From the IMG/VR virus record IMGVR_UViG_3300036783_000080, positions 86,651-150,650 of that record: a stretch of DNA of 64,000 nt. One strand, 5' to 3'. Below are positions 1-64,000 of this stretch, in pieces. Source of the stretch: a virus. Its lineage: Duplodnaviria; Caudoviricetes. How positions within the stretch are numbered: the stretch's first letter is position 1; every line of letters starts with the position of its first letter. The position numbers and the translations under genes were made by a program. The notes under the pieces were generated by a model. It saw only the letters and a list, made by a program, of their open reading frames with translations, ran no database searches and was not told where the DNA came from.

Positions 1-367
1 TGTTTCCAATGTCTGTCACGTATAAGTCGTCATAATAGTTAACCTCTTCGCCTTTAATCCCTTGTTCATCAAATAATTCTCTGTCACCTTCACTCCATTC
101 ATTACGAAGGTATTCAGTTGCTTGCTCTAAGGATTCCGCCGCTACGACTGTTTGCCATTCATCGTTGAATTTGTATAGATTAACTCTGAACTCATTACCA
201 TCAATAAGGAAGATTGGACGAACTTGGACAAAATGATATCCAAGTCCTACAAGCCCAATTGCTTTATCCAAAGCTATTACTTTTTCACGCTCCAAGAACT
301 CACTACGCATAAGAGAATCTTGTTCAGTCTTTTGGCTACGCAAAGCAACTAATTGTGTTAACCGCAT
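1..367 (-). CDS. hypothetical protein, 3' end runs off window
   Basis: Hand-translated open frame MRLTQLVALRSQKTEQ... from ATG at 367 to the window edge; abuts upstream stop. Confidence 0.75.
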   Translation of the reverse strand, partial: MRLTQLVALRSQKTEQDSLMRSEFLEREKVIALDKAIGLVGLGYHFVQVRPIFLIDGNEFRVNLYKFNDEWQTVVAAESLEQATEYLRNEWSEGDRELFDEQGIKGEEVNYYDDLYVTDIGN

Positions 368-368
368 A

Positions 369-1121
369 TTATTCACTCACTTTCAGATTTAATTTGTCAA
401 GATATGTTTTCATATTCATAGATTTTCCAAAGTTCTTTTGTAACAGAAGAACTTCTTTCACATCTCTCCAGATGTTATTATGTTTACTATATTGCGATTC
501 ATTGATTGGTTTTAATTCAATGTTACTCCAACTAACACTATCAACAACTGCTGGAATGTATTTTGGAGTTCCTGAGAATTTAGCTCGGAATAACACCAAA
601 TCTCCTTTTTGGATGTCATCTACTCCTCTTTTTTGGTCGTGATAATGACTGCGTTTTAGTTCAGCTACAATTTCTGATTCCGTGGCCAAACGAACTACAT
701 CACTGAACGGTACTCCTTGTAATAAGTGATGTCTTCCAGATGACATTTCGTATCCAGCCGCATTAATTGTAGCTGAGAATTGTCCAATACTTGGGTTGAT
801 TCCAGTAACTTTCTTCGCTCCTGTATGTCCTCTCACAATAACATATTGGTCAACTTCATATCGTGGTGTTTCGATTACTTCTACACGTGCACTTGGGTCA
901 TTTACAATACCATTCCAGTTTTTAAGAGGTTTCCATTCACCTAAATTGTCATTGAACCATTCTACGATATCAAAAGGAGCTTGTACACCAAGTTTCACTT
1001 CGCCGCTACGTACACGAACACGTCTGAAGTTCGCTTCATTGTTATAATGAATTACCAATTCTGCTCCTGTATTTCTAGCGTGGATTAACCATTCGATTGT
1101 TGATTTTGTATTTGTATTCAT
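369..1121 (-). CDS. hypothetical protein (250 aa)
   Basis: ORF track; RBS AGGAG; tight packing. Confidence 0.8.
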   Translation of the reverse strand: MNTNTKSTIEWLIHARNTGAELVIHYNNEANFRRVRVRSGEVKLGVQAPFDIVEWFNDNLGEWKPLKNWNGIVNDPSARVEVIETPRYEVDQYVIVRGHTGAKKVTGINPSIGQFSATINAAGYEMSSGRHHLLQGVPFSDVVRLATESEIVAELKRSHYHDQKRGVDDIQKGDLVLFRAKFSGTPKYIPAVVDSVSWSNIELKPINESQYSKHNNIWRDVKEVLLLQKNFGKSMNMKTYLDKLNLKVSE

Positions 1122-1122
1122 A

Positions 1123-1413
1123 TTATTCTCCTACTTTCTCCATAATAGTATGATATTCAATAATAGATTCAATTTCTTTTACATAATACATTTTAGAACC
1201 AATCACCACTTTTGATAGTTCAATAGCTTTCTCAAGGTCTAAATGTCCATATTCCTTGAGTTGTGTTTCTAATAGATAAACTGGGTAAGATGGTGAGCCA
1301 GAAGGATGTACAAACAAGTTTCCCAGTTTAACTATGTAGAAATCTTTTTCTTTTCTTTTTGTTTCGTGTGATGTTGAAGTTCCTGCCAAAATATAATTTG
1401 GATTCTTCTCCAT
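1123..1413 (-). CDS. hypothetical protein (96 aa)
   Basis: ORF track; RBS GGAGG. Confidence 0.75.
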   Translation of the reverse strand: MEKNPNYILAGTSTSHETKRKEKDFYIVKLGNLFVHPSGSPSYPVYLLETQLKEYGHLDLEKAIELSKVVIGSKMYYVKEIESIIEYHTIMEKVGE

Positions 1414-1453
1414 ACAGCTCGTCCTCCCTGAGAGGAGCTTGTGCCCCTCTGGA

Positions 1454-1537
1454 TTAGTTTTTAGCGTTGTAGATTAATTCTGATAATTCTGCGTAAGAAT
1501 GAACGTGTTGTAAATCTTCTACAGTAACGTTTTTCAT
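1454..1537 (-). CDS. 27-aa micropeptide MKNVTVEDLQHVHSYAELSELIYNAKN
   Basis: Hand-translated; RBS AAAGGAG; first ORF after a middle-type promoter. Confidence 0.55.
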   Translation of the reverse strand: MKNVTVEDLQHVHSYAELSELIYNAKN

Positions 1538-1566
1538 TATCAACAGCTCCTTTCGCATTTTCTACA

Positions 1567-1599
1567 TAATAAAAGGAGCGACTCATAAAAGTCCCTCCT
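1567..1599 (-). promoter_or_regulatory. phage middle-type promoter
   Basis: AGGAGG-N18-CTTTTATTA. Confidence 0.7.
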
Positions 1600-1606
1600 G
1601 GTATCA

Positions 1607-1696
1607 TTATCTGTTATTCACATATTTTTGTACTGAGCCAGAGAGCTTAAAAATGTAACAAAATAGAATCAAACTTCCAAGTGCTGATGCAATCAT
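1607..1696 (-). CDS. 29-aa hydrophobic micropeptide MIASALGSLILFCYIFKLSGSVQKYVNNR
   Basis: Hand-translated; RBS AGGAGG; ATGA overlap with upstream 18-aa ORF. Confidence 0.5.
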   Translation of the reverse strand: MIASALGSLILFCYIFKLSGSVQKYVNNR

Positions 1697-1749
1697 TTCG
1701 CATTCCCCTCCTGAGTTTGTTCTTTGGATATTTTATTATCATAGGTCAT
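1693..1749 (-). CDS. 18-aa micropeptide MTYDNKISKEQTQEGNAK
   Basis: Strong RBS AAGGAGGAG; translationally coupled to next ORF. Confidence 0.35.
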   Translation of the reverse strand: MTYDNKISKEQTQEGNAK

Positions 1750-1807
1750 GTAAACTCCTCCTTCAGCATTATGTTTATCATTAATGTCTGATTTGGAGTT
1801 GTACCGA

Positions 1808-2593
1808 TTATATATTGATTAAATTTTCCCCTTCTGGGCAGTAATGAAGTGCGAACTCTTCAAACATCTCTCCAGCATCTCCAGGAAGCTCTACAAGATT
1901 TTCTTTCTCTTCGAAAAGGCATTTGAAAAAGTCCTGTAAAGATATTCCAGTGAAAAATGGAGTCGTGAAGTTTTCTTTACACTCATCATCATTCAACATG
2001 TGTAACACCATAGACTCAAATGTCCAGAAATGATAATGATGGATTATATTATTGTCTGTAATGATTCTGTGATGTCCAATAGCTTGTATATCCATTTGGC
2101 CAGGATAAATGTCACAATAGAAGAAATCAAACTCTTCATTGTTAGCAGTTAGAACGTCCTGACAAACAATCGTCAGCTTTTCATGTTCGCCAAAGTTCTG
2201 ATAATAGAAGTCAATAACATCTTGGTTGAGCTCATATACAACAATCTCTTCCACTTCTTCCTTCTCAAGAATCTTTTGAACATAATACCCCAAACCTAAT
2301 CCTGCTACACCTACACGTCCGTGAGCGTAGAACGCGGGCAGGTAATGAGATTCAATCTCCATTGGAGTAAGACTCATCCAAGTTTGTCCGTCAATTAGGA
2401 ACACGGGGACGTTGTGCAAAGGTTCTGGCCAATCCTTGTACATATATCCATCAAGCCGCCAGTCTATCTTTTCAACAACTCGCAGCTCTATGTTTTTGTA
2501 CGTTCTGTTTTGAACCTTTTTACTGAACCAAGCAATCTCCTTCTCTTGATACTCACGTGAAAATGGGTTATCTGGTAATTTTGGATAGAACAT
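1808..2593 (-). CDS. class I SAM-dependent methyltransferase / spermidine-synthase-like fold protein
   Basis: VGVAGLGLGY (motif I), VVYELNQDV (acidic motif II), CQDV, DFFYCDIY. Confidence 0.65.
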   Translation of the reverse strand: MFYPKLPDNPFSREYQEKEIAWFSKKVQNRTYKNIELRVVEKIDWRLDGYMYKDWPEPLHNVPVFLIDGQTWMSLTPMEIESHYLPAFYAHGRVGVAGLGLGYYVQKILEKEEVEEIVVYELNQDVIDFYYQNFGEHEKLTIVCQDVLTANNEEFDFFYCDIYPGQMDIQAIGHHRIITDNNIIHHYHFWTFESMVLHMLNDDECKENFTTPFFTGISLQDFFKCLFEEKENLVELPGDAGEMFEEFALHYCPEGENLINI

Positions 2594-3027
2594 TATTTTT
2601 CCTCATCTTTCGGTTTGATGTAATCAATTATAGTTAGTTCAGAAGGCGATAAGCTTCTGTTTGTTTGAGCTGTAACATATATGCGTAGGTCTTTGTATTC
2701 CTCCTCAAGCTTGAGAAGGTCGTTGAGTTCTTCAGGATTGAGTTTCTTCCCATCTATAAGGATGTAACTTGTAATCCCGTTTTTCCCTCCCTCTCGTACC
2801 GCTCCAAGAACCATCTTTTCCAGTCCTTTATAAGAGTTTATTACAACACGCAGCCCATCCAAGCTTCCTCCGTGCATTCCTTGAAGGCGTTTATATATCC
2901 CAAATAAAGATTCCTCTTCACCAATCGTAATGAATATATTGTTGTGTCCTTCTTTAGATAATTTAATAGCCAACTCCAACATATATCTTGTTTTACCTTG
3001 TCCAGCCGCTCCCATTACTAGTTTCAT
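2593..3027 (-). CDS. small P-loop NTPase-like protein
   Basis: N-terminal GAAGQGKT Walker A; YILIDG Walker-B-like; VTAQTNR. Confidence 0.55.
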   Translation of the reverse strand: MKLVMGAAGQGKTRYMLELAIKLSKEGHNNIFITIGEEESLFGIYKRLQGMHGGSLDGLRVVINSYKGLEKMVLGAVREGGKNGITSYILIDGKKLNPEELNDLLKLEEEYKDLRIYVTAQTNRSLSPSELTIIDYIKPKDEEK

Positions 3028-3371
3028 ACTTTGACACGCTCCTTTTTCTCCTCTTTTGTAACTCTCTCAACATGTGCATCTAATATGGCTTGTACTTCAG
3101 CTTTGTTATATCCACCAACAACGTGCTTCCCTCTCCATTCAGCCTTGTAATAAGGTCGTCCATTAGGTATTTCACTCACATAGACATTCCCTTTTCCATA
3201 GCGTTTATGTTTCTTGAAGTGGTCGGCAGGAACTTTCCCTGCTTTGACCATATCAAATGCTGCTTGGGCTTCCTCTCTAGTTGGGAAGACTCCAATTGAT
3301 TGATATCTCCCTCCACCTAGATGGAGTTTTGCTTGATACTTTCCTGAGTAATTCAAATAACCAACTGCCAT
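3024..3371 (-). CDS. AP2-domain-like DNA-binding protein
   Basis: GKYQAKL...SIGVFPTREEAQAAFD resembles the AP2 signature. Confidence 0.6.
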   Translation of the reverse strand: MAVGYLNYSGKYQAKLHLGGGRYQSIGVFPTREEAQAAFDMVKAGKVPADHFKKHKRYGKGNVYVSEIPNGRPYYKAEWRGKHVVGGYNKAEVQAILDAHVERVTKEEKKERVKV

Positions 3372-3578
3372 TTATTTCTTCCTCTCCTCATATACACTTT
3401 GTATAATCGCTTCAAATTCTGACAAGGCAAAGAACTTCGCAGGAATATCAAAGTACATAACCATAATCTCAGTATCCATAACAGATATTCTTGTTACATA
3501 AGATTCAAACTTTGGGATGTAGTTCATATGCTTCAAAACAGGTGATTCATAGTTGTCATATTGTTCCAGAACATTCAT
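3372..3578 (-). CDS. hypothetical protein (68 aa)
   Basis: ORF track; coupled to neighbours. Confidence 0.7.
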   Translation of the reverse strand: MNVLEQYDNYESPVLKHMNYIPKFESYVTRISVMDTEIMVMYFDIPAKFFALSEFEAIIQSVYEERKK

Positions 3579-4243
3579 TTCTTGTCCTCCTCAGTTATCG
3601 CTTCCAATATAAGGTCGTCAACGAGCTTTCTCAAGCCTTCATAATCGTAGTCGTTAACTTTATATTCTTTTCTTCCTTTCAATCTGCAGTCGGCTACGTT
3701 AGTTGTTCCTTTTAATACGTCAGTAACAGGTCGAACTTCCCACAACCAAACAATATCATCATATAGAGTATTTATATTTGACATGAATTTTATTCCATGA
3801 TAGCTTACACCCATACGTTCTTTTTCAAAGCGTGTTCTGTTAAATTGCGTTAACATGTTCCACAGTCGAACAGCTCCTGGAGGGAATCCAAGTGAATAAC
3901 CTAGCGTGTCGTGTCGATAATCGGTGATTGTTTCGCCATTAAACTCGTACTTTACTAAACCATTATGTTCAAACCATTTCTTTGCATCTTCTCCTTGGAA
4001 GAATAAAGCTGAGTGTCTTTGTGGGAACTCGATGTATGGATATCCTGCTTCCTTTAATCTTTTAAAAGCTGGCGTTTCTGCGTTTTCAACTTCTCCTAAA
4101 AACGCCGCCGCTTTCTTATGAAGTCTCGCAGTGATAAGTACCGCTGGTTTGTATCCAAGAACGAAAGCCACCACATCTGCCGATTTATATTTATTCATTG
4201 TCTCCACAACGTTGTCTTCTTTAACAACTGCTAATTTATCCAT
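3575..4243 (-). CDS. hypothetical early protein
   Basis: ORF track; start moved to MDKLAVV after GGAGG RBS. Confidence 0.75.
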   Translation of the reverse strand: MDKLAVVKEDNVVETMNKYKSADVVAFVLGYKPAVLITARLHKKAAAFLGEVENAETPAFKRLKEAGYPYIEFPQRHSALFFQGEDAKKWFEHNGLVKYEFNGETITDYRHDTLGYSLGFPPGAVRLWNMLTQFNRTRFEKERMGVSYHGIKFMSNINTLYDDIVWLWEVRPVTDVLKGTTNVADCRLKGRKEYKVNDYDYEGLRKLVDDLILEAITEEDKK

Positions 4244-4293
4244 TCTTATTTCCTCCCTTTCCACTTGACTAGTGTACTAGCCATCTTACAACT

Positions 4294-4325
4294 ATTATAC
4301 TAAACTATTCTTTTCCAATAGTCAA
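4294..4325 (-). promoter_or_regulatory. sigmaA-type early promoter
   Basis: TTGACT-N17-TAGTAT, overlapping TATAAT. Confidence 0.6.
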
Positions 4326-4355
4326 GCGTTAATTATGAAAAAGAGGAACAAAGTT

Positions 4356-4613
4356 TTAAATTTGTTCCTCTTCCTCTCCTAAAACATTTAAAGCAAGGTT
4401 TCTCATTGTTTGTATAGCCACGATTGAACGGTTATCTCTTTGTATTCTGCTTGTATCAACTTGCGTTATATCTTTTAAAGTTTTACGTAGTCTTAAACAT
4501 TCTTCAGCAAGAGATGCTATGTCAGCTACCTTTAACCAATCTGGAGCTTCATCCCCGTAATGTTTAAAATAGTCATAGAGTTCTTGAAGCTCGTGCGTTG
4601 TAAATTTACTCAT
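4356..4613 (-). CDS. hypothetical protein
   Basis: ORF track; likely start MSKFTTHEL overlapping deaminase stop. Confidence 0.65.
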   Translation of the reverse strand: MSKFTTHELQELYDYFKHYGDEAPDWLKVADIASLAEECLRLRKTLKDITQVDTSRIQRDNRSIVAIQTMRNLALNVLGEEEEQI

Positions 4614-4950
4614 CTTCAGGAAGTCCGAACAGTTTAGATACATGAACGCCATTTTCTCTTAGATAATCAATACCATCCGTCACTCGGTACTCTTCATGAT
4701 ACATAACTGTTAACACTCCTTCTTCAACTAATCGCTTTGCGCAGTCTAAACAAGGAGAATGAGAGACAATCACCATTTTTGGGTTATCGTAACTCATCTG
4801 TTCCAAAAGATTGATTTCTGCGTGAGTACATCCGCAAGCTCCTGGGACATTTGAACATTCTTTATGATTATAGTTTCGAGCTTTACCAATCGTTCCGTCA
4901 ACAGTAATACCGATGGCCACAACTTTCATACGTTTACATTTATTGTCCAT
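4606..4950 (-). CDS. dCMP deaminase-like protein
   Basis: HAEINL and SPCLDC zinc-binding deaminase motifs; YHEEYR. Confidence 0.85.
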   Translation of the reverse strand: MDNKCKRMKVVAIGITVDGTIGKARNYNHKECSNVPGACGCTHAEINLLEQMSYDNPKMVIVSHSPCLDCAKRLVEEGVLTVMYHEEYRVTDGIDYLRENGVHVSKLFGLPEDE

Positions 4951-5938
4951 CCCATTCACCTTCTTCATCATCTTCACGTGGAGTGTTCATTTGATTCTCG
5001 ATATCTTCATCATTTTCGTTATCAAAAATCTTCTCTACAACCTGAACCAACCAGTTTGAATCGAAATTGAATGTTGGGTCTTCTAAGCGTTTAGAATGTA
5101 CCGTATCAATAAGAATGCTCATATATGTTAAGTCTACACCAGTGAGTTGGTCTTCTAACACTAATGGGTCATTCAGATTCAATTCACTCACTTGGAATAT
5201 CATCTTCAACACTTGTCCTGCGTTGATTGTGTACCCTCTAGCGATGAACTTTCTCATACGAAGAATAGACGCAATCGGATATTTTGAACCTGAGTAACGA
5301 AGTTCTTTTGTCATTATAGATGTGAGAGTTTCAGCAGGAAGCGTTAACTTACCAGTATTGAATAAACTTCCACCTGTCCAATAAGCTACGCCAGTTGGCT
5401 CCCAATACGCTTGACAGTGAATGTAATCAAAGTTCTTGTGAACTTCTTCTGGGCTGCCGTGGAATCGCATAATTAATTGAACACCATCTGATAACGTGAT
5501 AGCGTTTGAAGATAGGAAAATAGGTCTGAAGTTCTTTTCGTCCTTTGGTTTCTTTGACTCATCTTTGGGTTGTAATCCTAGTCCTCTGCGGTTGATTTCG
5601 TCTTGTTCCATTCCTTCCGTATCTTCAGCGATACCTTTTGAACGAATCATTACTTTGACACGTTTCTCTTCAAGAGATTTTAAATCCACACTAGCATGAG
5701 TGTCGTGATGTTTATTCCATCTATCTACATAATAACCAGCAACCGCTCTACAAGTTTCAAAATCTTTAAAATAGATATCATAGTCATTCGGCTCTTCATT
5801 TCCTAATAGGGAAACAATAGCACCCCCAGAAATAAAACAATTCTTTTCAACCAGTTCACTCACCTTTTTATCATCTATAGACTTTACCCAGTTTTTGTGA
5901 ATACGTGCTAATCTTGATTTAATCTGTTTCGTTAACAT
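4940..5938 (-). CDS. pol-beta superfamily nucleotidyltransferase
   Basis: FISGGAI...PNDYDIYF motif like the CCA-adding/poly(A) polymerase head; FDYIHC. Confidence 0.7.
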   Translation of the reverse strand: MLTKQIKSRLARIHKNWVKSIDDKKVSELVEKNCFISGGAIVSLLGNEEPNDYDIYFKDFETCRAVAGYYVDRWNKHHDTHASVDLKSLEEKRVKVMIRSKGIAEDTEGMEQDEINRRGLGLQPKDESKKPKDEKNFRPIFLSSNAITLSDGVQLIMRFHGSPEEVHKNFDYIHCQAYWEPTGVAYWTGGSLFNTGKLTLPAETLTSIMTKELRYSGSKYPIASILRMRKFIARGYTINAGQVLKMIFQVSELNLNDPLVLEDQLTGVDLTYMSILIDTVHSKRLEDPTFNFDSNWLVQVVEKIFDNENDEDIENQMNTPREDDEEGEWDGQ

Positions 5939-5968
5939 TCCAATTCCTCCTCTTTATCGACTTACAAA

Positions 5969-6001
5969 TAATAAAAGAAGGATTGGACAAAGTATTCTCC
6001 C
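5969..6001 (-). promoter_or_regulatory. phage middle-type promoter
   Basis: GGGAGA-N18-CTTTTATTA. Confidence 0.7.
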
Positions 6002-6019
6002 ATACTCACTATTTGAAGA

Positions 6020-6051
6020 CAAAAGAAAATCCCAACCGTCAAGTTGGGATT
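6020..6051 (-). terminator. intrinsic terminator
   Basis: AATCCCAAC/GTTGGGATT stem followed by a T-run on the minus strand. Confidence 0.75.
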
Positions 6052-6532
6052 ACTTCATAACTCTATCTTTTTGAGTAGGTACTGCAGAGACTACATCATT
6101 GAATGTAATGTCGTATTTCTTTCCCTGAACCTTTACTTCAAACGTTGTATTCTTGCTCAAAGAAAGGTCTTCAGAGATAATTCCAGCCATCCGAATACCG
6201 TTATTGTCGAACTGTACTGTCCATCCTTGTGGAATCTTACGAGCTTTTGTGATATCAATGATTTTGTTTTTTGGTCCAAATTCATCGTCTGGGTCATAGA
6301 ACTTTCGGCACGCCGCTTCATTAGTTTCCGCAGGAACGATTGAACGAAGAGATTGTCCAGTCACCATTTTGTAACGAACTGCAAAGAATTTAAGTTCAAA
6401 TGTAGGAAGGTCATTGTCTTGTTTTACTGTCGCCCAAGCTTCCTTAAGATGTGACGCAGGAGTTCCGCCTTTCTCCTGAGACAATTTCTTAGCCAATTCA
6501 CATGCCATACTTCTTAAGTTATCCTTTTTCAT
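6050..6532 (-). CDS. hypothetical protein (160 aa)
   Basis: ORF track; RBS AAGGAG. Confidence 0.75.
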   Translation of the reverse strand: MKKDNLRSMACELAKKLSQEKGGTPASHLKEAWATVKQDNDLPTFELKFFAVRYKMVTGQSLRSIVPAETNEAACRKFYDPDDEFGPKNKIIDITKARKIPQGWTVQFDNNGIRMAGIISEDLSLSKNTTFEVKVQGKKYDITFNDVVSAVPTQKDRVMK

Positions 6533-6635
6533 GTTATAACTCTCCTTTTAATTTGAATTTTAAGCTGTGAGACTGATTGACTATTTGAATTTAAATTCTC
6601 TGACAGCTAATTAATTGTTAACCGTTGCTAATGGT

Positions 6636-6974
6636 TTACAGTTTGTTTAGGTGTTTGATAAACTCTCGTATACAATCATATTTATTAATCTCACGTGTTT
6701 TTTCTATCGTTGTTACTATTTTATCCGCAATTGTCATTTTAATTCCTATTAAATCACTTTCTGGATAATCTTCTATTTTTATTTCATAAGGTTTTCCATT
6801 TAGCAAGATAGCGGCGTCACCTGGCGTCACATTGAACGCCATATCCGCAGTTTCAACTATGTTCTCTTGTTTCAAGCTTTCGTTACCATATTTTCTCATT
6901 TCATTATCACTCAAAATTAAAGTTGTAACATCTGACAACACCATATTTTCATGTTTAACATTTTTAAATCTCAT
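6636..6974 (-). CDS. hypothetical protein (112 aa)
   Basis: ORF track; RBS GGAGG. Confidence 0.75.
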   Translation of the reverse strand: MRFKNVKHENMVLSDVTTLILSDNEMRKYGNESLKQENIVETADMAFNVTPGDAAILLNGKPYEIKIEDYPESDLIGIKMTIADKIVTTIEKTREINKYDCIREFIKHLNKL

Positions 6975-6985
6975 TTTAATTCCTC

Positions 6986-7204
6986 CTATTTTTCGAATGT
7001 AAATTTTCTTGTCGATAATCTATTTTGACCAAAACATTTAATGTCTGCAACATTATATGCTTTCTTATATCCTCTTTTCTTTGCGTAACTACAAGCCAAG
7101 GTTGCTGTCGCTCCTCTATCTAGTTCGCTTGGGTCATCTGCCCCAACTACTACAACAAACATTTTTCCAGAGCGGTAAGAGTCAACCACCTTCATAACAT
7201 TCAC
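6986..7204 (-). CDS. hypothetical early protein (72 aa)
   Basis: ORF track; downstream of sigmaA promoter. Confidence 0.65.
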   Translation of the reverse strand: MNVMKVVDSYRSGKMFVVVVGADDPSELDRGATATLACSYAKKRGYKKAYNVADIKCFGQNRLSTRKFTFEK

Positions 7205-7245
7205 TTTCCCTTCTTGGTAATTGGTTTTTATTACCTTACAACTTC

Positions 7246-7274
7246 ATTATAATATATCTTGTCCCTTATTTCAA
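7246..7274 (-). promoter_or_regulatory. sigmaA-type early promoter
   Basis: TTGAAA-N17-TATAAT. Confidence 0.75.
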
Positions 7275-7300
7275 GCATTTATACCAAAAATTGTAACAAT

Positions 7301-9832
7301 TTATTTCTTTTTCTTATTGCCCACGCTCATTAACAAAAGCTCATCCTCAAGTATAGCTTCTTGTACTTCTTCTATCGGCTTTCCATACTTCGTTAAACAT
7401 TCTTTGATATATTCAGAATTGTCATATACTTGTAACCCACGTTTGTATGGTAAATCGTTCATCTTAACTCGGATAACTGGTTGATTCTTCTTATCTGCCA
7501 ATACTCCAACCATAGCTTCATGCATTTTAAGCTCCATACAGTCTTCTAAACTGAAATCTGGTTCAATACGATGCAAGAACTTCTTCCATAACTTATCACT
7601 ATTTTGTTTTAATACAACAAAGTTACAACCAGAAGATATCATTATGTCTCCTAAATCTTTAGGAATCTGTGCGAAGTCGTGGAATAAACTAAACACACAT
7701 AATCCGAACTTTCGTGACTCTGGATAGATTTCTTCAAGCGTTGAAGCTAATGATTTAGTAAGGAATTGATGTGGCTCGTTCATTACAAGATAGGATTGAC
7801 AATACTTTCCTTGTCGCTTCATAGCTTGTTTTGCCAACCAAGTCTTAACTGTTAACCAATGAACCAAAGTTCTTATCCCTGTTGAAGTGAATATATCTTT
7901 CGGAACTTTACAAATAATAACCTTCCCATCATACAACCATTCGTCAAAGTTGATAGAGCCATCACCTTGTTGTCCAAAGATAACTTTTAATGCTGGGTCA
8001 CCGACAAGTTTGTGTAAGCGATTCAGGATTGGGTCGGCAATCTGTTTCTTTCGTCCATCTCCAATCTCTTGATAGAGCTTCCAGAAAGCCGCTGTTGAGA
8101 TGTCTTTTCTCTTTTCGCAGTCAGCTATTGTCTTTTCAAGGAACTCAGGAGATGTAAACATTAAGCCCATCTGAATAACTGTTCCATTTGGTAATGCTTT
8201 CGCCGCTTCTCTCAAATAACGTTCCGTTTGAACGCCAGCTTCATCCTCTGTTTCAAAGAACTTCACCAATTCAGAAGCGAACTTGTTTTGTGTAAATCGG
8301 TCTTCCGTTCTCATTGCCTCAACCCAATCTAAATACGGCACATACTCTTCATTTCCGAAATCTAACACTACAAGCTTCTCTGGAGGTAATGTTTTGATAA
8401 TCGCATCCGACATCCCTCTGTCAACTTCGTCAACTACGTCCAATATAACCGCCCCTTTACCCATCAGAGCGTTTTCAACTATAAAGTTAGCGGCGAACGT
8501 ATCTTTTCCACTTCCCATAATACCAGAGCTTATAATTGGAAGCATAGCTTCATCAGGATTATCAGCAGGAAAGAACGTTTCAAACTCTTCTCCTTTATAG
8601 GAAGTTTTACCAAGGAAGACTCCAGTTGGTTTCAAGAACACATCAGGAATCCCAACTTCAGACCTTTGTAGCACATCCATTTTATCTCCATAAATCTTCT
8701 GAAGCTTTGAAGTTGGAAGTTGCATAACCTTTCCCAGCTCTCTATCACACATTATCATATAATCTGTATCGGCTACAGATAGCGGCGTCACCTTATGTTC
8801 ACTTATTTCTTTATGAGCCATTTTAAAGAAAGAGCTTGAAGGATTCTCATATATAGTCGTTCTTATGAGAGCGTTGTTGGAATCCTTCAAATCATCAAAA
8901 GCATTCGTCAAAGATTTCATATTCATCGTTCTTCTCACTTCATCTGTACTATGACTTGCTACACGGATATTTGCTTTGAATACTGGAGCTGTCTGTTTAT
9001 ATCCAGTTTGTCTTGAAATCCCTCCCACTTCTCTTGTCTCTGCTGAAGCGTGGTTGACAACTATTTGTTGAGTTTTCTGTTTCTTGAACGCTATTGAATG
9101 AAGCTCTCTAAACATAAGAGACAATTTATGGAAAGCTATGTCACTCAATCCAAATAACGCTCCTATGACTCCATCTTTGGTGATTCTTAATCTTATTGGA
9201 GCTTTACCCTTCAATGTTTTCTTATGCCACTCTTCGCACTTGTAAGACCAGTAATTCATATCAGAGGGTTTAACCCTCATAGAGAACTTAAGTACGTCAC
9301 CTTCTCGGATATCTTCAGAGCAAGCCAGTACATCTTGTACTGGTTGAGCTTGCTCCCCATAATCCGTTTTAATACTGAAGAAGTTATGTCTTTGTAAATT
9401 CATATCGGCTATGGTTGTATCATCATAAGGAATCGCTGTTTCAGAAACATCAACCTCCTCAATTGGAGCTTTCGGAAATGATTGTGTAAGTTTTAATAGT
9501 ACAAAATCAGCATTCTCTTCGTAGCAGACCACATAGAAGCTTATTTCATTTTCTTTCATCATTATCTCATACCATATATAGTCTGTGGACGGTTTGAATA
9601 CCATTTTGTACCCTTTCTTTTCCTTCTTCATAAACGTATCAGCCACTAAATTCTTCACGCCGCTCGTTACTTGTTGCATAACGTTCTTACTTTCTAGTTC
9701 AGCCACATCCTTGAAGAACTTATAGTTGGAGTGGTTTGTTATGGACTTATCTGGAACAATTTTAAAGCAAACCAGATTCTGTTTCTGTACTTCAAAGAGT
9801 TGAGGAATACTTCTCCAATTAGTTGAACTCAT
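7301..9832 (-). CDS. VirB4/VirD4/HerA-FtsK superfamily P-loop ATPase
   Basis: GIMGSGKDT Walker A, VILD, LVMNEPHQF Walker-B-like, ESRKFGL; long N-terminal domain as in conjugative coupling-like ATPases. Confidence 0.75.
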   Translation of the reverse strand: MSSTNWRSIPQLFEVQKQNLVCFKIVPDKSITNHSNYKFFKDVAELESKNVMQQVTSGVKNLVADTFMKKEKKGYKMVFKPSTDYIWYEIMMKENEISFYVVCYEENADFVLLKLTQSFPKAPIEEVDVSETAIPYDDTTIADMNLQRHNFFSIKTDYGEQAQPVQDVLACSEDIREGDVLKFSMRVKPSDMNYWSYKCEEWHKKTLKGKAPIRLRITKDGVIGALFGLSDIAFHKLSLMFRELHSIAFKKQKTQQIVVNHASAETREVGGISRQTGYKQTAPVFKANIRVASHSTDEVRRTMNMKSLTNAFDDLKDSNNALIRTTIYENPSSSFFKMAHKEISEHKVTPLSVADTDYMIMCDRELGKVMQLPTSKLQKIYGDKMDVLQRSEVGIPDVFLKPTGVFLGKTSYKGEEFETFFPADNPDEAMLPIISSGIMGSGKDTFAANFIVENALMGKGAVILDVVDEVDRGMSDAIIKTLPPEKLVVLDFGNEEYVPYLDWVEAMRTEDRFTQNKFASELVKFFETEDEAGVQTERYLREAAKALPNGTVIQMGLMFTSPEFLEKTIADCEKRKDISTAAFWKLYQEIGDGRKKQIADPILNRLHKLVGDPALKVIFGQQGDGSINFDEWLYDGKVIICKVPKDIFTSTGIRTLVHWLTVKTWLAKQAMKRQGKYCQSYLVMNEPHQFLTKSLASTLEEIYPESRKFGLCVFSLFHDFAQIPKDLGDIMISSGCNFVVLKQNSDKLWKKFLHRIEPDFSLEDCMELKMHEAMVGVLADKKNQPVIRVKMNDLPYKRGLQVYDNSEYIKECLTKYGKPIEEVQEAILEDELLLMSVGNKKKK

Positions 9833-10370
9833 GACTAATCACCCGTATGATAGCACCCAACGCCCAAGCCATCATTCCCCACACATAAGGTTTTCCGTTG
9901 CCCCAAGCCATCGTTAGTATGAAGCAGCAAAGACCTACTGTTGTCAACGCTAAAGGACTGACTTCAAGTGTCTTAATAAACAACCAGTGAAATCCGTCTA
10001 ACATCGCTTGACCTACTGGAGCAAATATTGAGTTGATAACTCCTCCATCGTTTTCAGCTATGTCTTTTATGTTATGAACGTGCTCATTTAGAAACCCTTG
10101 CGGGATTGTTACGTGTGGTGCGGTTGGGTCTACAAGTATTTCTGTTCCATCTGGAGCTGAAGTTGCTTCTGGTATCTTAAATTCATGTAATGGTGGCGGC
10201 TCTGGGTTTGGTTGTAGTATCTCTGAAGGAGATGGAAGTGTTGGAGATACTGGTTGACTCCCGTGAAGGTTGAAGTTGAATGGGTTACTGTTTTGTACAG
10301 GCGGCTGTTCTCTTAATGGTGCCAAAGCAATTTTAATCGTATGGAATCCGCTTTTCATTTCAATCACCAT
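9819..10370 (-). CDS. proline-rich membrane protein
   Basis: Pro-rich N-terminus; two or three hydrophobic C-terminal helices; overlaps ATPase start. Confidence 0.7.
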   Translation of the reverse strand: MVIEMKSGFHTIKIALAPLREQPPVQNSNPFNFNLHGSQPVSPTLPSPSEILQPNPEPPPLHEFKIPEATSAPDGTEILVDPTAPHVTIPQGFLNEHVHNIKDIAENDGGVINSIFAPVGQAMLDGFHWLFIKTLEVSPLALTTVGLCCFILTMAWGNGKPYVWGMMAWALGAIIRVISHEFN

Positions 10371-10447
10371 CCTATTATTAGTCTAACGATACTAATGATA
10401 ATTCCACCAACCATAAGAAATTCAGCAATAAGTTTTACCTTTTTCAT
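10364..10447 (-). CDS. 27-aa single-TM peptide MKKVKLIAEFLMVGGIIISIVRLIIGW
   Basis: Hand-translated; RBS AAGGAG; fills the gap in the operon. Confidence 0.6.
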   Translation of the reverse strand: MKKVKLIAEFLMVGGIIISIVRLIIGW

Positions 10448-10458
10448 TTTATCTCTCC

Positions 10459-10878
10459 TTATAGTTGATTTAAGAAACCAATCCAAGCATCTACTTTTCT
10501 TGTTGTAATGTAACCAAGAGATAACCAGAACAATCTTTCCATCCCAATCTTCCCGTTACCAGTCATAATTGCGATACCAGCAATCATACCAAAGATTTTC
10601 GCTATTGGGTCAAGAAGTTCCAACAATTTATTTATAAGATGTTCCCATCCAACTTCTGAAGATGCGGCAACAGTCGTTACTGCCGTTGTAGCGGCGTATA
10701 CTGCTAATGGAGGTACGGGAGCGTGGAAGATAGCGATAGTTGAAACAACGCCAACCTTGAATGCTAACTTGTAAGCGTTTTTCTTTCTTTCAGCTTTCTT
10801 GATTTCCTTCTTATTCAAAACCACTTTCTCCCCACGACAGAATGATTTGAAGTCTAACACTTCTTTATGCTTTTTCAT
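10459..10878 (-). CDS. TrbC/VirB2-pilin-like membrane protein
   Basis: Basic N-terminus, signal-like segment ending AVYA, helical hairpin PIAKIFGMIAGIAIMTG...LFWLSLGYI. Confidence 0.5.
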   Translation of the reverse strand: MKKHKEVLDFKSFCRGEKVVLNKKEIKKAERKKNAYKLAFKVGVVSTIAIFHAPVPPLAVYAATTAVTTVAASSEVGWEHLINKLLELLDPIAKIFGMIAGIAIMTGNGKIGMERLFWLSLGYITTRKVDAWIGFLNQL

Positions 10879-10976
10879 TTTTTCTTCCCTCCAAGTTTGC
10901 TCTTTAGTATTAGGTAAGTCCCAAAGCTGACTGAAGCAAATCCCGTCAGATACACCGCAACTCCTACAATAGTCAT
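10875..10976 (-). CDS. 33-aa single-TM peptide MTIVGVAVYLTGFASVSFGTYLILKSKLGGKKK
   Basis: Hand-translated; RBS GGAGG; ATGA overlap with next gene. Confidence 0.6.
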   Translation of the reverse strand: MTIVGVAVYLTGFASVSFGTYLILKSKLGGKKK

Positions 10977-11063
10977 TTTATCCCTCCAGTAATCAGTTGC
11001 TTAATATAAGATACGTTGTGGGTGCGTCCTATATTCCGCTTTATTTTAAAATTTATTTTTAGA

Positions 11064-11098
11064 CAAAAAGAAAGGATTCCCGTTGATTACAGGAATCC
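11064..11098 (-). terminator. intrinsic terminator
   Basis: GGATTCC/GGAATCC stem plus TTTCTTTTT on the minus strand. Confidence 0.7.
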
Positions 11099-11286
11099 AA
11101 GTATATCCACCAAGTGAGGGCAAAGTATCTCTAAAGACACCCGCTTAAAAGCAAGTGTATTCGCACGCTCGTGAATTCAACCCCATCTATTGTTAAAGTT
11201 TTTTGCAGAAAGTCAAAATTCAGGTCGTATAACTTTTATGCGTCAGGGCATAATAGAAGTAACCCACAGGAAAGGATGAGTGTTCT

Positions 11287-11361
11287 ATGGTAGCAGGAGT
11301 GGAGTACATTATCATAGGCTATGTCCTCATGGCCATTGGAGAGTTCATAATTAAACTTTAA
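11287..11361 (+). CDS. 24-aa hydrophobic peptide MVAGVEYIIIGYVLMAIGEFIIKL
   Basis: Hand-translated; purine-rich AGGAAAGGATGAG upstream; ends before a hairpin. Confidence 0.4.
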   Translation: MVAGVEYIIIGYVLMAIGEFIIKL

Positions 11362-11368
11362 ATAAAAC

Positions 11369-11396
11369 AGGAGCAACTTCATCAGTTGCTCCTTAC
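11369..11396. terminator. probable bidirectional terminator
   Basis: AGGAGCAACT/AGTTGCTCCT inverted repeat with T-rich flanks on both strands. Confidence 0.7.
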
Positions 11397-11660
11397 TTTT
11401 TCTTTCGCCGCTATTTGATTTAAGAGAAGTTTTCCCCAACGATTTAAAACGATTCTTTTTGCCACCGCATCGTTACTTACTATCTCAACCGCTTTAAGGA
11501 GAGAATACTTTTGTTTCAAGCCGCTCGCAAACTCTTCCTTCATGTTTACGTAATCTTTTGTTATTGTATCTAATCCTTGATTTATTAAGGAAGTTCTGTC
11601 TTTTGTATCCATAATGTATGTAGCACCAGTATTCTTATTCATAATTGTTAACGTAAACAT
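11382..11660 (-). CDS. hypothetical early protein
   Basis: ORF track; start MFTLTIM after AAGGAG. Confidence 0.7.
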   Translation of the reverse strand: MFTLTIMNKNTGATYIMDTKDRTSLINQGLDTITKDYVNMKEEFASGLKQKYSLLKAVEIVSNDAVAKRIVLNRWGKLLLNQIAAKEKVRSN

Positions 11661-11714
11661 ATTAACCGCTCCTTTTTCCACTTGGTAATTGTTCTTTATT
11701 AACTTACAAGAACA

Positions 11715-11743
11715 ATCATATTATAGCTTGTCCCAATAGTCAA
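11715..11743 (-). promoter_or_regulatory. sigmaA-type early promoter
   Basis: TTGACT-N17-TATGAT. Confidence 0.7.
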
Positions 11744-11785
11744 GTGCTTATCCGTAAAATTTTGAAAATAAAAAGAGAGCAATTT

Positions 11786-12436
11786 TCATCGCTCTCTTCT
11801 CGGTACTTCGAACTTGAACAATACATCGTCTTCTGTCTCAAGTTCTTTTATATTCTCCAGTAAGATATCCATTTGTTTCAGATTCTCTTCAATCTCCAAG
11901 TTCTCCTCTTGAAGCTCCTGTTGTTGTCGTAGCTTCTTAACAAGAAAATGAAGCCTAGTGTGGATTGTACTAACGTTGACACCCTCTTCTTCCGCTAGTG
12001 AGTGAACGCTTCGTTTATCCCGTAGGATGGACAAGAACAGTTGTTTCTGTTTCTTTCCCATACTGAAATCATCGTCCCAGCTTAGTATGTTTATTAAATC
12101 TTCCAATTCATCCCGTTCTTCAAAACAATCTTTACCAAAAGTTATTTCATCGTTGGTAAAGCCTTCAACAACCGTTTCATTCTTTCGCAGTTTAATCGTC
12201 TTTGTAATAAAATGATATGTCCTTAGTTCTAACATTCGCTTGATATAGAAAGGAAAATCAACACCCACTCGTTTATTATATTCAACCACCAGTTTGGCGA
12301 ATATACTGTTGATTTCTGACATTAAGTCCTCTTTGTCCTCAAGCTTGCTAAACATTGGATGAAAACGTTTATATGTGGCTAGAATTAAGGGACGGTACTT
12401 TTTCATCAGTTCCACGATATCCTTCATAGTTACCAC
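11786..12436 (-). CDS. RNA polymerase sigma factor (putative late sigma, SPO1 gp34-like)
   Basis: Region 2 EDLMSE...DFPFYIKRML; region 4 HTH SLAEEEGVNVSTIHTR. Confidence 0.8.
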   Translation of the reverse strand: MVTMKDIVELMKKYRPLILATYKRFHPMFSKLEDKEDLMSEINSIFAKLVVEYNKRVGVDFPFYIKRMLELRTYHFITKTIKLRKNETVVEGFTNDEITFGKDCFEERDELEDLINILSWDDDFSMGKKQKQLFLSILRDKRSVHSLAEEEGVNVSTIHTRLHFLVKKLRQQQELQEENLEIEENLKQMDILLENIKELETEDDVLFKFEVPRRER

Positions 12437-12750
12437 TCCAATAATTCGATTGTGTCCATTCCACAGAGTACTGAAGCATAGTTTACTGAAAAGTAAAGAT
12501 ATCCTCTTTCACCCTCCAAATTGAACGTTTCCTTCTTTAATAATACGTGATGTTCATACGTCTTTTCGATTAAAACAAGTTGCGGCTGTTTGATATTGGG
12601 ATTTTGTTGAGTTTTCCAAATAGCTATCTGTCCCACTATTTGCTCAAATTGATTTCTGTACATACCATAAGTGACGTCAGCCTGTGTCTTTCCTTTTATG
12701 GAATAGACATCTTTGTATGACTGTTCTAGGATTTCTTTTAAATATCCCAT
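12430..12750 (-). CDS. hypothetical protein (possible gp33-like late co-factor by size and position)
   Basis: 106-aa ORF overlapping the sigma gene; function from synteny only. Confidence 0.45.
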   Translation of the reverse strand: MGYLKEILEQSYKDVYSIKGKTQADVTYGMYRNQFEQIVGQIAIWKTQQNPNIKQPQLVLIEKTYEHHVLLKKETFNLEGERGYLYFSVNYASVLCGMDTIELLEW

Positions 12751-12754
12751 ACTA

Positions 12755-14011
12755 TCACTTGTCTAATCTGAATCTTTTAAACTGAGGAAACCGCAGCGAC
12801 TGCGTACCCTTCTGGTTGCTAGATTCTTCTTGAGCTTCTACCTCAATAATTTTCCCAATGTATTCATTTGGATTTCTCCAAACATCATCACGCAGCTTAT
12901 CTTTCATACCTGAAACATTTACAGTATTTCCTTTATATTCACATACAAACGCCCCAAGAGTATTCGCATACTTCCCGTGCGGGTCACCTTGCTCCACACC
13001 AACAATCTCTAAATCAAAAGTATCAACAGGCTTGATTTTTAACCAAGAACTTTGTTTACCTTGTTTATAGAAGCTGTCAGCATCTTTGACCATAATCCCT
13101 TCAAATCCGTTGTCAAGACAAACTTGATAGTATTCATCAATTTTAGGAGAATCACCTGGAAGTACATCTGAGAATGCCACCAAACGAGTGTCTTTCTTGT
13201 CTTCTTGTTTCTCAAAGATTTCTTTGAGTTGAAGTTTACGCTCTTTTAGTGTAAGTTTTGACTGGTTATCCCAGAACTCTTGTTCGTCAGCAAGATAGTC
13301 AAAGAAATTACAGTAAGCTTCTTTGCCTTCCGCATTAGCAAACGTTGAGTTTTGCATCTCAGTAAAGTGATTGTTTTTCCCTGTTAATTCTGCGTCATAT
13401 ACGCCATCAGGGAACTTCGCCAGCTCTTTCTCCAAGGAAGCAAACCCAACAATGATATGGCCATTTCTGGAGCGTATAGTGACAGTATCACCTTTGACGA
13501 AGATAACAGCACGATAGCCATCCAGTTTAGGCTCAATAATGACAAACTTGGCTCTCTTCTTGACCTTTTGCCAAGCTTTCGCTAACATACATTCAAACGT
13601 TGGAATTGTTCCAGGAATTATCTTGTTCACAGTCTTCGCTGAAACTCCAACTTTCAAGTCTCTTCTGATAATGCGTCCGTACCAGAGTTGTTCTGGTACG
13701 CTTACACTATTCATAAAGTTGTTAACGATTCCAATTGCTTCACCGCCTGTAAATGTTCTGTTGTTTAATTCCATCAGAATGCGGTCTAGCTTGGCGAATG
13801 CTTCCTCATTAATAGTTTTACTTGGATCAGCAGTTACTTCACCATATTCCTTCAATCCAAAGGTGATAAAGTCATTGAATGTTAAGAAGAAAATTCTTCT
13901 AAGCGTTTCATTGTCTTTTCCCTTTTCTAAAATGGCCAACTTTTCATTCTTTTTCGTTGTACTTCCCAGCTCGTCAAGAAGTTTGAACGCTTGTTCTAAC
14001 AAATGAAACAT
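12755..14011 (-). CDS. ATP-dependent DNA ligase
   Basis: EPKLDGYR, YDAEL, FEGIMVK, WLKIKP, SLRFPQF. Confidence 0.95.
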   Translation of the reverse strand: MFHLLEQAFKLLDELGSTTKKNEKLAILEKGKDNETLRRIFFLTFNDFITFGLKEYGEVTADPSKTINEEAFAKLDRILMELNNRTFTGGEAIGIVNNFMNSVSVPEQLWYGRIIRRDLKVGVSAKTVNKIIPGTIPTFECMLAKAWQKVKKRAKFVIIEPKLDGYRAVIFVKGDTVTIRSRNGHIIVGFASLEKELAKFPDGVYDAELTGKNNHFTEMQNSTFANAEGKEAYCNFFDYLADEQEFWDNQSKLTLKERKLQLKEIFEKQEDKKDTRLVAFSDVLPGDSPKIDEYYQVCLDNGFEGIMVKDADSFYKQGKQSSWLKIKPVDTFDLEIVGVEQGDPHGKYANTLGAFVCEYKGNTVNVSGMKDKLRDDVWRNPNEYIGKIIEVEAQEESSNQKGTQSLRFPQFKRFRLDK

Positions 14012-14016
14012 CCCCT

Positions 14017-14502
14017 TTAGCCCATTTTTACGATGATTTTGTCCAATCCTTCACGTTTGCGTTTCTCTTTACGTTTAACAGACATATACTCATTCACGAA
14101 CTCCAATACTTGCGATTGGTGAAGGAAGAATAAGCGATGTGCCTTTTTCTCGTGTAAGAAGTTCTTAATTGACTGACTTGGTTTCCAGCCAACTACTTTA
14201 CCTGTGAACCCGTGAGTGTCATACTGTTTCAATGTGTTCTCTAGTTCAGAGGTAATGTTAAGAAAATCACTGAATCGTAAAGCATCTTGACTCTTCAGTC
14301 CATTATGATTATACGCTGTAAACGTCCCTACATAAAATCCTGTTTTGCCTAATGGAGCCAAATGAATTACTACACCACCTGGGTATGCATCGTGATTATC
14401 ATATTCTCGTAATTCCCAATGGAAACTTCTCATAGCGTTATCCACCGTCATAGTGTTATCCATATACTTATCATGTTGTTCATTATTCATAATCTGTCCC
14501 AT
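14017..14502 (-). CDS. hypothetical protein (161 aa)
   Basis: ORF track. Confidence 0.7.
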   Translation of the reverse strand: MGQIMNNEQHDKYMDNTMTVDNAMRSFHWELREYDNHDAYPGGVVIHLAPLGKTGFYVGTFTAYNHNGLKSQDALRFSDFLNITSELENTLKQYDTHGFTGKVVGWKPSQSIKNFLHEKKAHRLFFLHQSQVLEFVNEYMSVKRKEKRKREGLDKIIVKMG

Positions 14503-14519
14503 ATCTCATATCCCCTTTA

Positions 14520-15482
14520 TTAGTTCAAATTTTTAAATGGTTTTGACCAAGTTTTCAGTTGTTTCAAAATACTTACCATCTGTTTTTCCATCAGAAACTC
14601 TTTTACTTTCTTCTCATCAAAGGATTCTTCTTTCTCAAGCTCCTCCAATACATAAGGCTCAAGATGTTCCATCGGAATTCGTTCCATATTCATCAAAGCA
14701 TCATTTCTGTCCAGAATCTCAATATTGTCAAATATCTTCGCAAATGATTTCTTTTGAATTAGGATTGGTTTTGCTCTCAGAATCCCTTCAATGCTTCCAA
14801 ACTCTTTTAGAAGTTTCATAGCTCGTACTTCACCAATACCAGGAATCCCAGGAATCTCATCACTAGAATCACCAACAAGCTTTCGCATCTCCAAATACTG
14901 TTCTTTAGCAATCCCTTTCTCTTCCTCAAAGTTATCAGGAGTGTAAAGAGTTTCTTTGTATGGAGACCAAACAAAAACTCTATCGGACACAAGCTGAAGC
15001 ATATCTTGGTCAGTCGATACTACTACACATTTTTCTTCTACACTTTTTGTAACTGTATAGATAAGGTCATCAGCTTCCCAATCGTAAATCTGTAAGGACT
15101 TAATACCAAAGTAAGGTAGCGTGTTCTGAAGCGTGTTCATTTGATTCTTGAATGCTTCATAATCCGCTTTTTCTTCTGGTGTTTTCTCCTCTTTGCGTTT
15201 GTGTCTCTTTTCCTTGTAACCTGAGTATATATTCTTTCGGAATACGCTTGAAGAGATATCCCAAGTGAAAACTACACGCTCAAACTTCTCTTCAATTCCT
15301 AGTTGTTCTGACAACGCATCATAGATGTGATTGTGATATCCATCTTCTGAAGGTTTGAGATAAGACTGAACCATTTGTAGTGAACCGTATATTGCGCCAG
15401 TCTTCTCTCCTTGCTTCGTCACCAAGTCTTGAGTCTGATTGGCACGAGCAGCAAGGTTGTTAGCGTCAATTACTAAAATCAT
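14520..15482 (-). CDS. 5'-3' exonuclease / flap endonuclease
   Basis: VIDANN, FRKNIYSGYK, EADD, STDQDMLQL, GDSSDEIPGIPGIG. Confidence 0.95.
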   Translation of the reverse strand: MILVIDANNLAARANQTQDLVTKQGEKTGAIYGSLQMVQSYLKPSEDGYHNHIYDALSEQLGIEEKFERVVFTWDISSSVFRKNIYSGYKEKRHKRKEEKTPEEKADYEAFKNQMNTLQNTLPYFGIKSLQIYDWEADDLIYTVTKSVEEKCVVVSTDQDMLQLVSDRVFVWSPYKETLYTPDNFEEEKGIAKEQYLEMRKLVGDSSDEIPGIPGIGEVRAMKLLKEFGSIEGILRAKPILIQKKSFAKIFDNIEILDRNDALMNMERIPMEHLEPYVLEELEKEESFDEKKVKEFLMEKQMVSILKQLKTWSKPFKNLN

Positions 15483-15510
15483 TTTATAACCTCCTCTTTC
15501 ATCTTACACA

Positions 15511-15543
15511 TAATAAAACGAGTCCCACATAAAATTTTCTCCT
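15511..15543 (-). promoter_or_regulatory. phage middle-type promoter
   Basis: AGGAGA-N18-GTTTTATTA. Confidence 0.8.
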
Positions 15544-15568
15544 ATTAACATAGTATTTTCCCATAACC

Positions 15569-15850
15569 TTACATTGTTGTTGTATAGAAACCATAGATTG
15601 ATAAGTATTCATACACATCGACTACAGAAGTGTAATTGAGAACGGATTCTCTCACATCGTCTTCTAAACGTTCACTCGTACAGATTAAGCAGTCTGTGCT
15701 ATGGGAAGCGAACACTGAAATACAGTTGTCCTCTGTAACCCACTTCTGTAGGATTCCCAAAGCTTCTGGTGGGATTGTTTCATATCCTTTCTTCAAATAT
15801 CCAAATCCATATTGTTCCTCAAAAACATCTTTAACAATAACCGCTCTCAT
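15569..15850 (-). CDS. hypothetical protein (93 aa)
   Basis: ORF track; RBS AAGGAG. Confidence 0.7.
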   Translation of the reverse strand: MRAVIVKDVFEEQYGFGYLKKGYETIPPEALGILQKWVTEDNCISVFASHSTDCLICTSERLEDDVRESVLNYTSVVDVYEYLSIYGFYTTTM

Positions 15851-15899
15851 ATCAATTCTCCTTCCAAAATAAAAACGCCTGTTCTCACAGGCGTTCTCT

Positions 15900-16313
15900 T
15901 TATAGAGCTTCCCAAACCCAGTCTGAACTCAAATTATCGCTTGCAGATGGAACCCAAGGTGTAAATGTGTCACCCGTTTTAATGATTAAATACGGATTAA
16001 ATTTACAGATTGTTCCTTCAGGTAGTCCTGTTGCTTCAGCAGTGTTCTTATTGATTGCAATCCCATTCGGATATCCTTGTTGATAATAAACCGCCAACCC
16101 TTTTCCATTCCAACCATTTCGATAGATTTTACCACCTTGTGTTTCTAATAGATGTAAAACTTCATAGTATTTCAATCCTTCAGCTTTCTTGAAAGCATTG
16201 ATTGTGATTGTTTCAGCTACCAGATTGACGTTTGTTCCCATTTCAAGCATCGTATCGCCTACTTGACTTGTAACAGTAACTTTTGATTCAAAATTCTCTT
16301 TTTCGTTTTTCAT
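15900..16313 (-). CDS. DUF2829 / Tad2-like anti-defence nucleotide sponge
   Basis: KIYRNGWNGKG...PYLIIKT...PWVPSASDNLSSDW signature. Confidence 0.8.
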   Translation of the reverse strand: MKNEKENFESKVTVTSQVGDTMLEMGTNVNLVAETITINAFKKAEGLKYYEVLHLLETQGGKIYRNGWNGKGLAVYYQQGYPNGIAINKNTAEATGLPEGTICKFNPYLIIKTGDTFTPWVPSASDNLSSDWVWEAL

Positions 16314-16325
16314 TATAGATTCCTC

Positions 16326-17420
16326 CTACATTGCACTTAATGTGTCATAATATTTCTTTGCTTCATCAGGATTCTCTTTCAAGAATACACGTGCATCCGC
16401 TTTACGATACTTTTTACCATCAATTTCATACCAACCTGATGAAGTTCCAAAGATTCCTTTTTCAAGTCCTTTATCAAGTAATGCACCCATTCCATCAATA
16501 CCTCCATGAATTGGGTCGAACACGATGTTGAATTCAGCTTTCTTAAATGGAGGAGCAACTTTGTTTTTCTTCGCAGTCGTAATACATTTAATCCCAGCAA
16601 CTTCGCTTCCTTCTTTGTACTGACCAATTTTAATAACTTCTAAACGTATAGAAGCATAGAACTTCAACGCACGTCCACCAGGAGTGCTTGTTTTCTCACC
16701 GAATGTAACGCCCACTTTGTCACGTACTTGGTTAATACACATGAAACAAATCTTTTGAGTGTTGATTAATGGATTAATCTTTCTGAATCCCTGAGACATA
16801 ATACGTCCGTGAACACCCACATTGTGGTCTCCATAGTCACCTTCAACTTCAACCCTTGCAGCAGTAGCGGCTACTGAATCCCAAACAATTAAAACTGGTC
16901 TATCTGGGTCTTTCTTACGAATTGTACCGATAATCTCCTCAATAAATTCAAACACATCCTCCATCGTTTCTGGCTGTGCATAAATCATCTTCTTGAGGTT
17001 AACGCCAATTGTCTTCGCACGGTTTCTATCAAGAGCGTGCTCAGTGTCTAAGAAGATAGCAATTCCACCCATCTTTTGTATCTCAGCAATAGCGTGTAAT
17101 GCAACAGTTGTTTTACCGTTAGACTCTGGACCATATAATTCAACAACACGTCCTAGTGGCCATCCACGTCCACCACTTAACACGTCATCAATATCAGGGT
17201 GTCCAGAAGGAATCCAACCGTTAACTTGCGCATGCGTAGCATTTTCTAGTGTCATGGCAGCTCCAGAATCCTTCTTGTTCAAATCGACAATTATGCTACT
17301 AATTAGGTCATCATCTTCGTCATCTTCAGCATCTTGAAGCTTATCGGCGGCATTGGACTCTTTTTTGACTTTAGTAGTATCTTTCTTTGTGTCTTTAGTG
17401 ATTGGTTTTCTTGTTACCAT
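16326..17420 (-). CDS. recA: RecA/UvsX-like recombinase
   Basis: ELYGPESNGKTT, DTEHALD, WDSVAA, INQVRDKVG, TPGGRALKFYASIR. Confidence 0.95.
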   Translation of the reverse strand: MVTRKPITKDTKKDTTKVKKESNAADKLQDAEDDEDDDLISSIIVDLNKKDSGAAMTLENATHAQVNGWIPSGHPDIDDVLSGGRGWPLGRVVELYGPESNGKTTVALHAIAEIQKMGGIAIFLDTEHALDRNRAKTIGVNLKKMIYAQPETMEDVFEFIEEIIGTIRKKDPDRPVLIVWDSVAATAARVEVEGDYGDHNVGVHGRIMSQGFRKINPLINTQKICFMCINQVRDKVGVTFGEKTSTPGGRALKFYASIRLEVIKIGQYKEGSEVAGIKCITTAKKNKVAPPFKKAEFNIVFDPIHGGIDGMGALLDKGLEKGIFGTSSGWYEIDGKKYRKADARVFLKENPDEAKKYYDTLSAM

Positions 17421-17480
17421 GTTTACACTCCTTTGTTATTTAAGGCTAAAAGAGAGGGTGACAAGCGTCACCCAGTTATG

Positions 17481-18353
17481 TTACTTTTTATGTTTGTTTA
17501 AAATGTTAGCGATTTCGTTTTCAACGTCATCAAGTTCTTCACCTTCATCATCGTCGTCATCGTCATCTTCGTCATCAATGTCGTCATCGTCATTTTCGAT
17601 GTCATCATCGTCTTCTTCTTCAACTTTTTTTACTGGTTTTTTCTTTTCATCTTTCTTTTTCTTTTTAGGCTTTTCTTCTTTCTCTTCCTCTTCTGACTCA
17701 TCGCCTTCCATAATTTTAACGATTTCGTCATACTCTTTAGCCTTTGTTAACGCTTCAATGTCGTGAAGCTGTTCATCTAAGTCATCAATATCATCAACAG
17801 GAGCTTCGTTTGGAAGGACTTGTACAGTATACTCTGTTTTACGTCCTTTACCTTTACGAGTGATTGTGATATTACGTCCTTTCACAGCGTGAGTGACGTC
17901 ACCGATATCAGGGTCACATACAGCAGTTAGGATTTCTTCAAACACTGTAATACCTGAACCATAAATAAGCGGCTTTTTAAAGTTATCATCTTTCTTTGTA
18001 AGTGTTTCATCAAACACGTTGTAGTAATATTTAGCCACAGCACGAATATCTTTTGCCAATGCTTTGTCATCTTCATCTTTAGATTTTAATAGAGCTTCAC
18101 GAAGTTCACATACAGGGCAATCATCGTGTCCAGCAGCTTTACGGCAAACAGTTTGTTTGTTCTTGTCTGGTCCAAGATTATAGTGAATTGCTGTTTCAGC
18201 AAAGTATTCTTCTCTTTCACCCTTTGGAGGTAATACACGAATTTTGTTTCGTCCATCTTTAGGAGACCACCAAGCAAAGTCTCCGCCTTGGTTTGCAGTT
18301 TTCTCTTGTGTTTCTTTTAATTTCTGACGTAATTTTTCAATATCTAATGCCAT
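17481..18353 (-). CDS. single-stranded DNA-binding protein, T4 gp32-like
   Basis: KIRVLP, H-x-C...CPVCE zinc site, GRNITITRKG, very acidic tail. Confidence 0.8.
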   Translation of the reverse strand: MALDIEKLRQKLKETQEKTANQGGDFAWWSPKDGRNKIRVLPPKGEREEYFAETAIHYNLGPDKNKQTVCRKAAGHDDCPVCELREALLKSKDEDDKALAKDIRAVAKYYYNVFDETLTKKDDNFKKPLIYGSGITVFEEILTAVCDPDIGDVTHAVKGRNITITRKGKGRKTEYTVQVLPNEAPVDDIDDLDEQLHDIEALTKAKEYDEIVKIMEGDESEEEEKEEKPKKKKKDEKKKPVKKVEEEDDDDIENDDDDIDDEDDDDDDDEGEELDDVENEIANILNKHKK

Positions 18354-18380
18354 TATGAATCTTCCTCTCTGTTTTTAACT

Positions 18381-18506
18381 ATTGCGACAAGTGGGCTTAT
18401 GACGCAAACAACGACTCAGGGCACGTATTCTATATATCAAACGGGAGGAAGGACAAACAGTTCACATCCCTGAGCCTGTGTTTACGCCATAAGCTATTGT
18501 CAACAA
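18381..18506 (-). other. long RNA stem-loop in the SSB leader
   Basis: GCUUAUGGCGUAAACA/UGUUUGCGUCAUAAGC and GGCUCAGGG/CCCUGAGUC; mismatches become G-U pairs only on the minus strand. Confidence 0.75.
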
Positions 18507-19019
18507 TTATTTATTTTTCTGAATAACTTTTTTAGCCATTTCTTTCTTCATTGTTAACTCAACATTATCATTCTCTTTTCTCACCATAGCTCCAAGACTT
18601 ATTAGAGCTTCCATACGGTGGTCAAAGGCTTTCATAATTTTGTCAAGTAGCTTGAATTGCTTAGTTGCTTTAATATAACGGGATTGTTTCTTTTTATACT
18701 CCTTGTCACACTTTACTTTCCTTGTAACAAGTCCTTCCGTTATTTTGATTCCATCAAGGTCTAACTCTTCACGAGCACGAATGTCAGCATGAAACTCTTC
18801 TTGTTCCATTTCAGCCTTCGCATTCTCCATTTTCTCTCGTGCTACTTCTGTAAGTGTTCCCCACCAAGCATATTTCCCTGGTTGGTCAATGTATCCGCCA
18901 TTGATATTAAATTTATCTATGATTAATTCATCTTTGGCGTTGAAATGATGTTCTTTATCCCCAACGAGCACCGTCACATCTATGTCAAGTGAGTCAAGCT
19001 CTATTTCTATGTTTGGCAT
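18507..19019 (-). CDS. UvsY-like recombination mediator
   Basis: Helical protein QPGKYAWW...ITEGLV...KAFDHR...LISLGA; next to SSB and RecA. Confidence 0.65.
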   Translation of the reverse strand: MPNIEIELDSLDIDVTVLVGDKEHHFNAKDELIIDKFNINGGYIDQPGKYAWWGTLTEVAREKMENAKAEMEQEEFHADIRAREELDLDGIKITEGLVTRKVKCDKEYKKKQSRYIKATKQFKLLDKIMKAFDHRMEALISLGAMVRKENDNVELTMKKEMAKKVIQKNK

Positions 19020-19051
19020 CCGTCACCAACTCCTCTCTTACATCTTACATA

Positions 19052-19084
19052 TAATAAAACGGGTGATGTGAAAAGTTTTCTCTT
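19052..19084 (-). promoter_or_regulatory. phage middle-type promoter
   Basis: AAGAGA-N18-GTTTTATTA. Confidence 0.75.
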
Positions 19085-19098
19085 GGGGAACATAGATG

Positions 19099-19269
19099 TT
19101 AGACTAAACTCATTCTTTTTGAGTGTATAACCTCTTTAAACCCACGAGCAACCCAGTATTTTCTATACTTTGGTGTACATTTCACTTCTATGTCGTGTTT
19201 CTCATGGTACATAACATAGGCTTCACGTTTCTCTTTTAATGAGTCCAGTGCTGTATATCTTCGTAGCAT
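19099..19269 (-). CDS. small hypothetical protein (56 aa)
   Basis: Hand-translated MLRRYTALDSLK...MSLV; RBS AAGGAGG. Confidence 0.6.
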   Translation of the reverse strand: MLRRYTALDSLKEKREAYVMYHEKHDIEVKCTPKYRKYWVARGFKEVIHSKRMSLV

Positions 19270-19289
19270 CTACATTCCCCTCCTTCACA

Positions 19290-19914
19290 TTAACTTGCTT
19301 TTGCGTGGTCTTTCAAGTTCTTCTCGTGTTTCTTCTGCCATTTTTCGTCAATGTAATCGAATACATTGTCATACTCATCTAAATCTTCCAATTTGTTTAA
19401 TCCAACTAAATCTCCATAGTTACGTCCAATCTCAATATCCGCAACTAATGGAACATTAATCCAATCAAAGTGAGGATATTCCATAATTCCTTTTACAATC
19501 TCAATAACTTCCTTAAGTTCTGGAATGTAAACATCAAGCACAATACTATCGTGTACTGTAATAACAATCATTGACTTCATTCCAAGTTCTTTTAACTTCT
19601 TGTCAATCTTAATGAGCGATGTTACTGTAATATCTGAACCTGTAGATTGAATAGGAGCATTTACAGCCTGTCTCATACAATCTCCAACGATACTACGTTT
19701 GTTTGAGTCAACACCAGGAAGCCTTCTATGACGTCCTGTAAGCGTTTCTACATATTTATGCTTCTTAACAAATTTGGCTGTATCGTCAAGCCATTTCTTC
19801 ACACCAGAGAACTCAGTGAAGTACGCATCAATGAACTCTCTCGCTTCTTCAACAGATACTTTCATATCTTGTGCTAGTGAATATTCACCTTTTCCGTAAA
19901 TCAAGCCAAAATTT
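19290..19914 (-). CDS. family A DNA polymerase, exon 2
   Basis: NFGLIYG, RQAVNAPIQST, TVHDSI (motif C); in-frame join with exon 1 gives 882 aa. Confidence 0.9.
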
Positions 19915-20864
19915 CAATATTTATATATTGTATAAGCATTTAACTTACACATTCTATATGTTTCCATATAGTTTAGACTATATCTTCACCGTAAGGTGCT
20001 GGGCACTCGTGGATGGATTATCGTTTTGCCTAACTCACCATCTAGTCGTTGAACCTTCTCCATACTTTAAAGGCTTTCAGGAGCTTGGATGCTGATTGTC
20101 CAATCATCTTGTTTTTCAAACATTCACGTTTACCGTTTCCAGTTACGTTGTAGTACAAGAAGCTCTAAGGAGTTTCCAGCAATTCACCCAGTTTATTTAA
20201 AAGGCTGCAAATTATATATTGGCTATTATTGTTCCATCTTCTCCTCTTATTATGTGTTCGTTATGATGACAAGGTTTGCAAAGTATCTCAAGGTTGGAAA
20301 GCTCGTTGTTGTCTCGGTTTCTATCCTTGTGATGTACGTCTAAAGTATGCAAATCCCCATCTTTCCCGCAACGATTACATTTATGAGAAAAGTTTTCGAA
20401 AGCGAGCTTTCGATATTTAGAAATATTTTGACAAAGGTCACAACGTTTTTGATTGTTACCTGTTTTTGTAAAATGTTTCCCACAGGTTGGACATTTAATG
20501 AATGGCACTCTATATATTTTGTATGACTGGTCTCTTCTGTTATTCACTTTATTTCGACACTCACTGCAATACTTCTGGTTGTAAGCTGAAGGGTTGAAGT
20601 CTCTTTTACATTCGTTACAAGAGACTACTTTGTCCAATAGTCTCCCCTTTTGACTTCTCCCTTTTTTCTTTCGTTCTTCTCTACACGTATTGCAGTATTT
20701 TTGAGTTCCAATCTTCGCTTTAAATGTCTTTTCACAGTTTTTACAAATTTTGTCGTATTTCGCCACATCAAAAGTTCTAATCATATTTGTTCTCTTCATC
20801 ATTATCACCTCATAGTTAATATGAAAGTAATATAGAGAACAAAAGCCAAAGATTTATTTAGCTT
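19915..20864 (-). mobile_element. group I intron (phage IA-type) in the DNA polymerase gene
   Basis: Core elements AAUUGCUGGAAA, AAUCAGCA, UCAACGACUA, AAGAUAUAGUC; P9 hairpins; U|...G| boundaries restore KAVNFGLIYG. Confidence 0.9.
20212..20808 (-). CDS. intron-encoded HNH homing endonuclease with three zinc-finger repeats
   Basis: 3x CxxC...QK(Y/R)CxxC, then CNRC...DVHHKDRNRDNNELSNLEILCKPCHHNEH. Confidence 0.85.
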   Translation of the reverse strand: MIMMKRTNMIRTFDVAKYDKICKNCEKTFKAKIGTQKYCNTCREERKKKGRSQKGRLLDKVVSCNECKRDFNPSAYNQKYCSECRNKVNNRRDQSYKIYRVPFIKCPTCGKHFTKTGNNQKRCDLCQNISKYRKLAFENFSHKCNRCGKDGDLHTLDVHHKDRNRDNNELSNLEILCKPCHHNEHIIRGEDGTIIANI

Positions 20865-22888
20865 ACAGCCTTTGCTTTTGTACGGTCATCGTCTGTAACT
20901 TCTTCTATCGGTTTCTTCATAGAGATACTAGCAGCATATATGTGTAAATCATGACCATCTCTGTACGCTTGAATTAATCGTTCATCACCAGAGAATATCG
21001 CAGCAATACGAAGTTCCAGCTGAGAGTAATCGGCTTGTAGGATGAGTCCTTCATCTCCATAGCGGCTTACGAACATCTTTTTAATTCCATACTGATATTC
21101 GAACGAGTACGGGTTGTTTGACTTCCTTGGGAAGTTCTGAGCATTCGGTGCTTCTGATGCTAAACGTCCTGTAACCGTACCATGTAACATAAAGGTTGGA
21201 TGTACCAGTCCATCTTCCCCAATCCAAGTACGAGCTGGTTTGATATATGTTCCATAAACTTTATCCAATCTTCGCCACTCTGACAGCAAGCTCGCTATTG
21301 GATGTTTGTCCTTCAAGTACTCTAGTGTTTCTTTACCTGTAGACAAATCTGAAGTCTTTGGCTTGAACTTCTTATCTTTTCTCTGAAGCTCTTTCGCTTT
21401 GTCTGTCAAGAAAGGTGTTTCCAATCCTAACTTATCAAACAATAACTCTCTTAATTGAGCGGTTGAACCAAAGTTGAAATTGAAGTTCTTATATTTGTTG
21501 TACTTAAGTATCTCTTTGTCACGTTCATCTTTTGGTTTCTTCATCTCTTCTTGACGAATTTTGAACAGATTATGTTTCTCTCTTTCTATCTGTACAACCT
21601 CAGGGAACTCTCGCAGCTTCTCTTCGATTTTAGCCATACGAGCAGGGAATGCCTCTTCATACTCTGCAAGTCGCTCAGGATTCAAGCGTATGCCGTTAGA
21701 TTCAATGTTTCGTAACATATAAGAAGCTTCCAACATAATCTCTTTGAATACAAAGTCCCAAGCTTCATTTTCTTCAAGGTGTTTCTTGAACGTCATATAA
21801 AGTCGGAACGTACAGTCAACATCGGCAGCGGCGTATTCTCTTAAGATTTCCCAAGGAATGTTGTCATAGTTATGTTGCATCGCTTCTGGAAGAGTTTTCT
21901 TGAACTCATCAAGGTCGTTATCGTAACCGCCCATATCAGTATGTTCCCAAGCTAAATCTTTAAGCCCGTGTCCACCACGTTCTTCTGAAACTGTAAGATA
22001 ATGACATAACATTGGGTCGAATGCGAAGTTTGCTACATCAATGTTATATTTAGCAAGTAGCCACTTCATATCGAACTTACCATTATGTGCCATTTTCTTA
22101 ATCCGTTTGTTTTCCAGTAGCCGCTTAATTAATCCTTTAACTTTATCAAGTACCATTCCTGGCCAAGTAAACTCTTGATGTTCAAGCGGAATCGTTACAC
22201 CACGATGCGTTCCATCTGTTAGAGAGATACAGACAATTTTCTGATTCTTCAGAAATGGGTTTAAGCTCGTGGTCTCTAAGTCAAAACAGTTCCATTCGGC
22301 TTGTTCAAGTCTCTCAATCTCTTTTTCCACGTCTTCGTACGTTTCCAAATAGTTATAATTGACTGACTTTCTTGTTAAAACATCTCGTCCTTTTTCAGCC
22401 AACTCTTTTAAGTTCTGAAGGTCTTTCGCAAAGTTCTTTGAGTGTTTCGGCTGAGTGAATAAGTTTTCTGGGTGAATGATTGGGAAAATGATATAATCAT
22501 CTGTCTCAACCGCTTTCCCTCTGTACTTTGTAATCCCTGTCATACCATAAATCTTTTTCAAAGATACATTCCCCAAAGGTACGATGATATCAGGCTTGAT
22601 GACTTTTAGTTCTGCTTCAAATATTGGACCACATTCCTCAATTTCTTCTTTTACAGGAGGTCTGTCATCATCCAAAGCATACTTCACATATCCTGTGAAG
22701 TAACATTCCTCTTTGGGGTCAATTCCTAACTGTTTAAGAGCTGCCTTAATGAGCTTCCCAGCTCTACCTGTCATATACTTCCCTTTGGCATATTCCTCTT
22801 CAGTAGGAGCATCAGCAACAAACATTATCCTAGCAGATTTCTTCCCTGTACCAAATAACGGTTCATCTTTTAGTTCATCAATGGACAT
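20865..22888 (-). CDS. family A DNA polymerase, exon 1 (UDG-like domain, 3'-5' exonuclease, polymerase)
   Basis: DLET, HNGKFD, YAAADV, TGRLAS, ADYSQLELR, RTKAKAV. Confidence 0.95.
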
Positions 22889-22917
22889 TCAATCAAATCT
22901 CCTTTCTTTACTCTACA

Positions 22918-22950
22918 TAATAAAACGGAAGACTGCATAAAGATACTCCT
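22918..22950 (-). promoter_or_regulatory. phage middle-type promoter
   Basis: AGGAGT-N18-GTTTTATTA. Confidence 0.8.
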
Positions 22951-22959
22951 GGAAAACAA

Positions 22960-22995
22960 GAAAAAGGCACAGAGCTTAGTGTGCCCTGTGCCTTT
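22960..22995 (-). terminator. intrinsic terminator
   Basis: AAAGGCACAG/CTGTGCCTTT stem plus T-run. Confidence 0.75.
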
Positions 22996-23009
22996 TATGA
23001 ACCAATAAA

Positions 23010-23342
23010 CTATTCAGCTTTCTTTTTCTTTTTCTTGTCAAGGAAGTCTTGTACATTTAATTCTTCCACAGCTTTATCTAAGTGTGAACCAGATTTAATT
23101 TTAACAGCCATTTTAGGAGCAATTTCAAGCTCTTCATTTGTTTGAGGATTGAATCCTTTGCGTCCAGAGCGTGCTACTGGTTCAGCAGTGATTAATCCTG
23201 CAATTTGTACTTTTTCTCCAGCTTCTAAGCCAGCAGCGATTGATTTACCCACTAATGATACTGCGATGTTTGCTAATGCCTTTGTCATTTTTCCACTTTC
23301 ATCTAATTCCACCATTTTGTCTAATAAGTCTGCACGATTCAT
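23010..23342 (-). CDS. HU/TF1-family DNA-binding protein
   Basis: MNRADLL...GEKVQIAG...RKGFNPQTNEELEI. Confidence 0.9.
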   Translation of the reverse strand: MNRADLLDKMVELDESGKMTKALANIAVSLVGKSIAAGLEAGEKVQIAGLITAEPVARSGRKGFNPQTNEELEIAPKMAVKIKSGSHLDKAVEELNVQDFLDKKKKKKAE

Positions 23343-23397
23343 ATTAAAAACCTCCAATAATTTGTTTTAGTTTAGTTTATATCTATATGAAAGCCAG

Positions 23398-23832
23398 TTA
23401 GCTGGCTGTGTTCCCTTGTAGCCATTTTACAAAGTCTGCTGGATTGTTTCGTAGGATATATGTTACCCAAAGCATTCCATAGTTGGCTTCATCGCCGACA
23501 GTGTCAACTTTACTTTCACCAACTTCATCGTCTTTGCTATGAAGTGTCATATTTTCCAGTCTGTCAAACTTACGTGCCATATTAAAGAAGATATCTTGTT
23601 CACCACGTTTACACCAAGAACGTCCATAAGAGCCTTCTTTGCTGTATTGTAGATGAGATAAGGACACGAATGCTAAAGTCATCAATGCGTTGTCCTCTCT
23701 GAGTTCTCCTTTGTTACCAGCGATAGTTTGATGTACAAGAGCCGCTTGTTGAAGTAATCTATCAACATTGCTGTCCTCTTGAACTGGAACATACTTTTTA
23801 TACAATTCATATACTTCTTCGCTATTGACCAC
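23398..23832 (-). CDS. nucleotide-modification-associated domain 1 (Nmad1/DUF1599-like) protein
   Basis: KEGSYGRSW...RKFDRL...ESKVDTVGDEANY pattern. Confidence 0.7.
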   Translation of the reverse strand: MVNSEEVYELYKKYVPVQEDSNVDRLLQQAALVHQTIAGNKGELREDNALMTLAFVSLSHLQYSKEGSYGRSWCKRGEQDIFFNMARKFDRLENMTLHSKDDEVGESKVDTVGDEANYGMLWVTYILRNNPADFVKWLQGNTAS

Positions 23833-23864
23833 TGGTCTTTCATCTCCTTCATATTATATTCTGA

Positions 23865-24269
23865 TTATAGCTGAATCATTCTCTTTGCAAAAGTCTTTTG
23901 AAGAACTTTTTGTATATCTTTCCAATCAACTGTGGACATGTACAGGTTTCTGTCGTCAATATAAATGTCCGCTCCAACTTTTCGTGCCACCTTTGGGTGG
24001 TACTTTTTCTTGACTTCAGGTAACTGGTCATTAACTGCTGCGAATAAATCTAACATATTGTGTTGTTTCAGAAACTTCATCGCTTCATAAAGGCTCTCCG
24101 CTGTACGACAAGTCCATAAAACCAACACAACATCCTTTCTATTCGCTAACCAAGTTAACACCTCTTTACAGTGAGGACGAAGAGTCATCTGGTGACTCAT
24201 CGCCTTCTCCTCTGTAATTGTTCCGTCAAAATCAACCGCTATAACAAATTTATCTGGTAAAAATTCCAA
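23865..24269 (-). CDS. HAD-superfamily phosphatase (putative nucleotidase)
   Basis: AVDFDGT, LWTCR, RKVGADIYIDDR; likely TTG start. Confidence 0.85.
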   Translation of the reverse strand: MEFLPDKFVIAVDFDGTITEEKAMSHQMTLRPHCKEVLTWLANRKDVVLVLWTCRTAESLYEAMKFLKQHNMLDLFAAVNDQLPEVKKKYHPKVARKVGADIYIDDRNLYMSTVDWKDIQKVLQKTFAKRMIQL

Positions 24270-24291
24270 CCGCTCCACTCTCCTTTTGTTT

Positions 24292-25455
24292 TTACACTCG
24301 CTTCCCTTCAATATAACGGATTTTATCAGCAGAATAATGAACATATAGCTCTTTAAACGTTGAAGAATCTGCATAGAACTTATGAAGGAAGAACAAGCAA
24401 GATAACTTCCACTGACAATCTTTCATTTCTGATAACACTTGAATCATTAAGCCAAACTGTTTTAACTTATGAGCACGATACGCAATCATAGAGAAAACAT
24501 TTGTACGGAAATACTCGTCAGGAATTGCTGTTGCAAAAGCCATAATCTGTTCTTGTACTTCAATTTGCTCGAAAGCAGCATCATTATGAAGTGTTTCAAC
24601 AAATCCTTGATTAAATAGTACATCCAAGAAAGCAGTTGTTTCTTGTAATGTGGATTTAATTCTTGGCTCGTTTTCAAACGTGAAATGTTTTACTTCTGGA
24701 GCTTCAAGTTCATCCCCTGTTAACCCGTATGCCTTTTTGATTTTGTCTGACTCTTTATATCCATAATCCTTTAAATAGATATGTAATGAGTCAGTAACTT
24801 GGTTATATGTTCCCACTTCAATTCCTAACCAAGAAGCAACCATTTCTTGAAGCGTAGCAAACTGACATAAGTTCGCTCCAAATGTTCCGTAATGTAAGTC
24901 ATTACTTCTGTTATAGACTGTTAACTGAAGTTTGTTTTTACGGATTTTAAAACAAAGAGTCATATTACAAGGGAAGTCTTTACCCTCATAACTTGAGTTG
25001 TCAAACATCGGATTCCAAATTTGAGCAACCGCTTGTCGTGTATCCCAGTCTTTAAGTAGTTTCTCATACACATCTACCAGTTGGTCAATAGGATTGATAA
25101 TTTGGCCAGTCAAGTCGTTCTTATTCCAAAAGCGTAGTCGTTCCCCATAAGGAGCGTTAAAGTACACGCCATCATCAGAGAACTCGCCCATATTCTGGTT
25201 GTACTTAAGTAAGAACTCAACGTCAGAACGTCCCGCAGAAATCCAAAGAGCTTCTGCTTGTTGGAAGAATGGGTTGATACGTCTATCCTCCAAGAAAGTA
25301 ACACGGTTCAGAGGGTTTGTGAACTCAACAATTACGGGACGTAATTCTTTGATGTCTTTTCCTCTTGGAGCAACAATGTCTCCTTCGTTTTCTAATGCAA
25401 CGAACGCATCCATATAAAGCTGTGATGAATTGTCATTTGTAAAGATTTTACCCAT
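24292..25455 (-). CDS. dUMP hydroxymethylase (thymidylate synthase fold)
   Basis: YGERL, DTRQA, KDFPCN, NRSNDLHYGTFGANL, SLHIY; Asn at the dUMP-specificity position; C-terminal extension; context of hmU kinase and transferase. Confidence 0.85.
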   Translation of the reverse strand: MGKIFTNDNSSQLYMDAFVALENEGDIVAPRGKDIKELRPVIVEFTNPLNRVTFLEDRRINPFFQQAEALWISAGRSDVEFLLKYNQNMGEFSDDGVYFNAPYGERLRFWNKNDLTGQIINPIDQLVDVYEKLLKDWDTRQAVAQIWNPMFDNSSYEGKDFPCNMTLCFKIRKNKLQLTVYNRSNDLHYGTFGANLCQFATLQEMVASWLGIEVGTYNQVTDSLHIYLKDYGYKESDKIKKAYGLTGDELEAPEVKHFTFENEPRIKSTLQETTAFLDVLFNQGFVETLHNDAAFEQIEVQEQIMAFATAIPDEYFRTNVFSMIAYRAHKLKQFGLMIQVLSEMKDCQWKLSCLFFLHKFYADSSTFKELYVHYSADKIRYIEGKRV

Positions 25456-25490
25456 AGTTTGAAAAACTCCTTTCAGTATCTCTTACACCT

Positions 25491-25522
25491 TAATAAAACG
25501 GATAAGTGAAAAAGTTTCTCCT
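25491..25522 (-). promoter_or_regulatory. phage middle-type promoter
   Basis: AGGAGA-N17-GTTTTATTA. Confidence 0.75.
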
Positions 25523-25605
25523 GAATACATAAATTATGTGGAAAACCTTAACTTCATAAAAGATTCCCACAGTAAACCCTATGTTATAAACTAGGAGGTG
25601 ATACC

Positions 25606-25944
25606 ATGGGTGCGGGTAAATACATTCCAGGTTTAGGAAAGATTTTCAAAATCGGTAAAGATGAGATTGAACCATCTGCGTTAGCAGGCAGTGGCGATAC
25701 TTCTGCTTTGGAAGCAAGAATCAAGCAACTTGAAACTGATTTAGCTACTGTTAAAAGTACAGCTAACAGTGCCAACTCCACTGCTACTACTGCCAAATCA
25801 ACTGCAGATACTGCTAAATCTACTGCTGACACTGCGAAGTCTACAGCTGATAGCGCAACAACGAACATCAACGGTTACAAAACATCCAACGACGCTAAAG
25901 TCACTGGCATTGACAACCGTGTTAAAGCATTGGAAGCAAAATAA
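25606..25944 (+). CDS. coiled-coil protein with AKSTADT heptad repeats
   Basis: RBS AGGAGGTG; 7-aa repeats; followed by terminator. Confidence 0.8.
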   Translation: MGAGKYIPGLGKIFKIGKDEIEPSALAGSGDTSALEARIKQLETDLATVKSTANSANSTATTAKSTADTAKSTADTAKSTADSATTNINGYKTSNDAKVTGIDNRVKALEAK

Positions 25945-25946
25945 TG

Positions 25947-25975
25947 AGAAAAGGAAGCTCATAGGCTTCCTTTTC
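25947..25975. terminator. bidirectional terminator between convergent genes
   Basis: AGAAAAGGAAGC/GCTTCCTTTTCT. Confidence 0.8.
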
Positions 25976-25980
25976 TTTAT

Positions 25981-26691
25981 TTACATAAATTCTTCACCAA
26001 ATCCCCCATTCTTACGCTTCTGCTGGATATTCTCAATAATTCTTACAGTTGTGTTAAAACGTTCAGCAATGACCACCTGAGTGAGCTTTCCTTCCATTAG
26101 TAATAAAACAACTTCATAGCGTTCTTTGTAACTTAATGTTTTGTTTCCTTTCGGAACAAATGGAATATATTTCTCATCCATGTCTGGGTCAATATGACTC
26201 CAAGTTCTTCCATTCTTTATACTTCTGATAGTTCCTTCATCATGACCAAGTTCCCTCGCCACATCTGCTGCTGTTTTATCTGGTTGTGAATGGAAAATTC
26301 TTTTTATGTGAAGAGCTTGCTCAACAGTTAATGTGGGAGCGTTTACTGTCTTATGTCTCTTTCTTCTTTTCATATCATCCATATTATCTTGGTGCGTTCC
26401 CAGTTCTAAATGTTCTGGATTGATACAAAGACTGTTATCACACTTATGTCTGACAACCACACCATTTGGTATTGCTTCCCCGTGAGTAATAAACCACACA
26501 TAGTGCGTGACTGTTAGTCCCTTTCCTTTGTTTCCTCTGGCTTGTGGATAATTACTTCTGCAAACTCTGGGATAACCACTCACCGATATCTTATGACTCA
26601 CGCACTCCCAACAATCTTTATTCTTAATATATTCTATCGGTTTACATATTTTCTTAACATCGTTCGGCTCTTGTAATGTATATGTTTTCAT
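25981..26691 (-). CDS. free-standing HNH endonuclease with C-terminal HTH domains
   Basis: CWEC, VRHKCDNSLCINPEHLELGTHQDNMDD; two HTH-like segments. Confidence 0.85.
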   Translation of the reverse strand: MKTYTLQEPNDVKKICKPIEYIKNKDCWECVSHKISVSGYPRVCRSNYPQARGNKGKGLTVTHYVWFITHGEAIPNGVVVRHKCDNSLCINPEHLELGTHQDNMDDMKRRKRHKTVNAPTLTVEQALHIKRIFHSQPDKTAADVARELGHDEGTIRSIKNGRTWSHIDPDMDEKYIPFVPKGNKTLSYKERYEVVLLLMEGKLTQVVIAERFNTTVRIIENIQQKRKNGGFGEEFM

Positions 26692-26694
26692 TAA

Positions 26695-26741
26695 AAATCC
26701 CTCCTGGGTAATATAAGGAGGGATTTCAAAATTATACTCTT
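26695..26741 (-). promoter_or_regulatory. middle-type promoter inside an RBS-sequestering hairpin
   Basis: AAGAGT-N18-CTTATATTA; 11-bp stem AAATCCCTCCT/AGGAGGGATTT. Confidence 0.7.
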
Positions 26742-27823
26742 GGTTTCAAGTTGTCAACATCTGGAGTTCTTAGTTTCATCTTTTTCTTTGGACGTTTTCC
26801 TTTTGCAAAGTCATATCCTCTTTCTGTACAGTAAGAGTTGAAATACTTCTGACTTTCGCAGAACCATCCTTCAAAACAACGTAAATCCAGTTCAGCATCT
26901 TCGTTTTGATATTTGTATTCAAGTCCTAACTTCTCAAACATAGCGTTGGCAACACTTGCTGTAAAGAATACAAGTTCAGTATAAGACATATTACCTTTGT
27001 TCTCAAACACATAGTCAACACCCTTTTTGCAACCTGGCCCGCAATTCGTCCAATAATCCGCTGTCCAGTTAACAAAAGGAATATCAGTCATTTCTTCAAC
27101 CATAGCTAAATCCAAGCACACTTCATAAGAGTTAAACATTCCAACAGCAGGAACTCGTGTCAGATAGTTGACTACTGATTCCATGTTATTCTTTTTATTG
27201 AATACAAAGTCAGCAATCTCATCTAAGTTGTCAATTACATATTGTAACAGACAAATAGCATTCTCTGTTTTGTCGCCGCTCTTTTCTTTATCTGGATTGG
27301 CTGATTTTAAATCGTTTACAAAGTAAGCGTCAGTGAAGATTGTTTTTCCTTGACGTTTACGTTCTCTCAGGTTGGCTTTTGCTCGTTCCCAATCAGATGA
27401 GAATGTTTCTGGGTGAATGTATCCGATTATATCCCATGTTTCAGGTCGTACAAACAAGCGATAGATGAAAGTGTTTAACAGAAGATACTTTCTTGACTCA
27501 TCTGTATCCTTTAAGTTTGGAAGAACGTTATCAATGTAATGTAACGTTACACGGTCAAGCTTTCTGTCAACATTAGTGAAATGATATGTTCCCATGATTG
27601 GGTCTGTTGTCCAAGGCTTTGGCTCCTGCTCCATAACACGTTTGTACCAGATATTTTGACGTTCAACCATATTTCTGAAGTACATTTCAAAGAAAGTTAC
27701 TCCTGTTTCTGGGTCAACACGCAACTTTACATCATCATTAGGTGTATTAATGTATTGTTCTTCCCAGTAAGGTTTATTTTCACGATTTAACGAACGCAAG
27801 AAAGCTCCATCAGTTTGTTTCAT
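26732..27823 (-). CDS. aGPT-Pplase1-type (amino acid/amine:DNA transferase) thymine hypermodification enzyme
   Basis: ERQNIW...PWTTDPIM..YHFTNVDRKLDRVT, GPGCKKG, EGWFCESQKY. Confidence 0.85.
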   Translation of the reverse strand: MKQTDGAFLRSLNRENKPYWEEQYINTPNDDVKLRVDPETGVTFFEMYFRNMVERQNIWYKRVMEQEPKPWTTDPIMGTYHFTNVDRKLDRVTLHYIDNVLPNLKDTDESRKYLLLNTFIYRLFVRPETWDIIGYIHPETFSSDWERAKANLRERKRQGKTIFTDAYFVNDLKSANPDKEKSGDKTENAICLLQYVIDNLDEIADFVFNKKNNMESVVNYLTRVPAVGMFNSYEVCLDLAMVEEMTDIPFVNWTADYWTNCGPGCKKGVDYVFENKGNMSYTELVFFTASVANAMFEKLGLEYKYQNEDAELDLRCFEGWFCESQKYFNSYCTERGYDFAKGKRPKKKMKLRTPDVDNLKPRV

Positions 27824-27835
27824 TTCAATTCCTCC

Positions 27836-28105
27836 TTATAATTTGTTTACATAGTATGTCTTTACAATATGACAAATAGTTACTTCTTCTGAGTACATAC
27901 CGCCAGTCTCAATAGACTCGGCTTTGTAAGTGGTTCCAAGGTCTACAATTTCATATCGAACGTTGTCAATTGTTATTCTTTCCCCAACCATATGTCTCAT
28001 ATCCGTTAGCGATTTAGATGTAAACGACATCACATCTTTATCTTCGCACATGAATATAATAGTATGTTTTACATTCTCAATTGGTTGTATCTTCAATTCT
28101 GTCAC
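27836..28105 (-). CDS. hypothetical protein (89 aa) between kinase and transferase
   Basis: ORF track; tight packing. Confidence 0.65.
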   Translation of the reverse strand: MTELKIQPIENVKHTIIFMCEDKDVMSFTSKSLTDMRHMVGERITIDNVRYEIVDLGTTYKAESIETGGMYSEEVTICHIVKTYYVNKL

Positions 28106-28106
28106 C

Positions 28107-28811
28107 TCATCTCGAAAATTCTTTTACATAGTTTAAGAATTGTTTTAAAGTGTCCTGCTTCTTGATAGAACTATTATCAACGACTATACTGTTTAATCCT
28201 TCATTTGCGAACTTCTCAGCGTTACGTTGTACAGTTCTCCACTTTCCTTCAATCTGTTCAACTTTGATTTTATGGAAAGTATCAGGAGAACGTCCTTTAA
28301 TACGTTCTAAACAAACTTCAAAAGGTGGTAAAAGGTTGTATATGAGAATGTCTCTATGTGGGCTTTGTCTCTCTTCCAGCTCTTTAAATAGATTTAAGTA
28401 TGTTGAGTAAATCGTTGAAGAAATTACACCCTCCATAAGTATGCTGAAAGGAGTCTCCCATAATGATTCAAGCGTTTGTAGTGTCTCCTCATTCCCTTTA
28501 AATCCATCCAAGCCGCCTGTCTTCGTTCTGTAACGTCCCATTGCTACAAATCCGAATGAAGGGAAAACAGTTGCTCTATCTTTTCCATCAATCGTGAATA
28601 TAAATGCTCCTCTGTCTTCTGCTAACATAGATAGTGGAACTGTAGATTTTCCTGAACCATTACATCCTCTAATATTAACAAGCATTAGTCCTTTGCGGTA
28701 CTTTATTCTGCCGCCGCAGTTTTGTTTCAATGTTTCTATGAACTCTGATACTTCAATTCGTTTTAGTTTGATAGAACTTCGTTCCATTTTATCACCTCTA
28801 GTATCAATCAT
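28107..28811 (-). CDS. P-loop kinase, 5-hmdU DNA kinase family
   Basis: NIRGCNGSGKST, MGRY...GGLDG, LMEG, PFEVCLERIKGR; second possible start at 28787. Confidence 0.8.
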   Translation of the reverse strand: MIDTRGDKMERSSIKLKRIEVSEFIETLKQNCGGRIKYRKGLMLVNIRGCNGSGKSTVPLSMLAEDRGAFIFTIDGKDRATVFPSFGFVAMGRYRTKTGGLDGFKGNEETLQTLESLWETPFSILMEGVISSTIYSTYLNLFKELEERQSPHRDILIYNLLPPFEVCLERIKGRSPDTFHKIKVEQIEGKWRTVQRNAEKFANEGLNSIVVDNSSIKKQDTLKQFLNYVKEFSR

Positions 28812-28813
28812 AG

Positions 28814-28870
28814 TTTCACCTCCAACGAGTTAGTACATAATAAAACGTTGGAGGTGAAAAGTTTTCTCCT
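28814..28870 (-). promoter_or_regulatory. middle-type promoter inside a perfect 14-bp inverted repeat
   Basis: AGGAGA-N18-GTTTTATTA; arms 28814-28827 and 28846-28859. Confidence 0.8.
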
Positions 28871-31487
28871 ATTCTTCAGTAGGTTGAAGTCCACTATAAT
28901 GAGCCTTGTCTAACACGTTGAGCTTTGCTTTACTACCTACAAGGAAGCCTTCAATGGTTTGTAAGAATGCTTGTTTGTAGTCTGGTTTAACAACCCACAT
29001 ATCGTCAACTTTTTCATAATACGTCATAACCTTCTCAAATAGCTCTTCATCTTTGAGTTGGTCTTCAAGCTCTGAAATCTCTTCTGGAGTGAATGACGCA
29101 AAGCTGACTTCAATCATTGGAGTCCAATTCTTCAGTTTGTCTACAACTGAAACGACATCCTGTCTTGATACAATCCCAGGAATAATAGGTGAGATTGCTA
29201 GAATTGTATAAACGCCAGCATTGAAGCACTTAATAAAGCTCTCAATGATTTGGTCTGGTGTATGAGCCTTCTTCGTTGGATAGACTGACTTCCATTTGTT
29301 GTTATCCATAGTGTTCAGATGAACTCTGACTTCACTCTGTGGATGTTGAGCTAATGCTTCCACAGCCCAATCGGGGACAACTCTTCTTGTTTCAACAGAA
29401 ATTGGAATGTCATGTTTTACGCAAAACTCAAAGATTGGTTGAGTTGCTTGATGACGTTCCTCACGATAATGGAAAGGTTCAATTGGGAAGTAACACTCAT
29501 CGTAACGTTGTCCAGCATCAAGATTCTGCTTCAGAAGTTCGCCATAATGTTTGTTCACACGTTTACTTCCATACGGTGCTGCAACAAAGATTCCTGAGCT
29601 TCTTTCCGTTTTAATTGGTTGTCGCACTTCCTCTTCCTCCTGTTCAGGTTCTTCCTGCTTCTGTGGTTCTGGTTGTTTCTCTTCTGGCTCTTCAAATTCT
29701 TCCTCTACTCTTTTGGCTTCATCTATTTCAGCCATAAGCTCAGCATACGTTTTTCCCTGCGGAGGTTTCACAGTTATTGCTTCTTTATCTTCTTTTTCAG
29801 GTTTGGGTTTATGAACAATGTTATCTAATATCTCGTTAACATCATCATCTCCATCCTCTTCTTCATCGTCGTCATCATCGCCATTCCCAGCCATCTGCTC
29901 CATTAAACTTGCGATAAAGTTGTCTGGCTCTTCTGACTGTTCTGCTTTCTTCTCTGGCTGTTTCTTCTCTTCTTTGACTTCTTCTTCAGGAGCTTCTTCA
30001 ACCACGTCCTCCTCTTCAACGTCACAAGGCTCTGGTTGAGGCTCTGGCTTTGGTTCTTCCTTAACCTCTCCTTTTGGCATATTTACAGGAGCTGACTTTG
30101 GTGGGAGAACTAAGTCATTGTATTCAGAAATCAATAGGATTTCTTTGTCAAGTTTCCCTAAAATGCTTTCAAACTCAGATTTATTCGCTCTTTGAACTCC
30201 ATTTAATGAAGCTACAAGAACAAGTTGTTGAAGTTCTTCTGGAAGAATATCCAAGTATTCTCTGTAGTCCATGTCAGTCGTTCCAGAACGTAGGATATAA
30301 TTGACAACCCATTCTACACATTGCACACGGAAGATTCCATCAATGTCAAGAATCGCTTGTTTAATAGTATAGTTATCCACATACTCCAATGCACGTTTCG
30401 TAGGTCTAGAAACAATACCTTTCTCAAGCATCGTTCCAAGGACTCTGTGAGCAATTGTCATATCTGCTACTTTCATAGCTTTTACCCATTCTTTGTAGTA
30501 TTGAGATTGTAACATCTCTATCTTCTTGTCACCTTGTTCAAAATCACCATAACGGAAGTCTTGTTCAGCAAGCTCCTTCAGTAACCACTCACGCTCAAAG
30601 TCTTCCTTCGTTTTGAAGACTGGGAACTCTCTTTCTTCGTAATAATGTTTAATCCATTTGTGGTTCTCCCAATATGCATAACGGGCTGCCCATCTCTCTT
30701 TATCCCGTCCAAAGTTCTTCTGCCACAGACGGTTGATTGTGAAAGTCATTAAGCCGCTACCCTTTTTCATGTGTCCGCCAATCCATTTAGAAGGTTCAGC
30801 AAATCGGAATAAATCATCATAGATATGTCCATCCCATACTAGTGAACGAGAATAAACATTGTTTGTGATACCTTTGGATGAGTAATTGAAATGCCAAGTT
30901 AATGGGCAAGGAATCCGTTGATGTTGAGAATCGCTCCAACGTTTCATTTCCATAAGTTCTTTCTGGATGTATCTGCGTCTTGTATATTCTAACAAGTCAC
31001 GCTCATAATGCCAGAATGTAACAATCCCTTTGTCATTCCCTTTATCTTGTAGCAGAAGGTCTTTTACAGCGTGTAACTGACCACGTCCTCCAACACGTTG
31101 CATATTCTGATATGAAGTGTTAGGAAAGATTTCATCACGCTCCATCATAATATCAAGCTGTGTTCTATCGTGTTCAGGTCGCCCAGTTTCAAGTCGGTAG
31201 TCCCAATCAGTCGTTCCGTGCCCTTTTACACGTGACATACGTCTTTGGTCATATCGAACATCTAAGCCACAACCGATACCCAGTTCACCTTCTACAACAT
31301 CAGAGTTAACACGAAGATACCAAAATAATGGGTCTGTATTGTGAGGCATAAACGTAACATAGTTGTCTTGCGTGTTATTTACTTGAAGGAAAACATTTCG
31401 CATATCGTAATTATTGTCAATCATTGCCTTCAAGGTTTTCATATAAGCATCCCAACAGTTTTCTGCTTCAATAACGTTAAAAGCCAC
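28869..31487 (-). CDS. multidomain protein: divergent thymidylate-synthase-fold domain, acidic linker, radical-SAM-like barrel lacking CxxxCxxC
   Basis: GQLHAVKDLL...RIPCPLTWHF...YSRS...IYDDLF; C-terminal EPF...ISVETR...HLNTMD...AGVYTILAISPIIPGI. Confidence 0.6.
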   Translation of the reverse strand: MAFNVIEAENCWDAYMKTLKAMIDNNYDMRNVFLQVNNTQDNYVTFMPHNTDPLFWYLRVNSDVVEGELGIGCGLDVRYDQRRMSRVKGHGTTDWDYRLETGRPEHDRTQLDIMMERDEIFPNTSYQNMQRVGGRGQLHAVKDLLLQDKGNDKGIVTFWHYERDLLEYTRRRYIQKELMEMKRWSDSQHQRIPCPLTWHFNYSSKGITNNVYSRSLVWDGHIYDDLFRFAEPSKWIGGHMKKGSGLMTFTINRLWQKNFGRDKERWAARYAYWENHKWIKHYYEEREFPVFKTKEDFEREWLLKELAEQDFRYGDFEQGDKKIEMLQSQYYKEWVKAMKVADMTIAHRVLGTMLEKGIVSRPTKRALEYVDNYTIKQAILDIDGIFRVQCVEWVVNYILRSGTTDMDYREYLDILPEELQQLVLVASLNGVQRANKSEFESILGKLDKEILLISEYNDLVLPPKSAPVNMPKGEVKEEPKPEPQPEPCDVEEEDVVEEAPEEEVKEEKKQPEKKAEQSEEPDNFIASLMEQMAGNGDDDDDEEEDGDDDVNEILDNIVHKPKPEKEDKEAITVKPPQGKTYAELMAEIDEAKRVEEEFEEPEEKQPEPQKQEEPEQEEEEVRQPIKTERSSGIFVAAPYGSKRVNKHYGELLKQNLDAGQRYDECYFPIEPFHYREERHQATQPIFEFCVKHDIPISVETRRVVPDWAVEALAQHPQSEVRVHLNTMDNNKWKSVYPTKKAHTPDQIIESFIKCFNAGVYTILAISPIIPGIVSRQDVVSVVDKLKNWTPMIEVSFASFTPEEISELEDQLKDEELFEKVMTYYEKVDDMWVVKPDYKQAFLQTIEGFLVGSKAKLNVLDKAHYSGLQPTEE

Positions 31488-31505
31488 TATTCAATCACTC
31501 CTGTT

Positions 31506-31973
31506 TTATTGATATGTTTTCTTTAAAGCCATAATAAGTCGCATTTTGTGAATGGCTGGACTTTCATAATGCTTACAAGTTCCGCCACGAGCTTCCAATA
31601 GGTCTTTAAGCTCTTCAACACTCATACCTTTAGTGTTTGGCATTCCTTCAGGGATTTCCTGCTGTTTCTTCTCTTTTTTCGGCTTCTCTTGTTTCTCTTC
31701 AACAGGAGCGGCTTCCACTTCTTTCTCTTCTGGTTCTTGCGGCTGAGTAGGGAATGGAACTTTTGGTTTGTTCGCTTCCGCATTCTTCAATGCCTGTTCC
31801 GTTTCAGGGTTGAGTTTCTTCATATCGTTGAACACGCTGTTCGATTTTGTCTTGGCTGCGCATTCCTGTTGTAAGTCGCACATCTTACATTCTTTCACCG
31901 TTGGTTCAAAAGCCTTTCCAAAACAAGGTGAACTTTCCATCTGGTTTAATAAATCTGGGTCTGTAAATGCCAT
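31506..31973 (-). CDS. Cys-rich regulatory protein (possibly SPO1 gp27-like)
   Basis: PCFG...ECKMC...EC plus C-terminal helix-extended-helix; directly downstream of sigma. Confidence 0.55.
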   Translation of the reverse strand: MAFTDPDLLNQMESSPCFGKAFEPTVKECKMCDLQQECAAKTKSNSVFNDMKKLNPETEQALKNAEANKPKVPFPTQPQEPEEKEVEAAPVEEKQEKPKKEKKQQEIPEGMPNTKGMSVEELKDLLEARGGTCKHYESPAIHKMRLIMALKKTYQ

Positions 31974-32716
31974 TACGCAATAACCTCTCTTTCCTTGTTT
32001 ATAACAAGTTCTGTAATAAACTTTATCTCTTTAATTGCATTGTCGAATTGTTTAGATGTAATACCAAGAGAGTCACGAATATGTTTGTATTTAACTTCAG
32101 CTTTACGTGGCAAGTTTACCTTTTTGCCTTGGTCACGTAAACATATTTTTCTTGCTCTATCTGCCCAAGAGTGCCACAATGTTTTAGGTGATGGATTAAT
32201 AATCTCACATAAAACAGCGATAGCTATGTCTGAATCAAGATTGTCTCGAATTTCTGCTGTCATTCGGTCATAACCTGATTCCACTTCATATGTAGGTGCT
32301 TCCCCAGTTGTTAAAAGAGCGGTTTCAAGGTCGTTTTCTCTTCTTGGCTTCGCCGCATCTTTAATCGCACGATACAGCGAAGTAGTAAATAACATTTTGA
32401 ATTCTTCAATAGGAAGATGGTTATACTTGTCGTAAATGTCATACAGTTTAATAATGCCAATTTGATACAAGTCTTCAACACTCAGAGATTGGTCAATGTA
32501 ATTGGCTCTATCCAGATAGACTTCTTTCGCTGCGTGTTTTACCAAATTAACGAACTTCGCATAAACAAAATCCCACTCCAACTTTGGTCTGTCCCCATGT
32601 TTGTTTTTCATAATGATGGGGATTCTCAGAATTTTCCCACTTTCATCCACTGTTGGTTTCTTTTTATCTCTGTTAATGATGATTGGGATTCTCATAATAG
32701 TTCCGCTCTTGTGCAT
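31973..32716 (-). CDS. phage sigma factor (putative middle sigma, SPO1 gp28-like)
   Basis: SVEDLYQIGIIKLY region 2; C-terminal HIRDSLGITSKQF HTH; in the early operon. Confidence 0.75.
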   Translation of the reverse strand: MHKSGTIMRIPIIINRDKKKPTVDESGKILRIPIIMKNKHGDRPKLEWDFVYAKFVNLVKHAAKEVYLDRANYIDQSLSVEDLYQIGIIKLYDIYDKYNHLPIEEFKMLFTTSLYRAIKDAAKPRRENDLETALLTTGEAPTYEVESGYDRMTAEIRDNLDSDIAIAVLCEIINPSPKTLWHSWADRARKICLRDQGKKVNLPRKAEVKYKHIRDSLGITSKQFDNAIKEIKFITELVINKEREVIA

Positions 32717-32751
32717 TTCAGCCTTCCCCCATATTCAGTTTTCAAATTGTA

Positions 32752-33006
32752 TTACATCAAATCTTGTGCTTTTGTCAGAAACTCGTTTACAAGTTGTACT
32801 TCTTCAGAATCAAGGTGGAATCCTTTACCCTCTTTCCAAGGTTCTTCTGTGGACTTTCTCCACCATTTCTGAAGAGACACTTTCTTTTCCCCTTCTCTTT
32901 CAATTAACAATACACGTACCGACTGTGTTCCAGATTCTTTTTCCAAACTCCCAAGCTCTTTTACCACTTTTGTCTCTTTGTTATTGAAGATTAAATTCTC
33001 AACCAT
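32752..33006 (-). CDS. PC4/YdbC-like ssDNA-binding protein
   Basis: VSLQKWW...WKEGKGFHL. Confidence 0.7.
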   Translation of the reverse strand: MVENLIFNNKETKVVKELGSLEKESGTQSVRVLLIEREGEKKVSLQKWWRKSTEEPWKEGKGFHLDSEEVQLVNEFLTKAQDLM

Positions 33007-33009
33007 TTT

Positions 33010-33219
33010 CTATTCCTCCTCAATTTGGTATTCTATATTTAAAGAATCCAATCTGTATTCACGTTTAAGCTGCTTCACCATCTTATTGAATACAGAAAAC
33101 GGAATATCAGACAAATCCGATTCTAACAACCCTGTCGCCTTATCAATTCTGATGTAACCTTCTGGTGATTTAAGTTCAAGTGTCGCTTCATTGTTTTCAA
33201 CTTCAAACTTGTCTTTCAC
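33010..33219 (-). CDS. hypothetical protein (69 aa)
   Basis: ORF track; RBS GGGGAG. Confidence 0.65.
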   Translation of the reverse strand: MKDKFEVENNEATLELKSPEGYIRIDKATGLLESDLSDIPFSVFNKMVKQLKREYRLDSLNIEYQIEEE

Positions 33220-33257
33220 TGAAACATACTCCCCTTTCAGTTAAAAACTACTTGGGA

Positions 33258-33818
33258 TTATTTCCCAAGTAGTGGTAATATTACATCGTGTTTCGCTTTC
33301 AAGGATTCATACTTTTCTTTCCACATAAGAGCTTCTTGACGGAATTGTTCTTTTTCTGTGGCCAACTTTTCAGTTCTTGCGTACCCAGATTCAACGATAG
33401 ATAACAAGTCAACACTCATCGTTGTAGTAGCTATTTGTTCAACTTTTGGTACAATCTTCTTCACAGGCTTTTCTTTAGGAAGGGAAGCTTCAAGTTGAAG
33501 CTCCTCCTCTTTCCCAGCTTGTCCTACCTTTAAAGAGTATTGTGTGTCTTTATTCTTTTTCAACCAAGTTTCAGGAGATGCAGAATCAAGCGGCGTTCTC
33601 CCAAGGAAGTCCCCAAGGATTCCTCTTTTGTCAAGCTGAGTCATAGTTGAAAAGCGTGCTTGGATGGCTGAACTTGAAATGACTTTAAACTTCGTTGAAA
33701 GTTCTTCGCCCATCATTTGATACATAACGCCCATTTCCAAACCATCTTTCTTCGCTTCTGCAAGCGTTTCCCAGATATAGTTGTCTTGCTCAACTGTGTA
33801 CTTCCCTACGTTAGCCAT
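33258..33818 (-). CDS. Myb/RsfA-like N-terminal domain plus coiled coil
   Basis: KYTVEQD...SSSAIQARF; C-terminal coiled coil. Confidence 0.45.
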   Translation of the reverse strand: MANVGKYTVEQDNYIWETLAEAKKDGLEMGVMYQMMGEELSTKFKVISSSAIQARFSTMTQLDKRGILGDFLGRTPLDSASPETWLKKNKDTQYSLKVGQAGKEEELQLEASLPKEKPVKKIVPKVEQIATTTMSVDLLSIVESGYARTEKLATEKEQFRQEALMWKEKYESLKAKHDVILPLLGK

Positions 33819-34039
33819 TATTTGTTACCTCCCTTTTTCTTCTTCGTTTTAGGAACATATTTGTAAACCTTTTCCTGTTCGTAAACGTGAATATTTTCTT
33901 CAGGGATTCCAATAAATAACAGTGTGCGAACTAAGTTGTCTTTACCTGTTTCAGATTTCTTTATATCAGATAAAGTAGTACCAGTTTTAGAGCTTTTCCA
34001 CATTACTAGGTATATTGTATTTTCGTTGTGCCAAGACAT
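33818..34039 (-). CDS. hypothetical protein (73 aa)
   Basis: ORF track; RBS GGAGG. Confidence 0.7.
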   Translation of the reverse strand: MSWHNENTIYLVMWKSSKTGTTLSDIKKSETGKDNLVRTLLFIGIPEENIHVYEQEKVYKYVPKTKKKKGGNK

Positions 34040-34088
34040 ATTCGTTTCTCCTCCATAACCAAATCTTTATATTTTTCCAGAACTTTAC

Positions 34089-34121
34089 TAACAGAACGTT
34101 TACCTTGTAAAACTTTCTCCT
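34089..34121 (-). promoter_or_regulatory. phage middle-type promoter
   Basis: AGGAGA-N18-GTTCTGTTA. Confidence 0.6.
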
Positions 34122-34128
34122 GAGCTCA

Positions 34129-34860
34129 TTAGTTCTGAGCTACAGGAGATTGGATACCAGCTTTCTTCAGAGCGTCAATAACCCACATACGGTTAATCTT
34201 TTCATCAGCAGTGACAGTCCAAGTTAAATTGTTTTGTAAAGCTAACGCTTCCAAATCTTTATATGGAATATTTCTCCAAGAAGACTTTTCAATCTTTGGT
34301 CGTTTTTGACCTGGGAAATATTTTTCTCTCATCGCCATTGATGCTCTCATACGGTTGATACCCTTATGACTGTGCTCGTTCCAAGTTACGCCTAAAGACT
34401 GAGCTAGTTCAATTACTTCTTCACCAGACATCCCTTTCATAACTTCGATGAACTCTTCCATATCAGAGAAATCAAATTCACCAGCTACTTCTTCAGCTTC
34501 TTCCTCAGAAGACTCTTCTTTCTCTTCAGTTTCAGAAGGCTCTTCAACTTCCTCTTCTTCTGATTCAGGAGCTTCTTCAACTTCTTGCTCCTCTTCCTCT
34601 TCAGAAGTTTCTGGTTCAACAACCGCTTCTTTAACTTCAGCCGCTGGTGTTTCAACTTTCTCTTCCGCTTTTACTTCAACTTCAGCTTGTACTTCGTTTC
34701 CTTCTTTAAGAAGTTCTTGGAACTCAGCTTCAGTCATTTCTTTAAGACCTAATTTTTCAAAGTCTTTACGGAAGACACGACTTTTACCTACATGTGCAGC
34801 AACCTTTAACATACTTGAGAAAGCTTTCTTTTCTTCTACTAATACAAAAACGTTTTTCAT
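34129..34860 (-). CDS. acidic early protein with two C-terminal helix-extended-helix repeats
   Basis: Glu-rich middle; repeats ending INRMRA and INRMWV. Confidence 0.75.
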   Translation of the reverse strand: MKNVFVLVEEKKAFSSMLKVAAHVGKSRVFRKDFEKLGLKEMTEAEFQELLKEGNEVQAEVEVKAEEKVETPAAEVKEAVVEPETSEEEEEQEVEEAPESEEEEVEEPSETEEKEESSEEEAEEVAGEFDFSDMEEFIEVMKGMSGEEVIELAQSLGVTWNEHSHKGINRMRASMAMREKYFPGQKRPKIEKSSWRNIPYKDLEALALQNNLTWTVTADEKINRMWVIDALKKAGIQSPVAQN

Positions 34861-34931
34861 TTTAACCGCTCCTTTTTCTACTTGGTTAGTGTTTTTGAGG
34901 CTTATTACTATCTTTCCTTAAGCTCAACTTT

Positions 34932-34960
34932 ATTATACTTTAATTCAAAAACGTTTACAA
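34932..34960 (-). promoter_or_regulatory. sigmaA-type early promoter
   Basis: TTGTAA-N17-TATAAT. Confidence 0.7.
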
Positions 34961-35025
34961 GCTTTATTTTTGAAAGGTTTTCAGTTGGCTGTTGGGACTT
35001 ATGTAACTCATCCTCTACAATTCAT

Positions 35026-35054
35026 ATCATACTACCAGTACGAAAATGAGTCAA
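35026..35054 (-). promoter_or_regulatory. sigmaA-type early promoter (tandem)
   Basis: TTGACT-N17-TATGAT. Confidence 0.7.
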
Positions 35055-35124
35055 GCCTATTTTTGAAACTTTTTCCAATAATCAAAAAGAAAAGAGACCA
35101 TTTCTGGTCTCTGTGTTGTTACTA

Positions 35125-36108
35125 TCATACTTCTGGAACATCATCAAAATTAAAATCTTTATCAGTTATTTCCGTTACGTTAGTAGTTTTCACATAACTA
35201 TCTCCCTTTACAGAGAAGAAATCATGATTTGTACTACTTATATCAAGTCCAGCTAGGACAATTGGATTCACATCTTCTTCTCCAAACGCTGGGTCTTTTC
35301 CTAGATTCATAAGAGCTTTATTCCCGTTGTAGCGTGTAAATTTCTTTACATCTTCAACTAAACCAATCTCAGAATAAATCTCTTCTATATATTTGACTTC
35401 AATTTCATATAGCTCGTCAAATAAAGTCGCCGCTTCTCTATCCGCTCGAATCATTTCGTCAGTAGAGAATGTATCATAGATGTTTTGAGCTAACAGTCCA
35501 ACGAACACTCCATGAATACTTTCATCACGGATAATCAAACGGATAATTTCACCGCTTGCTTTTAGTTTACCTTGTCCTGATAAGAATAATGGATAATAGA
35601 ATCCAGAATAGAATAAGAAGGATTCAAGATAAACACTGGCAGTCATAGCCATATAAAGTTCATACGGGCTTACATCAGGTTTCAATAACTTTCTATAATA
35701 AGAAGTAACCAAATTGGCTTTCTTCGTTAATAGAGGATGTTTATCAACCCATTCGAAAATTTCTTCAATCTCTTTTTCTGAAGCTAACGTTGTGAAGATA
35801 TGTGAATAACTCTTCGCATGAACTTCTTCCATAGCTCCCATAAACATCAGAACAGATTTTGCTTGAAGAGCAGCTAAATGAACTGCTATCAGTGGCATAC
35901 CTTCGCCACCTTGTTTTGTATCAAGTAATGTTAAGCCGCCTAATACTTTCTTATATGTTTCTTGTTCAGCAGGAGATAACTCATTCCAAGTGTTTTTATC
36001 TGCTGATACAGCAATTTCTTCTTCCGTCCAGAATTGTTCAATGTTTTGTTTCCAGAACATTAAACTGAATTCATCTTCCTTTGTGTTCCAGTTAACAGCT
36101 TTTGCCAT
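35125..36108 (-). CDS. nrdF: class Ib ribonucleotide reductase beta subunit
   Basis: GLTLLDTKQ, MEEVHAKSYS, LESFLFYSGF, RDESIHG, HDFFS. Confidence 0.95.
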   Translation of the reverse strand: MAKAVNWNTKEDEFSLMFWKQNIEQFWTEEEIAVSADKNTWNELSPAEQETYKKVLGGLTLLDTKQGGEGMPLIAVHLAALQAKSVLMFMGAMEEVHAKSYSHIFTTLASEKEIEEIFEWVDKHPLLTKKANLVTSYYRKLLKPDVSPYELYMAMTASVYLESFLFYSGFYYPLFLSGQGKLKASGEIIRLIIRDESIHGVFVGLLAQNIYDTFSTDEMIRADREAATLFDELYEIEVKYIEEIYSEIGLVEDVKKFTRYNGNKALMNLGKDPAFGEEDVNPIVLAGLDISSTNHDFFSVKGDSYVKTTNVTEITDKDFNFDDVPEV

Positions 36109-36125
36109 CTTTTATCCCTCCCAGA

Positions 36126-38210
36126 TTATACCGCACAAGAAATACATTCTTCAACGCTCAGTTTGTTTGTACGTGTGTAATAAAGGCTCTTAAGACCTTT
36201 ATCATGTGCATAGATGTAATAACGAGCTAAATCACTAGTTGATACGTCAGAGTTAACGAATAGTGTACAACTAATACCTTGGTCAATATGCTGCTGAATC
36301 GTAGCTACTAACTGGATAAGCTTAAATTTGTCAATGTTATAAGCTGTTTTGTAGTACCAGTAAGTGTCTTTCGATAAGTACGGCATAGGGAAATATGCTT
36401 CACTGTTTGCGTAGCTTCTACGCTCAACTAGTTGTGTGATAGGCATTACAGAAGCTGTCGCATTTTGTACATATGAAATTGAACCTGTAGGTGCGATTGC
36501 TAAACGATATGCGTTATATAATCCGTGTTTCTGAACCAATGACATAAGATTCTTCCAATCTTCTTCCGTTGGAATGTCAATTCCTTCAAACAAAGATTTA
36601 ACCTTGTCTGTTTTTGGTTTGAAATCTTGAGTGATATACTTTTCAAAGTACGTTCCATCAGCATAGTCACTCTGTTCAAATCCTTTGAACGCTCCTTTTT
36701 CCTTCGCTAGTAAGTTACTGTAAGCAATAGAATAGAAGTTAATCATCATAAAGAATGTATTAACAAAGTCCTTCGCTTCTTTAGATTCATAAGAAATGTA
36801 GTTCTTCGCTAAATATCCGTGTAAGTTTAATGCTCCCAATCCTACTGAATGTAACTCGTCATTCGCTTTCTTAACGCCAGGAGCATTCGCAACGCTTGTT
36901 AAGTCAGATACAGCAGTAACAGCTTCCATACCAGCATAAACTGCTTCTTTAATACGTCTGCTTTCCATAACGTTAACAATGTTTAATGAACCAAGATTAC
37001 AACTGATATCACGTTTGATAATATCTTCTGTACCATAGTCATTAATGATTGAAGCTTCCTGTAATTGGAAGATTTCAGTACATAAGTTTGACATTTTAAC
37101 TTGTCCAAGATTCTTTAACGGATGTTGTTTGTTTGCATTCGATTTAAACATGAAATAAGGGTAGCCAGAACTTAACTGAAGGAATGCAATTTTATTTAAC
37201 ATCTCACGAGCGTCAAGAGGTCGTTTCTGAACATCTGGGTCAGCGACAAGCTCATCATACTTCACGTCAATGTCCATATCATCTAAATGTACTCCATACT
37301 TTTTGAATACAGAACGCGGTTTGAACACATAATATGGTTTGTTGTCTTTAGCTAGTTCAAAGAACTTACTTGGAGCAATTACACCAATAGATAACGATTG
37401 AATACGAGTCTTTTCATCTGCGTTAATTTTCTTTGTTTCAAGGAACTCAACAATGTCCCAATGGAATAGATTCAGATACGCCGCACCAGCACCTTTACGT
37501 TGTCCAAGTTGGTTTACATAGCTGAAACAATCTTCAAGAAGTTTCATAACAGGTAACACACCACTTGCAGCATTCTCAATACCTTTGATTGGTTCTCTTC
37601 GTGCACGTAGTTTGGAAAGGTTTAATGCTACACCGCCGCCGATTTTAGATAGTTGTCCAGCAGTTGACCAGTTGTAGTTGATACTGTTCAAACTATCTTC
37701 CATTTCAAGAAGGAAACAAGATACCATCTCACCACGTCTGCTTCTTCCCGCATTTAGGAATGTGGGTGTCGCAGGCTGATAGTTCTGAATCATCATCTCT
37801 GTAACTATCTCTTTCGCTTTTTCAATATTGCCTCTCCCAAGATATAAGGCTGTTGCAGTTGCTCTGTCTTCGTAATGTTCAAGATATTGTCTCTTGTCGT
37901 TTGTTTTCATCGCATAATCTGTAAAGAACTTTGAAATGGCCATAAAGCTTTGGAACTCAAAATTGAAGCTCTTCGCATACTCAAATAGCTCCAACACTGC
38001 TTCCTTTCCATACTGTTCGAAAAAGTCAACATAGTAATCGTTTTCAATCAACCAAGTCAGCTTTTGTTCTAGCGTGTCGAATTCTTTTGTCTCCTGTGCG
38101 ATTTTCTCCTTGAAGTCTTCTACTGCCTTTTTGTCATAATCCAACGCAGTGAAGTCCAGAGTGTCTTTAAACTCATTGAACATTTTCGTGTTATTTTCTA
38201 GATATCTCAT
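36126..38210 (-). CDS. nrdE: class Ib ribonucleotide reductase alpha subunit
   Basis: PATPTFLN, VSCFLL, MSNLCTEI, APTGSISY, LYYTR, C-terminal CISC. Confidence 0.95.
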   Translation of the reverse strand: MRYLENNTKMFNEFKDTLDFTALDYDKKAVEDFKEKIAQETKEFDTLEQKLTWLIENDYYVDFFEQYGKEAVLELFEYAKSFNFEFQSFMAISKFFTDYAMKTNDKRQYLEHYEDRATATALYLGRGNIEKAKEIVTEMMIQNYQPATPTFLNAGRSRRGEMVSCFLLEMEDSLNSINYNWSTAGQLSKIGGGVALNLSKLRARREPIKGIENAASGVLPVMKLLEDCFSYVNQLGQRKGAGAAYLNLFHWDIVEFLETKKINADEKTRIQSLSIGVIAPSKFFELAKDNKPYYVFKPRSVFKKYGVHLDDMDIDVKYDELVADPDVQKRPLDAREMLNKIAFLQLSSGYPYFMFKSNANKQHPLKNLGQVKMSNLCTEIFQLQEASIINDYGTEDIIKRDISCNLGSLNIVNVMESRRIKEAVYAGMEAVTAVSDLTSVANAPGVKKANDELHSVGLGALNLHGYLAKNYISYESKEAKDFVNTFFMMINFYSIAYSNLLAKEKGAFKGFEQSDYADGTYFEKYITQDFKPKTDKVKSLFEGIDIPTEEDWKNLMSLVQKHGLYNAYRLAIAPTGSISYVQNATASVMPITQLVERRSYANSEAYFPMPYLSKDTYWYYKTAYNIDKFKLIQLVATIQQHIDQGISCTLFVNSDVSTSDLARYYIYAHDKGLKSLYYTRTNKLSVEECISCAV

Positions 38211-38608
38211 AACAACTCAACCCTTTCCATAAAAGTCTGTCTGTCTTTTGTTGTCCCAGAAAGCTCAAATTTATGAATCATTGGAACACGATGCTCTTTA
38301 GTGGAGCAAATATCAGAAATCGTGTCAGCGGCTCTTCCAAATAGTCTTCCCCAGTTACGATTCCCAGATGAAGCTACACCCAAAAGCAACTCACGATGTT
38401 CATTCTTTGATAAAAAATTAGATACTTCTTCTGGAACTTGTCCCATTTTGGTTGTGTAAGTTACAAGAATATACGGTTTATCAATGTATTCAATCGTAGT
38501 CAAATCAACAGCTTCCAACTGTTTATCTGGATACTCTCTAAGCAACTTGTTCATAAACCGTTTTACATTTCCTGTCTTACTACTAAACAAAATTAGCACA
38601 ACCATCAT
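38207..38608 (-). CDS. nrdI: NrdI flavodoxin
   Basis: SKTGNVKRF, GVASSGNRNWG, KFELSGT. Confidence 0.95.
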   Translation of the reverse strand: MMVVLILFSSKTGNVKRFMNKLLREYPDKQLEAVDLTTIEYIDKPYILVTYTTKMGQVPEEVSNFLSKNEHRELLLGVASSGNRNWGRLFGRAADTISDICSTKEHRVPMIHKFELSGTTKDRQTFMERVELL

Positions 38609-38678
38609 TCCCTTTCCATCAGAGTTTCCGTAATACATAATATACTTTTTCCGAATGATTCTTTATATCTCCGTATTC

Positions 38679-38711
38679 AATAATAAGGTGTGCAGGAAAC
38701 AGTATCATCCC
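38679..38711 (-). promoter_or_regulatory. possible middle-type promoter overlapping a hairpin
   Basis: GGGATG-N18-CTTATTATT. Confidence 0.45.
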
Positions 38712-38728
38712 ACACACCTTATCACCTT

Positions 38729-39268
38729 TTAAGCAATATTGTCAAGAATCGTTTGTTTCGGAACATTTAATAATTCATCAAAGAATCCCACAACAACACG
38801 GTGTAAAACATTGTCGATTGTGAAAGATGTTATGAAATAATTTTTCTCCAGAGTTGGAAACTTCTTCCATAAAGAATATTCCATCATGTAAAACTCTGGT
38901 GAACGATTTTTGGAGAATATGAGTAATGGATGTTTTGTAACATCATTCAAACGTTCTCTATCAGTAACTGCTTGCAGCCACCAACTTGTAACTTCTCCTG
39001 TCCCTTTAATTAACTGCTCAAAGTTCCATCCCTCTCGTTTCTTACATTCGATTGTGAATGGAAAGTCAGAGCCTTCAGGAGCTACGATATCACCAACCAC
39101 TCGGTTATCTTCACCCCATCGTAAGCCACCAGAAGCTGGCACCCTGTGAAACTCTTCACCCCACCAAGCAGTTAGCTCCTTTGCGACTTTACGTTCAAAG
39201 GATGAGCCTTTTGCTCGACTATTCTTGCGTTTCTTTGGCTTCTCCTGATTCTGTTCCTTCTTCGTCAT
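38729..39268 (-). CDS. Holliday junction resolvase (PD-(D/E)XK)
   Basis: SRAKGSSFER, VPASGG, GDIV, IECK. Confidence 0.85.
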   Translation of the reverse strand: MTKKEQNQEKPKKRKNSRAKGSSFERKVAKELTAWWGEEFHRVPASGGLRWGEDNRVVGDIVAPEGSDFPFTIECKKREGWNFEQLIKGTGEVTSWWLQAVTDRERLNDVTKHPLLIFSKNRSPEFYMMEYSLWKKFPTLEKNYFITSFTIDNVLHRVVVGFFDELLNVPKQTILDNIA

Positions 39269-39680
39269 TTGAATCACCCTTTGCTTGAGCTTGTCTTGAA
39301 GCGATTTCAGCAAACTTCTGCTGATACTCTTCTTCAGTGAAAATTCCTTTGTCTACTAAAATTTCCACTAAAGCCATGTTTGCTATTATATTCGTGCTAA
39401 CTGGCTCACGTAAGGCTTCAAATACTTGTTCAGAAGATTGGCGTGATAATGTTTCCACTAAGCCTTTTGCTTCTTTACGAGTTACCATACCATTCCAGAA
39501 CTTCTCTTCTTTCGCACGTTGCTTCTCAGCTTGTTTCTGTTTCAACTTCTCCTCTTTACGAGTTTTCTTTTCATCTACAACTTCCGCTTCAAGCGTTGGT
39601 GGATGCTCAGCTAAATTCTCCACATGTTTCTGCATGTCTGACACCATTTCTTCTGTTAATTGTCCATTATTTGTTTTCAT
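39219..39680 (-). CDS. hypothetical protein
   Basis: ORF track; RBS GGAGG. Confidence 0.7.
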   Translation of the reverse strand: MKTNNGQLTEEMVSDMQKHVENLAEHPPTLEAEVVDEKKTRKEEKLKQKQAEKQRAKEEKFWNGMVTRKEAKGLVETLSRQSSEQVFEALREPVSTNIIANMALVEILVDKGIFTEEEYQQKFAEIASRQAQAKGDSNDEEGTESGEAKETQE

Positions 39681-39966
39681 TGATTGTTCCTCCAATTAAT
39701 GTGAATTCTCTTCCTAAATCTTCATTGTTATGTCCGTAACTTACACCCAAGATTCTAATTCCAGGAGAATGTTTATGAACACAATCTTCACTGCGGTATG
39801 TGCGTTTGTAATACAGAAGTTTACCTTCCATATTTTCGATTGGATTGATAATAAGCTCTGGTTTGTTCCAACCTTCCATTTCAATAGCAACGCATACAAA
39901 TGTCGCTCCTGCTTCTCTAGCACGATTGAATGTATCTTCTACAACTTGCATATTAAATTCTCCCAT
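39667..39966 (-). CDS. hypothetical protein (99 aa)
   Basis: ORF track; PELIINP motif. Confidence 0.7.
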   Translation of the reverse strand: MGEFNMQVVEDTFNRAREAGATFVCVAIEMEGWNKPELIINPIENMEGKLLYYKRTYRSEDCVHKHSPGIRILGVSYGHNNEDLGREFTLIGGTINENK

Positions 39967-40556
39967 TATTCAATTCCTCCTCCAGTTGAGTTGAATCCGT
40001 CAAACATACGGTCTGTCTTTCCAGCAGCTTCCATAAATTCATCAAGAGACTGATGTTTCTTTGTGCTAACTTTCGTGTAACGTTTAATGATAAGTTGAGC
40101 AATTTGCTGTCCGTTTTTAATAACAACAGGCTCTGTATTCAAGTTAATCAACGCAAGACGAATGTTTCCACGGAATGGACTGTCAATTGTTCGGCATAAT
40201 AAGTCCAGTTTTGCTTTAGAAGTGCCGCTGCGTGTATCAACCATAGCATAGTGTCCGTTAGGAATTGCGATGTGAAGTCCAGTTTTAACTGTTAACGCTT
40301 CACCTGGTTGTAATGTATATGAACCATCTTCAGACCATTCTCCATCATTTAAACGAGCATCAAAGATTGGTACATTCAGTCCAGCATCTCCATCCTTACT
40401 ATATTCAAGAGCAAAGTCCTCAAGCTCACAGAAGTAAGGCATATTTGGGTTTCCAGTAATTTGCTGTTGTAAGTGAGTAATTTCTGTTTGTAAATCTCCT
40501 ACCGTTTTTTGAACATAGTCTTTAATTTCTGGTGTTAACATATTATCTCTCCTCAA
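39966..40556 (-). CDS. dut: trimeric dUTPase (divergent motifs)
   Basis: DAGLN, TRSG, TIDSPFRG, IAQL, DRMFDGFNSTG. Confidence 0.85.
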   Translation of the reverse strand: MRRDNMLTPEIKDYVQKTVGDLQTEITHLQQQITGNPNMPYFCELEDFALEYSKDGDAGLNVPIFDARLNDGEWSEDGSYTLQPGEALTVKTGLHIAIPNGHYAMVDTRSGTSKAKLDLLCRTIDSPFRGNIRLALINLNTEPVVIKNGQQIAQLIIKRYTKVSTKKHQSLDEFMEAAGKTDRMFDGFNSTGGGIE

Positions 40557-41542
40557 TCAAATAGTTTATATTTTAATGCAGTGAATTTATCAAATTTCTC
40601 TGCATCTCTTAACGCTTGTGCACATCCCTTTCTTCCGACTTCGTTTGGGTCGCCGCCTTTTAAGTTACAAAGGTAAGTAGGAATGTGTTTACTCAGTAAC
40701 AGTCCCATCTTTATTGCGTCTTCCAAAGCATCTGGGTCAAGCATTATATAAGCCGCTTCCAAATCTGCTTTGATAAGTTGCATAAGTTGTTTCACTGCTA
40801 ATGTCTTTCCAAACAAGCCAACTCCAAAGTCTCCCACAGTCGATGCATCAAAGATACCTTCTGTTAGGACAACAACTCCGTGTTTCTTTGCGTTATTTAA
40901 ATTGAATATAACGTCTGACTTGTTAATAGTGTTTACGCCGCTTGGAGGGTTGATTGACTTTGGTTTGAGCTTCTTGCTTATCGCTCTAGCATTCCAGTAA
41001 ACTGGGTTGTTAGTGTCATCAAACGCTTGCATTATGAGTCGATTTCGCAAGAATGTAGTTTTATCTTCAGAAAGTTTTATTTCACCTTCTGGACAAAATC
41101 CTACACCGTGAAGCTCAATCTGTTTATCTGTCAATCTTCGCTTCCTAGCGTATTTATAAAATTTATCAGCCATTACTGACTGGGTGTTATGAAGTAGTTT
41201 AAAATCTTTAGGTAAAGGAATTGGACGTTTTTCAACTTCGTAGTCCTCCAGATAAATCTGGTCGAACACTTCATCATACACGTTTTCTGGTAATGGTCTG
41301 AAGTCCTGATAGAAGTTAACAACATCAAGAGCTTCATTCCACGTTATCTTTTGAAAGTCTCTCACAAAAGTTATCGCATTCCCACCCCAACTACAGTTGA
41401 AACAATGTCCCTTTAAGGAATATTTATTCATTCTGAAACGTGTTCGTGAGTCACTACAAAACGGACAATTCCAGTTTGCTTCAGTGTAAGATGTGTTCCA
41501 CTTCGCTTCTCCAAGTACACTTTCAAGATAATCTATGAACAT
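40553..41542 (-). CDS. DNA primase
   Basis: CPFC...HCFNC zinc finger; LTEGIFDA, LDPDA TOPRIM. Confidence 0.9.
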   Translation of the reverse strand: MFIDYLESVLGEAKWNTSYTEANWNCPFCSDSRTRFRMNKYSLKGHCFNCSWGGNAITFVRDFQKITWNEALDVVNFYQDFRPLPENVYDEVFDQIYLEDYEVEKRPIPLPKDFKLLHNTQSVMADKFYKYARKRRLTDKQIELHGVGFCPEGEIKLSEDKTTFLRNRLIMQAFDDTNNPVYWNARAISKKLKPKSINPPSGVNTINKSDVIFNLNNAKKHGVVVLTEGIFDASTVGDFGVGLFGKTLAVKQLMQLIKADLEAAYIMLDPDALEDAIKMGLLLSKHIPTYLCNLKGGDPNEVGRKGCAQALRDAEKFDKFTALKYKLFD

Positions 41543-41543
41543 C

Positions 41544-41822
41544 TTATTTCCTCATAGCTCGAATATATAATAATGTCCTACCAAGAGTTTGACCACATTC
41601 AGTCAAGGTTTGTTGGTGTGGACAAGCATCGCAAATTGGGTTTTGTCTATCTTTACCTAAAGATAAGTATTCACCACGTTTAACCGCTTCTTTCAACAGT
41701 GTACATGGGTCGCAGTGGTCTCTGAACGTTTCTGTGATAACGCCCAGAGTCTTCTGCCTTTCTTGCATAATATCTTCATATTGTTGTCGTTCTTCAGGCG
41801 ACATTGCTTCTGGATTTATCAT
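41544..41822 (-). CDS. small Cys-containing hypothetical protein
   Basis: CDPC, CDAC. Confidence 0.65.
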   Translation of the reverse strand: MINPEAMSPEERQQYEDIMQERQKTLGVITETFRDHCDPCTLLKEAVKRGEYLSLGKDRQNPICDACPHQQTLTECGQTLGRTLLYIRAMRK

Positions 41823-41823
41823 T

Positions 41824-43830
41824 TTATCCCTCCTTCGTCACGGTTGTTCGTCCTCCTTCTTTACGCACAATCAACTCTTTGTCAAAGAATGCTTTCAGGA
41901 TTTCGTTGTGAGTTATTACATAAATTGTTTCAACTCTCTTCTCAATCTCTTTCAGAAGGGTAATAACATTCTCACAACCGATAGCGTCAAGTCCATCAAA
42001 TATTTCATCATATAATAGAATGTTGAATTTAGAATTTGAACGGGACATAACAAGGTCTTGAAGAGCTAAAGAGATTGCCAAGTCAATTCGTCCACGCTCC
42101 CCTGTGGAATTTGCTTCATAAGTATTTCCTCCAACAGAGTTACGTATTTCAATGTCAAATTTCTCACGTTTCTCGCCACTAGCTAATGTTGTTTGGGTTG
42201 AAAGAATAACTTCAATCGTGTTACCTGCTAACTTTCCTAAATAATAGTTGGTACGTTCATTCAAGAAAGGTGTTACAGCATCTAACAGATGAGACTTAAT
42301 ACCTCCATTACCGTAAGCAACAACAGCAAACTTAAGTTTATCAACACGCTCTCTTAATTTCGAGATTTCATTTTGACTTGAATCCATCCCTGATATTAGT
42401 TCTGCTTTTTGAGCTTCTTTCTGCTCAATTAATTGTTGATACTTCTGTGCTCCTTGTTCCTCTTTACGGGTAATGTCTTTCTTAATTCTCTTAATCTCTC
42501 TTTGTTCTCCCAAGTCTTCAATAGCTTTTTCTAAGCGGTCAACGTTTCTCTTGGCTTTCTCTTCCGCTTTTTCTTCTGTCTTAATAAACGACTTGAGTTG
42601 AAAAATTTCTCCCATAACAGTTTCTTTTTGTTCTTCTAATGGCTCTTTCTTCTTTAAAGCCTTCTGAAGAGTCTTCACTTCGCCTTGTAATTCTTCAGCT
42701 TCTTCGTTGATTTTGTCAAAGCGTTCATCCTCTTCTTTAATCTTCATAGCCACATGAAGCATTGACTCTTTTATGGATGATTTCTTAATCTCCTGTTTAC
42801 ATACAGGACAATTCGTTCCAACGCCGCTACGAATATCTTCAAGTTCTTCCTTCAACTTTTCAATACTCTTCGCAATCGACTTGCATTCACGTTCTTTCAT
42901 TTTGATGTCAGCTTTACGTTCACTGATTGCATCCTCAATATCATCGAACTTATGTAAACTCTTGTTGATTTTATCCTTAAGTTTCTCAAACGCTTCAAGC
43001 TTATCTACATTATCAGTAGAATCAGAAGCGAACTTGACATATTCTTCTTTAGCTTCTTCATAGTCAGTCGCTAACTCAGCAAGCTCTTTCTTGTATCGTT
43101 TCTGAGCTTCTTTCAGTTCCTTCTTCAGCTCTGCAATTTCTTCCTTCGTTCGCACCTCTTCTTCTTTCTCTGCGTTCTTTAAAGAATCAATAGTATCTTC
43201 AATCTCAGACAATAGATTCTTTGAGGATTGAACTTTATTTTCTAAGGAGACTAATTGCTTGTCAGCCTTATCTCGTTTGCTCTTGGCGATTTCTAGACAT
43301 TTAGACCAAACATCCATTTGCATCATCTTTTCTAGAATGCCTTTCTTCTCAGAATCTGTAGCAAGAGCAAACTTTTTAATCAGTCCTTGTCCAAAGAATA
43401 TGGAGTTTGTGAAGGTGATGAAATCCATTCCAATAATCTCTTCAATAAGTTTGTTACAATCTTTGCTGCTCTTTGGTGTTATGTTCTTTCCTTCTTGGAA
43501 TATTCTTGTGTTATTCTTATGTTCTTTGTGTTTACGGTATCTTGCTATGCGGTATTCTTTTCCATCAGAACCATCAAAGTCAAGTATGACAGAAGTGTTG
43601 TTTCCAACTTCTTCATTGATGATGTCATTCGCAGAAAGTCCTTTAACTGTCTTCTCAAACAGAGAATATACAACCGCTTCAAACGTTGTTGACTTCCCTG
43701 CCCCATTTGAGTCAAAGGCTGGTGAGTCAAGATTCTGTCCTTTAACCAATACCAGTCCTTGTCCACTAAGCTCAATTGTTGCTTCTCTAATAGATAAAAA
43801 GTTTTTTACAGTTACGCTCTTAAGTTTCAA
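41824..43830 (-). CDS. SbcC/Rad50-like ATPase
   Basis: NGAGKST, coiled coil with CPVC hook, STGE, LYDE, ITH. Confidence 0.9.
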   Translation of the reverse strand: MKLKSVTVKNFLSIREATIELSGQGLVLVKGQNLDSPAFDSNGAGKSTTFEAVVYSLFEKTVKGLSANDIINEEVGNNTSVILDFDGSDGKEYRIARYRKHKEHKNNTRIFQEGKNITPKSSKDCNKLIEEIIGMDFITFTNSIFFGQGLIKKFALATDSEKKGILEKMMQMDVWSKCLEIAKSKRDKADKQLVSLENKVQSSKNLLSEIEDTIDSLKNAEKEEEVRTKEEIAELKKELKEAQKRYKKELAELATDYEEAKEEYVKFASDSTDNVDKLEAFEKLKDKINKSLHKFDDIEDAISERKADIKMKERECKSIAKSIEKLKEELEDIRSGVGTNCPVCKQEIKKSSIKESMLHVAMKIKEEDERFDKINEEAEELQGEVKTLQKALKKKEPLEEQKETVMGEIFQLKSFIKTEEKAEEKAKRNVDRLEKAIEDLGEQREIKRIKKDITRKEEQGAQKYQQLIEQKEAQKAELISGMDSSQNEISKLRERVDKLKFAVVAYGNGGIKSHLLDAVTPFLNERTNYYLGKLAGNTIEVILSTQTTLASGEKREKFDIEIRNSVGGNTYEANSTGERGRIDLAISLALQDLVMSRSNSKFNILLYDEIFDGLDAIGCENVITLLKEIEKRVETIYVITHNEILKAFFDKELIVRKEGGRTTVTKEG

Positions 43831-43848
43831 AACAACCGTTCCCCTCTC

Positions 43849-44883
43849 TTATAATGCTTCGTTTAAAATCTCCAACATAATATCTTCTGTATCAGGTCTG
43901 AACTCTTCACAATACTTCTTAACAACTTGAGCTTCCGACATAGAATGGTCTATATCAATACGTTGGTCATTTTCGTATTCACGTTGTGGCTCAATACGGT
44001 GTTCAATTTCTTCTGGAATCTCGTCAGCTAGTTTCCCAACATCCTTCGCTGGAATCTGGAATCTCACATAATGTCCTTTTAGATGTTCCATGTTCACTTC
44101 TGGGTCTGTAACTGTAATGAAGTTTGGAGATTTAAGGTTATGGAACGATAACTCACCAGTATCTGTATCAGCGATTACATAACCGTTGTCTTGACCTTCA
44201 TCATTGAAATTATGTTGTAATGGAGAGCCTGTATATGCGTAGTGGTCGCTTCCCCCAATACGTTGTCTCTTATGGAAGTGTCCAAAGATACCAAACTGGA
44301 ATACTTCAGGCATTAAATCTTCAAAAGAGAAGGCATCCTGCATCGGATAACTTGACTTTCCAACGGTAGCTCCTGAGATACCAAGATGTCCAAGCAAAAT
44401 CTTTCCTTCCCAATTCTTAATCTCTGTCGCATACTCTTGAATCTTTTCTTTCACCATAGCAGCGTTCTTTGAATATGGTAAAGGATAAATTGCGTGATGG
44501 TCATCAATATGGTACGGTGTAAATGTATCCAGTATAACAACATTCGGTATATCTCTGAACTCATGAAGGGAGTGTAAAGGAAAATCTGTGTTGTCAACTT
44601 GGTCGTGATTTCCTGGAATCATAATAACTGTAATTCCGTTATCACTAAATGATTTTATAACGTCATAAATGTGATTCTTTACAGTAGTGTCAACCGTTAC
44701 ACGTTTGTGGAACATGTCACCAGCAAAGAGGACATACTTGATACCCTCTTTAATACAAATATCTCTCATCTGAATAAGACAGTCAACGACTGCTGCAAAC
44801 CTTGTGTTCCCGTATACTGCGTGGTGTTTTGCAAACTCTTGGAACATATGTCCGTGAGTATCACCCCAAGCTAAAAATTTCAT
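43849..44883 (-). CDS. SbcD/Mre11-like nuclease
   Basis: DTH, AGDMFH, GNHD, GHFH. Confidence 0.9.
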   Translation of the reverse strand: MKFLAWGDTHGHMFQEFAKHHAVYGNTRFAAVVDCLIQMRDICIKEGIKYVLFAGDMFHKRVTVDTTVKNHIYDVIKSFSDNGITVIMIPGNHDQVDNTDFPLHSLHEFRDIPNVVILDTFTPYHIDDHHAIYPLPYSKNAAMVKEKIQEYATEIKNWEGKILLGHLGISGATVGKSSYPMQDAFSFEDLMPEVFQFGIFGHFHKRQRIGGSDHYAYTGSPLQHNFNDEGQDNGYVIADTDTGELSFHNLKSPNFITVTDPEVNMEHLKGHYVRFQIPAKDVGKLADEIPEEIEHRIEPQREYENDQRIDIDHSMSEAQVVKKYCEEFRPDTEDIMLEILNEAL

Positions 44884-44897
44884 AACTCTCTTTCCTC

Positions 44898-46376
44898 CTA
44901 TTTGTCTTTATTTAATATATTCATAACATCGCTCGTTACTGCGCCACCAGAATTTTCTTTATTGCTCCATTCTTTCTGTGGCTTCTTCTTTTCATACGTT
45001 TTCTTTTTGAATCCACTATCGTTATCATCATCGAAATCGTCATCATCATCGTGGTCTTCCATTTCAAACGCCGCTTGACGCTCCTCATTAGATTTAACGG
45101 TCATTTTGTCATAATAGATATCACAACAAACTGTCTCGTTATCTTGACCATTACGGTGTTTTGCGATGTAGTAACGAACTTCACCAGCTCGTTTCTCCTT
45201 CTTCGTTTGAGATAATGCCATCATAAAGTCAGCAACCGCCGCTTTACCGAATGCCTCAGCCAAGTCACCGATTGTAACAACTTTCTTAGATAATGCCGCA
45301 CGGTTTGTCTGTGAAGCTCCCCAAACTGCACAATCGAATAGTGAACCAAGAGCACGAACATCTTCATATAAAATCTCAAGCTCTGTACGTCTTTCACCAT
45401 ATGTTCTTGAAGGTTTCATTAAGTCAGGGTAGTCAATAATGATTACATCTGGAATGAAGTTCTTTGAGATACGTAATTTTGTAATTAATGATTTAATTGT
45501 ATCTGGTGAACAAGTTCTCGGTGCAAACTCTTTGATTACAAGTTTACCTTTACGGTGTTTTGAAATAAGATGTAAGGATTTCTTAACTGCATCTAAGTTT
45601 CCTTTAATGTAGTCAGAAGTCTTCTCAGTGAATTTCATATCATAACGTTGAGAAATACGTTCCTCTGACATTTCCAGAGTTATGTGAAGAACGTTTTTGC
45701 CTTTAAGAATCGCACTAGCACCGATATTGATAAGGGTTAATGTTTTACCAGAGCCTGGAGGAGCAATTACAATCCCCAGTTCTTTTCTTCCTAATCCGCC
45801 TTTCATAATAACGTCAAGCAGTTCTATTCCTGTAGGAATCTTTTCTGCATCTGGCTTGTTATAAATGTCATCAACACGTTCATCAATCTGTTCAAAGTAG
45901 TCCATTCCCATATCTCCCAAGTCAACTCCAACTTGGTTCGCTTCCTTGATACGAGCTTCCACCTTTTCAAAGTTCTTACCAGCCTTCACATCGTCAATAG
46001 AGTCAAAGATTGCTTGAGTGAGAGCTTGTCTCCTCCCAAACTCAACTATTTTGTCTTTCACATACTCCATATCAGCTAAGTCCATATCTGCCAATATGTC
46101 AACCTCTTTAACGTAGTCTTTAAACTTTTCTTTCTTTACTTTCGATGATGTGCAAAGCGTTCTTACTTCTTCAAACATAGCTTCTAACGTTGGTGGTGTT
46201 TCATACTTCTCATAAAAGTTCAAAATAATACGAGCCAAATCAATATGAATTTCTGACTCGAAATATTTGGGCTTTATGACTTCTTGGTATAAAGCATAGC
46301 AAGTAGCGTCACGCCAAAGTAATGATAAAATCTTTGACTGGAATGTTGAACTGAAGTCATATACATCTGTTGCCAA
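44898..46376 (-). CDS. DnaB-like replicative helicase
   Basis: APPGSGKT, TLEMS, IIDY, ASQTNR, KHRNG. Confidence 0.92.
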   Translation of the reverse strand: MATDVYDFSSTFQSKILSLLWRDATCYALYQEVIKPKYFESEIHIDLARIILNFYEKYETPPTLEAMFEEVRTLCTSSKVKKEKFKDYVKEVDILADMDLADMEYVKDKIVEFGRRQALTQAIFDSIDDVKAGKNFEKVEARIKEANQVGVDLGDMGMDYFEQIDERVDDIYNKPDAEKIPTGIELLDVIMKGGLGRKELGIVIAPPGSGKTLTLINIGASAILKGKNVLHITLEMSEERISQRYDMKFTEKTSDYIKGNLDAVKKSLHLISKHRKGKLVIKEFAPRTCSPDTIKSLITKLRISKNFIPDVIIIDYPDLMKPSRTYGERRTELEILYEDVRALGSLFDCAVWGASQTNRAALSKKVVTIGDLAEAFGKAAVADFMMALSQTKKEKRAGEVRYYIAKHRNGQDNETVCCDIYYDKMTVKSNEERQAAFEMEDHDDDDDFDDDNDSGFKKKTYEKKKPQKEWSNKENSGGAVTSDVMNILNKDK

Positions 46377-46400
46377 AACATCGTCCTCCCTTCTCTACAA

Positions 46401-46433
46401 TAAATAAAGTCTCTCAATGAAAACCTTACTCTT
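46401..46433 (-). promoter_or_regulatory. phage middle-type promoter
   Basis: AAGAGT-N18-CTTTATTTA. Confidence 0.55.
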
Positions 46434-47688
46434 GTAATTCATTCATCTCATCGAATGTCATATTTGCAGGGATTTTAAATTCAGCTTCAAACATTTCAAC
46501 TGTCTTCGTAATTACTTTCTGAAGTCGCTTGCTTGAATTATACAAACTGAATTGCCCTCTAATCTTCTCATACTTCTCAAATAGTTTTGCATCTCTCGCT
46601 TCAATCGTATCGGCATCTAAAGCAGCAAAGTATTCTTTAAACCAAGGAACAGACCATAAGTAGCTAGGTGGCATTGCCATCCAGTTCTCTTCAATACGGA
46701 TGACTTTACTCATCTTTCTATCCAAGTCCGTATCACCAGTTGTGTAATAACCCATCGTTGTAACTGTCTTCGCTATCTCGTTTATAATTTCCGTTTGTTT
46801 TGACTTGGCTCTCTTTGCCTTTACTTTGTTTCCTCTGATGTTATATGAGGAAATCTCTTCCATATCCTTAATCCATCTCTCAAAGTAGTTCTGACCATTC
46901 GCTGAACAAAGCATTTTAGGAAGTGGAAACTTGATTTTTGAGTTCTTCCAGTGTTTCTTCGCTCTATCAAACTGACAATCCAAATACAGTTCTGGATTCC
47001 AACCTTTCTCCTTACACATTGTGTAAAGCTTATCAAAGTATTTCCAGTTCTTGTGTTCCTTTGGGTCACCTTTTCTTGATACAGCAAAGTAGCCACCTCT
47101 GTTCGTAAACTCACGAGCCAGAAACTCATAATGTCGAACTACGTTCAGCACTTTACGTTCTGAATAGTTTAAAGGTAATCTTCCAAGCTCAATTAACTTC
47201 TGACGAGAACGTTCAGCCAGTTCATTATTCTCGTTAGCGGCTACTTCAATTGAGTCCGTTTTCGGTTTATTCTTTATAATGATAGGGATTCTGATAATTG
47301 TCTCCACATTTTGTTCCTCCTCTTTTTTCTGTTCAATTGGGCTGAAGAAGTCAGCAGTGATGATTATACGGTTGTTTTCCTTAAATCTGTCTGAACGTAT
47401 AATACGAACTAAAGCCACATCTTCCAAACGATTTAAAGAGGAGGCAGTTGTTGTGACAGTAGCTCCTAATCGAACAGCCAATGTTCTTTGAGATACGTCA
47501 ATAACTGGTTCATTGTTCTTTGTTAAAATTCCCTTTTTTGAATTACAAATTAAAAAACCGTAATGCAAAAGAATGCGATACAGTTTTATGTCTACTGGTT
47601 TCAGTTGTTCGCAATCCCATACCTCATCAGGGATTGTTATTGCACCTTCCGCTCTTTCTTTGATTCTATCAATAACCGTTGCATTCAT
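46426..47688 (-). CDS. winged-HTH replication initiator-like protein
   Basis: SQRTLAVRLGATVTTTASSLNRLE; between helicases. Confidence 0.65.
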   Translation of the reverse strand: MNATVIDRIKERAEGAITIPDEVWDCEQLKPVDIKLYRILLHYGFLICNSKKGILTKNNEPVIDVSQRTLAVRLGATVTTTASSLNRLEDVALVRIIRSDRFKENNRIIITADFFSPIEQKKEEEQNVETIIRIPIIIKNKPKTDSIEVAANENNELAERSRQKLIELGRLPLNYSERKVLNVVRHYEFLAREFTNRGGYFAVSRKGDPKEHKNWKYFDKLYTMCKEKGWNPELYLDCQFDRAKKHWKNSKIKFPLPKMLCSANGQNYFERWIKDMEEISSYNIRGNKVKAKRAKSKQTEIINEIAKTVTTMGYYTTGDTDLDRKMSKVIRIEENWMAMPPSYLWSVPWFKEYFAALDADTIEARDAKLFEKYEKIRGQFSLYNSSKRLQKVITKTVEMFEAEFKIPANMTFDEMNELQE

Positions 47689-47764
47689 TCTTATTAACTC
47701 CCTTCAGTTTATCTCGTACGCATTCTATAATCTCTTTTCTTGCCTTCGCTCTTTTAAACCCGAT

Positions 47765-47797
47765 TAATAGAACGTAACGGAATCGCTCTGTCATCCT
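47765..47797 (-). promoter_or_regulatory. phage middle-type promoter
   Basis: AGGATG-N18-GTTCTATTA. Confidence 0.55.
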
Positions 47798-47818
47798 GTA
47801 ATCAATTAATGAATAAAT

Positions 47819-49513
47819 TTAGTCCTTCACCTTCTTGATTTCAAATTTTTCGTTTTTGTAATACTTGAATCGTTCTTGCGTATGTTTTGTCAGATATTCT
47901 GTCGTATAGTCAAGATAGTCATATACTTCTAAACCACTTTTGTCAGCCTTGACACGAAGTCCTCTTCCAACCCTTTGTAATGTCTGTCTATATGACTTTC
48001 CTGCAGCAGCCATGAATAAGCAGTTGATATTGTTCACGTCCACTCCTTCATCCAGTATTGGGGTTGAGATTAGCACCTTCAATTTTCCTTCACGCAACTC
48101 TTGAAGGACTCTTTCACGGTCTTCATCCTTTCGTTTCCCATGAGTAAACTCACAATGAACTCCCTCTGATTTCAACATATCTTCCAAAAGTTCACCGTGC
48201 TCAATCCTACCAACTATGATGAGACAACCTTTGTCTTCTCTATATTTTTCAACAACTCGTCTCACAATACGTTCATTCCGTAATTTATTCTCAGCTATCC
48301 CAATTCTGTAAGCTTCCTGCCAACTTTTCGTTTTGAATACAGGTTCATCAACCGTTTCAAACAGTATTGTAGGCTTTGCGCTGTAGCCTTCGTTTATTAA
48401 GAACTCATTAGAAATCTTGGTGAGAATACCTCCTGTACAGGCAAGCATACGCATGTATGTTACAGAATCTCGGTCATCAACAGTACCTGTTAAACCAATT
48501 CTGAACTCTGCATTCTCACAACCCATAAGCGTTTCATACCAGGTTTTCGAATTTGCGTGATGATATTCATCCCCAATGAAACAAATAGCAGAGTCAATCA
48601 GGTCTTTTGCTTTGTCAAACTTGTCTGTAATTGCTTTTCGTTTCTTCTTCTCAAACTTGTCCAAAGCCTTCTCCATTTTGATAAACTGTTTCTTCAGAGA
48701 ATCTTTAGAAGACATAACGCTAAACAGAAGGCTTGCGGCACTTTGTTCAACCTCTCCATCAATATCTTGTAACATTGAGATGACGTCTTGTACTTCTCGT
48801 TTTGAATCAGGTCTTCCAGACTCGAACAAGTCCATAACATATTTAACAGCTTTCATTTCACCAGTGTATGTTATCTCAACACCATTAATCGACTTCAAGC
48901 GGCTCACCAAGGTAGGAATCATAACAACGTTAACAACTCGTTCATCCCAAGTGCTCCCTGCTATTCTCCCAACTTCAATTCCAAGCCGCTCTTCAATACG
49001 TTTGGCTGATTGGTGAAAGATTTCTGTGTTATGCGTTACGAAGAGAATCTTCTGACCTTTCTTCAAATTTGGAAGGAGCTGCTGAATAATACCAGAAGCA
49101 ATCTCAGTCTTCCCACCGTTTGTAGCAACGTTTACAATCCCTCTCTTTAACTCAAGAGATAACTTAACAGCTTCATGTTGATAGTCTCGCAGAGTAATGC
49201 TCCCAAATTCTTCGTGTGCTAATACGATTTCATCAGGGACACTCACCTTGAACATCTTGTCTTCGTATTCTCGCTCAATCTCATACTCATCAAGGATATC
49301 TTCAATGAAAGCAATCAGACCTGAAGGGAATGTATAATTTTTCTTGTCATAGAAATGTTCCTTCCCATCCCATCTTCCTGATTTATATCTCTTGTCAAAG
49401 TAATAATTCTTGTGTTTAACAGATAGTACTGCATCTATTTCTGCTAAAATGTCCTCATCCTCTTTTGTTACGTCTACAAACCTTGAATAAGTATTCCCAA
49501 TGACTAGTTTCAA
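47819..49513 (-). CDS. SF2 DEAD/H helicase, UvsW-like
   Basis: LRDYQ, ATNGGKT, DEYHH, GLTGT, EGVD, QRVGRGLR. Confidence 0.92.
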   Translation of the reverse strand: MKLVIGNTYSRFVDVTKEDEDILAEIDAVLSVKHKNYYFDKRYKSGRWDGKEHFYDKKNYTFPSGLIAFIEDILDEYEIEREYEDKMFKVSVPDEIVLAHEEFGSITLRDYQHEAVKLSLELKRGIVNVATNGGKTEIASGIIQQLLPNLKKGQKILFVTHNTEIFHQSAKRIEERLGIEVGRIAGSTWDERVVNVVMIPTLVSRLKSINGVEITYTGEMKAVKYVMDLFESGRPDSKREVQDVISMLQDIDGEVEQSAASLLFSVMSSKDSLKKQFIKMEKALDKFEKKKRKAITDKFDKAKDLIDSAICFIGDEYHHANSKTWYETLMGCENAEFRIGLTGTVDDRDSVTYMRMLACTGGILTKISNEFLINEGYSAKPTILFETVDEPVFKTKSWQEAYRIGIAENKLRNERIVRRVVEKYREDKGCLIIVGRIEHGELLEDMLKSEGVHCEFTHGKRKDEDRERVLQELREGKLKVLISTPILDEGVDVNNINCLFMAAAGKSYRQTLQRVGRGLRVKADKSGLEVYDYLDYTTEYLTKHTQERFKYYKNEKFEIKKVKD

Positions 49514-49538
49514 GGCAACTCACTCCTTTCTACTCACT

Positions 49539-49572
49539 TAATATAAACGGTTTAACCTCAAAGTACACTCCT
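49539..49572 (-). promoter_or_regulatory. phage middle-type promoter
   Basis: AGGAGT-N18-GTTTATATTA. Confidence 0.7.
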
Positions 49573-49747
49573 GTTATCAATCAGGCGGCTTGGAACAAGC
49601 TGCTTATTTTACGAAGTAAAATATAAGATATATGTACTTTAGAAAAGATAACTATGTTATATGCTCTTAATCTTTAGAAAAGATATGTGTTCTTTATTTT
49701 AGCCCAAAAAATTATGACCATTAAATCCATAGCTCTGAATTCATTAT

Positions 49748-49776
49748 AATATGACGCTCTATTTTTCAATCTAACG
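49748..49776 (-). promoter_or_regulatory. possible SPO1-type late promoter
   Basis: CGTTAGA-N16-CATATT versus SPO1 late consensus CGTTAGA/GATATT. Confidence 0.4.
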
Positions 49777-49906
49777 AGTTTTTCTGCTTTAGAATATAAA
49801 TAGACTCGGAAAGAAATATAACAGAAATTTAATGTGCTATAATTCGTTAGACAAAAAGAAAAGAGCAAGGATTTCTCCCTGCTCTCTCACTTGCCAACTT
49901 CATCTT

Positions 49907-50104
49907 TTATCGTGAGTTGGACTTCATATACTCCAAAAGTGGGTCTGGACGTTTCGGAAGCACTACAATCTCATCAAATTCTTCTTTTGTAATCCATCGG
50001 TTTTTGTATAAACGTTCTAAATCAGCTGGAGTTTTGATTGCATTGATTTCGTACTGTTCTTTGATGAATTCATAACATGGGCTATGTTGGATTTGTTCTG
50101 CCAT
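49907..50104 (-). CDS. XkdX-like small protein
   Basis: YEFIKEQY...WITKEEFDEI; follows tail-fibre genes. Confidence 0.6.
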   Translation of the reverse strand: MAEQIQHSPCYEFIKEQYEINAIKTPADLERLYKNRWITKEEFDEIVVLPKRPDPLLEYMKSNSR

Positions 50105-50184
50105 ATGTATCACCTCCTATATACTCAACAATATACTTTGAAACGACTTTATTTTTATTTAATCGTCCTTTTTCGCTATACTTT

Positions 50185-50586
50185 TTAGAATGGAAGTTTT
50201 CCATTCATCTGCATTCCCATAATCATGTTCATTAGCTGAACGGATGTGTTTTCGACTTTTACAAGTCTTCCTGTCAACGTTGCGTTAGTCGCTTTCAACT
50301 CTTTGTTTTCCTCTTCTGTATCCTTAAGTTGCTGTTTCGCAATTTCAAGTTGACGTTGTATGGACAAACAATATTGTTTTACATCCTTTGCGATAACTTC
50401 ATCCGTCAAGAACTCTGTCGGAATTTCAACAGAGTCCTCAACGATAATAAAGTTTGCTCCAACTTCAGAAATTTCACCATCATGCCATGAAACACGTTTT
50501 CCTTCAACGACAACGCCCAAAAGTTTTTCTTGTTTATCAAAAATTCTTTTGTCATCACCATACGCAACGAATTTCAATGCTCTCAC
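50185..50586 (-). CDS. putative tail-fibre-associated / chaperone protein
   Basis: C-terminal coiled coil; position between fibre and XkdX-like gene. Confidence 0.5.
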   Translation of the reverse strand: MRALKFVAYGDDKRIFDKQEKLLGVVVEGKRVSWHDGEISEVGANFIIVEDSVEIPTEFLTDEVIAKDVKQYCLSIQRQLEIAKQQLKDTEEENKELKATNATLTGRLVKVENTSVQLMNMIMGMQMNGKLPF

Positions 50587-50589
50587 TCC

Positions 50590-53500
50590 TTATATCTTCA
50601 CTTTGTAAGTCACTTCAACATAACATTCGTTCTGCATCTTCGCATAGTAAGTAGTGTTGTCAGATGCAGCATATACTGCAATACCTCTAGCCCACTTACT
50701 ATTAATTCTGAAGTTGTCCATGTTGTTTCCTGTTAAGTCTACCCAACCGCCACCTCCACGTGGTAAACTAATCATGTTTACGCCGCTAGACATAGATGGG
50801 TCTCCTCCAGGTTTTGATTGGTGAGGATGAGTTCTAACGAATATATCTGTGTTACCTCCATTACCAGCACCATTGATACGTCCAACCCAAACACGAACGG
50901 ATTGAATTTCTGTAACGTTACCTCCATAAATAGTGTTCCACATATCATCAGGGAAGAACCAGCAACCTTTCCATTGACCATAGTCTGCATATTTACCTTG
51001 TAACGGAACATCTTCATCAGGTTTCCAACGAGAGCTTCCAAGGAAGTACCCATATGAATCGCAGTGATATGACGTCCAAGTTCTGGTAATTGTTTGGAAC
51101 TGAGCTGGTGGTGGTGGTGGCGGAGATGATGTGAATACCCCTTTTGTACGGTTGTCATTAGAGAAATCTCCATTTATAATCCCGCCATTTATACCTCTTC
51201 CATAACTTGAATTACCCCATGGAGTAGAACCCCAACCAGATACATGAGAAGCTGTACCTGCAGTATAAGCATAAGGAGCATCCCCACCTGTATTAGCCGT
51301 CATAGTTGCAACTGTTCCGTAACCACAGAATATCAACTCATTCTTCGCTTTGTTTAATTCACTACTATGACACTCAAAGTCACTATGATGAGCAAATATA
51401 ACTTGTTCGTTGTTTGCTCCACCATTCATAATTGAACCTCTTATAATAACTTTAGAAGAATAGGACTCAACTATTGCTCCACCAGCGTTGTTATAAGAGA
51501 AATCATTAAACATATTTTGTATCGTGATGTCATCACACTGACGAATTGTAATTTTTCCTGTCATCGTGAAATGTCCATAATAACCAGCGATTGTAGCATT
51601 CCAAGTTGGATACTCTTTTACTTTTCTCCATGTTTTGTTATCCTCTGATACTTCTAACAGAACATTTTTATGAGTCTGTGCCTGTCCATTATGGTTACTT
51701 AACCAGAAAGTAAATGAACCAACTCGCTCATAAACTTTACCCAAATCGGCAGTTAAATATCTTCTGTTTCCATCTACGCCACCATATAAGTCTGTATAAG
51801 TGCCCCAGTCATCGTCTATGGCAGCTGCTGGTCCCATATTAGGCTGTCCTGGCATATTACTCGTGGCACTAACGAACTTCATACCGACTCCATCTTCAGT
51901 GTATGCCGCAAGAGTACGTACATAAAGGGAAGCTGGTCCAGTAGCTCCAGCACTAGTAATTGTTCCAGTGGTGCTCAATCTCGCCCAACGAACGTTGTAA
52001 TGAGCAGGCATTAGTTTAATTCCACCAATACCTTTAAATCCAGATATGTCAAGATTTTCAGAATAGAAACACGGAACAATTTTTATTTCAACGTTATGTG
52101 CTAAATATTTTGGAAGTCGGTTGATTGCCTCTTGTATACTTCTAACTGGGTCACCAAACACTCCTGAAGCGTTGTTACTTCCATTTTCACCATCTACCCA
52201 TATTTCAACATAACCGCCACGATAGTTAGGATGATTCTGAGATGTCATCTGTAACACGTTTTTAGCTGTCAAATAGTCGATACTTAAACGAGAGAAACCA
52301 CCGTCTTCAGCACTTAGCATACCTACAGATTCACCATTCTTGTCAAATATCTCCATTCTACCATTGACGTTGTTCGCTCCCCCAAGCTTAATTGTACCGC
52401 CAGCAATCATATCAAATGTAACATAACCTTCTAACTGAATCTGGTTAGCTTTGATTTTGATTGTTGTAGCTGTCTGGTTGATTAAAGAAGAAATGGTGTT
52501 ACCAGTGAAATCTGTTTTGGACACTCGTAAGTCAATTTCAGTACCCAAGTTTGTGATAGTTGCCTCAGCCTTCGCTACTCGGTCAGCTACAGCTCCTGTA
52601 CCAGAGTTGATACCTTGTACAACACCTTTGATGACTCTCGTGAAAATTTCAGAGTTAGATGACAACTTGGCATCCGTTGTACCATACACTTCAATACCTG
52701 CTCCTGTACCAAGACCTTTTAGTCCTAACAGAGCAAAGGGAACACGTCCATTTTGAGGAGTGCCAGAACCACCTATTGTTTGAAGTGCTTGTAACAATTC
52801 AGGCTTCGTAATCGCTATAGCATCTTGAGATGTTAAGGTAATAATCATATCAGTTGCAAAAGAGTTAATCTTGTCTGCTACTTGTACCTGGATTGGGTCA
52901 CTTGGAGTCGCATAGACATCATAAGTTTGGTCGAACACGACAGATAAATCAGATTTTTTAAGAGCTGTCAGTCTCAACCCACGTCCCGTGGCATCATAGA
53001 TTGTTTTTCCTGACACCTGAAGAATACGGTTTCCAGTGTGGTTTAATCCCGTACCTCTCATGTATATGACACCATCAATCATTTGTTGGTCGATATCTTC
53101 AGGAGCTGGTGACCAATCAGTTGCTTTGTTACCAGTCTCAATCTTAAGATTAGAGATTGTCACTTTAGCTCCAACTGGAACGTTGTCCAATCTAATGTTT
53201 ACACCAGTAAACGGTGCTCCTGTCATTGTCTTAACAGCAGAATAACGTCCACTTGTGTTACTTGTAGAGAATGTTATTTTGTCAGCGATAACTGGCCAAG
53301 GATTGCTTCCTTGCAAATACATAGTACCACCAGGAGTTCCCTCAATCTTCCAATCGAATGTTACACAATAAGAAGCTGCCGCAATAATAACTTTTGAGTC
53401 TCCACCAGCAAAGTTGTAGATTGTTAACCCTTGGTTGGTTGTATTCGTTCCTACGATTGTTGCTGGTGTTCCAGTTCCAAGCAATACGTTTCTGCCACCG

Positions 53501-56500
53501 ACATTAATGTTATTAACATTACCTTGGATTGTCTCGTTAATCTTTTTAATTAACTGAGCTTTTCTGTCATAGTAATCATCAAACTGTCCACGGAACGTTG
53601 TTCCGTTAATGTCATCTGTTGCTTGCATATTCTTCAGATAACCAGGAGTTGTATTCAGAACGTTGTTCAACGTATTGTAAGCATTTACATAGTTTGTTTT
53701 CTCTGTTCCGATAGCGAATGAGTTTGCAAGAGCTTCGTATTGTGGTTTTTCAGCCACCATAGTCGCCCACTCTTTCTTAAGTTGGACTTTTTCAACTGGT
53801 GTAAGCTTACTGTCTGATGACATGTTAGCAATGGCATCTTTACTTTCCTGAGCCTTTTTGTCAGTATTACTAATTAACCCAGTGATGTCCTCTGGTGCAG
53901 GTGACCAGTCCATCGGTTTGTTCCCTTTATACAACGCTACCCACTCCACTGTCGCTTGAGTAGTGTTTTGAGGAACATTATACAGACTTAACTTTCTTTC
54001 ATTACCTGCGGTTGTAGCAACAGCCTTAAACGTTACATAGTAAACACCATTCGCATATTGAGTTGTTGCATATCCTACATTGGTTGAACCTCCATTTTGC
54101 CAGATACCGAACTTTTGCCCTGCTGGAACAGTACCTTTAACCATAAATGTATATTCTTGACCAGCTATAAAGTTCTCAGACAATGTGTACATTCTCAGTA
54201 GATAGTCTGTTGAGTTGGTAATAGGAAAAGTAGATTCAAGAATTAAGTTACGTCCACCAACGTTAATCCCGTCAACATTACCTTGTATTGTTTCATTGAT
54301 TTTCTTCGTTAATATCGCTAACTTGCTGTAATAGTCATCAAACATTGCTCGGAACGTTGCACCGTTTATGTCATCTGTTGTCTGCATATTCTTTAAGTAC
54401 CCAGGTGTCGTGTTCAAGTTTGTATTTAAAGTGTTATACGCAGTAACAAAGTTGTTCTTCTCTGTTGTAATCCCAAATCCATTAGCCAGAGCCTCATATT
54501 GAGGTTTCTCAGCAGTCATAGTTGACCACTCTTTCTTCAACTGTACCTTTTCTACTGGTGTTAACTTGCTATCTGAAGACATGTTAGCAATTGCATCTTT
54601 ACTATCTTGTGCTTTCTTATCTGCACCACTGATTAACTCATCAATATCAGCAGGAGCTGGAGACCAACTTGATGGTCTAGTTCCTTCTTCCAGTTGAGGT
54701 CTTGACATTTTCATAAAACCATTTTGACTAAGGGAAATCATAAATTCAACGTTTGGTTTTACTTCAACATCAAGAGTTACGGAAGCTGACACATAAGTCC
54801 AAGTATTTTTAGGGATGATAGATAAATCTATACTCATTTTATCAGACATTGCGGCATTGTCTTTCCGATAGAATCGAACTGCCAAGTTGTTATCTGACGT
54901 GGTAGTCATAGCTATGCTACTGTCAACATACACCCAAGCACTAATTGAATAGGAGCTTCCCACAGATGTATTAGGGATACTTGGAACGTTCTGTGAAAGT
55001 TGTGCTCTTGGGTTACCAGTAGCAAAGTTTGTTCTTTTCAACGTTACAGATGCACTTCCTTGGAAGTCGTTTTCTATAACAGGAGGGTTACCATTCCAGT
55101 TTTTTATCGGAACAAATGAAGTGTATCTCAGAATGTTTGAACCACCAACTTTGATACCATCAATGTTTCCTTGAAGAACGTTATTGATTTTCTTAGTCAA
55201 CTGGGCTTTCTTATCATAGTAGTCGTCAAACTGACCACGGAATGTTGCACCATTTATATCATCTGTTGCTTGCATATTCTTCAAATATCCAGGCGTTGTA
55301 TTCAGAATGGTGTTAAGAGTATTGTAAGCTGTAACAAAGGCGTTTTTCTCTGTTGTAATTCCGAATGAAGTTGCTAGCGATTCATATTGAGGTTTCTCTG
55401 CAACCATAGTAGCCCATTCTTTCTTCAACTGTACCTTTTCAACAGGAGTTAACTTGCTATCTGAAGACATATTCGCAATGGCATCTTTACTTTCTTGAGC
55501 CTTTTTGTCAGTGTTACTAATTAAATCATTAATATCTTCTGTTGCTAGACTCCAATCAGTTGCTTTGTTACCTCTTTCAAGTTGGACTCCAGTAGCAATA
55601 CCTGCAGATGCTGGTGATGTACCATCTTGTCCAATGTAGATACTTGTTGAGCTACCTTTCGCAACAAATGTGTGAACAATTCGTATCCACTTTCCAATTA
55701 CTGCTGGAGTGCTTGTCATTGTCCATTTAACATTGGAATCTCCTTCTTGAACTTTGATAATACCATCTTTACTCATTTTGAACCAAGCAGACAATGTATA
55801 AGTCTCTCCTTGAGTTACTGCAACGTTGTCTAACGCATAACCGTATTCGCCAGCAGCTGGAGCATCAAATTGGAATCCTGTTCCAAACCCTGCTAAGTCA
55901 ACTGCTACACCTGGTGTTCTTGTTCCGCCTGTTGTACCCCAGTTTCTCCATTTCCCTAGTGTTTTGAATACTGAGTTTGGAATGATATTGTTACCGCCTA
56001 TAACGATGTTATTGACCATATTTCTGATATCATTAACGGAAGGAGTCCAATCAGTTGCTTTACTGCCCTTTTCTAACTTTATAAGTCCTATTCGTCCAGA
56101 TGTACTTCCAGTGCCGTTACTTGTAACCCTAAAGATAAATTGGATGAAAGTTGCGTCTGGTTGTGTTCTGATTGTTGTTCCAAAGTCTGTTCTCGGTGAT
56201 GACATATCAAAAGCTTTGCCGCTATAATTCGTTTTGTTCTCCATGTATACTGCTGTTGGAGTATTGTCAGCTTTCTTCTCCCAAAGGAATGTACTGAAAG
56301 TTCCTCCTCCATTGAAGGAAAGCGTATATTCTGTGTTAGGTTCAACAGGAATACGTTGTACAAAATCTGAATAAGTTCCAGATGTTCCCCCAACTGTTAA
56401 TATAGCATTTTTAACTCCATTCGGCATAATTCCAGTTTCTACTTTTGCATAAGTCGGGTTAATACCCCAAGGAGACATATCATCAAACGCTGTTCCATCT

Positions 56501-59500
56501 AATAGGTTGTATGCTCCATTATTAGAGCTGTTAATCATATCTGCAATATCCCAAGCAGATGGAGTCCAAGCTACAGCTCTATTTGTTTCAGAGAAAGTAA
56601 CGTTTTTCAACCAGTATCTATTGTCATCTGTTAGCTGTGTCGCACCATATACAAACGCTTTAAAATAAGCGGCTGCTGAGAGTGTTGCCTTTGTTTTGAA
56701 CTTTAGGGATATACGAGTCCAAGTATTTGCTTTTGCAACAGCGTCTTTTGAAATCATCTCAATACTATCGAATGCCCCATTATTATTTCCGTTATCAAAG
56801 AACCAGAAGTGCATTGGATTAGATTGAGTGATAGGTGTATCTTTACTGAACATCAACTCCATAGAATAAACATATTCAGTTGATGGTTTCAAGTCTGCGA
56901 AAGTAACTGTGTTCGTTGATGCGATTGAACCAACCGCTTCTAAAACAGATAGTCCCTCTTTCTGTACGATTTTTACAGATTTACCGCCATTTAAAACCCA
57001 ACCATTTAAAGTCTTGAAATTACCAGAGTTTCTGAACAAGTTATTGAAACCGTTCATCTGACTTCCGACTTGGTTGTCTACTTCCGTGCTGATTTGTCCC
57101 GTAACATCTTCAGGAGCTGGTGACCAATCAGTTGCTTTGTTACCAATCTCAATCTTGTACTCAGATAGTTCAACCGTTCCAGTCATGTCACGACACAGAG
57201 CATAAGATTTCACATCGTTTATTGTTTTGTCTGGGATTGAAAATGTTCCAGAGAATGTCGATAAAGAATAATCTGTGTTCAACTTGATTTGCGTGTCAGC
57301 TCTTGCTGTGTAATACCCAATAGTACCATCAGCGAACGTTACAGCCAGCTCATGACCAATATATTTGTTAGTTGTTCCAAACGCTGTAACTTTCCCTTTA
57401 AGCTTGAAGCTGATTGTTATCTCTTTACCTCTCATAAGAACTTTTGAATATTCAGCAAGCTTCATGAACTTTTGTGGATATCCAGATGTTCCTGGATTTG
57501 TCCAAGTTCCTGCATTGGAAGCTGTGTTCAACTCCATGTTACGTCCACCGACTTGCATATTGTCAAGCTTTTGTCCAACGTTACTAGCCATATCCTTAGC
57601 AGCCTGTGCTTCTGCCGCCGCCGCCTTTGCTGCCTCATCTGCTATTTGAGAGATACGTTGACGAAGTACGGAACGTGCTGTGTAAAGAGCTTTTGTTTTT
57701 GTTCGTAACGTTTCACCATTAACATCTTGCGTTGTCGATAAATCTGCGATGAAAGGAGTAATGAACTTTTCAGCGTCAGTATAAGCGGCTACATAGTTTG
57801 TTTTCTCAACGCCAACTTTGTATAATGTTGCTTCCGCTTCAAGACTTGGTTTCTCAGCAACTAAAGAATCCCACTCACGTTTCAACTCTGTTTTCTCCAT
57901 AGGAGTTAACTTGTTGTCACTAGAAATATCATCAAGAAGTTTATTTGCCTTCACTGCAGAGTCACTTGCATCTTTCGCTGCTTTTCCTGCTGTATCTGCC
58001 GCTGATTGAGCATCCTTCGCACTCTTACTAGCTTGGTTTACAGATTGGAAAAGGTTTCCTACAGAACCGACTTCATACAAGCCAAATCCCCAAGCAAACA
58101 TCTCAGAGTTCTTCTTAATGTCTTGTACATTGTAAGTTAAATAAACTTTTGGTTGAATCTTTACAGATTCACTATTCCAGAATTTGTCTTCATGGTCAGG
58201 CGTATAGGTACTTTGTGTTGTAACGTGACTGTTTGTTTCCCCAGCATCGTGAGGAGGAATTACAGCAAAGTGTTTCACCCATTTACCAGCCTTAACATCC
58301 TCTTCATTCGGCGTTCTTCCTGCAACAATGTATGGTCCATTTCCTTGGTCGTTAGGTGTTCCATCAGCTTTCGCTTCCTCACGTCCATAGTAGTAGATTG
58401 AGTTTATATCCAAAGCTTTTACATAAAATTCTAGTAGATATGTTTTCTTTGGATTTACGTCAATCCAAGGCAACATCCAACCAGTATTGTCAATCTTCGC
58501 CGCTCCTCCAATATGAATCTTTCTCAAAGCTCGTCCTTGAGAACCATCTGGCAGCGTTGTCAATGTCATTTCATAAGGAGTTGGAGGTGTGATAGTTTGC
58601 CAGTCACCAATCATGTTTGGAGATGATGACTTGACTTGGTTATACCAATCAGCCACTAACATGTTATTGTCAAATGTCTCTTTCGTAACACGAAGGTTGA
58701 TAGCCTCGGCTTGAACACGAATGTCGGCTTCACTCTTTGAAACTCGTGTTTCCATTCCTCCCATTTCTTCCGTGATGTCTCCTATCTGTTTCTTGAATAT
58801 CTCTTCTGTAACACGAATACTAACTTCCTCAGCTAGTGTTTTGATAGCCGATGTGTTGGTTTTAATACGAGTATCAATAGGAGCTAACTTTTCATCAGTC
58901 TTATCATTCGCATTCTGTTCTGCTTTGTTTGCTTTGTTCTGAGCAATGTTATCAATCGCCTTCTCAAAAGCCTTAGATAAAGCAGTTACAGAATTATTGT
59001 AATCATAGAAAGCCATGTCAACAGCATTAGCTTCACCATCATCTGTTTTTCCATCAGCGATAGCGTCATTAATTATCTTTATGAGGGAATCATAAGCACG
59101 TTGTTGGTCAGATTTACGTTGATACAACTCAAGCTTTGGCGTACCCATTAAGAAAGTGTTAGCATAGATTTCCGCATACTTTGCATCCATCTTTGCTTTC
59201 GATTCAGCAAGCGTGTTTAGGTATGCTTCAATTTTCTTCGCTTCCATCTCTGTGATAACTCCATCATGGAAAGCTCCTTTGATATAATTCTCAGTTTTCG
59301 TGATGTTTGTTTGTAAATCTCCTAAACTCTTATCTGTGTCTTTCTTAAGGTCGTCAGCATATTTCTTCGCTTCCTCAAGAGCTTTCTGTTGCTTAACTTT
59401 CCCAATCTCCTCAATACCAACTTCAATCGTAGCACCTACCAGAGATGTTGCGTTGTCGAACGAAGCAAACTTGTTCGTCACAGCTTGGATTTCTCCTGGG

Positions 59501-60525
59501 TCAGCTTTCTGGTCAGCAATTACTTGATTAATAGTTGTTACAAGGTCTGTATAATTAGCATCAAATGATTTCTTCGCCGCTTCCATATTTTTCTTGGCAT
59601 CTGCGGGAAGTTCTTCATTAGCATGAACGGAATCATAACGAGCATCAAATTGAGTTTTAGCAGTTTTGATTATATCAAGATGTTCCTTAATCTTCGCCAA
59701 CTCTGCATCGTAAATAATCCCATCTTTGAACGCTTCAAGTGTGTAGTCTTTCCCTGCTTGAACTTTTCCGTTCAGATTGGATAAATCTTCATTGAATAGT
59801 TTCTTTTGTTCTACGACAAAACGAGTAGCCTCAGTTGACACGTTGAGTAATCCCTCTTCAAATTCTTCCCTAGTAACACGAAGAGTGATTTCTTTATTTG
59901 TCTTTTTAATTTCAGCTTCATTCTGTACAACTCGTCTTGTTACTTCCCCAACAATTCCATCTGCATAATCTTTAGAGTTGTCTTCAGCTTGTTTTGCTTT
60001 CGCTGAACCAATTTCGTCAATGGCAATTTGTAATAATGAAGAAAGTAATGCCAAAGCTCCATGGAAATCTTCAAAGGCTTTGTCTGTTGCTTCAGACTCT
60101 CCTTCAGTTATCTTCCCATCTTCAATCGCTGATGTCAATATGTTGACAAGAGTTTTATATGATTCATCAAAGTTGAACTTAGCACTTTGAATGCTTTTCT
60201 TTCTCTCTGTTGGAAGCCAAGGATTGCTATATAATTCTTCATAGCGTTTGTCCAAATCTTCCTTTGTAAGTCTCAAAGTGTTTAAGTATGCTGCAATTTT
60301 AGCCGCTTCAACTTCAGTGATAATACCATCTTTGAATGCACCTTTAATATAATCTTCAGTATTGCCAAGAGCTGTATTGAGGTCTTTGACATCTTTATCC
60401 AAAGCGTTCTTAAGCTCATCAGCATATTTCGCAGCTTCATCAAGAATCTCTTCTTTGTCAACTCCACCGCCGATTCCACCAAGGTCTACCCATTTACCAC
60501 CCAAGCGTATCATCATCTTTGCCAT
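50590..60525 (-). CDS. giant modular tail fibre / receptor-binding protein (3311 aa)
   Basis: Helical repeats, multiple GGRN...DWSPAPED carbohydrate-binding-like modules, beta-rich C-terminus. Confidence 0.85.
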   Translation of the reverse strand: MAKMMIRLGGKWVDLGGIGGGVDKEEILDEAAKYADELKNALDKDVKDLNTALGNTEDYIKGAFKDGIITEVEAAKIAAYLNTLRLTKEDLDKRYEELYSNPWLPTERKKSIQSAKFNFDESYKTLVNILTSAIEDGKITEGESEATDKAFEDFHGALALLSSLLQIAIDEIGSAKAKQAEDNSKDYADGIVGEVTRRVVQNEAEIKKTNKEITLRVTREEFEEGLLNVSTEATRFVVEQKKLFNEDLSNLNGKVQAGKDYTLEAFKDGIIYDAELAKIKEHLDIIKTAKTQFDARYDSVHANEELPADAKKNMEAAKKSFDANYTDLVTTINQVIADQKADPGEIQAVTNKFASFDNATSLVGATIEVGIEEIGKVKQQKALEEAKKYADDLKKDTDKSLGDLQTNITKTENYIKGAFHDGVITEMEAKKIEAYLNTLAESKAKMDAKYAEIYANTFLMGTPKLELYQRKSDQQRAYDSLIKIINDAIADGKTDDGEANAVDMAFYDYNNSVTALSKAFEKAIDNIAQNKANKAEQNANDKTDEKLAPIDTRIKTNTSAIKTLAEEVSIRVTEEIFKKQIGDITEEMGGMETRVSKSEADIRVQAEAINLRVTKETFDNNMLVADWYNQVKSSSPNMIGDWQTITPPTPYEMTLTTLPDGSQGRALRKIHIGGAAKIDNTGWMLPWIDVNPKKTYLLEFYVKALDINSIYYYGREEAKADGTPNDQGNGPYIVAGRTPNEEDVKAGKWVKHFAVIPPHDAGETNSHVTTQSTYTPDHEDKFWNSESVKIQPKVYLTYNVQDIKKNSEMFAWGFGLYEVGSVGNLFQSVNQASKSAKDAQSAADTAGKAAKDASDSAVKANKLLDDISSDNKLTPMEKTELKREWDSLVAEKPSLEAEATLYKVGVEKTNYVAAYTDAEKFITPFIADLSTTQDVNGETLRTKTKALYTARSVLRQRISQIADEAAKAAAAEAQAAKDMASNVGQKLDNMQVGGRNMELNTASNAGTWTNPGTSGYPQKFMKLAEYSKVLMRGKEITISFKLKGKVTAFGTTNKYIGHELAVTFADGTIGYYTARADTQIKLNTDYSLSTFSGTFSIPDKTINDVKSYALCRDMTGTVELSEYKIEIGNKATDWSPAPEDVTGQISTEVDNQVGSQMNGFNNLFRNSGNFKTLNGWVLNGGKSVKIVQKEGLSVLEAVGSIASTNTVTFADLKPSTEYVYSMELMFSKDTPITQSNPMHFWFFDNGNNNGAFDSIEMISKDAVAKANTWTRISLKFKTKATLSAAAYFKAFVYGATQLTDDNRYWLKNVTFSETNRAVAWTPSAWDIADMINSSNNGAYNLLDGTAFDDMSPWGINPTYAKVETGIMPNGVKNAILTVGGTSGTYSDFVQRIPVEPNTEYTLSFNGGGTFSTFLWEKKADNTPTAVYMENKTNYSGKAFDMSSPRTDFGTTIRTQPDATFIQFIFRVTSNGTGSTSGRIGLIKLEKGSKATDWTPSVNDIRNMVNNIVIGGNNIIPNSVFKTLGKWRNWGTTGGTRTPGVAVDLAGFGTGFQFDAPAAGEYGYALDNVAVTQGETYTLSAWFKMSKDGIIKVQEGDSNVKWTMTSTPAVIGKWIRIVHTFVAKGSSTSIYIGQDGTSPASAGIATGVQLERGNKATDWSLATEDINDLISNTDKKAQESKDAIANMSSDSKLTPVEKVQLKKEWATMVAEKPQYESLATSFGITTEKNAFVTAYNTLNTILNTTPGYLKNMQATDDINGATFRGQFDDYYDKKAQLTKKINNVLQGNIDGIKVGGSNILRYTSFVPIKNWNGNPPVIENDFQGSASVTLKRTNFATGNPRAQLSQNVPSIPNTSVGSSYSISAWVYVDSSIAMTTTSDNNLAVRFYRKDNAAMSDKMSIDLSIIPKNTWTYVSASVTLDVEVKPNVEFMISLSQNGFMKMSRPQLEEGTRPSSWSPAPADIDELISGADKKAQDSKDAIANMSSDSKLTPVEKVQLKKEWSTMTAEKPQYEALANGFGITTEKNNFVTAYNTLNTNLNTTPGYLKNMQTTDDINGATFRAMFDDYYSKLAILTKKINETIQGNVDGINVGGRNLILESTFPITNSTDYLLRMYTLSENFIAGQEYTFMVKGTVPAGQKFGIWQNGGSTNVGYATTQYANGVYYVTFKAVATTAGNERKLSLYNVPQNTTQATVEWVALYKGNKPMDWSPAPEDITGLISNTDKKAQESKDAIANMSSDSKLTPVEKVQLKKEWATMVAEKPQYEALANSFAIGTEKTNYVNAYNTLNNVLNTTPGYLKNMQATDDINGTTFRGQFDDYYDRKAQLIKKINETIQGNVNNINVGGRNVLLGTGTPATIVGTNTTNQGLTIYNFAGGDSKVIIAAASYCVTFDWKIEGTPGGTMYLQGSNPWPVIADKITFSTSNTSGRYSAVKTMTGAPFTGVNIRLDNVPVGAKVTISNLKIETGNKATDWSPAPEDIDQQMIDGVIYMRGTGLNHTGNRILQVSGKTIYDATGRGLRLTALKKSDLSVVFDQTYDVYATPSDPIQVQVADKINSFATDMIITLTSQDAIAITKPELLQALQTIGGSGTPQNGRVPFALLGLKGLGTGAGIEVYGTTDAKLSSNSEIFTRVIKGVVQGINSGTGAVADRVAKAEATITNLGTEIDLRVSKTDFTGNTISSLINQTATTIKIKANQIQLEGYVTFDMIAGGTIKLGGANNVNGRMEIFDKNGESVGMLSAEDGGFSRLSIDYLTAKNVLQMTSQNHPNYRGGYVEIWVDGENGSNNASGVFGDPVRSIQEAINRLPKYLAHNVEIKIVPCFYSENLDISGFKGIGGIKLMPAHYNVRWARLSTTGTITSAGATGPASLYVRTLAAYTEDGVGMKFVSATSNMPGQPNMGPAAAIDDDWGTYTDLYGGVDGNRRYLTADLGKVYERVGSFTFWLSNHNGQAQTHKNVLLEVSEDNKTWRKVKEYPTWNATIAGYYGHFTMTGKITIRQCDDITIQNMFNDFSYNNAGGAIVESYSSKVIIRGSIMNGGANNEQVIFAHHSDFECHSSELNKAKNELIFCGYGTVATMTANTGGDAPYAYTAGTASHVSGWGSTPWGNSSYGRGINGGIINGDFSNDNRTKGVFTSSPPPPPPAQFQTITRTWTSYHCDSYGYFLGSSRWKPDEDVPLQGKYADYGQWKGCWFFPDDMWNTIYGGNVTEIQSVRVWVGRINGAGNGGNTDIFVRTHPHQSKPGGDPSMSSGVNMISLPRGGGGWVDLTGNNMDNFRINSKWARGIAVYAASDNTTYYAKMQNECYVEVTYKVKI
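53490..55555. repeat. three ~400-bp direct repeats within the fibre gene
   Basis: Approx. 53490-53910, 54250-54665 and 55140-55555, encoding KDAIANMSSDSKLTPVEKVQLKKEW...; diverged copy near 57550-57930. Confidence 0.85.
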
Positions 60526-60538
60526 TCACGTTCACCTC

Positions 60539-60721
60539 CTATTGTTCTAGTTTATTTAGTAGTTCATTCACTCTAGCAAGTTTGTCTTCTAACTCGTTGT
60601 TGAGTTCTTCAGACTTTGCAATATTTTCATCAAGTCTATCTTCTTTGTCTTTTTGTTCTTGTTCTGCTGGCGTTAATGAAAAAGTGATTCCACCGCTTCT
60701 ATGAACTTTCATGTTAGGCAT
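60539..60721 (-). CDS. small coiled-coil protein (60 aa)
   Basis: ORF track; RBS GGAGG. Confidence 0.7.
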   Translation of the reverse strand: MPNMKVHRSGGITFSLTPAEQEQKDKEDRLDENIAKSEELNNELEDKLARVNELLNKLEQ

Positions 60722-60758
60722 TGTAAACCCTCCCTGAATTTGTCTAATCTACAATATT

Positions 60759-60795
60759 AAAAAACGAGCAGACTCATTATATTGAGCCTACTCGC
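60759..60795 (-). terminator. intrinsic terminator
   Basis: GCGAGTAGGCTCA/TGAGTCTGCTCGT stem plus T-run. Confidence 0.75.
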
Positions 60796-60800
60796 TTGGG

Positions 60801-63800
60801 TTACTTAATTACATTTGTAAATTTACGAACTTTAGGACGTACAACAGAGCTTGGAGTCTTGATATTGATTCTAGCACGGAATTTACGTTTGTTTGGAGCA
60901 CTGAACTTATGTTCAAAAGTGATTCTGCTCCATTCACTAGAAATCTGTCTTGTTGAGACTTGAGGTGTTAAAGTCCAAGTCACTCCATCATCTAAGCTAT
61001 ACAATGCTTGAATCGTACTTCCTTGAGGAATGAACGCTTCAAACGTTTGTTTTACAGTTGTTACATCTTGTTCCAATTGAGTCATACGACTGACATATGA
61101 ACCTTCTGTTGCTGTTAAGAACCCTACAAGAGTAAAGCTATCTTTAGCAATCAGAGGTGACATGTTCGTGTCTGACTTGAATGTTGCTTTCAATCGAACT
61201 TTCGTTACAACTTTGTTTGTATCAATGTCTTTGTACTTCGTGATTGGAAGATATGGTTGGTCATCCAAACTAACTTCCCAAATACAACCCGTATTTTGAG
61301 GAGTCAAGAAGTCTGTTAATAATAGAATCTTATCCGCTGTGATGTCATAGATTGGGTCAAACTCAATTGTTCCAGTAGGCTCGAATTGAGCTGTATAAAC
61401 TTTAAATTTCAAGTTCATAGATTGGTGTGCTGTCCAAGCAAGTCCATTGGAAGAACTGAATAACATACCAGCTAAATAAGGTTGACGTGTAACCATGTTC
61501 CCAGTAGTTACATCTTTTCCTCCCAAGTCAGCTACGTGCATGGCATGTACAGCACTGTCTGTTAAGTAAACAACACTATATTGTTGGCCAGCTGTACACA
61601 TGATTGGGTCATCGAATGTTACTTTTGTTTCAGCAGTTGCGTTGTCACTAATGTTAAGCTGAGAAGGAGAAAGGACTTTCTCTGCATATACAACGTTCCC
61701 TGGGTAACCATTTACAGTATTACGAACTTGAACAAGTACGTTGTGAGATGAATCTTTAGCAGCAAAGTATGCTGAGATTGAAGTTACAACTGTTGCTTTG
61801 TCAAACTGGAATGTTTGAGCCAATGGGTCAACTACTTGTAATGTAATACGAGTACGGATAATTTTGTCAACAGTAGTTCGTTTAGTACCAATAGCAGTAT
61901 ATGGAGCCGCTGCTGTGTTAGATGCGTTTCTAACGATAACTTCACGTGTACCTGTACGAACGCCAGCAGGAATCATGAACTTCGCTTCTGTCACACCGCT
62001 ACTGTTTGATTTGACAGTTCCTGGGTTTGTTCCTGCTGAGTATCCAGTTAATGGAGTCAACGGAACACGGATTCCATCAAAGAAACATTCAAGGTTATCA
62101 GTGGCTGGGTCAATGTTTGAAGCTTTAATCTTGACTTCAATTTGACGCATGTTCGTGATTGCTTCAGTCATAACAGAAGTTGACTTTTCAGTCTTGATTG
62201 CTGTACCTGTTTGGTCAACCACTCCTGGCCACCATTCTGGTCTCCATTCTCCTACTGTTCCACCATTCTCCATTTCTAAGTCAAATAAGTCATCAACTTT
62301 ACCTTGTAATGATGGGTCTTCACCATGTCTCCACCAACGGTAGAAGTTACGTGCTTCAAACTTCGTTTCCTCTATGTTGATAAACTCATCATCAATCCAG
62401 TTGTCAACCTCTGGGTCTAACTTTAGAACACCCATCGAGTTGAAAGCCAGATATGGGTTGATTTTCATTGTCGTAGTCGCATAAGGTTGGTCAATCTCCG
62501 CAATCTCTTTTAAAGGAGCTGTGATGAGTCGTCCCCAAATTTTAGCGTTTGAACTTGTGACATTTACTGTTGGTTTTAAGGCTTTTGTATTTTTAGGTGG
62601 AAGCATAATCATTCCATCTTCTAAAGAGTACATAATAGAGAAATCAGGGTGTTCCAAGTCACCTTTCGATGGAGTACGGAAGCTGTCTGAGAATACGCCT
62701 TTTAAATCTGCAGGTGGCTCTCCTGCCATTGCCTCTCTATCAAGAGCAGTAATGGCTTGGTTGTACTCAACCTCTTCAAGTCGGTCATTCATACGTTGTA
62801 AATCTCCCATTTCTAAACGTGTAATGACTTTCGTTTTCGCTTGCGCATTACCACTATTAGGTGGGAAGTACACTGTACCAAGCATTAATTGGTTTGTGTC
62901 CGTTGATACAGGTGGCGTTACAAGTCGGTCAATGTTAGGTTGTCCAGTTATAATATTAACTTCACCTTTATTATCCATGCTGACTAAATCGACACGAGCC
63001 AAGAAGAACTCATAATCAACTGTATATTGAGAGTTTGGAACAGGAAGGTCAGCTGCTAAGAACTCAACGTAATCCTTTGTTTCTCCCCAAGCTCCTGTTT
63101 CTTGTGTTAACTTATAGTCAGTACCTAAAACCATTACTTTGTTGTAACGATATTTTACTGAATACGTTGAACCAATAGCTGGCTCTTGTCCACGGAATCC
63201 CCAGTCAACTCCATCTGAAGTTAATTGGTAATCTTGTCCCTGAACGTACGTTGTTGTTCCAGCTTTAACTTCCTGAATAGAAACAACAGGTGTTTTAGGA
63301 AGTTGGTCAATTCCATCGGCTACGCTACCACGAGTCATGTTTTGAGTTACTTCCACTTGAGCTACCAACTTTGTAATACGTTTAGCTGGGAAGTTATTCA
63401 AAGCATATTTCTTCGTTCCGCTTGAATAAATCTTTGGTTCATTCAACGCCGCTTTAACATCTTTTGAGATAGGAAGAGTTTTCTTCACTGGAGTCGGTTT
63501 AATGATTTGGTATCCAAGGATGTATGCTGTACCTGCTTCAACAGTTAATTGTACGTTATTAGCATCTTTTGGGTCAGCAACTAACTCTAAACCAATTACA
63601 CGATAGTTACCAGATTCATCATAAGTACGTTTAGCAAGAACTTCATTCAAGCTGTCGAAAGATGGTTTGGAAACAGCAACAACCAGTTGTTTATCTTCCA
63701 ACTCAAATATTGCTGGAGCATCAGCGTTGTTTAAAGTAAGAACTGGTTCAGACTTGATACGGTGAGAGCCAGGCTGTCCAAAGTTATCCATGTTTTGCGC

Positions 63801-64000
63801 AGGGTCACGAAGGCTGACATCTGTCTCCTCTGTAACAATGTACATATTTAACTTAATGCCTATAATTTCACGTCCTACACCTTTTAACTGGATTTCTTGA
63901 CGCTTAAACTCATGAATTCTTCCGTCTACATAAACACGTCCATCTTCCACAATCAATTTATTATCCTTTGTGATTGCAAAACTCATACCAGACGTAATAG
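60801..64000 (-). CDS. DUF4815-type baseplate/adsorption protein, 5' end outside window
   Basis: LAKRTYDESGNY, DPLAQTF, LFSSSNG motifs; frame is open to the window edge. Confidence 0.8.
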   Translation of the reverse strand, partial: ITSGMSFAITKDNKLIVEDGRVYVDGRIHEFKRQEIQLKGVGREIIGIKLNMYIVTEETDVSLRDPAQNMDNFGQPGSHRIKSEPVLTLNNADAPAIFELEDKQLVVAVSKPSFDSLNEVLAKRTYDESGNYRVIGLELVADPKDANNVQLTVEAGTAYILGYQIIKPTPVKKTLPISKDVKAALNEPKIYSSGTKKYALNNFPAKRITKLVAQVEVTQNMTRGSVADGIDQLPKTPVVSIQEVKAGTTTYVQGQDYQLTSDGVDWGFRGQEPAIGSTYSVKYRYNKVMVLGTDYKLTQETGAWGETKDYVEFLAADLPVPNSQYTVDYEFFLARVDLVSMDNKGEVNIITGQPNIDRLVTPPVSTDTNQLMLGTVYFPPNSGNAQAKTKVITRLEMGDLQRMNDRLEEVEYNQAITALDREAMAGEPPADLKGVFSDSFRTPSKGDLEHPDFSIMYSLEDGMIMLPPKNTKALKPTVNVTSSNAKIWGRLITAPLKEIAEIDQPYATTTMKINPYLAFNSMGVLKLDPEVDNWIDDEFINIEETKFEARNFYRWWRHGEDPSLQGKVDDLFDLEMENGGTVGEWRPEWWPGVVDQTGTAIKTEKSTSVMTEAITNMRQIEVKIKASNIDPATDNLECFFDGIRVPLTPLTGYSAGTNPGTVKSNSSGVTEAKFMIPAGVRTGTREVIVRNASNTAAAPYTAIGTKRTTVDKIIRTRITLQVVDPLAQTFQFDKATVVTSISAYFAAKDSSHNVLVQVRNTVNGYPGNVVYAEKVLSPSQLNISDNATAETKVTFDDPIMCTAGQQYSVVYLTDSAVHAMHVADLGGKDVTTGNMVTRQPYLAGMLFSSSNGLAWTAHQSMNLKFKVYTAQFEPTGTIEFDPIYDITADKILLLTDFLTPQNTGCIWEVSLDDQPYLPITKYKDIDTNKVVTKVRLKATFKSDTNMSPLIAKDSFTLVGFLTATEGSYVSRMTQLEQDVTTVKQTFEAFIPQGSTIQALYSLDDGVTWTLTPQVSTRQISSEWSRITFEHKFSAPNKRKFRARINIKTPSSVVRPKVRKFTNVIK

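What the first reader, a model, noticed from the sequence alone, without database searches (positions are those of the whole stretch)
7301..11036. Self-contained VirB2/VirB4-like membrane translocation operon in a phage
Seen: five coupled genes (33-aa TM peptide, pilin-like 139 aa, 27-aa TM peptide, Pro-rich membrane protein, 843-aa ATPase), insulated by an upstream terminator. No relaxase is visible. The ATPase has atypical GKD and NE Walker motifs. The upstream region lacks both phage promoter classes seen elsewhere but has GAATATA-N14-CGTATCTT (11008-11036), loosely like a sporulation sigmaE promoter. Inference: a minimal DNA or protein translocator, possibly moving phage DNA into the forespore or between cells.
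Basis: partly seen in the sequence, partly recalled or inferred. Interest (0 to 1): 0.72.

Follow-up and report, generated by a model that had tools for sequence, protein, structure and literature searches.

The report
Phage-borne minimal VirB2/VirB4 secretion-like module
A large lytic Bacillus phage carries a five-gene operon that looks like a stripped-down bacterial conjugation (type IV secretion) machine; the same module occurs in more than 150 phages of spore-forming bacteria, including SPP1 and SPO1, and its job is still unknown.

Summary
Five translationally coupled minus-strand genes lie behind a terminator: a 33-aa TM peptide, a 139-aa protein, a 27-aa TM peptide, a 183-aa Pro-rich protein and an 843-aa ATPase.

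- **ATPase:** it is VirB4-type in both domains. The C-terminal domain matches VirB4 4AG5 (Z 27.9). The N-terminal domain matches the TrwK/VirB4 N-domain (Z 15.4; next best 8.6).
- **Walker motifs:** the GKD and NE motifs are real and form a covarying swap across the family (GKD+NE 33, GK[T/S]+DE 74).
- **139-aa protein:** it is a remote TrbC/VirB2-like protein and the homologue of SPP1 gp31.1.
- **183-aa protein:** it shares a C-terminal TM hairpin with relatives, and five of nine of those carry an M23 peptidoglycan peptidase in place of the Pro-rich region.
- **Prior literature:** the module is the counterpart of SPP1 gp31.1–gp32 and SPO1 gp27.4. Godinho 2018 already suggested that SPP1's version is a non-essential translocon.
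- **Promoter:** the promoter-like motif is found at no other gene head in this genome. It recurs, in register, at the head of homologous operons, and its spacing and -10 element resemble sigma-E promoters. The window's own copy is an imperfect match.
- **Hosts:** every phage hit infects a spore-former, apart from one record named for Microcystis.

The forespore role remains untested. This scan noted the same module earlier on other DNA (e1-5595561).

The parts
11369..11393 (-). Terminator-like hairpin ending the upstream transcription unit (after the 99-aa gene)
   Evidence: 10-bp stem, 5 GC pairs, followed by a T-run
11074..11098 (-). Second terminator-like hairpin, directly upstream of the operon promoter; acts as an insulator
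   Evidence: GGATTCC...GGAATCC stem followed by TTTCTTTTTG
11007..11037 (-). Promoter-like motif GGAATAT-N-CGTATCTTA (GGAAT-N17-mATAnnnTA). It is found at no other gene head in this genome and is conserved in register at the head of homologous operons
10875..10976 (-). 33-aa single-TM peptide with a basic C-terminus
   Evidence: Positional equivalents of 32-44 aa occur in SP-10, L005, L013, L016, L018 and L030
10459..10878 (-). 139-aa TrbC/VirB2-like membrane protein. It has a basic N-tail, a signal-peptide-like TM segment ending in VYA|AT, and then two hydrophobic helices joined by a GNGK loop. It is the homologue of SPP1 gp31.1
10364..10446 (-). 27-aa single-TM peptide
   Evidence: annotated as a membrane protein in phage Nachito
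9819..10370 (-). 183-aa protein with a Pro-rich N-terminal half and a conserved C-terminal module of about 90 aa that ends in a TM hairpin. In five relatives the N-half is an M23 peptidase
8678..9832 (-). ATPase N-terminal domain (residues 1 to about 385), with the VirB4 N-domain fold
   Evidence: TrwK 7o42_A residues 34-424, Z 15.4, rmsd 3.8 A over 250 residues; next best match Z 8.6
7424..8650 (-). ATPase C-terminal RecA-like motor domain (residues 395-803) of the VirB4/VirD4/HerA clade
   Evidence: 4ag5 Z 27.9; DndH-C 26.1; HerA 25.5; TrwB 24.1
8501..8524 (-). Walker A motif GIMGSGKD, with Asp in place of Ser/Thr after the Lys
7775..7789 (-). Walker B motif LVMNE, with Asn in place of Asp
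   Evidence: covaries with GKD across the family

Best explanation
The operon encodes a minimal membrane machine derived from a type IV secretion system. Its parts are a VirB4-type ATPase, a TrbC/VirB2-like small membrane protein, a TM-hairpin protein that sits where VirB3 sits in bacterial operons (and that in relatives carries an M23 cell-wall endopeptidase), and two TM micro-peptides. It is the counterpart of SPP1 gp31.1-gp31.2-gp32 and of SPO1 gp27.5-27.7/gp27.4. This is an accessory module, non-essential in the laboratory, and widespread in lytic and temperate phages of endospore-forming Firmicutes.

Inferred mechanism: the ATPase hexamer docks on the cytoplasmic face of the membrane through its VirB4 N-domain. 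It uses ATP to pull the VirB2-like subunits out of the bilayer and assemble a short conduit through the envelope; the Mg site appears rewired by the GKD/NE swap rather than lost. Where present, the fused M23 peptidase opens the wall. A macromolecule, either phage DNA or a protein, then passes through. This phage lacks the peptidase, a coupling protein and a relaxase.

My favoured timing, at roughly 30%, is sporulation. The dedicated promoter resembles sigma-E (mother-cell) promoters, so the machine may act at the mother-cell/forespore interface during entrapment of the phage genome. The fold assignments, homology, synteny and motif conservation are shown here. Assembly, substrate and timing are inferred.
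For: - **ATPase C-domain:** the best structural match is VirB4 of T. pseudethanolicus (4ag5), Z 27.9, rmsd 3.5 A, 337 of 374 residues aligned.
- **ATPase N-domain:** folded alone (pLDDT 88.7) and compared with 48,161 PDB representatives, it matches only the TrwK/VirB4 N-domain well (Z 15.4 against 8.6 for the next). Foldseek's top 11 hits are all TrwK.
- **Distant sequence relatives:** P0018-P0021 carry TrwB_AAD_bind, T4SS-DNA_transf, DUF87 and TraG-D_C domains.
- **139-aa family:** 20 of 25 members hit PF04956 TrbC/VirB2, best E 3.7e-5. One relative is named a VirB2 pilin by JGI. Atlas neighbours include TrbC and T4SS_pilin clusters. hhalign to SPP1 gp31.1 gives 90.9% probability, E 1.2e-6, over 123 columns.
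- **Fourth gene:** it carries Peptidase_M23 in 5 of 9 relatives, best E 2.1e-26, and the profile hits solved M23 structures at 3.7e-20.
- **Synteny:** the order micro-peptide, VirB2-like, TM hairpin, ATPase is kept in relatives at only 21-28% identity: SPP1-like phages, a Paenibacillus genome and a Desulfotomaculum genome. SPO1 has three small TM proteins in place of a VirB2-like gene.
- **Breadth:** 109, 146 and 66 phage records hold homologues in three searches, and 276 protein-cluster representatives score below E 1e-30.
- **Walker swap:** GKD+NE occurs 33 times and GK[TS]+DE 74 times, with few mixed cases. This argues for a working, selected active site.
- **Literature:** the SPP1 homologues are non-essential and were proposed to form a translocon (PMC6316719).
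Against: - No Pfam, NCBIfam or PDB sequence hit reaches threshold for the ATPase, so membership rests on predicted structure.
- The VirB2 link is sub-threshold: 13.6 bits against a cut-off of 27.9.
- The TM-hairpin protein has no detectable similarity to VirB3 or to SPP1 gp31.2.
- No VirD4 homologue was found in the genome. VirB6 and VirB8 were not searched for. Known Gram-positive systems need these parts.
- No experiment shows assembly, a substrate or any phenotype.
- The complex prediction that would have tested docking could not be run.
Confidence: 0.6

Rival explanations
1. Sporulation-specific conduit. [quoted passage not shown] The result is a 'virospore'.
For: - **Conserved motif:** GGAAT-N16/17-mATAnnnTA is found at no other gene head in this genome. 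It recurs at the operon head in L005/L018, L015, L016, L017, L019 and SP-10, and after a terminator upstream of SPP1 gene 31. In L005, L016, L017 and L018 it is the only perfect match in the whole locus.
- **Resemblance to sigma-E promoters:** its spacing and -10 element resemble the empirical sigma-E promoters I extracted upstream of spoIVA in 20 Bacilli genomes. Examples are GAATAAA-N13-CATATACA and TCATATT-N13-CATATATT.
- **Hosts:** all phages with homologues infect spore-formers in three independent searches; one 'Microcystis' record is the only oddity.
- **Bacterial genomes:** all 12 Bacilli genomes with strong matches also have spoIVA, against 272 of 401 in the sample. That gives roughly p = 0.01, uncorrected for phylogeny. 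The three named genomes that carry it are Paenibacillus, Thermincola and Desulfotomaculum.
- **Literature and context:** SPO1 forms virospores (PMC12991052). In SPO1 and L006 the module sits beside an actin-like DNA-segregation gene.
Against: - The window's -10 element is CGTA, not the conserved CATA.
- A relaxed sigma-E score as good as this one occurs about 390 times in the genome.
- GGAAT is not the canonical sigma-E -35 element.
- The phage has three sigma factors of its own, including a SigB/F/G-family one, and any of them could read this promoter.
- In SPP1 the genes are assigned to the early sigma-A unit PE5.
- The host restriction may only reflect limits on gene flow.
- No expression data exist.
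Confidence: 0.3
2. Vegetative-phase envelope function. The module is made during ordinary lytic infection from a promoter read by a phage sigma factor. It serves superinfection exclusion, export of a phage protein, or spread of phage DNA to neighbouring cells in a chain.
For: - The operon lies directly downstream of the gp33/gp34-like late-transcription genes.
- The genome encodes three phage sigma factors.
- In SPP1 the homologues sit in an early transcription unit.
- The M23 peptidase in relatives is catalytically intact (HxxxD and HxH motifs present), as expected for real wall cutting.
Against: - The motif does not occur upstream of any other gene in this genome, unlike the promoter classes the phage uses repeatedly.
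- No homologue was found in the many sequenced phages of non-sporulating Firmicutes, where exclusion or spread would be just as useful.
Confidence: 0.2
3. A HerA/FtsK-type defence or counter-defence ATPase, or a decaying remnant of a conjugative element with no role for the phage.
For: HerA and DndH C-domains score nearly as high as VirB4 for the motor domain (Z 25.5 and 26.1). The SPO1 module is flanked by plasmid-type genes: an ALP actin and a Replic_Relax protein.
Against: - The N-domain has the VirB4 fold, not a HAS barrel.
- There is no PADLOC hit and no nuclease or Sir2 partner.
- All five genes are intact and translationally coupled.
- Synteny and the catalytic residues are conserved down to 21-28% identity in more than 150 phages, which argues for selection.
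Confidence: 0.05

Closest known systems
SPP1 gp31.1-gp31.2-gp32 putative translocon (Godinho et al. 2018, PMC6316719)
   Same: The ATPase is homologous over 97% of its length (tblastn E 2e-84). The 139-aa protein is homologous to gp31.1 (hhalign 90.9%). The gene order is the same, with a TM-hairpin protein before the ATPase. The same GGAAT...CATA motif follows a terminator at the head of the cluster.
   Different: Identity is only about 26%. SPP1 adds gp31, which carries an NFSGYV-type motif that recurs upstream of the module in several distant relatives (my reading: ribbon-helix-helix-like). The window has two extra micro-peptides and a Pro-rich extension. The paper reported only C-terminal similarity to TrwB, VirB4 and FtsK; it did not report the VirB4 N-domain, the VirB2 link or the M23 fusions.
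VirB4 ATPases of type IV secretion systems (TrwK of R388; VirB4 of T. pseudethanolicus)
   Same: The two-domain architecture is the same, and both domains match structurally. A small pilin-like gene and a small TM-hairpin gene lie directly upstream, as in virB2-virB3-virB4 operons.
   Different: No sequence-level family hit. The Walker motifs are swapped to GKD/NE. No VirD4 or Replic_Relax relaxase is present in the genome, and VirB6 and VirB8 were not searched for. The module is carried by a lytic myovirus.
SPO1 gp27.9-gp27.3 cluster
   Same: gp27.4 is a full-length homologue (E 4e-32), preceded by three small TM proteins.
   Different: SPO1 keeps the canonical GKT/DE motifs. It adds an actin-like ALP protein (E 2.2e-27) and a Replic_Relax protein (E 2.9e-12); this genome has neither. 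No VirB2-like protein was recognised in SPO1.
SpoIIIA-SpoIIQ 'feeding tube' of sporulating cells
   Same: Analogy only. Both are a sigma-E-type operon encoding a secretion-like ATPase plus small membrane proteins, working with an M23/LytM-domain protein. The M23 profile of the relatives also hits SpoIIQ (E 4.1e-9).
   Different: No homology was shown between the ATPases or the membrane parts. The SpoIIQ hit is weaker than the hits to ordinary M23 enzymes. The resemblance is recalled knowledge, not a test.

Membership tests
VirB4 (T4SS ATPase) | C-terminal RecA-like motor domain of the VirB4/VirD4/HerA clade | tested here: met
   4ag5 Z 27.9, rmsd 3.5 A, 337 residues aligned; and 8/12 agree
VirB4 (T4SS ATPase) | VirB4-specific N-terminal domain (absent from VirD4, HerA and FtsK) | tested here: met
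   TrwK residues 34-424, Z 15.4 over 250 residues, next best 8.6, in an exhaustive search of 48,161 chains; one search agrees
VirB4 (T4SS ATPase) | Match to the curated sequence families (CagE_TrbE_VirB, AAA_10) | tested here: not met
   no Pfam family at E <= 1; searches gave nothing
VirB4 (T4SS ATPase) | Canonical Walker A GK[ST] and Walker B DE | tested here: not met
   GKD and NE instead, covarying across the family (33 GKD+NE against 74 canonical)
VirB4 (T4SS ATPase) | Works with VirB3, VirB6, VirB8 and a coupling protein | tested here: inconclusive
   No VirD4-family hit in the genome. The hairpin protein has no VirB3 signal. VirB6 and VirB8 were not searched.
TrbC/VirB2 pilin (PF04956) | Score above the Pfam gathering threshold | tested here: not met
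   13.6 bits against 27.9. However, 20 of 25 relatives hit the family, best E 3.7e-5.
TrbC/VirB2 pilin (PF04956) | Long leader with an AxA-type site, then two hydrophobic helices joined by a short basic loop; gene lies next to virB4 | tested here: met
   read directly from the sequence and alignment. Processing itself is not testable here.
SPP1 gp31.1-gp32 module | Homologous ATPase and homologous gp31.1, in the same order | tested here: met
SPP1 gp31.1-gp32 module | Homologue of gp31.2 | tested here: inconclusive
   BLASTP E 1.0. Same position and a TM hairpin.
Sigma-E-dependent promoters | -35 kmATAtt, spacer 13-15, -10 CATAcahT | tested here: inconclusive
   The window has GAATATA-N14-CGTATCTT, with the key A of CATA replaced by G. 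Relatives and SPP1 fit better. The loose score is common in this genome.
Sigma-E-dependent promoters | Transcription in the mother cell that depends on sigE | not testable with these tools
   Needs RNA mapping in sporulating infected cells
HerA-type defence ATPases | HAS-barrel N-domain and a nuclease/Sir2-type partner | tested here: not met
   The N-domain is VirB4-like; no PADLOC hit; the neighbours are small membrane proteins

The most novel reading that the evidence does not exclude
Lytic phages of spore-formers build their own T4SS-like conduit in the sporulating mother cell, from a sigma-E-type promoter. They use it to pass the phage genome, or a factor that protects it, into the forespore. 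This would give a molecular mechanism for the long-known entrapment of virulent phages in spores ('virospores').
Probability: 0.25. Interest if true: 0.9.

Novelty: new variant of a known kind. Interest (0 to 1): 0.62.

Why it matters
Type IV secretion parts are known from conjugative elements and pathogens, not as a conserved accessory module of virulent phages. Here a VirB4 with a VirB2-like partner, but without VirD4 or a relaxase, is kept in more than 150 phages. These include the model phages SPP1 and SPO1, where knock-outs are easy to make.

It could show what a minimal VirB2/VirB4 core can do on its own. The covarying GKD/NE swap is a natural experiment in P-loop Mg coordination. If the sporulation link holds, the module would explain how lytic phage genomes get into spores, a question open since the 1960s.

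The basic translocon idea was already published for SPP1, and this scan noted the module before on other DNA. The value here lies in the sharper assignment and in a directly testable hypothesis.

Tried and rejected
- **Sequence searches with no significant hit:** Pfam, NCBIfam and PADLOC for the ATPase, the 139-aa and the 183-aa protein (only sub-threshold hits for the 139-aa protein); PDB by single sequence and by profile for the ATPase; PDB by profile for the 139-aa family.
- **Paralogy:** hhalign of the 183-aa family against the 139-aa family found nothing, despite the shared GNGK loop. The 139-aa family against SPO1 gp27.8 also found nothing.
- **RNA families:** Rfam over 6900-12600 gave only a chance-level hit.
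- **SPO1 promoter consensus:** the middle and late consensus sequences do not occur at the operon.
- **Other sigma factors:** sigma-G, sigma-K and sigma-H readings of the motif were considered by eye. I set them aside because the CATxxTA register, the AC -35 element and the AGGA -35 element do not fit across the relatives.
- **Loose sigma-E scoring:** it proved non-discriminating, with about 390 sites of equal score in the genome.
- **Searches that failed or were uninformative:** The class-level genome search returned no taxon names, so I used spoIVA as a proxy for sporulation.
- **Complex prediction:** predicting the VirB4 N-domain together with the hairpin protein was attempted five times and the machine was unreachable. 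No result exists.
- **Literature:** searches found no paper linking this module to sporulation.


Full report
**Context.** The window is the right-hand 64 kb of a 150,650-bp phage genome. It is about 91% identical in DNA to Bacillus phage Nachito, a member of Herelleviridae, Spounavirinae. The finding lies on the minus strand, downstream of homologues of SPO1 gene 33 (window 12430-12750) and the gp34-like sigma factor (window 11786-12436).

**Observation.** All five ORFs exist as described:
- 33 aa at 10976-10875
- 139 aa at 10878-10459
- 27 aa at 10446-10364
- 183 aa at 10370-9819
- 843 aa at 9832-7301

Each has a ribosome-binding site, and the genes overlap or are separated by at most 12 nt. 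Terminator-like hairpins lie upstream at 11393-11369 and 11098-11074. A sigma-A-like promoter for the next unit follows the ATPase at 7274-7246.

**The ATPase.** Sequence libraries gave nothing except PHROG 5156, a family of unknown function. Distant relatives found by sequence (P0018-P0021) carry TrwB, TraG, DUF87 and FtsK domains.

The full-length AlphaFold model (pLDDT 78.7) has TrwK/VirB4 of plasmid R388 as its top Foldseek hits. With VIA-align, residues 395-803 match best to VirB4 of Thermoanaerobacter pseudethanolicus (4ag5, Z 27.9). DndH-C (26.1), HerA (25.5) and TrwB (24.1) follow closely. The motor domain alone therefore does not separate VirB4 from its sister families.

I then folded residues 1-400 alone with a 68-sequence alignment (pLDDT 88.7, pTM 0.84). 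In an exhaustive comparison with 48,161 PDB representatives, the TrwK/VirB4 N-domain (residues 34-424) is the single outstanding match: Z 15.4, rmsd 3.8 A, 250 residues. The next match scores 8.6. Foldseek's first eleven hits are all TrwK. The protein is therefore VirB4-type in both domains. It is not a VirD4-like coupling protein or a HerA-type protein.

**Walker motifs.** GIMGSGKD and LVMNE are invariant in the 15 closest relatives. Across about 130 family members the residue after the Walker A Lys and the residue before the Walker B Glu covary. GKD pairs with NE 33 times and GK[T/S] pairs with DE 74 times, with very few mixed cases. SPO1 gp27.4 has the canonical form. I read this as a compensated relocation of the Mg-binding carboxylate, which implies a working active site. 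That reading is an inference.

**The partners.**

*The 139-aa protein.* It has 31 close relatives. The alignment shows four parts in order:
- a basic N-tail;
- a signal-peptide-like TM segment ending in an AxA-type site;
- a variable Ala/Thr-rich linker;
- a nearly invariant C-terminal half, with two hydrophobic helices joined by a GNGK loop.

Twenty of 25 members hit Pfam TrbC/VirB2 below threshold, best E 3.7e-5. One relative is labelled a VirB2 pilin by JGI. Language-model neighbours include TrbC and T4SS_pilin clusters (a lead only). The profile aligns end to end with SPP1 gp31.1 (hhalign 90.9%, E 1.2e-6).

*The 183-aa protein.* It shares with eight relatives a conserved C-terminal module of about 90 residues ending in a TM hairpin. 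Its N-terminal half varies. It is Pro-rich here, nearly absent in SP-10, L016 and L019, and an M23 peptidase in L005, L014, L015, L017 and L018. The M23 assignment rests on Pfam E 2.1e-26 and a profile hit to solved M23 enzymes at 3.7e-20, and the HxxxD and HxH motifs are present. More distant relatives (L006, L007) also have the M23 fusion.

A cell-wall hydrolase is a standard part of Gram-positive T4SSs (established knowledge). This genome has no M23 domain anywhere. No VirB3 similarity could be shown for the hairpin. Its VirB3-like role rests on its position and topology only.

**Relatives and prior knowledge.** tblastn finds the ATPase in 109 phage records. These include SP-10 (60% identity), SPP1 gene 32 (E 2e-84), SPO1 gp27.4 (E 4e-32), CP-51 and 0305phi8-36. 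The SPO1 protein finds 146 records, including phage G. An exhaustive profile search gives 276 cluster representatives below 1e-30 and 2,460 below 1e-10.

The gene order micro-peptide, VirB2-like, TM hairpin (with or without M23), ATPase is conserved down to 21-28% identity. This holds in SPP1-like phages and in Paenibacillus and Desulfotomaculum genomes. SPO1 has three small TM proteins in place of a recognisable VirB2-like gene.

Godinho et al. 2018 (PMC6316719) made three relevant points:
- the gp32 C-terminus resembles TrwB, VirB4 and FtsK by HHpred;
- 31.2 and 32 are non-essential;
- gp32 might form a trans-membrane translocon with gp31.1 and gp31.2.

The core idea is therefore published. 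What is new here is:
- the VirB4 N-domain;
- the VirB2 link;
- the M23 fusions;
- the Walker swap;
- the promoter and host pattern.

In SPO1 the module is flanked by an actin-like ALP protein (E 2.2e-27) and a Replic_Relax protein (E 2.9e-12). L006 also has a ParM-like gene upstream. Several distant relatives, including SPP1 (gp31), encode upstream a small basic protein with a shared NFSGYV-type motif, which I read as ribbon-helix-helix-like. This genome has no ALP, Replic_Relax or VirD4 hit.

**The promoter.** The genome reuses two promoter classes: TTGACT-N17-TATAAT, and AGGAG(A/T)-N17-CGTTTTATTAT, which resembles the SPO1 middle class. Neither fits upstream of the operon in the correct register.

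The sequence GGAATAT...CGTATCTTA (11037-11007) aligns without gaps with the operon heads of these relatives:
- L015: GGAATAG...CATACAATA
- L016: GGAATTA...AATAGAGTA
- L019
- SP-10
- L005, L018 and L017, each with a spacer one nucleotide shorter
- SPP1, upstream of gene 31 and just after a terminator: GGAATAA...CATATCATT

L016, L017 and L019 were not used to define the pattern. In L005, L016, L017 and L018 the site is the only perfect match in the whole locus on both strands. Within this genome the motif is not reused at any other gene head.

As an empirical control I extracted the regions upstream of spoIVA from 20 Bacilli genomes; spoIVA is a known sigma-E target (established knowledge). They show TCATATT, GCATAAT or GAATAAA, then N13-15, then CATATAyw. 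The phage motif has the same architecture.

The caveats are real:
- The window's -10 element has G where CATA has its conserved A.
- A relaxed sigma-E score of this quality occurs about 390 times in this AT-rich genome.
- The phage encodes three sigma factors of its own, one of them in the SigB/F/G family (TIGR02980, E 2e-22), which lies outside the window.
- SPP1 authors place genes 31-32 in the sigma-A unit PE5.

My conclusion is that the operon has a dedicated, conserved promoter. Its sigma-E assignment is plausible but unproven.

**Host pattern.** In three tblastn searches, using the window, SPO1 and Clostridium phage proteins as queries, every hit is a phage of Bacillus, Geobacillus, Lysinibacillus, Alicyclobacillus, Brevibacillus, Clostridium or Terrisporobacter. 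The one exception is an oddly named Microcystis record. No phage of Staphylococcus, Listeria, Streptococcus, Enterococcus or Lactococcus appears.

In a sample of 401 Bacilli genomes, all 12 with strong full-length matches also encode SpoIVA, against 272 of 401 overall. That gives about p = 0.01 without phylogenetic correction. This is suggestive, but it could reflect barriers to gene flow.

SPO1 is documented to form virospores, and the authors point to its ParM gene 27.9, which sits next to the module (PMC12991052). No paper I found links the module to sporulation.

**Verdict.** The operon is a real, conserved, T4SS-derived minimal module: a VirB2-like protein, a hairpin protein, VirB4 and micro-peptides. 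It is a member of the family first noted in SPP1.
- Confidence in that identity is about 0.85.
- I commit to an envelope-conduit mechanism at 0.6.
- Sporulation-phase use is the favoured but unproven timing, at about 0.3.
- A vegetative envelope role stands at about 0.2.
- A defence or remnant reading stands at about 0.05.

I tested the promoter part of that note independently and only partly confirm it. Another note (e1-5757551) called the ATPase VirD4-like, which the N-domain fold contradicts.

Noticed in passing
window 4940-5938 (-): This 332-aa nucleotidyltransferase lies downstream of the module. The syntenic genes in relatives L014 and L015 hit PF26128 (Gad2, an anti-Gabija counter-defence family).
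   Followed up: no
window 12430-12750 and 11786-12436 (-): A homologue of SPO1 gene 33 (PF25742 in relatives) and a gp34-like sigma factor, the late-transcription pair, sit immediately upstream of the operon.
   Followed up: partly
genome G000 41967-42731 (-), outside the window: The phage encodes a 254-aa SigB/SigF/SigG-family sigma factor (TIGR02980, E 2e-22). A third sigma-like protein lies at G000 118623-119366 (window 31973-32716). Such sporulation-like phage sigma factors are reported to alter host dormancy.
   Followed up: partly
window 11099-11368: About 270 nt between the two terminators have no convincing ORF. In relatives L014 and L015 the equivalent space holds a divergently oriented small TM-peptide gene. 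L014, L015 and L019 also carry there a further copy of the motif (GGAATCTTTT...ATATGCTA type; in L015 and L019 a second, distal copy).
   Followed up: partly
window 15483-15568, 19020-19098, 22889-23009, 25456-25605, 49514-49673: A recurrent promoter class resembling SPO1 middle promoters, AGGAG(A/T)-N17-CGTTTTATTAT, lies upstream of replication-region genes.
   Followed up: partly
window 6532-6636 compared with L001 6455-7144: Phage Nachito has a GIY-YIG homing-endonuclease gene inserted between the 160-aa and 112-aa genes. The window lacks it.
   Followed up: no
L016, L017 and L018, downstream of the ATPase: Relatives carry two or three TerD-domain genes a few genes downstream of the module.
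   Followed up: no
L027 3181-5596 (Clostridium phage phiCp-D): The VirB4-like gene is annotated as two ORFs (179 aa and 631 aa). The first is misnamed a lipid A export permease, and the ATPase is named TraD.
   Followed up: no
L003 1989-3426 and 6675-7499 (SPO1): The SPO1 module is transcribed opposite to its neighbours. It is flanked by an Alp7A-like actin (gp27.9), an acidic protein that may be an adaptor (gp27.8), and a Replic_Relax protein (gp27.3).
   Followed up: partly

Follow-up and report, generated by a model that had tools for sequence, protein, structure and literature searches.

The gene cluster at 23010-31487 of the window (the whole 64-kb stretch of DNA analysed, i.e., the final 64 kb of a complete phage genome of 150.6 kb, or 150,650 bp) appears to be a new example, nearly gene for gene, of the known system of phage SP10, which makes its thymine by way of hydroxymethyluracil and converts a portion to glutamyl-thymine; the locus probably encodes an SP10-type thymidine hypermodification pathway. 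The phage is a Nachito-like Bacillus myophage (Herelleviridae, Spounavirinae), and its host belongs to the B. cereus group, whereas that of SP10 is B. subtilis. The genes of the hypermodification locus are genuine and share one orientation, on the minus strand (the strand of all genes below unless stated), and every core gene is intact and evolves under purifying selection (dN/dS vs Nachito 0.04-0.11). A first-pass annotation had proposed a hypermodified T for this genome, which is likely given that the pre-replicative genes, the kinase and the aGPT-Pplase1 gene are all intact and under such selection. It had also read the gene set as non-standard and thus as pointing to a possible undescribed base, a reading that the comparison with SP10 does not support.

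SP10 gp183-gp191 match the window genes in order, from a sigma-like gene to DNA polymerase, so the supposedly non-standard gene set is present in SP10. Identities to SP10 are 55% for the gp185 ortholog (BLASTP, full length), 62% for the kinase (gp186N), 67% for aGPT-Pplase1 (gp186C), and 55% for the dUMP hydroxymethylase (gp188). SP10 gp185 (labeled 'Radical SAM'), gp186N and gp186C have been listed (PMC5889632, Table 3) among the genes that only hypermodifying phages have, thus the 872-aa fusion that had been taken as a sign of novelty is an already listed candidate. The two clusters are also alike in lacking a clade 2 aGPT-Pplase, PLP or flavin enzyme. The first-pass annotation was right that PLP, flavin and canonical radical-SAM enzymes are all missing from the locus (Pfam, PHROGs), and the only Radical_SAM signal in the whole 150,650-bp genome is a sub-threshold one inside the 872-aa protein; alpha-glutamylthymidine in SP10, however, requires no decarboxylase, radical-SAM or flavin step. 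The two systems differ in that SP10 gp186 is a kinase/aGPT-Pplase1 fusion, whereas here the two are encoded separately, on either side of an 89-aa ORF, and in that an HNH endonuclease and a gp30.2-like HAD gene are found here and not in SP10. No homolog of the SP10 'kinase2' gp218 was found here.

Synteny and identity extend to Goe26, SBSphiC, LysYB1, and YungSlug, and to Nachito (OP380492) and vB_BanM-JC307, with ~91-93% nucleotide identity across the locus and 93-97% identity between proteins. The Nachito record already annotates an 'aGPT-pyrophosphorylase clade 1' and a 'P-loop nucleotide kinase', and the polA intron of this phage is absent from its annotated polymerase. We found no published DNA chemistry for Nachito or JC307, and the JC307 paper makes no mention of modification.

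The P-loop kinase (5-HMUDK; 28107-28811) is a single-copy gene in the genome and matches Pfam HMUDK_HMUD1 (PF18748) at 73.9 bits, where the cut-off is 27; its P-loop reads GCNGSGKST and the motif quoted in the first-pass annotation, NIRGCNGSGKST, is present. The clade 1 aGPT-Pplase (26732-27823; Pfam HMUDK_hel, PF18723, above cut-off at 172.9 bits) shares its family with SP10 gp186C and the clade 1 protein of the ViI type. It has an invariant Cys-Glu..Lys-Tyr set (alignment A5), in which Cys-Glu is C322-E323, and the Cys-Glu dyad is essential in clade 2 aGPT-Pplase (PMC8989533). Kinase activity has been demonstrated for SP10 gp186 (PMC8989533), and the accessible literature contains no demonstrated function for clade 1 aGPT-Pplase or gp185 in any phage. 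ViI, M6, and PhiW-14 share both the kinase and the clade 1 family with the window, along with the logic of a 5-PmdU intermediate (PMC8989533). These three phages use clade 2 aGPT-Pplase amino-acid:DNA transferases and tailoring enzymes, whereas a PLP decarboxylase, an active radical-SAM enzyme and a flavin lyase are missing here; M6 gp51 (a clade 2 transferase) gave no match here in a search that had no positive control.

Two ORFs are inserts in the SP10-like order. The 89-aa ORF (27836-28105), another reported sign of novelty, lies between the kinase and transferase genes, has no family match (Pfam, PHROGs), and has only two relatives among 5.8 billion clusters. SP10, Goe26, SBSphiC, and contig L021 all lack it, and in LysYB1 its position is taken by an unrelated ORF. 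In Nachito and JC307 it is just 51-54% identical, and its nucleotide identity to Nachito falls to 48-72% compared with 90-98% in the flanks, with a dS of 1.83 against 0.3-0.45 in the flanks and a dN/dS of 0.20. The 89-aa ORF is real, and is a lineage-restricted mosaic cassette, not a conserved part of the module. The HNH homing endonuclease (25981-26691; Pfam HNH_3 E 1.4e-11, with an HTH_28 domain), the site of which holds a different gene in Nachito, is an insertion outside the pathway; like the 89-aa ORF it is lineage-specific and not core. The endonuclease had been overlooked in the first-pass annotation, as had an opposite-strand homolog of SP10 gp187 (25606-25944, plus strand; tblastn, 38% identity to SP10 and 66% to Nachito).

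These features bear on whether the cluster makes an undescribed thymine adduct, through a transferase, 872-aa protein or 89-aa gene differing from those of SP10. The aGPT-Pplase1 differs from that of SP10 by 33% and the C-domain of the 872-aa protein by about 50%, the 89-aa ORF occurs only in the Nachito lineage, where purifying selection acts on it, gp218 has no homolog, and specificity does shift within the wider family, as clade 2 relatives with a fold in common use glycine, serine or putrescine (PMC8989533). We nevertheless consider such an adduct unlikely, since orthologs of all SP10 hypermodification-specific genes are present in order, with no new enzyme family alongside them, conservation across the module does not extend to the 89-aa ORF, and the N-domain of the 872-aa protein is 74% identical to that of SP10 gp185.

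The 872-aa protein (28869-31487) is 96% identical to Nachito UXR28899 (dN/dS 0.057), and we found no description of its domain make-up in the accessible literature. Its N-domain (residues 1-470; 30078-31487), for which there is no Pfam match, comprises a predicted thymidylate-synthase-fold core that keeps the catalytic Cys and a 200-residue helical extension that classical enzymes lack. Foldseek searches with the AF2 model (pLDDT 78.6, pTM 0.82) placed the CMP hydroxymethylase MilA on top (E 1.4e-10), followed by many thymidylate synthases, and in hhalign the domain matched the family to which the dUMP hydroxymethylase of this phage belongs (96%, E 4.8e-9), in an alignment that pairs the Cys, Arg-Ser, and Asn/Asp positions. 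Invariant in the domain are C194 (codon 30906-30908), R214-S215, and D225 (alignment A2), i.e., the same catalytic Cys, Arg-Ser 20 residues after it, and base-reading position 31 residues after it as in classical thymidylate synthase and the dUMP and (d)CMP hydroxymethylases (MilA, T4 gp42 type). Neither the folate-binding Asp nor the Arg pair is matched, however, and the base-reading Asn is replaced by Asp, as in cytosine-specific (dCMP-specific) relatives, and for these reasons the substrate of the domain is uncertain. The MilA match and this Asp would also suit an enzyme of the free nucleotide pool (e.g., one acting on cytosine or hmU nucleotides), in which case the link between the 872-aa protein and the DNA-level steps would be a loose one. 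[quoted passage not shown]

An acidic, low-complexity linker (residues 471-617; 29637-30077), poorly conserved relative to SP10 and nearly absent in YungSlug, joins the N-domain to the C-domain (residues 618-872; 28872-29636). The C-domain is a homolog of the radical-SAM glycinyl-thymine isomerase gp53 of Pseudomonas phage M6, with a barrel fold class in common (hhalign 98.1%, E 8.5e-14, 207 columns). Its AF2 model (pLDDT 85.7) matched SuiB, spore photoproduct lyase, and PFL-AE in Foldseek, and its sequence matched phrog_9252 'DNA repair photolyase' (E 1.8e-11). The Fe-S loop has been lost: the alignment has a gap where M6 gp53 carries its CX3CX2C segment, and just one of the Cys residues is invariant, which, as far as sequence tells, excludes radical chemistry. 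LysYB1 has the barrel and lacks the TS-like domain, and in contigs L013 and L019 a TS-like gene occurs with no aGPT-Pplase within 8 kb, thus the parts of the pathway are not strictly interdependent.

Homology supports a full pre-replicative hmU set, consisting of a dCMP deaminase (4606-4977; Pfam dCMP_cyt_deam_1 E 2e-9, and annotated in Nachito), a dUTPase (39966-40556; Pfam dUTPase E 3.9e-16, 56% identity to SP10 gp172), and an SPO1-type dUMP hydroxymethylase (24292-25455). The last is the only Thymidylat_synt match in the genome (PF00303, above cut-off with E 5e-20; phrog_5131, E 2.8e-117), with 52% identity to SPO1 gp29, and ThyX was not found in the genome. The HU/TF1-like DNA-binding protein (23010-23357) matches Pfam Bac_DNA_binding (E 8e-18) and is 39% identical to SP10 gp190. 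These genes, the kinase, the aGPT-Pplase1-type gene and the 872-aa and 89-aa ORFs were all found as the first-pass annotation had listed them. The HAD phosphatase that it named (23865-24278, start approximate) has a DFDGT motif and matches phrog_1238 (E 1.6e-23), but all its Pfam HAD matches fall below cut-off; as a homolog of SPO1 gp30.2 it is not specific to hypermodification. Such homologs adjoin the hydroxymethylase gene in SPO1, SP8, and CP-51, are common in plain hmU phages, and are absent from SP10, Goe26, and SBSphiC. An Nmad1-like protein had also been named, and no protein in 23010-31487 has an Nmad-type match (Pfam, PHROGs). The only unassigned candidate, a 144-aa gene (23398-23832), is SP10 gp189-like (56% identity; phrog_22490 'replication protein') and not related to thymidylate synthase.

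SPO1, SP8, and CP-51 share with this phage the order of the dUMP hydroxymethylase, gp30.2-like HAD, gp30-like, and TF1/HU genes and of a polymerase with an N-terminal UDG-like domain, and they lack an aGPT-Pplase1 gene. That the post-replicative genes are idle and virion DNA contains plain 5-hmdU, as in these phages, whose pre-replicative genes this one shares, is highly improbable given that all four hypermodification-specific genes are intact (dN/dS 0.06-0.2) and conserved across six phage lineages.

By homology to SPO1, SP8, and SP10, the dCMP deaminase and dUTPase would supply dUMP to the hydroxymethylase, the HAD phosphatase probably helping to drain thymidine nucleotides, and the phage polymerase would make hmU DNA. 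After replication, 5-HMUDK would phosphorylate DNA-borne hmU at its hydroxymethyl group. Two cysteine enzymes, the clade 1 aGPT-Pplase (C322/E323) and the TS-fold domain of the 872-aa protein (C194), may then use the (pyro)phosphate as leaving group, via a C6-thiol adduct and an exocyclic methylene, with one branch giving thymine and the other an N-linked amino-acid adduct. We tentatively assign the 872-aa protein as the glutamate:DNA transferase and the clade 1 aGPT-Pplase, which every phage turning leftover hmU into T has, as the thymine maker, an assignment that falls somewhat short of an even chance; the reverse is a possibility to be taken seriously, though it too is less than probable. 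If the former is correct, the TS-fold domain would do the chemistry and the gp53-like barrel would only hold the flipped base or adduct.

The amino-acid specificity and end product are not readable from sequence. Virion DNA of SP10, PhiW-14, M6, and ViI contains T and a hypermodified base, with no hmU (PMC8989533). Given that the gene set matches SP10 in order, the default expectation is that this phage would likewise make thymine and, as the most probable adduct, alpha-glutamylthymidine.

The virus record is complete at 150,650 bp, and the window corresponds to its bases 86651–150650. Region 23010–31487 aligned to Bacillus phage Nachito (Herelleviridae, Spounavirinae) with 92.9% identity at 85% coverage; the nearest published relative of Nachito is the B. 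anthracis phage JC307. The genes of the locus are encoded on the minus strand. The first-pass annotation had described a thymine hypermodification locus with a non-standard gene set, and its observation of the locus was largely right. The TS-family gene (24292–25455, minus strand; Pfam PF00303) encodes the proposed dUMP hydroxymethylase, which is 52% identical to the characterised SPO1 gp29 and to the SP8 gene, and 55% to SP10 gp188. It is the sole PF00303 match in the genome, where no ThyX was found. The dCMP deaminase (4606–4977) and dUTPase (39966–40556) placed elsewhere in the window were both confirmed, and the HU/TF1 call (23010–23357, minus strand) was supported by Bac_DNA_binding at 64.9 bits (cut-off 22.4).

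Two other calls fared less well. The supposed HAD phosphatase has a DFDGT motif (motif I, DxDxT), but its Pfam HAD-type matches all fell below the cut-off. It matched phrog_1238 (E = 1.6e-23), and its homologs adjoin the hydroxymethylase gene in SPO1 (gp30.2), SP8 and CP-51 and are also present in Listeria and Enterococcus phages; none was found in SP10, Goe26 or SBSphiC. The gene is part of a general nucleotide-metabolism block, outside hypermodification. The Nmad1-like protein was not recovered, as none of 11 locus proteins matched an Nmad family in Pfam or PHROGs, libraries that may have no model named Nmad1. The 144-aa gene, suggested as a TS relative by an annotation note in LysYB1, proved not to be TS-related when tested. 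In two unrelated contigs with hydroxymethyluracil (hmU) modules, the TS-family gene is followed by an HD-domain YfbR-like 5'-deoxynucleotidase gene (L017:13009–13659 and L019:13921–14505), in the place taken by the gp30.2-like HAD gene in the window, SPO1, SP8 and CP-51, which looks like a non-homologous replacement of the nucleotidase step. A 261-aa protein (1808–2593, minus strand), annotated as a methyltransferase in Nachito, had a glycosyltransferase Maf N-terminal match below the cut-off (E = 1.3e-4).

The neighboring family A DNA polymerase gene (19290–22888, minus strand) is split by an intron at about 19915–20857. Exon 1 (20858–22888) covers positions 8–213 of the DNA_pol_A profile and exon 2 (19290–19904) positions 217–380. 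A group I intron was detected at 19954–20227 (Rfam RF00028, 86.3 bits), with a 198-aa ORF at 20212–20808 within the insert; the Nachito polymerase is annotated as a single uninterrupted CDS. The 20858–22888 product has an N-terminal uracil-DNA-glycosylase-superfamily domain (Pfam UDG, E = 1.4e-22), as do the polymerases beside the hmU modules of contigs L017 and L018 (UDG-type domain).

The kinase identification was well founded: the 28107–28811 protein (minus strand) scored 73.9 bits to the 5-hmdU DNA kinase family (5-HMUDK, PF18748; cut-off 27), contains the quoted motif NIRGCNGSGKST, and has the P-loop GCNGSGKST. In relatives this kinase makes 5-phosphomethyl-dU in DNA, an activity demonstrated for SP10 gp186 (Lee et al. 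2021, PMC8989533). The 26732–27823 protein (minus strand) was also rightly named aGPT-Pplase1, i.e., a clade 1 aGPT-Pplase, scoring 172.9 bits to PF18723 (cut-off 25), to which the ViI-type clade 1 aGPT-Pplase (SJ3 ORF171) and the C-terminal half of SP10 gp186 match as well. In clade 2 aGPT-Pplases, a Cys-Glu dyad generates an exocyclic methylene, which becomes the target of an amino acid; when borohydride is supplied, the same enzyme yields thymidine (PMC8989533). In clade 1, C322-E323 is invariant in all eight diverse members compared, within a Cys-Glu..Lys-Tyr motif, and is a putative counterpart of the dyad essential in clade 2. A query with the clade 2 enzyme M6 gp51 gave no match in this genome at E = 1, in a search run without a positive control, and a clade 2 transferase is reported to be absent from SP10 (PMC5889632).

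When the window proteins were compared with the SP10 genome (AB605730) using tblastn, SP10 gp178–gp191 matched them collinearly. The pairs include the 247-aa sigma-like protein and gp183 (40% identity), the 155-aa protein and gp184 (43%), the kinase and the N-terminal half of gp186 (62%), the PF18723 protein and the C-terminal half of gp186 (67%), a plus-strand ORF and gp187 (38%), the dUMP hydroxymethylase and gp188 (55%), the 144-aa protein and gp189 (56%), the HU protein and gp190 (39%), and the DNA polymerase and gp191 (65%). The 872-aa protein is 55% identical to gp185 over its full length (BLASTP, E = 0) and 74% in the N-domain, and its gene lies upstream of the kinase gene, as in SP10. 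Given that the same genes stand in SP10 in the same order, the gene set is not non-standard. In Lee et al. 2018 (PMC5889632, Table 3), gp186N (kinase), gp186C (aG/PT-PPlase1) and gp185, the last entered as 'Radical SAM', are listed among the genes unique to hypermodifying phages, and Lee et al. 2021 (PMC8989533) report that the SP10 arrangement is also present in contigs from metagenomes. The module is also present in Goe26, SBSphiC, the Lysinibacillus phages LysYB1 and LysYB2, YungSlug and Nachito.

Unlike in SP10, where gp186 is a fusion, the kinase and aGPT-Pplase1 are encoded separately, and their genes flank an 89-aa ORF; split genes likewise occur in LysYB1, YungSlug and contig L021. SP10 gp218 ('kinase2') has no counterpart here (tblastn, whole genome, E = 1e-3), and a homing endonuclease gene has been inserted. 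None of these differences adds a recognisable chemical step. SP10 virion DNA contains thymine and alpha-glutamylthymidine but no hmU, and making this SP10 base calls for neither a decarboxylase nor a radical or flavin step. The inference of a hypermodified thymine in this genome is reasonable. We conclude that the locus is another instance of the SP10-type system, in a second phage lineage.

The 89-aa ORF (27836–28105, minus strand) differs from its Nachito counterpart with dS = 1.83 and dN/dS = 0.20, compared with dS of 0.3–0.45 for the flanking genes, and nucleotide identity drops from 90–98% in the flanks to 48–72% exactly across the ORF. Based on these values and the sharpness of the drop, it is a real gene, an old divergent allele introduced by recombination. 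Only two relatives were detected among 5.8 billion protein clusters; no Pfam or PHROGs family matched, and a feature search returned only hits below 0.9. LysYB1 has an unrelated 89-aa ORF in the same position, and comparisons with that ORF, the YungSlug inter-gene ORF and the SP10 gp186 linker revealed no relationship. Complex prediction in which the 89-aa protein was paired with the kinase and with aGPT-Pplase1 gave a score of 0.00, which is no verdict either way. The inserted HNH + HTH homing endonuclease gene (25981–26691, minus strand) has the aGPT-Pplase1 gene on one side and the gp187-like ORF on the other, at a site that is an insertion hot spot, since Nachito has an unrelated 214-aa gene there.

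The 872-aa protein (28869–31487, minus strand) comprises an N-domain (residues 1–470), a linker (471–617) and a C-domain (618–872). The N-domain is rare, with 15 matching representatives among 1.84 billion proteins, and a related-locus search with a narrower alignment recovered only three viral contigs, one being SP10. It had no Pfam match, and as a single sequence gave nothing significant against PDB chains; as a profile it gave only weak matches, of which 18 of 21 were to thymidylate synthase (TS). The AlphaFold model (pLDDT 78.6, pTM 0.82) retrieved the CMP hydroxymethylase MilA first in Foldseek (E = 1.4e-10, probability 1.00), followed by dozens of TS, with TM by target of 0.5–0.67 against MilA and more than 30 TS chains. 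Profile alignment with the phage's own dUMP hydroxymethylase family was consistent with this (hhalign, 96%, E = 4.8e-9). Ten residues are invariant across 12 N-domain homologs (D63, G74, D94, W95, D164, R191, C194, R214, D225 and E305); of these, C194 aligned to the catalytic C163 and R214, with S215, to R183-S184, whereas D225 sits on the base-reading Asn N195. The folate-binding 'RSND' Asp falls in a gap, and 'DSRQ', of the phosphate-binding Arg pair, lies opposite 'NDKG'. We found no description of a TS fold in gp185 in the literature covered; Iyer et al. 2013, outside that coverage, may have noted it.

The C-domain model (pLDDT 85.7) matched SuiB, spore photoproduct lyase and PFL-AE in Foldseek (E = 2e-7 to 1e-5), and the domain is homologous to the glycinyl-thymine isomerase of phage M6, the radical-SAM enzyme gp53 (hhalign, 98.1%, E = 8.5e-14). 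The gp53 loop CTVGCAFC, which bears the CX3CX2C triad for the 4Fe-4S cluster, is opposite a gap, and the ten homologs compared share a single invariant Cys. The Pfam Radical_SAM score was 18–20 bits, under the cut-off of 29.5, and neither the single sequence nor the profile had a significant match among PDB chains. By these alignments, the C-domain appears to be a radical-SAM-type barrel without an Fe-S cluster. The acidic linker between the domains (147 residues) is variable and nearly absent in YungSlug. A search for short stand-alone C-domain homologs found none.

The genomic context of distant N-domain homologs was then compared. P0010 (L013) is followed by a 5-HMUDK gene and a TS-family gene, P0008 (L014) by 5-HMUDK and PF18723 genes, and P0013 (L016) by a distant kinase homolog (E = 3e-10) and a PF18723 gene. 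P0009 (L017 and L018) is accompanied by 5-HMUDK, PF18723, TS, an HD 5'-nucleotidase-like gene and the polymerase, and P0006 (L019) by a 251-aa gene, 5-HMUDK, DUF2284, TS and HD genes; P0011 neighbors two radical-SAM genes and methyltransferases, without a kinase. The pairing of a TS-like gene with a DNA kinase gene is therefore conserved far outside Bacillus phages, which links the TS-like domain to what becomes of phosphorylated hmU in DNA. The TS-like domain and the barrel also occur apart. The longer homologs P0006 and P0009 were tested for the barrel and lack it, being stand-alone TS-like proteins, and a 639-aa LysYB1 protein (L005:4045–5964) has a cluster-less barrel (43% identity) behind a different N-part of about 380 residues, which was tested and is not TS-like; that genome has no TS-like paralog. 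On L013 and L019, the TS-like and 5-HMUDK genes have no PF18723 or aGPT-Pplase gene within 8 kb, with DUF2284 after the kinase gene on L019, and these loci may make a different product via the TS-like enzyme alone.

SP10-type phages would need two reactions at the polymer level, i.e., hmU to thymine and hmU to glutamyl-thymine, and we found no enzyme assigned in the literature to SP10 glutamate attachment or to the conversion of leftover hmU to thymine. Witmer reportedly proposed in 1981 a thiol enzyme for polymer-level synthesis in SP10. These phages have exactly two candidate thiol enzymes that could serve these reactions, the TS-like domain (Cys194) and the clade 1 aGPT-Pplase (Cys322). That the gp185-family TS-fold domain is Witmer's thiol enzyme is a tentative proposal, to which we give somewhat less than an even chance; with C6 of the phosphorylated hmU within DNA as its point of attack, it would yield an exocyclic methylene, onto which glutamate would be installed or from which thymine would be made.

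As to how the roles are divided, we favor glutamate transfer by the 872-aa protein and thymine formation by the clade 1 aGPT-Pplase, because every one of the four phage groups that turn leftover hmU into thymine has clade 1, the TS folate (hydride-donor) site appears to be lost, and the fused barrel would derive from an enzyme whose ligand is an N-linked amino-acid-thymine adduct. It is nearly as likely that the two enzymes have the opposite roles. If the TS-fold domain is Witmer's thiol enzyme, DNA-level C5 transferases would include, besides the clade 2 aGPT-Pplases, a second and non-homologous class, which was recruited from nucleotide metabolism and works alongside a disarmed radical-SAM 'reader' barrel.

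Nachito and JC307, both available in culture, belong to the second lineage with the SP10 system. In JC307, the 'thymidylate synthase' and dCMP deaminase were read as an 'independent dTMP synthesis pathway' (PMC13118943); judging by homology, a role in making hmU is more likely. Phages of this lineage probably carry hypermodified DNA, which is relevant to restriction mapping, sequencing and host-defence studies. The C-domain would be a natural case of a radical-SAM enzyme kept after loss of its cluster. The gp185 family and aGPT-Pplase1 provide two concrete candidates, with Cys194 and Cys322, for the glutamate-attaching and thymine-forming steps, and the predicted TS-like domain of the gp185 family may be a lead worth following for the unassigned SP10 pathway steps.

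Follow-up and report, generated by a model that had tools for sequence, protein, structure and literature searches.

Which enzyme attaches glutamate to DNA in phages of the SP10 type? The glutamyl-thymine of Bacillus phage SP10 has been known for decades, canonical thymine makes up most of the thymine in its DNA, and Witmer reportedly proposed a mechanism like that of thymidylate synthase (TS) for SP10 in 1981. No TS-fold enzyme is known to act on polymeric DNA; the characterised ones all use mononucleotides. The modified base of SP10, N-alpha-gluT, is made on the polymer, and the kinase gp186 alone has been assigned to the pathway; gp185 appears there only as a 'hypothetical protein' or as a predicted 'Radical SAM' protein (PMC5889632, Table 3; PMC8989533, Table 1), the latter being described as confined to hypermodifying phages (PMC5889632, Table 3). 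The thymine of SP10 is also reported to derive from 5-hydroxymethyluracil (hmU) on the polymer, with no enzyme assigned (PMC8989533). In the accessible literature we found no assignment of the glutamate-attaching enzyme or of the enzyme turning hmU into thymine in SP10, and no description of a TS-fold domain or an absent cluster in gp185.

SP10-type phages are without the transferase family that M6, ViI, PaMx11 and PhiW-14 use at the amino-acid step. This amino-acid:DNA transferase (ADDT, or aGPT-Pplase2, PF18724) works by Cys–C6 addition and an exocyclic methylene; with borohydride, M6 gp51 yields thymine from the same intermediate, and N-alpha-GlyT, the transferase product, is the substrate of M6 gp53 (PMC8989533). 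Here we analysed an open reading frame in a 64,000-nucleotide stretch of viral DNA (the window), which is the best candidate for the enzyme that converts phosphorylated hmU in DNA into glutamyl-thymine and possibly thymine.

The gene and its neighbours

The open reading frame starts with GTG, preceded by the ribosome-binding site AGGAGTG. Its product is the orthologue of SP10 gp185 (BS_SP10_185, BAK52997.1): it resembles the gp185 group over its full length, and the genes for the kinase and the dUMP hydroxymethylase are in synteny. The gene is 93.5% identical in nucleotide sequence to that of phage Nachito, and the N-terminal domain shares 74% of its amino acids with SP-10 109651-110991, where the gene order is identical. 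Like the product in the window, gp185 has two modules and an acidic linker, and its gene is followed by that of the kinase gp186, with the gene of the dUMP hydroxymethylase gp188 close by. This orthology, and the absence of the known transferase from SP10-type phages, had been missed by an earlier note made from the sequence alone, although the architecture that it described was borne out on every testable point, including the position directly upstream of the hmU kinase (Table 1).

SP10 gp186 holds both the kinase and the HMUDK_hel domain in one protein, whereas the window has one gene for each, separated by an 89-aa ORF. Comparison ruled out that this ORF is a fragment of gp186. The kinase gene is the sole copy in the genome. 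In the HMUDK_hel protein, a Cys322-Glu323 pair was invariant in a six-sequence alignment. The dUMP hydroxymethylase, ~50% identical to SPO1 gp29, is the source of 5-hmdUMP. SP10, YungSlug and the loci L032 and L005 each have, immediately upstream of their TS-like gene, a gene for a protein 33–46% identical to the 155-aa Cys-rich protein, which is a possible partner of the TS-like protein.

Table 1. Features of the candidate gene and its surroundings (positions in the window)
Feature	Position	Strand	Basis
Whole gene, 872 aa, orthologue of SP10 gp185	28869..31487	(-)	ORF and translation
Domain of predicted TS/hydroxymethylase fold, residues 1-445, helical extension included	30153..31487	(-)	Foldseek, VIA-align, hhalign
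Cys194 codon, predicted nucleophile, HQRIPC motif	30906..30908	(-)	Invariant in 17 members, down to ~20% identity
Arg214-Ser215, equivalent of TS Arg166-Ser167, nucleotide phosphate contact	30843..30848	(-)	Alignment
Asp224-Asp225; D225 at the base-specificity position, Asn177 of E. coli TS	30813..30818	(-)	hhalign, D225 opposite N195
Linker, acidic, Pro-rich, residues ~446-620	29628..30152	(-)	Composition
Cluster-less radical-SAM-fold domain, residues 621-872	28869..29627	(-)	Model, hhalign
PYGSKRVNKHYGEL, site of deleted CxxxCxxC iron-sulfur loop	29535..29576	(-)	Comparison with M6 gp53 and the L030 neighbour
5-hmdU DNA kinase (P-loop), directly downstream	28107..28811	(-)	PF18748, E 1.7e-20
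HMUDK_hel / aGPT-Pplase clade 1 protein	26732..27823	(-)	PF18723, E 1.3e-50
dUMP hydroxymethylase, classical TS family	24292..25455	(-)	PF00303, E 5e-20; phrog_5131, E 3e-117
155-aa Cys-rich protein, SAP-like C-terminus, upstream neighbour	31506..31973	(-)	phrog_13400

A divergent thymidylate synthase fold at the N-terminus

The N-terminal ~440 residues had been taken for a second TS-fold domain, and the predicted structure agrees with this. The AlphaFold model of the domain (pLDDT 69.8, pTM 0.72; residues 44-135 and 159-191 poorly modelled) matched the CMP hydroxymethylase MilA with a Foldseek E-value of 1.7e-7 and a VIA-align Z of 20.4 (275 residues aligned, 4.2 Å), and many classical TS chains with a Z of ~12. 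MilA was also the top PDB match of the ordinary dUMP hydroxymethylase of the window, so its place as best match reflects the helical extension that they share, not the choice of base. Searches of the domain against Pfam (including PF00303), NCBIfam, PHROGs and PDB sequences gave no match, and BLASTP against the hydroxymethylase of the same window was marginal (E 0.02). The narrow alignment reached only 16% in hhalign against the hydroxymethylase, whereas the wide-family alignment reached 98.6% against phage dUMP hydroxymethylases (E 1.2e-15, 301 columns). In sequence comparisons the TS homology is visible only in profiles, once remote members from the representative search had been added; such members reach PF00303 themselves (P0151, 27.5 bits against a cut-off of 24.3). 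Structure prediction and profiles with remote members are together the basis for the homology to the TS superfamily.

Profile–profile comparison also placed the local parallels with the hydroxymethylase as they had been proposed. The predicted nucleophile (IPC194) aligned with its catalytic Cys163 (FPC163), the R214-S215 pair in YSRS212-215 lay opposite R183-S184 in YNRS, GQLH136-139 was aligned with DQLV of dUMP hydroxymethylases, and QSQYYKEW stood opposite PDEYFRTN in the helical extension common to both proteins. R214 is invariant across the 17 members. The expected Asp at the Asn specificity position was found as well: in the wide family (17 members) conservation of D225 reaches at least 90%, and D224 and H221 are invariant within the SP10-type clade. 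Asp at this position is the dCMP-type signature, as in dCMP hydroxymethylase.

Much of the remaining TS active site differs. Only the Arg166 equivalent is present from the four-Arg monophosphate clamp (Arg21, Arg126', Arg127', Arg166); the SP10-type clade has a 10-residue deletion in place of the Arg21 loop, D152-K153 opposite Arg126/127, Val60 as the Glu58 equivalent, and Asp and Gly instead of Phe176 and Leu172. The position of the folate-binding Asp169 (E. coli) is V217, with an Asp two residues on (D219). Remote members have a Glu58-like Glu and an Arg21-like loop, and in several of them an Asp occupies the folate-binding position (RALD, RSLD).

It is clear that module 1 is a highly divergent TS/pyrimidine hydroxymethylase fold in which the cofactor and base wall has been rebuilt (His221, Asp224-Asp225). 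It shares the fold, the Pro-Cys, the Arg-Ser and the GQL helix with PF00303 enzymes (dUMP hydroxymethylases, MilA, TS), and the C-terminal helical extension with the hydroxymethylases. Unlike PF00303 enzymes, it falls below the Pfam threshold, carries new invariant motifs (LRVNSD, RDL, and HQR before the Pro-Cys), and is encoded by a gene tied to a DNA kinase, not to nucleotide-pool enzymes; its predicted substrate would be a base in DNA, without one-carbon transfer.

A radical-SAM barrel that has lost its cluster loop

The C-terminal domain (AlphaFold pLDDT 85.7) matched NifB (Z 15.8), SuiB (Z 15.7) and spore photoproduct lyase (Z 14.3, 221 aligned residues), the last in keeping with the SplB-like barrel first suggested for it. 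The Pfam Radical_SAM profile (PF04055) scored 18.4 bits, below its gathering cut-off of 29.5. In hhalign, the domain matched M6 gp53, a glycinyl-thymine isomerase, with 98.1% (E 7e-14, 200 columns), and the PIIPGI and EPF motifs are common to both.

The two proteins differ in that this barrel is fused to a TS-like module and is missing a segment of ~25 residues with the CTVGCAFC of gp53. The domain reads PYGSKRVNKHYG at the site where M6 gp53 reads PYGGYCTVGCAFCY...VNYGE and where the radical-SAM neighbour of the TS-like gene in L030 (P0153) reads PYDGYCPMDCSFC. The ~25-aa deletion takes out the CxxxCxxC loop in 12 of 12 fused homologues, and no CxxxCxxC was found in these or in the split form P0154, while it is present in gp53 and P0153. 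Because the cluster loop is lost, [4Fe-4S] binding and gp53-type isomerase activity are excluded in their canonical form. Module 2 is thus a degenerate radical-SAM barrel homologous to M6 gp53 with its [4Fe-4S] loop deleted; the earlier note had recognised the cluster-less fold and missed that it is a degenerate copy of the isomerase. The dead module probably binds DNA, the modified base or an amino acid. A complex prediction of the N- and C-modules scored 0.00, which weighs neither for nor against binding.

The composition of the stretch between the modules bears out the acidic linker that had been noticed there: residues 451-620 contain 62 D+E and 20 P in 170 residues. The long form was found only in the window protein (P0001) and P0005; the linker is shorter in P0004 and absent from nine homologues of 716–724 aa. 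It is thus variable, and probably disordered.

Distribution of the family and linkage to the 5-hmdU DNA kinase

The TS-like family is rare, with 18 clusters in 1.84 billion (1.84e9) representatives. The mean column identity is 58% among the fused proteins; otherwise, members are only 20–35% identical between lineages. The earlier note had named co-occurrence with kinase genes as a check, and in at least 12 of the 15 lineages examined the TS-like gene indeed has a gene for the 5-hmdU DNA kinase beside it. The kinase (PF18748 or phrog_800) is the next gene in the window, SP10, Nachito, YungSlug and the loci L006, L007, L009, L010 and L031, and one gene lies between the two in L005, L032 and the contig of P0141. 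The family is thus genomically tied to the kinase. A locus search with the narrow alignment found four further viral contigs only.

The radical-SAM module was also seen outside the fusion. In L030 a separate gp53-like radical-SAM gene, its CPMDCSFC intact, comes after the TS-like gene, and L032 has the cluster-less form, unfused. The N-terminal extensions of P0138, P0145 and P0146 were compared as possible radical-SAM-like domains and this was ruled out; that of P0138 weakly matched a P-loop profile (GAGCSGKS; AAA_18, E 0.003) and had no detectable similarity to the kinase of the window.

The transferase family and the TS-like family had mutually exclusive distributions. PF18724 was absent from the complete genome of the window phage, from SP10, Nachito and YungSlug, and in the metagenomic contigs from the stretches within ~8 kb, to which the absence there refers. 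It was detected in M6, ViI and PhiW-14, which have no TS-like paralogue, their own hydroxymethylase alone matching, weakly. The gene order in M6 is ADDT, PLP enzyme, radical SAM, kinase and HMUDK_hel, and in the window the TS-like gene, with the dead radical SAM as its fusion partner, precedes kinase and HMUDK_hel. It is clear from this that the TS-like family is found in place of ADDT.

A candidate glutamate:DNA transferase

SP10-type phages are without the known transferase and their barrel is a degenerate gp53; therefore the most economical role for the gene is that of the missing glutamate:DNA transferase. We would put at about one half the probability that it encodes a two-module enzyme of post-replicative thymidine hypermodification, acting as a Cys-dependent glutamate transferase on phosphorylated hmU. 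The kinase would phosphorylate 5-hmdU of newly replicated DNA, and Cys194 would attack C6 of the flipped-out 5-phosphomethyl-uracil. Loss of the phosphate, possibly aided by Arg191, a family-specific residue adjoining the Cys, would leave an exocyclic C5-methylene as in TS, to which the alpha-amine of L-glutamate would add, giving N-alpha-glutamylthymidine. The product of SP10 stays N-linked, which fits the dead radical-SAM module, as radical chemistry is beyond it.

In that case the TS-like enzyme would be analogous in function to ADDT (M6 gp51, ViI gp247, PhiW-14 gp109, PaMx11 gp46) without homology to it, and would realise the TS-like mechanism ascribed to Witmer. The two share their slot in the pathway, beside the 5-hmdU DNA kinase and ahead of a gp53-type radical SAM, and the conserved Cys of the TS-like enzyme could bring about C6 addition and an exocyclic methylene as in ADDT. 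ADDT differs in its predicted helix-hairpin-helix glycosylase-like fold, set against the TS alpha/beta fold here, and the two have no sequence match. Membership of the TS-like protein in PF18724 was ruled out by its TS fold and by its having no Pfam hit, so that the likeness, drawn from gene context, would be one of functional analogy only.

The fold and homology, the invariant C194 and R214, the rarity of the family, the kinase linkage and the complementarity with ADDT all argue for the transferase, as does the intact gp53-like neighbour in L030, whose relative M6 gp53 acts on a transferase product. Other observations count against it. The TS-fold enzymes characterised so far all act on mononucleotides; with its Cys-Glu pair, the HMUDK_hel protein could instead be the glutamyl transferase, and the TS-like gene would then have another role; the Asp at the Asn177 position is of the dCMP type; the folate-position Asp of remote members would better fit a folate-dependent reduction; and the surroundings of the TS-like active site belong to the poorly modelled regions.

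The earlier note had offered a DNA-acting reducer of hmU to thymine, and this is still a live rival, if a rather unlikely one. Such a 'half thymidylate synthase' would form the Cys–C6 adduct and exocyclic methylene and then use a hydride, for example from tetrahydrofolate, to give thymine in DNA; in a variant, the enzyme might perform both reactions, one intermediate being shared between hydride and glutamate. The reduction equals the second half-reaction of TS, for which fold and nucleophile are present, and it is consistent with the folate-position Asp of remote members, the unassigned conversion of hmU in SP10 and the borohydride reaction of M6 gp51. We do not favour it, since neither PhiW-14 nor ViI has the TS-like paralogue, although both are reported to turn hmU into thymine. 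In addition, the altered folate-Asp (Val217), Phe176 and Leu172 positions of the SP10-type clade speak against it, these phages encode no DHFR gene that could support folate oxidation, kinase and reductase alone would merely regenerate thymine, and the gp53-like radical-SAM neighbours, which need an aminoacyl-thymine substrate, would be hard to explain.

It is improbable that the protein is a non-catalytic or regulatory partner, in which both degenerate modules would be scaffolds binding DNA or modified bases and placing the kinase or setting sequence specificity. The radical-SAM module is clearly dead, and the SP10-type TS module has no equivalents of the Arg21 loop, Arg126/127, Glu58 and Asn177. 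The scaffold first suggested may describe the cluster-less barrel. The invariance of the Cys and Arg throughout so divergent a family makes it unlikely that the TS domain is a scaffold only; the Glu58-like Glu and Arg21-like loop retained by remote members and the high identity among the fused proteins point in the same direction. Less probable still is a nucleotide-pool enzyme that acts on a cytosine or other pyrimidine mononucleotide and gives a second modified base. The Asp at the Asn177 position, the match to MilA and the mononucleotide substrates of known TS-fold enzymes would suit it. The cytosine modifier put forward earlier is nevertheless poorly supported because the linkage to the hmU DNA kinase spans such divergent lineages; the phosphate clamp for a mononucleotide is gone in the SP10-type clade, MilA is no guide to the base, and SP10 DNA is not known to contain a modified cytosine.

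Implications for SP10-type phages

The outcome is a concrete candidate for glutamate attachment in SP10, together with a previously undescribed, kinase-linked clade of the TS fold. It is plausible that two unrelated folds converged on the same Cys–C6 and exocyclic-methylene chemistry on DNA. A more far-reaching and speculative reading, which we regard as unlikely, is that the TS module is the first TS-superfamily enzyme to work on bases in polymeric DNA and splits one intermediate between glutamate addition and hydride reduction. One enzyme, as Witmer is said to have postulated for SP10, would then turn phosphorylated hmU into both the hypermodified base and canonical thymine, and the cluster-less barrel derived from gp53 would be reused as a binding site for the amino acid or the flipped base; if so, the kinase-linked family would mark phages with undescribed thymine modifications.

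If the gene does encode the glutamate transferase, TS-superfamily substrates would include DNA as well as mononucleotides, and site-directed DNA functionalisation would gain a new enzyme. The family would also serve as a marker for phages whose unknown thymine modifications block restriction enzymes and sequencing.

Genomic setting

The parent phage record is complete (150,650 bp), and Bacillus phage Nachito (Herelleviridae, Spounavirinae) is 93.5% identical to it over the gene of the 872-residue protein. By tblastn, relatives in isolated phages were found only in SP-10, Nachito, SBSphiC, vB_BsuM-Goe26 and YungSlug. The gene lies directly upstream of a 5-hmdU DNA kinase gene, as had been read from the sequence earlier. 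The SP10 counterpart, BS_SP10_185, lies immediately upstream of gp186 (kinase fused to hel), with the gp188 dUMP hydroxymethylase gene nearby; Table 3 of Lee et al. 2018 (PMC5889632) enters gp185 only as a predicted 'Radical SAM' gene, confined to hypermodifying phages.

Features around the gene of the 872-residue protein
Feature	Position	Strand	Family or remark
Sigma factor	31973-32716	(-)	
155-aa protein	31506-31973	(-)	
872-aa ORF under study	28869-31487	(-)	
5-hmdU DNA kinase	28107-28811	(-)	PF18748
89-aa ORF	27836-28105	(-)	between kinase and hel gene
HMUDK_hel (aGPT-Pplase clade 1)	26732-27823	(-)	PF18723
HNH endonuclease	25981-26691	(-)	
dUMP hydroxymethylase	24292-25455	(-)	PF00303
UDG fused to family-A DNA polymerase	20858-22888	(-)	

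The 89-residue ORF splits the kinase from hel, whereas SP10 has a single fused gp186; Nachito is arranged alike, and the ORF does not resemble gp186 and matched no family. A homing-type HNH endonuclease with HTH domains interrupts the modification cluster between hel and the dUMP hydroxymethylase gene. The DNA polymerase is a UDG-exonuclease-PolA fusion that ends inside the polymerase domain and is followed by an HNH-bearing interruption. In the 155-residue protein a Cys-rich motif at the N-terminus (CFG..C..C.....C) is combined with a SAP-like C-terminus. SP10, YungSlug, locus L032 and the remote L005 lineage encode proteins 33-46% identical to it immediately upstream of their TS-like genes, and it may be an additional DNA-binding partner of the system.

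The N-terminal module has a thymidylate synthase fold

Residues 1-450 gave no match in standard family libraries. The alignment of 12 full-length homologues (overall identity 45-63%) showed strong conservation of the N-domain, and an AlphaFold model of the module built from it had a pLDDT of 69.8 and a pTM of 0.72, residues 44-135 and 159-191 being uncertain. The earlier note had claimed a second thymidylate synthase (TS) fold here and named AlphaFold with Foldseek as a check; the model indeed matched the CMP hydroxymethylase MilA (Foldseek E 1.7e-7; VIA-align Z 20.4, 275-279 residues aligned, model residues 7-412). VIA-align scored lower for AfhB, a phage dCMP hydroxylase (Z 14.4), and for classical TS, of which dozens of chains gave Z about 12. 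The dUMP hydroxymethylase of the window likewise has MilA as its top PDB match, the common feature being a helical extension of the hydroxymethylase type.

Among 1.84 billion representatives searched by profile, only 18 clusters of this family came up, including proteins of 400-855 residues with 19-35% identity; four touch PF00303, one of them (P0151) above the cut-off. Once the profile contained the members from this search, its hhalign comparison with 21 phage dUMP hydroxymethylases gave 98.6% (E 1.2e-15, 301 columns), likewise upholding the TS-fold assignment. One remote member, P0138 (L005 8001-10568), carries a further N-terminal domain of about 280 residues with the P-loop GAGCSGKS.

In the hhalign alignment of the family with the phage enzymes, C194, R214-S215, D225, V217 and V60 correspond to C163 (catalytic), R183-S184, N195, D186 and E68 of the window's dUMP hydroxymethylase, so that the Asn specificity position is Asp, as noted before. 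In E. coli TS we take the equivalents to be C146, R166-S167, N177, D169 (the folate Asp) and E58; D152-K153 corresponds to R126-R127, and the Arg21 loop to a 10-residue deletion. These numbers follow the ThyA sequence and the aligned ranges of the dUMP hydroxymethylase structure match. Across the family D63, G74, C194 and R214 are invariant, and conservation reaches 90% or more at R191, P193, D225, W159, D164 and L165. More of the TS features survive in remote members (Glu at the E58 position, an RxG loop, RALD/RSLD).

The C-terminal module is a radical-SAM barrel without the cluster loop

The model of residues 618-872 (pLDDT 85.7) matched radical-SAM enzymes at Z 14-16, spore photoproduct lyase among them with 221 residues aligned. 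The module is homologous to M6 gp53 (hhalign 98.1%, E 7e-14, 200 columns), shown by Lee et al. (PMC8989533) to be the radical-SAM enzyme that isomerises N-alpha-glycinylthymidine in DNA. M6 gp53 reads PYGGYCTVGCAFCY...VNYGE, whereas the 872-residue protein has PYGSKRVNKHYGE at the same site; relative to gp53, a deletion of about 25 residues has removed the iron-sulfur cluster loop. CxxxCxxC was found in none of the fused homologues, so the cluster-less barrel proposed earlier stands. Because conservation is kept, including the EPF and PIIPGI motifs of gp53, the sequence suggests a binding role for the module. The acidic linker has its long form in two homologues only and a shorter stretch in a third.

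Gene contexts across the family

A kinase-family gene (PF18748 or phrog_800) lies immediately 3' of the TS-like gene in loci L006, L007/L008, L009, L010 and L031, and likewise in SP10, Nachito, YungSlug and the window; one gene separates the two in L005, L032 and the P0141 contig. This tally leaves out three contexts, two that lacked DNA and one on a contig too short to be judged. The co-occurrence with kinase genes proposed earlier as a check is thus seen in both near and remote lineages, many of which have just the TS-like gene plus the kinase. In L030 a gp53-like radical-SAM gene, not fused to the TS-like gene, comes next after it; its CPMDCSFC motif is intact (Pfam 34.6 bits; hhalign 98% against the C-module of the window). 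L032 has the TS-like and cluster-less modules on two overlapping genes, with the kinase gene after them. Together with the fused gene these form a series: TS-like protein beside an intact isomerase, beside a dead one, and both fused.

Genes for DUF2284, a predicted metal-binding domain, adjoin the kinase in L005 (11989-12753) and, faintly, in L010 (8952-10064). In YungSlug a Tad2-like (anti-Thoeris) gene (L023 10512-11042) stands between the hmU DNA kinase and hel genes.

Proposed function

M6 gp51, the known amino-acid:DNA transferase (ADDT), belongs to PF18724, which is present in M6, ViI and PhiW-14 and was not found in the window's complete genome, SP10, Nachito or YungSlug. Conversely, the TS-like paralogue is missing from M6, ViI and PhiW-14, where the family profile matched nothing but the phage's own thyA or dUMP hydroxymethylase, and that weakly. 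The M6 order is transferase, radical SAM, kinase, hel, and the TS-like protein occupies the slot of the ADDT, which it replaces phyletically. By Pfam, M6 gp55 and SP10 gp186C are PF18723 (HMUDK_hel) and gp51 is PF18724; PMC5889632 Table 3 and PMC8989533 Table 1 assign gp51 and gp55 to clades 1 and 2 in opposite ways.

We favour, at about even odds (roughly 0.5), the reading that the TS-like protein is a glutamate:DNA transferase, because of the ADDT-like slot, the ADDT replacement, the kept thiol, the partnering with an isomerase and the SP10 product, N-alpha-glutamylthymidine, which is made on the polymer (PMC8989533, PMC5889632). The native chemistry of the TS fold passes through the same exocyclic C5-methylene as that demonstrated for ADDT by Lee et al. 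(PMC8989533), and the thiol nucleophile is retained. Cys194 would attack C6 of 5-phosphomethyl-dU; the phosphate would then leave, the family-specific Arg191 beside the Cys being a plausible ligand for it, and lastly the glutamate amine would join the methylene. The partner can be an isomerase related to the characterised M6 gp53, which acts on an N-linked aminoacyl-thymine, and a dead isomerase module fits the N-linked SP10 product.

One of three alternatives in the earlier note, in which this intermediate would be reduced to T, is chemically attractive and could coexist with transfer, but PhiW-14 and ViI do without the family, this SP10-type clade has a remodelled folate wall and it is difficult to account for the link to the isomerase. 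A role on cytosine nucleotides or as a pure scaffold, the other two, is unlikely given the linkage to the kinase and the invariance of Cys and Arg. The clade-1 HMUDK_hel protein is a serious candidate for either reaction: its Cys322-Glu323 pair (LCE..KY), invariant in six diverse members (alignment A7), recalls the essential Cys/Glu of clade 2 transferases, and the protein might convert hmU to T or act as the glutamyl transferase. Mainly for this reason, our confidence in the transferase reading is no higher.

In the literature searched we found no mention of a TS-like domain in gp185 or of a TS-fold partner of the kinase. The type of pathway is already known, but not the enzyme family or its proposed activity at the DNA level.
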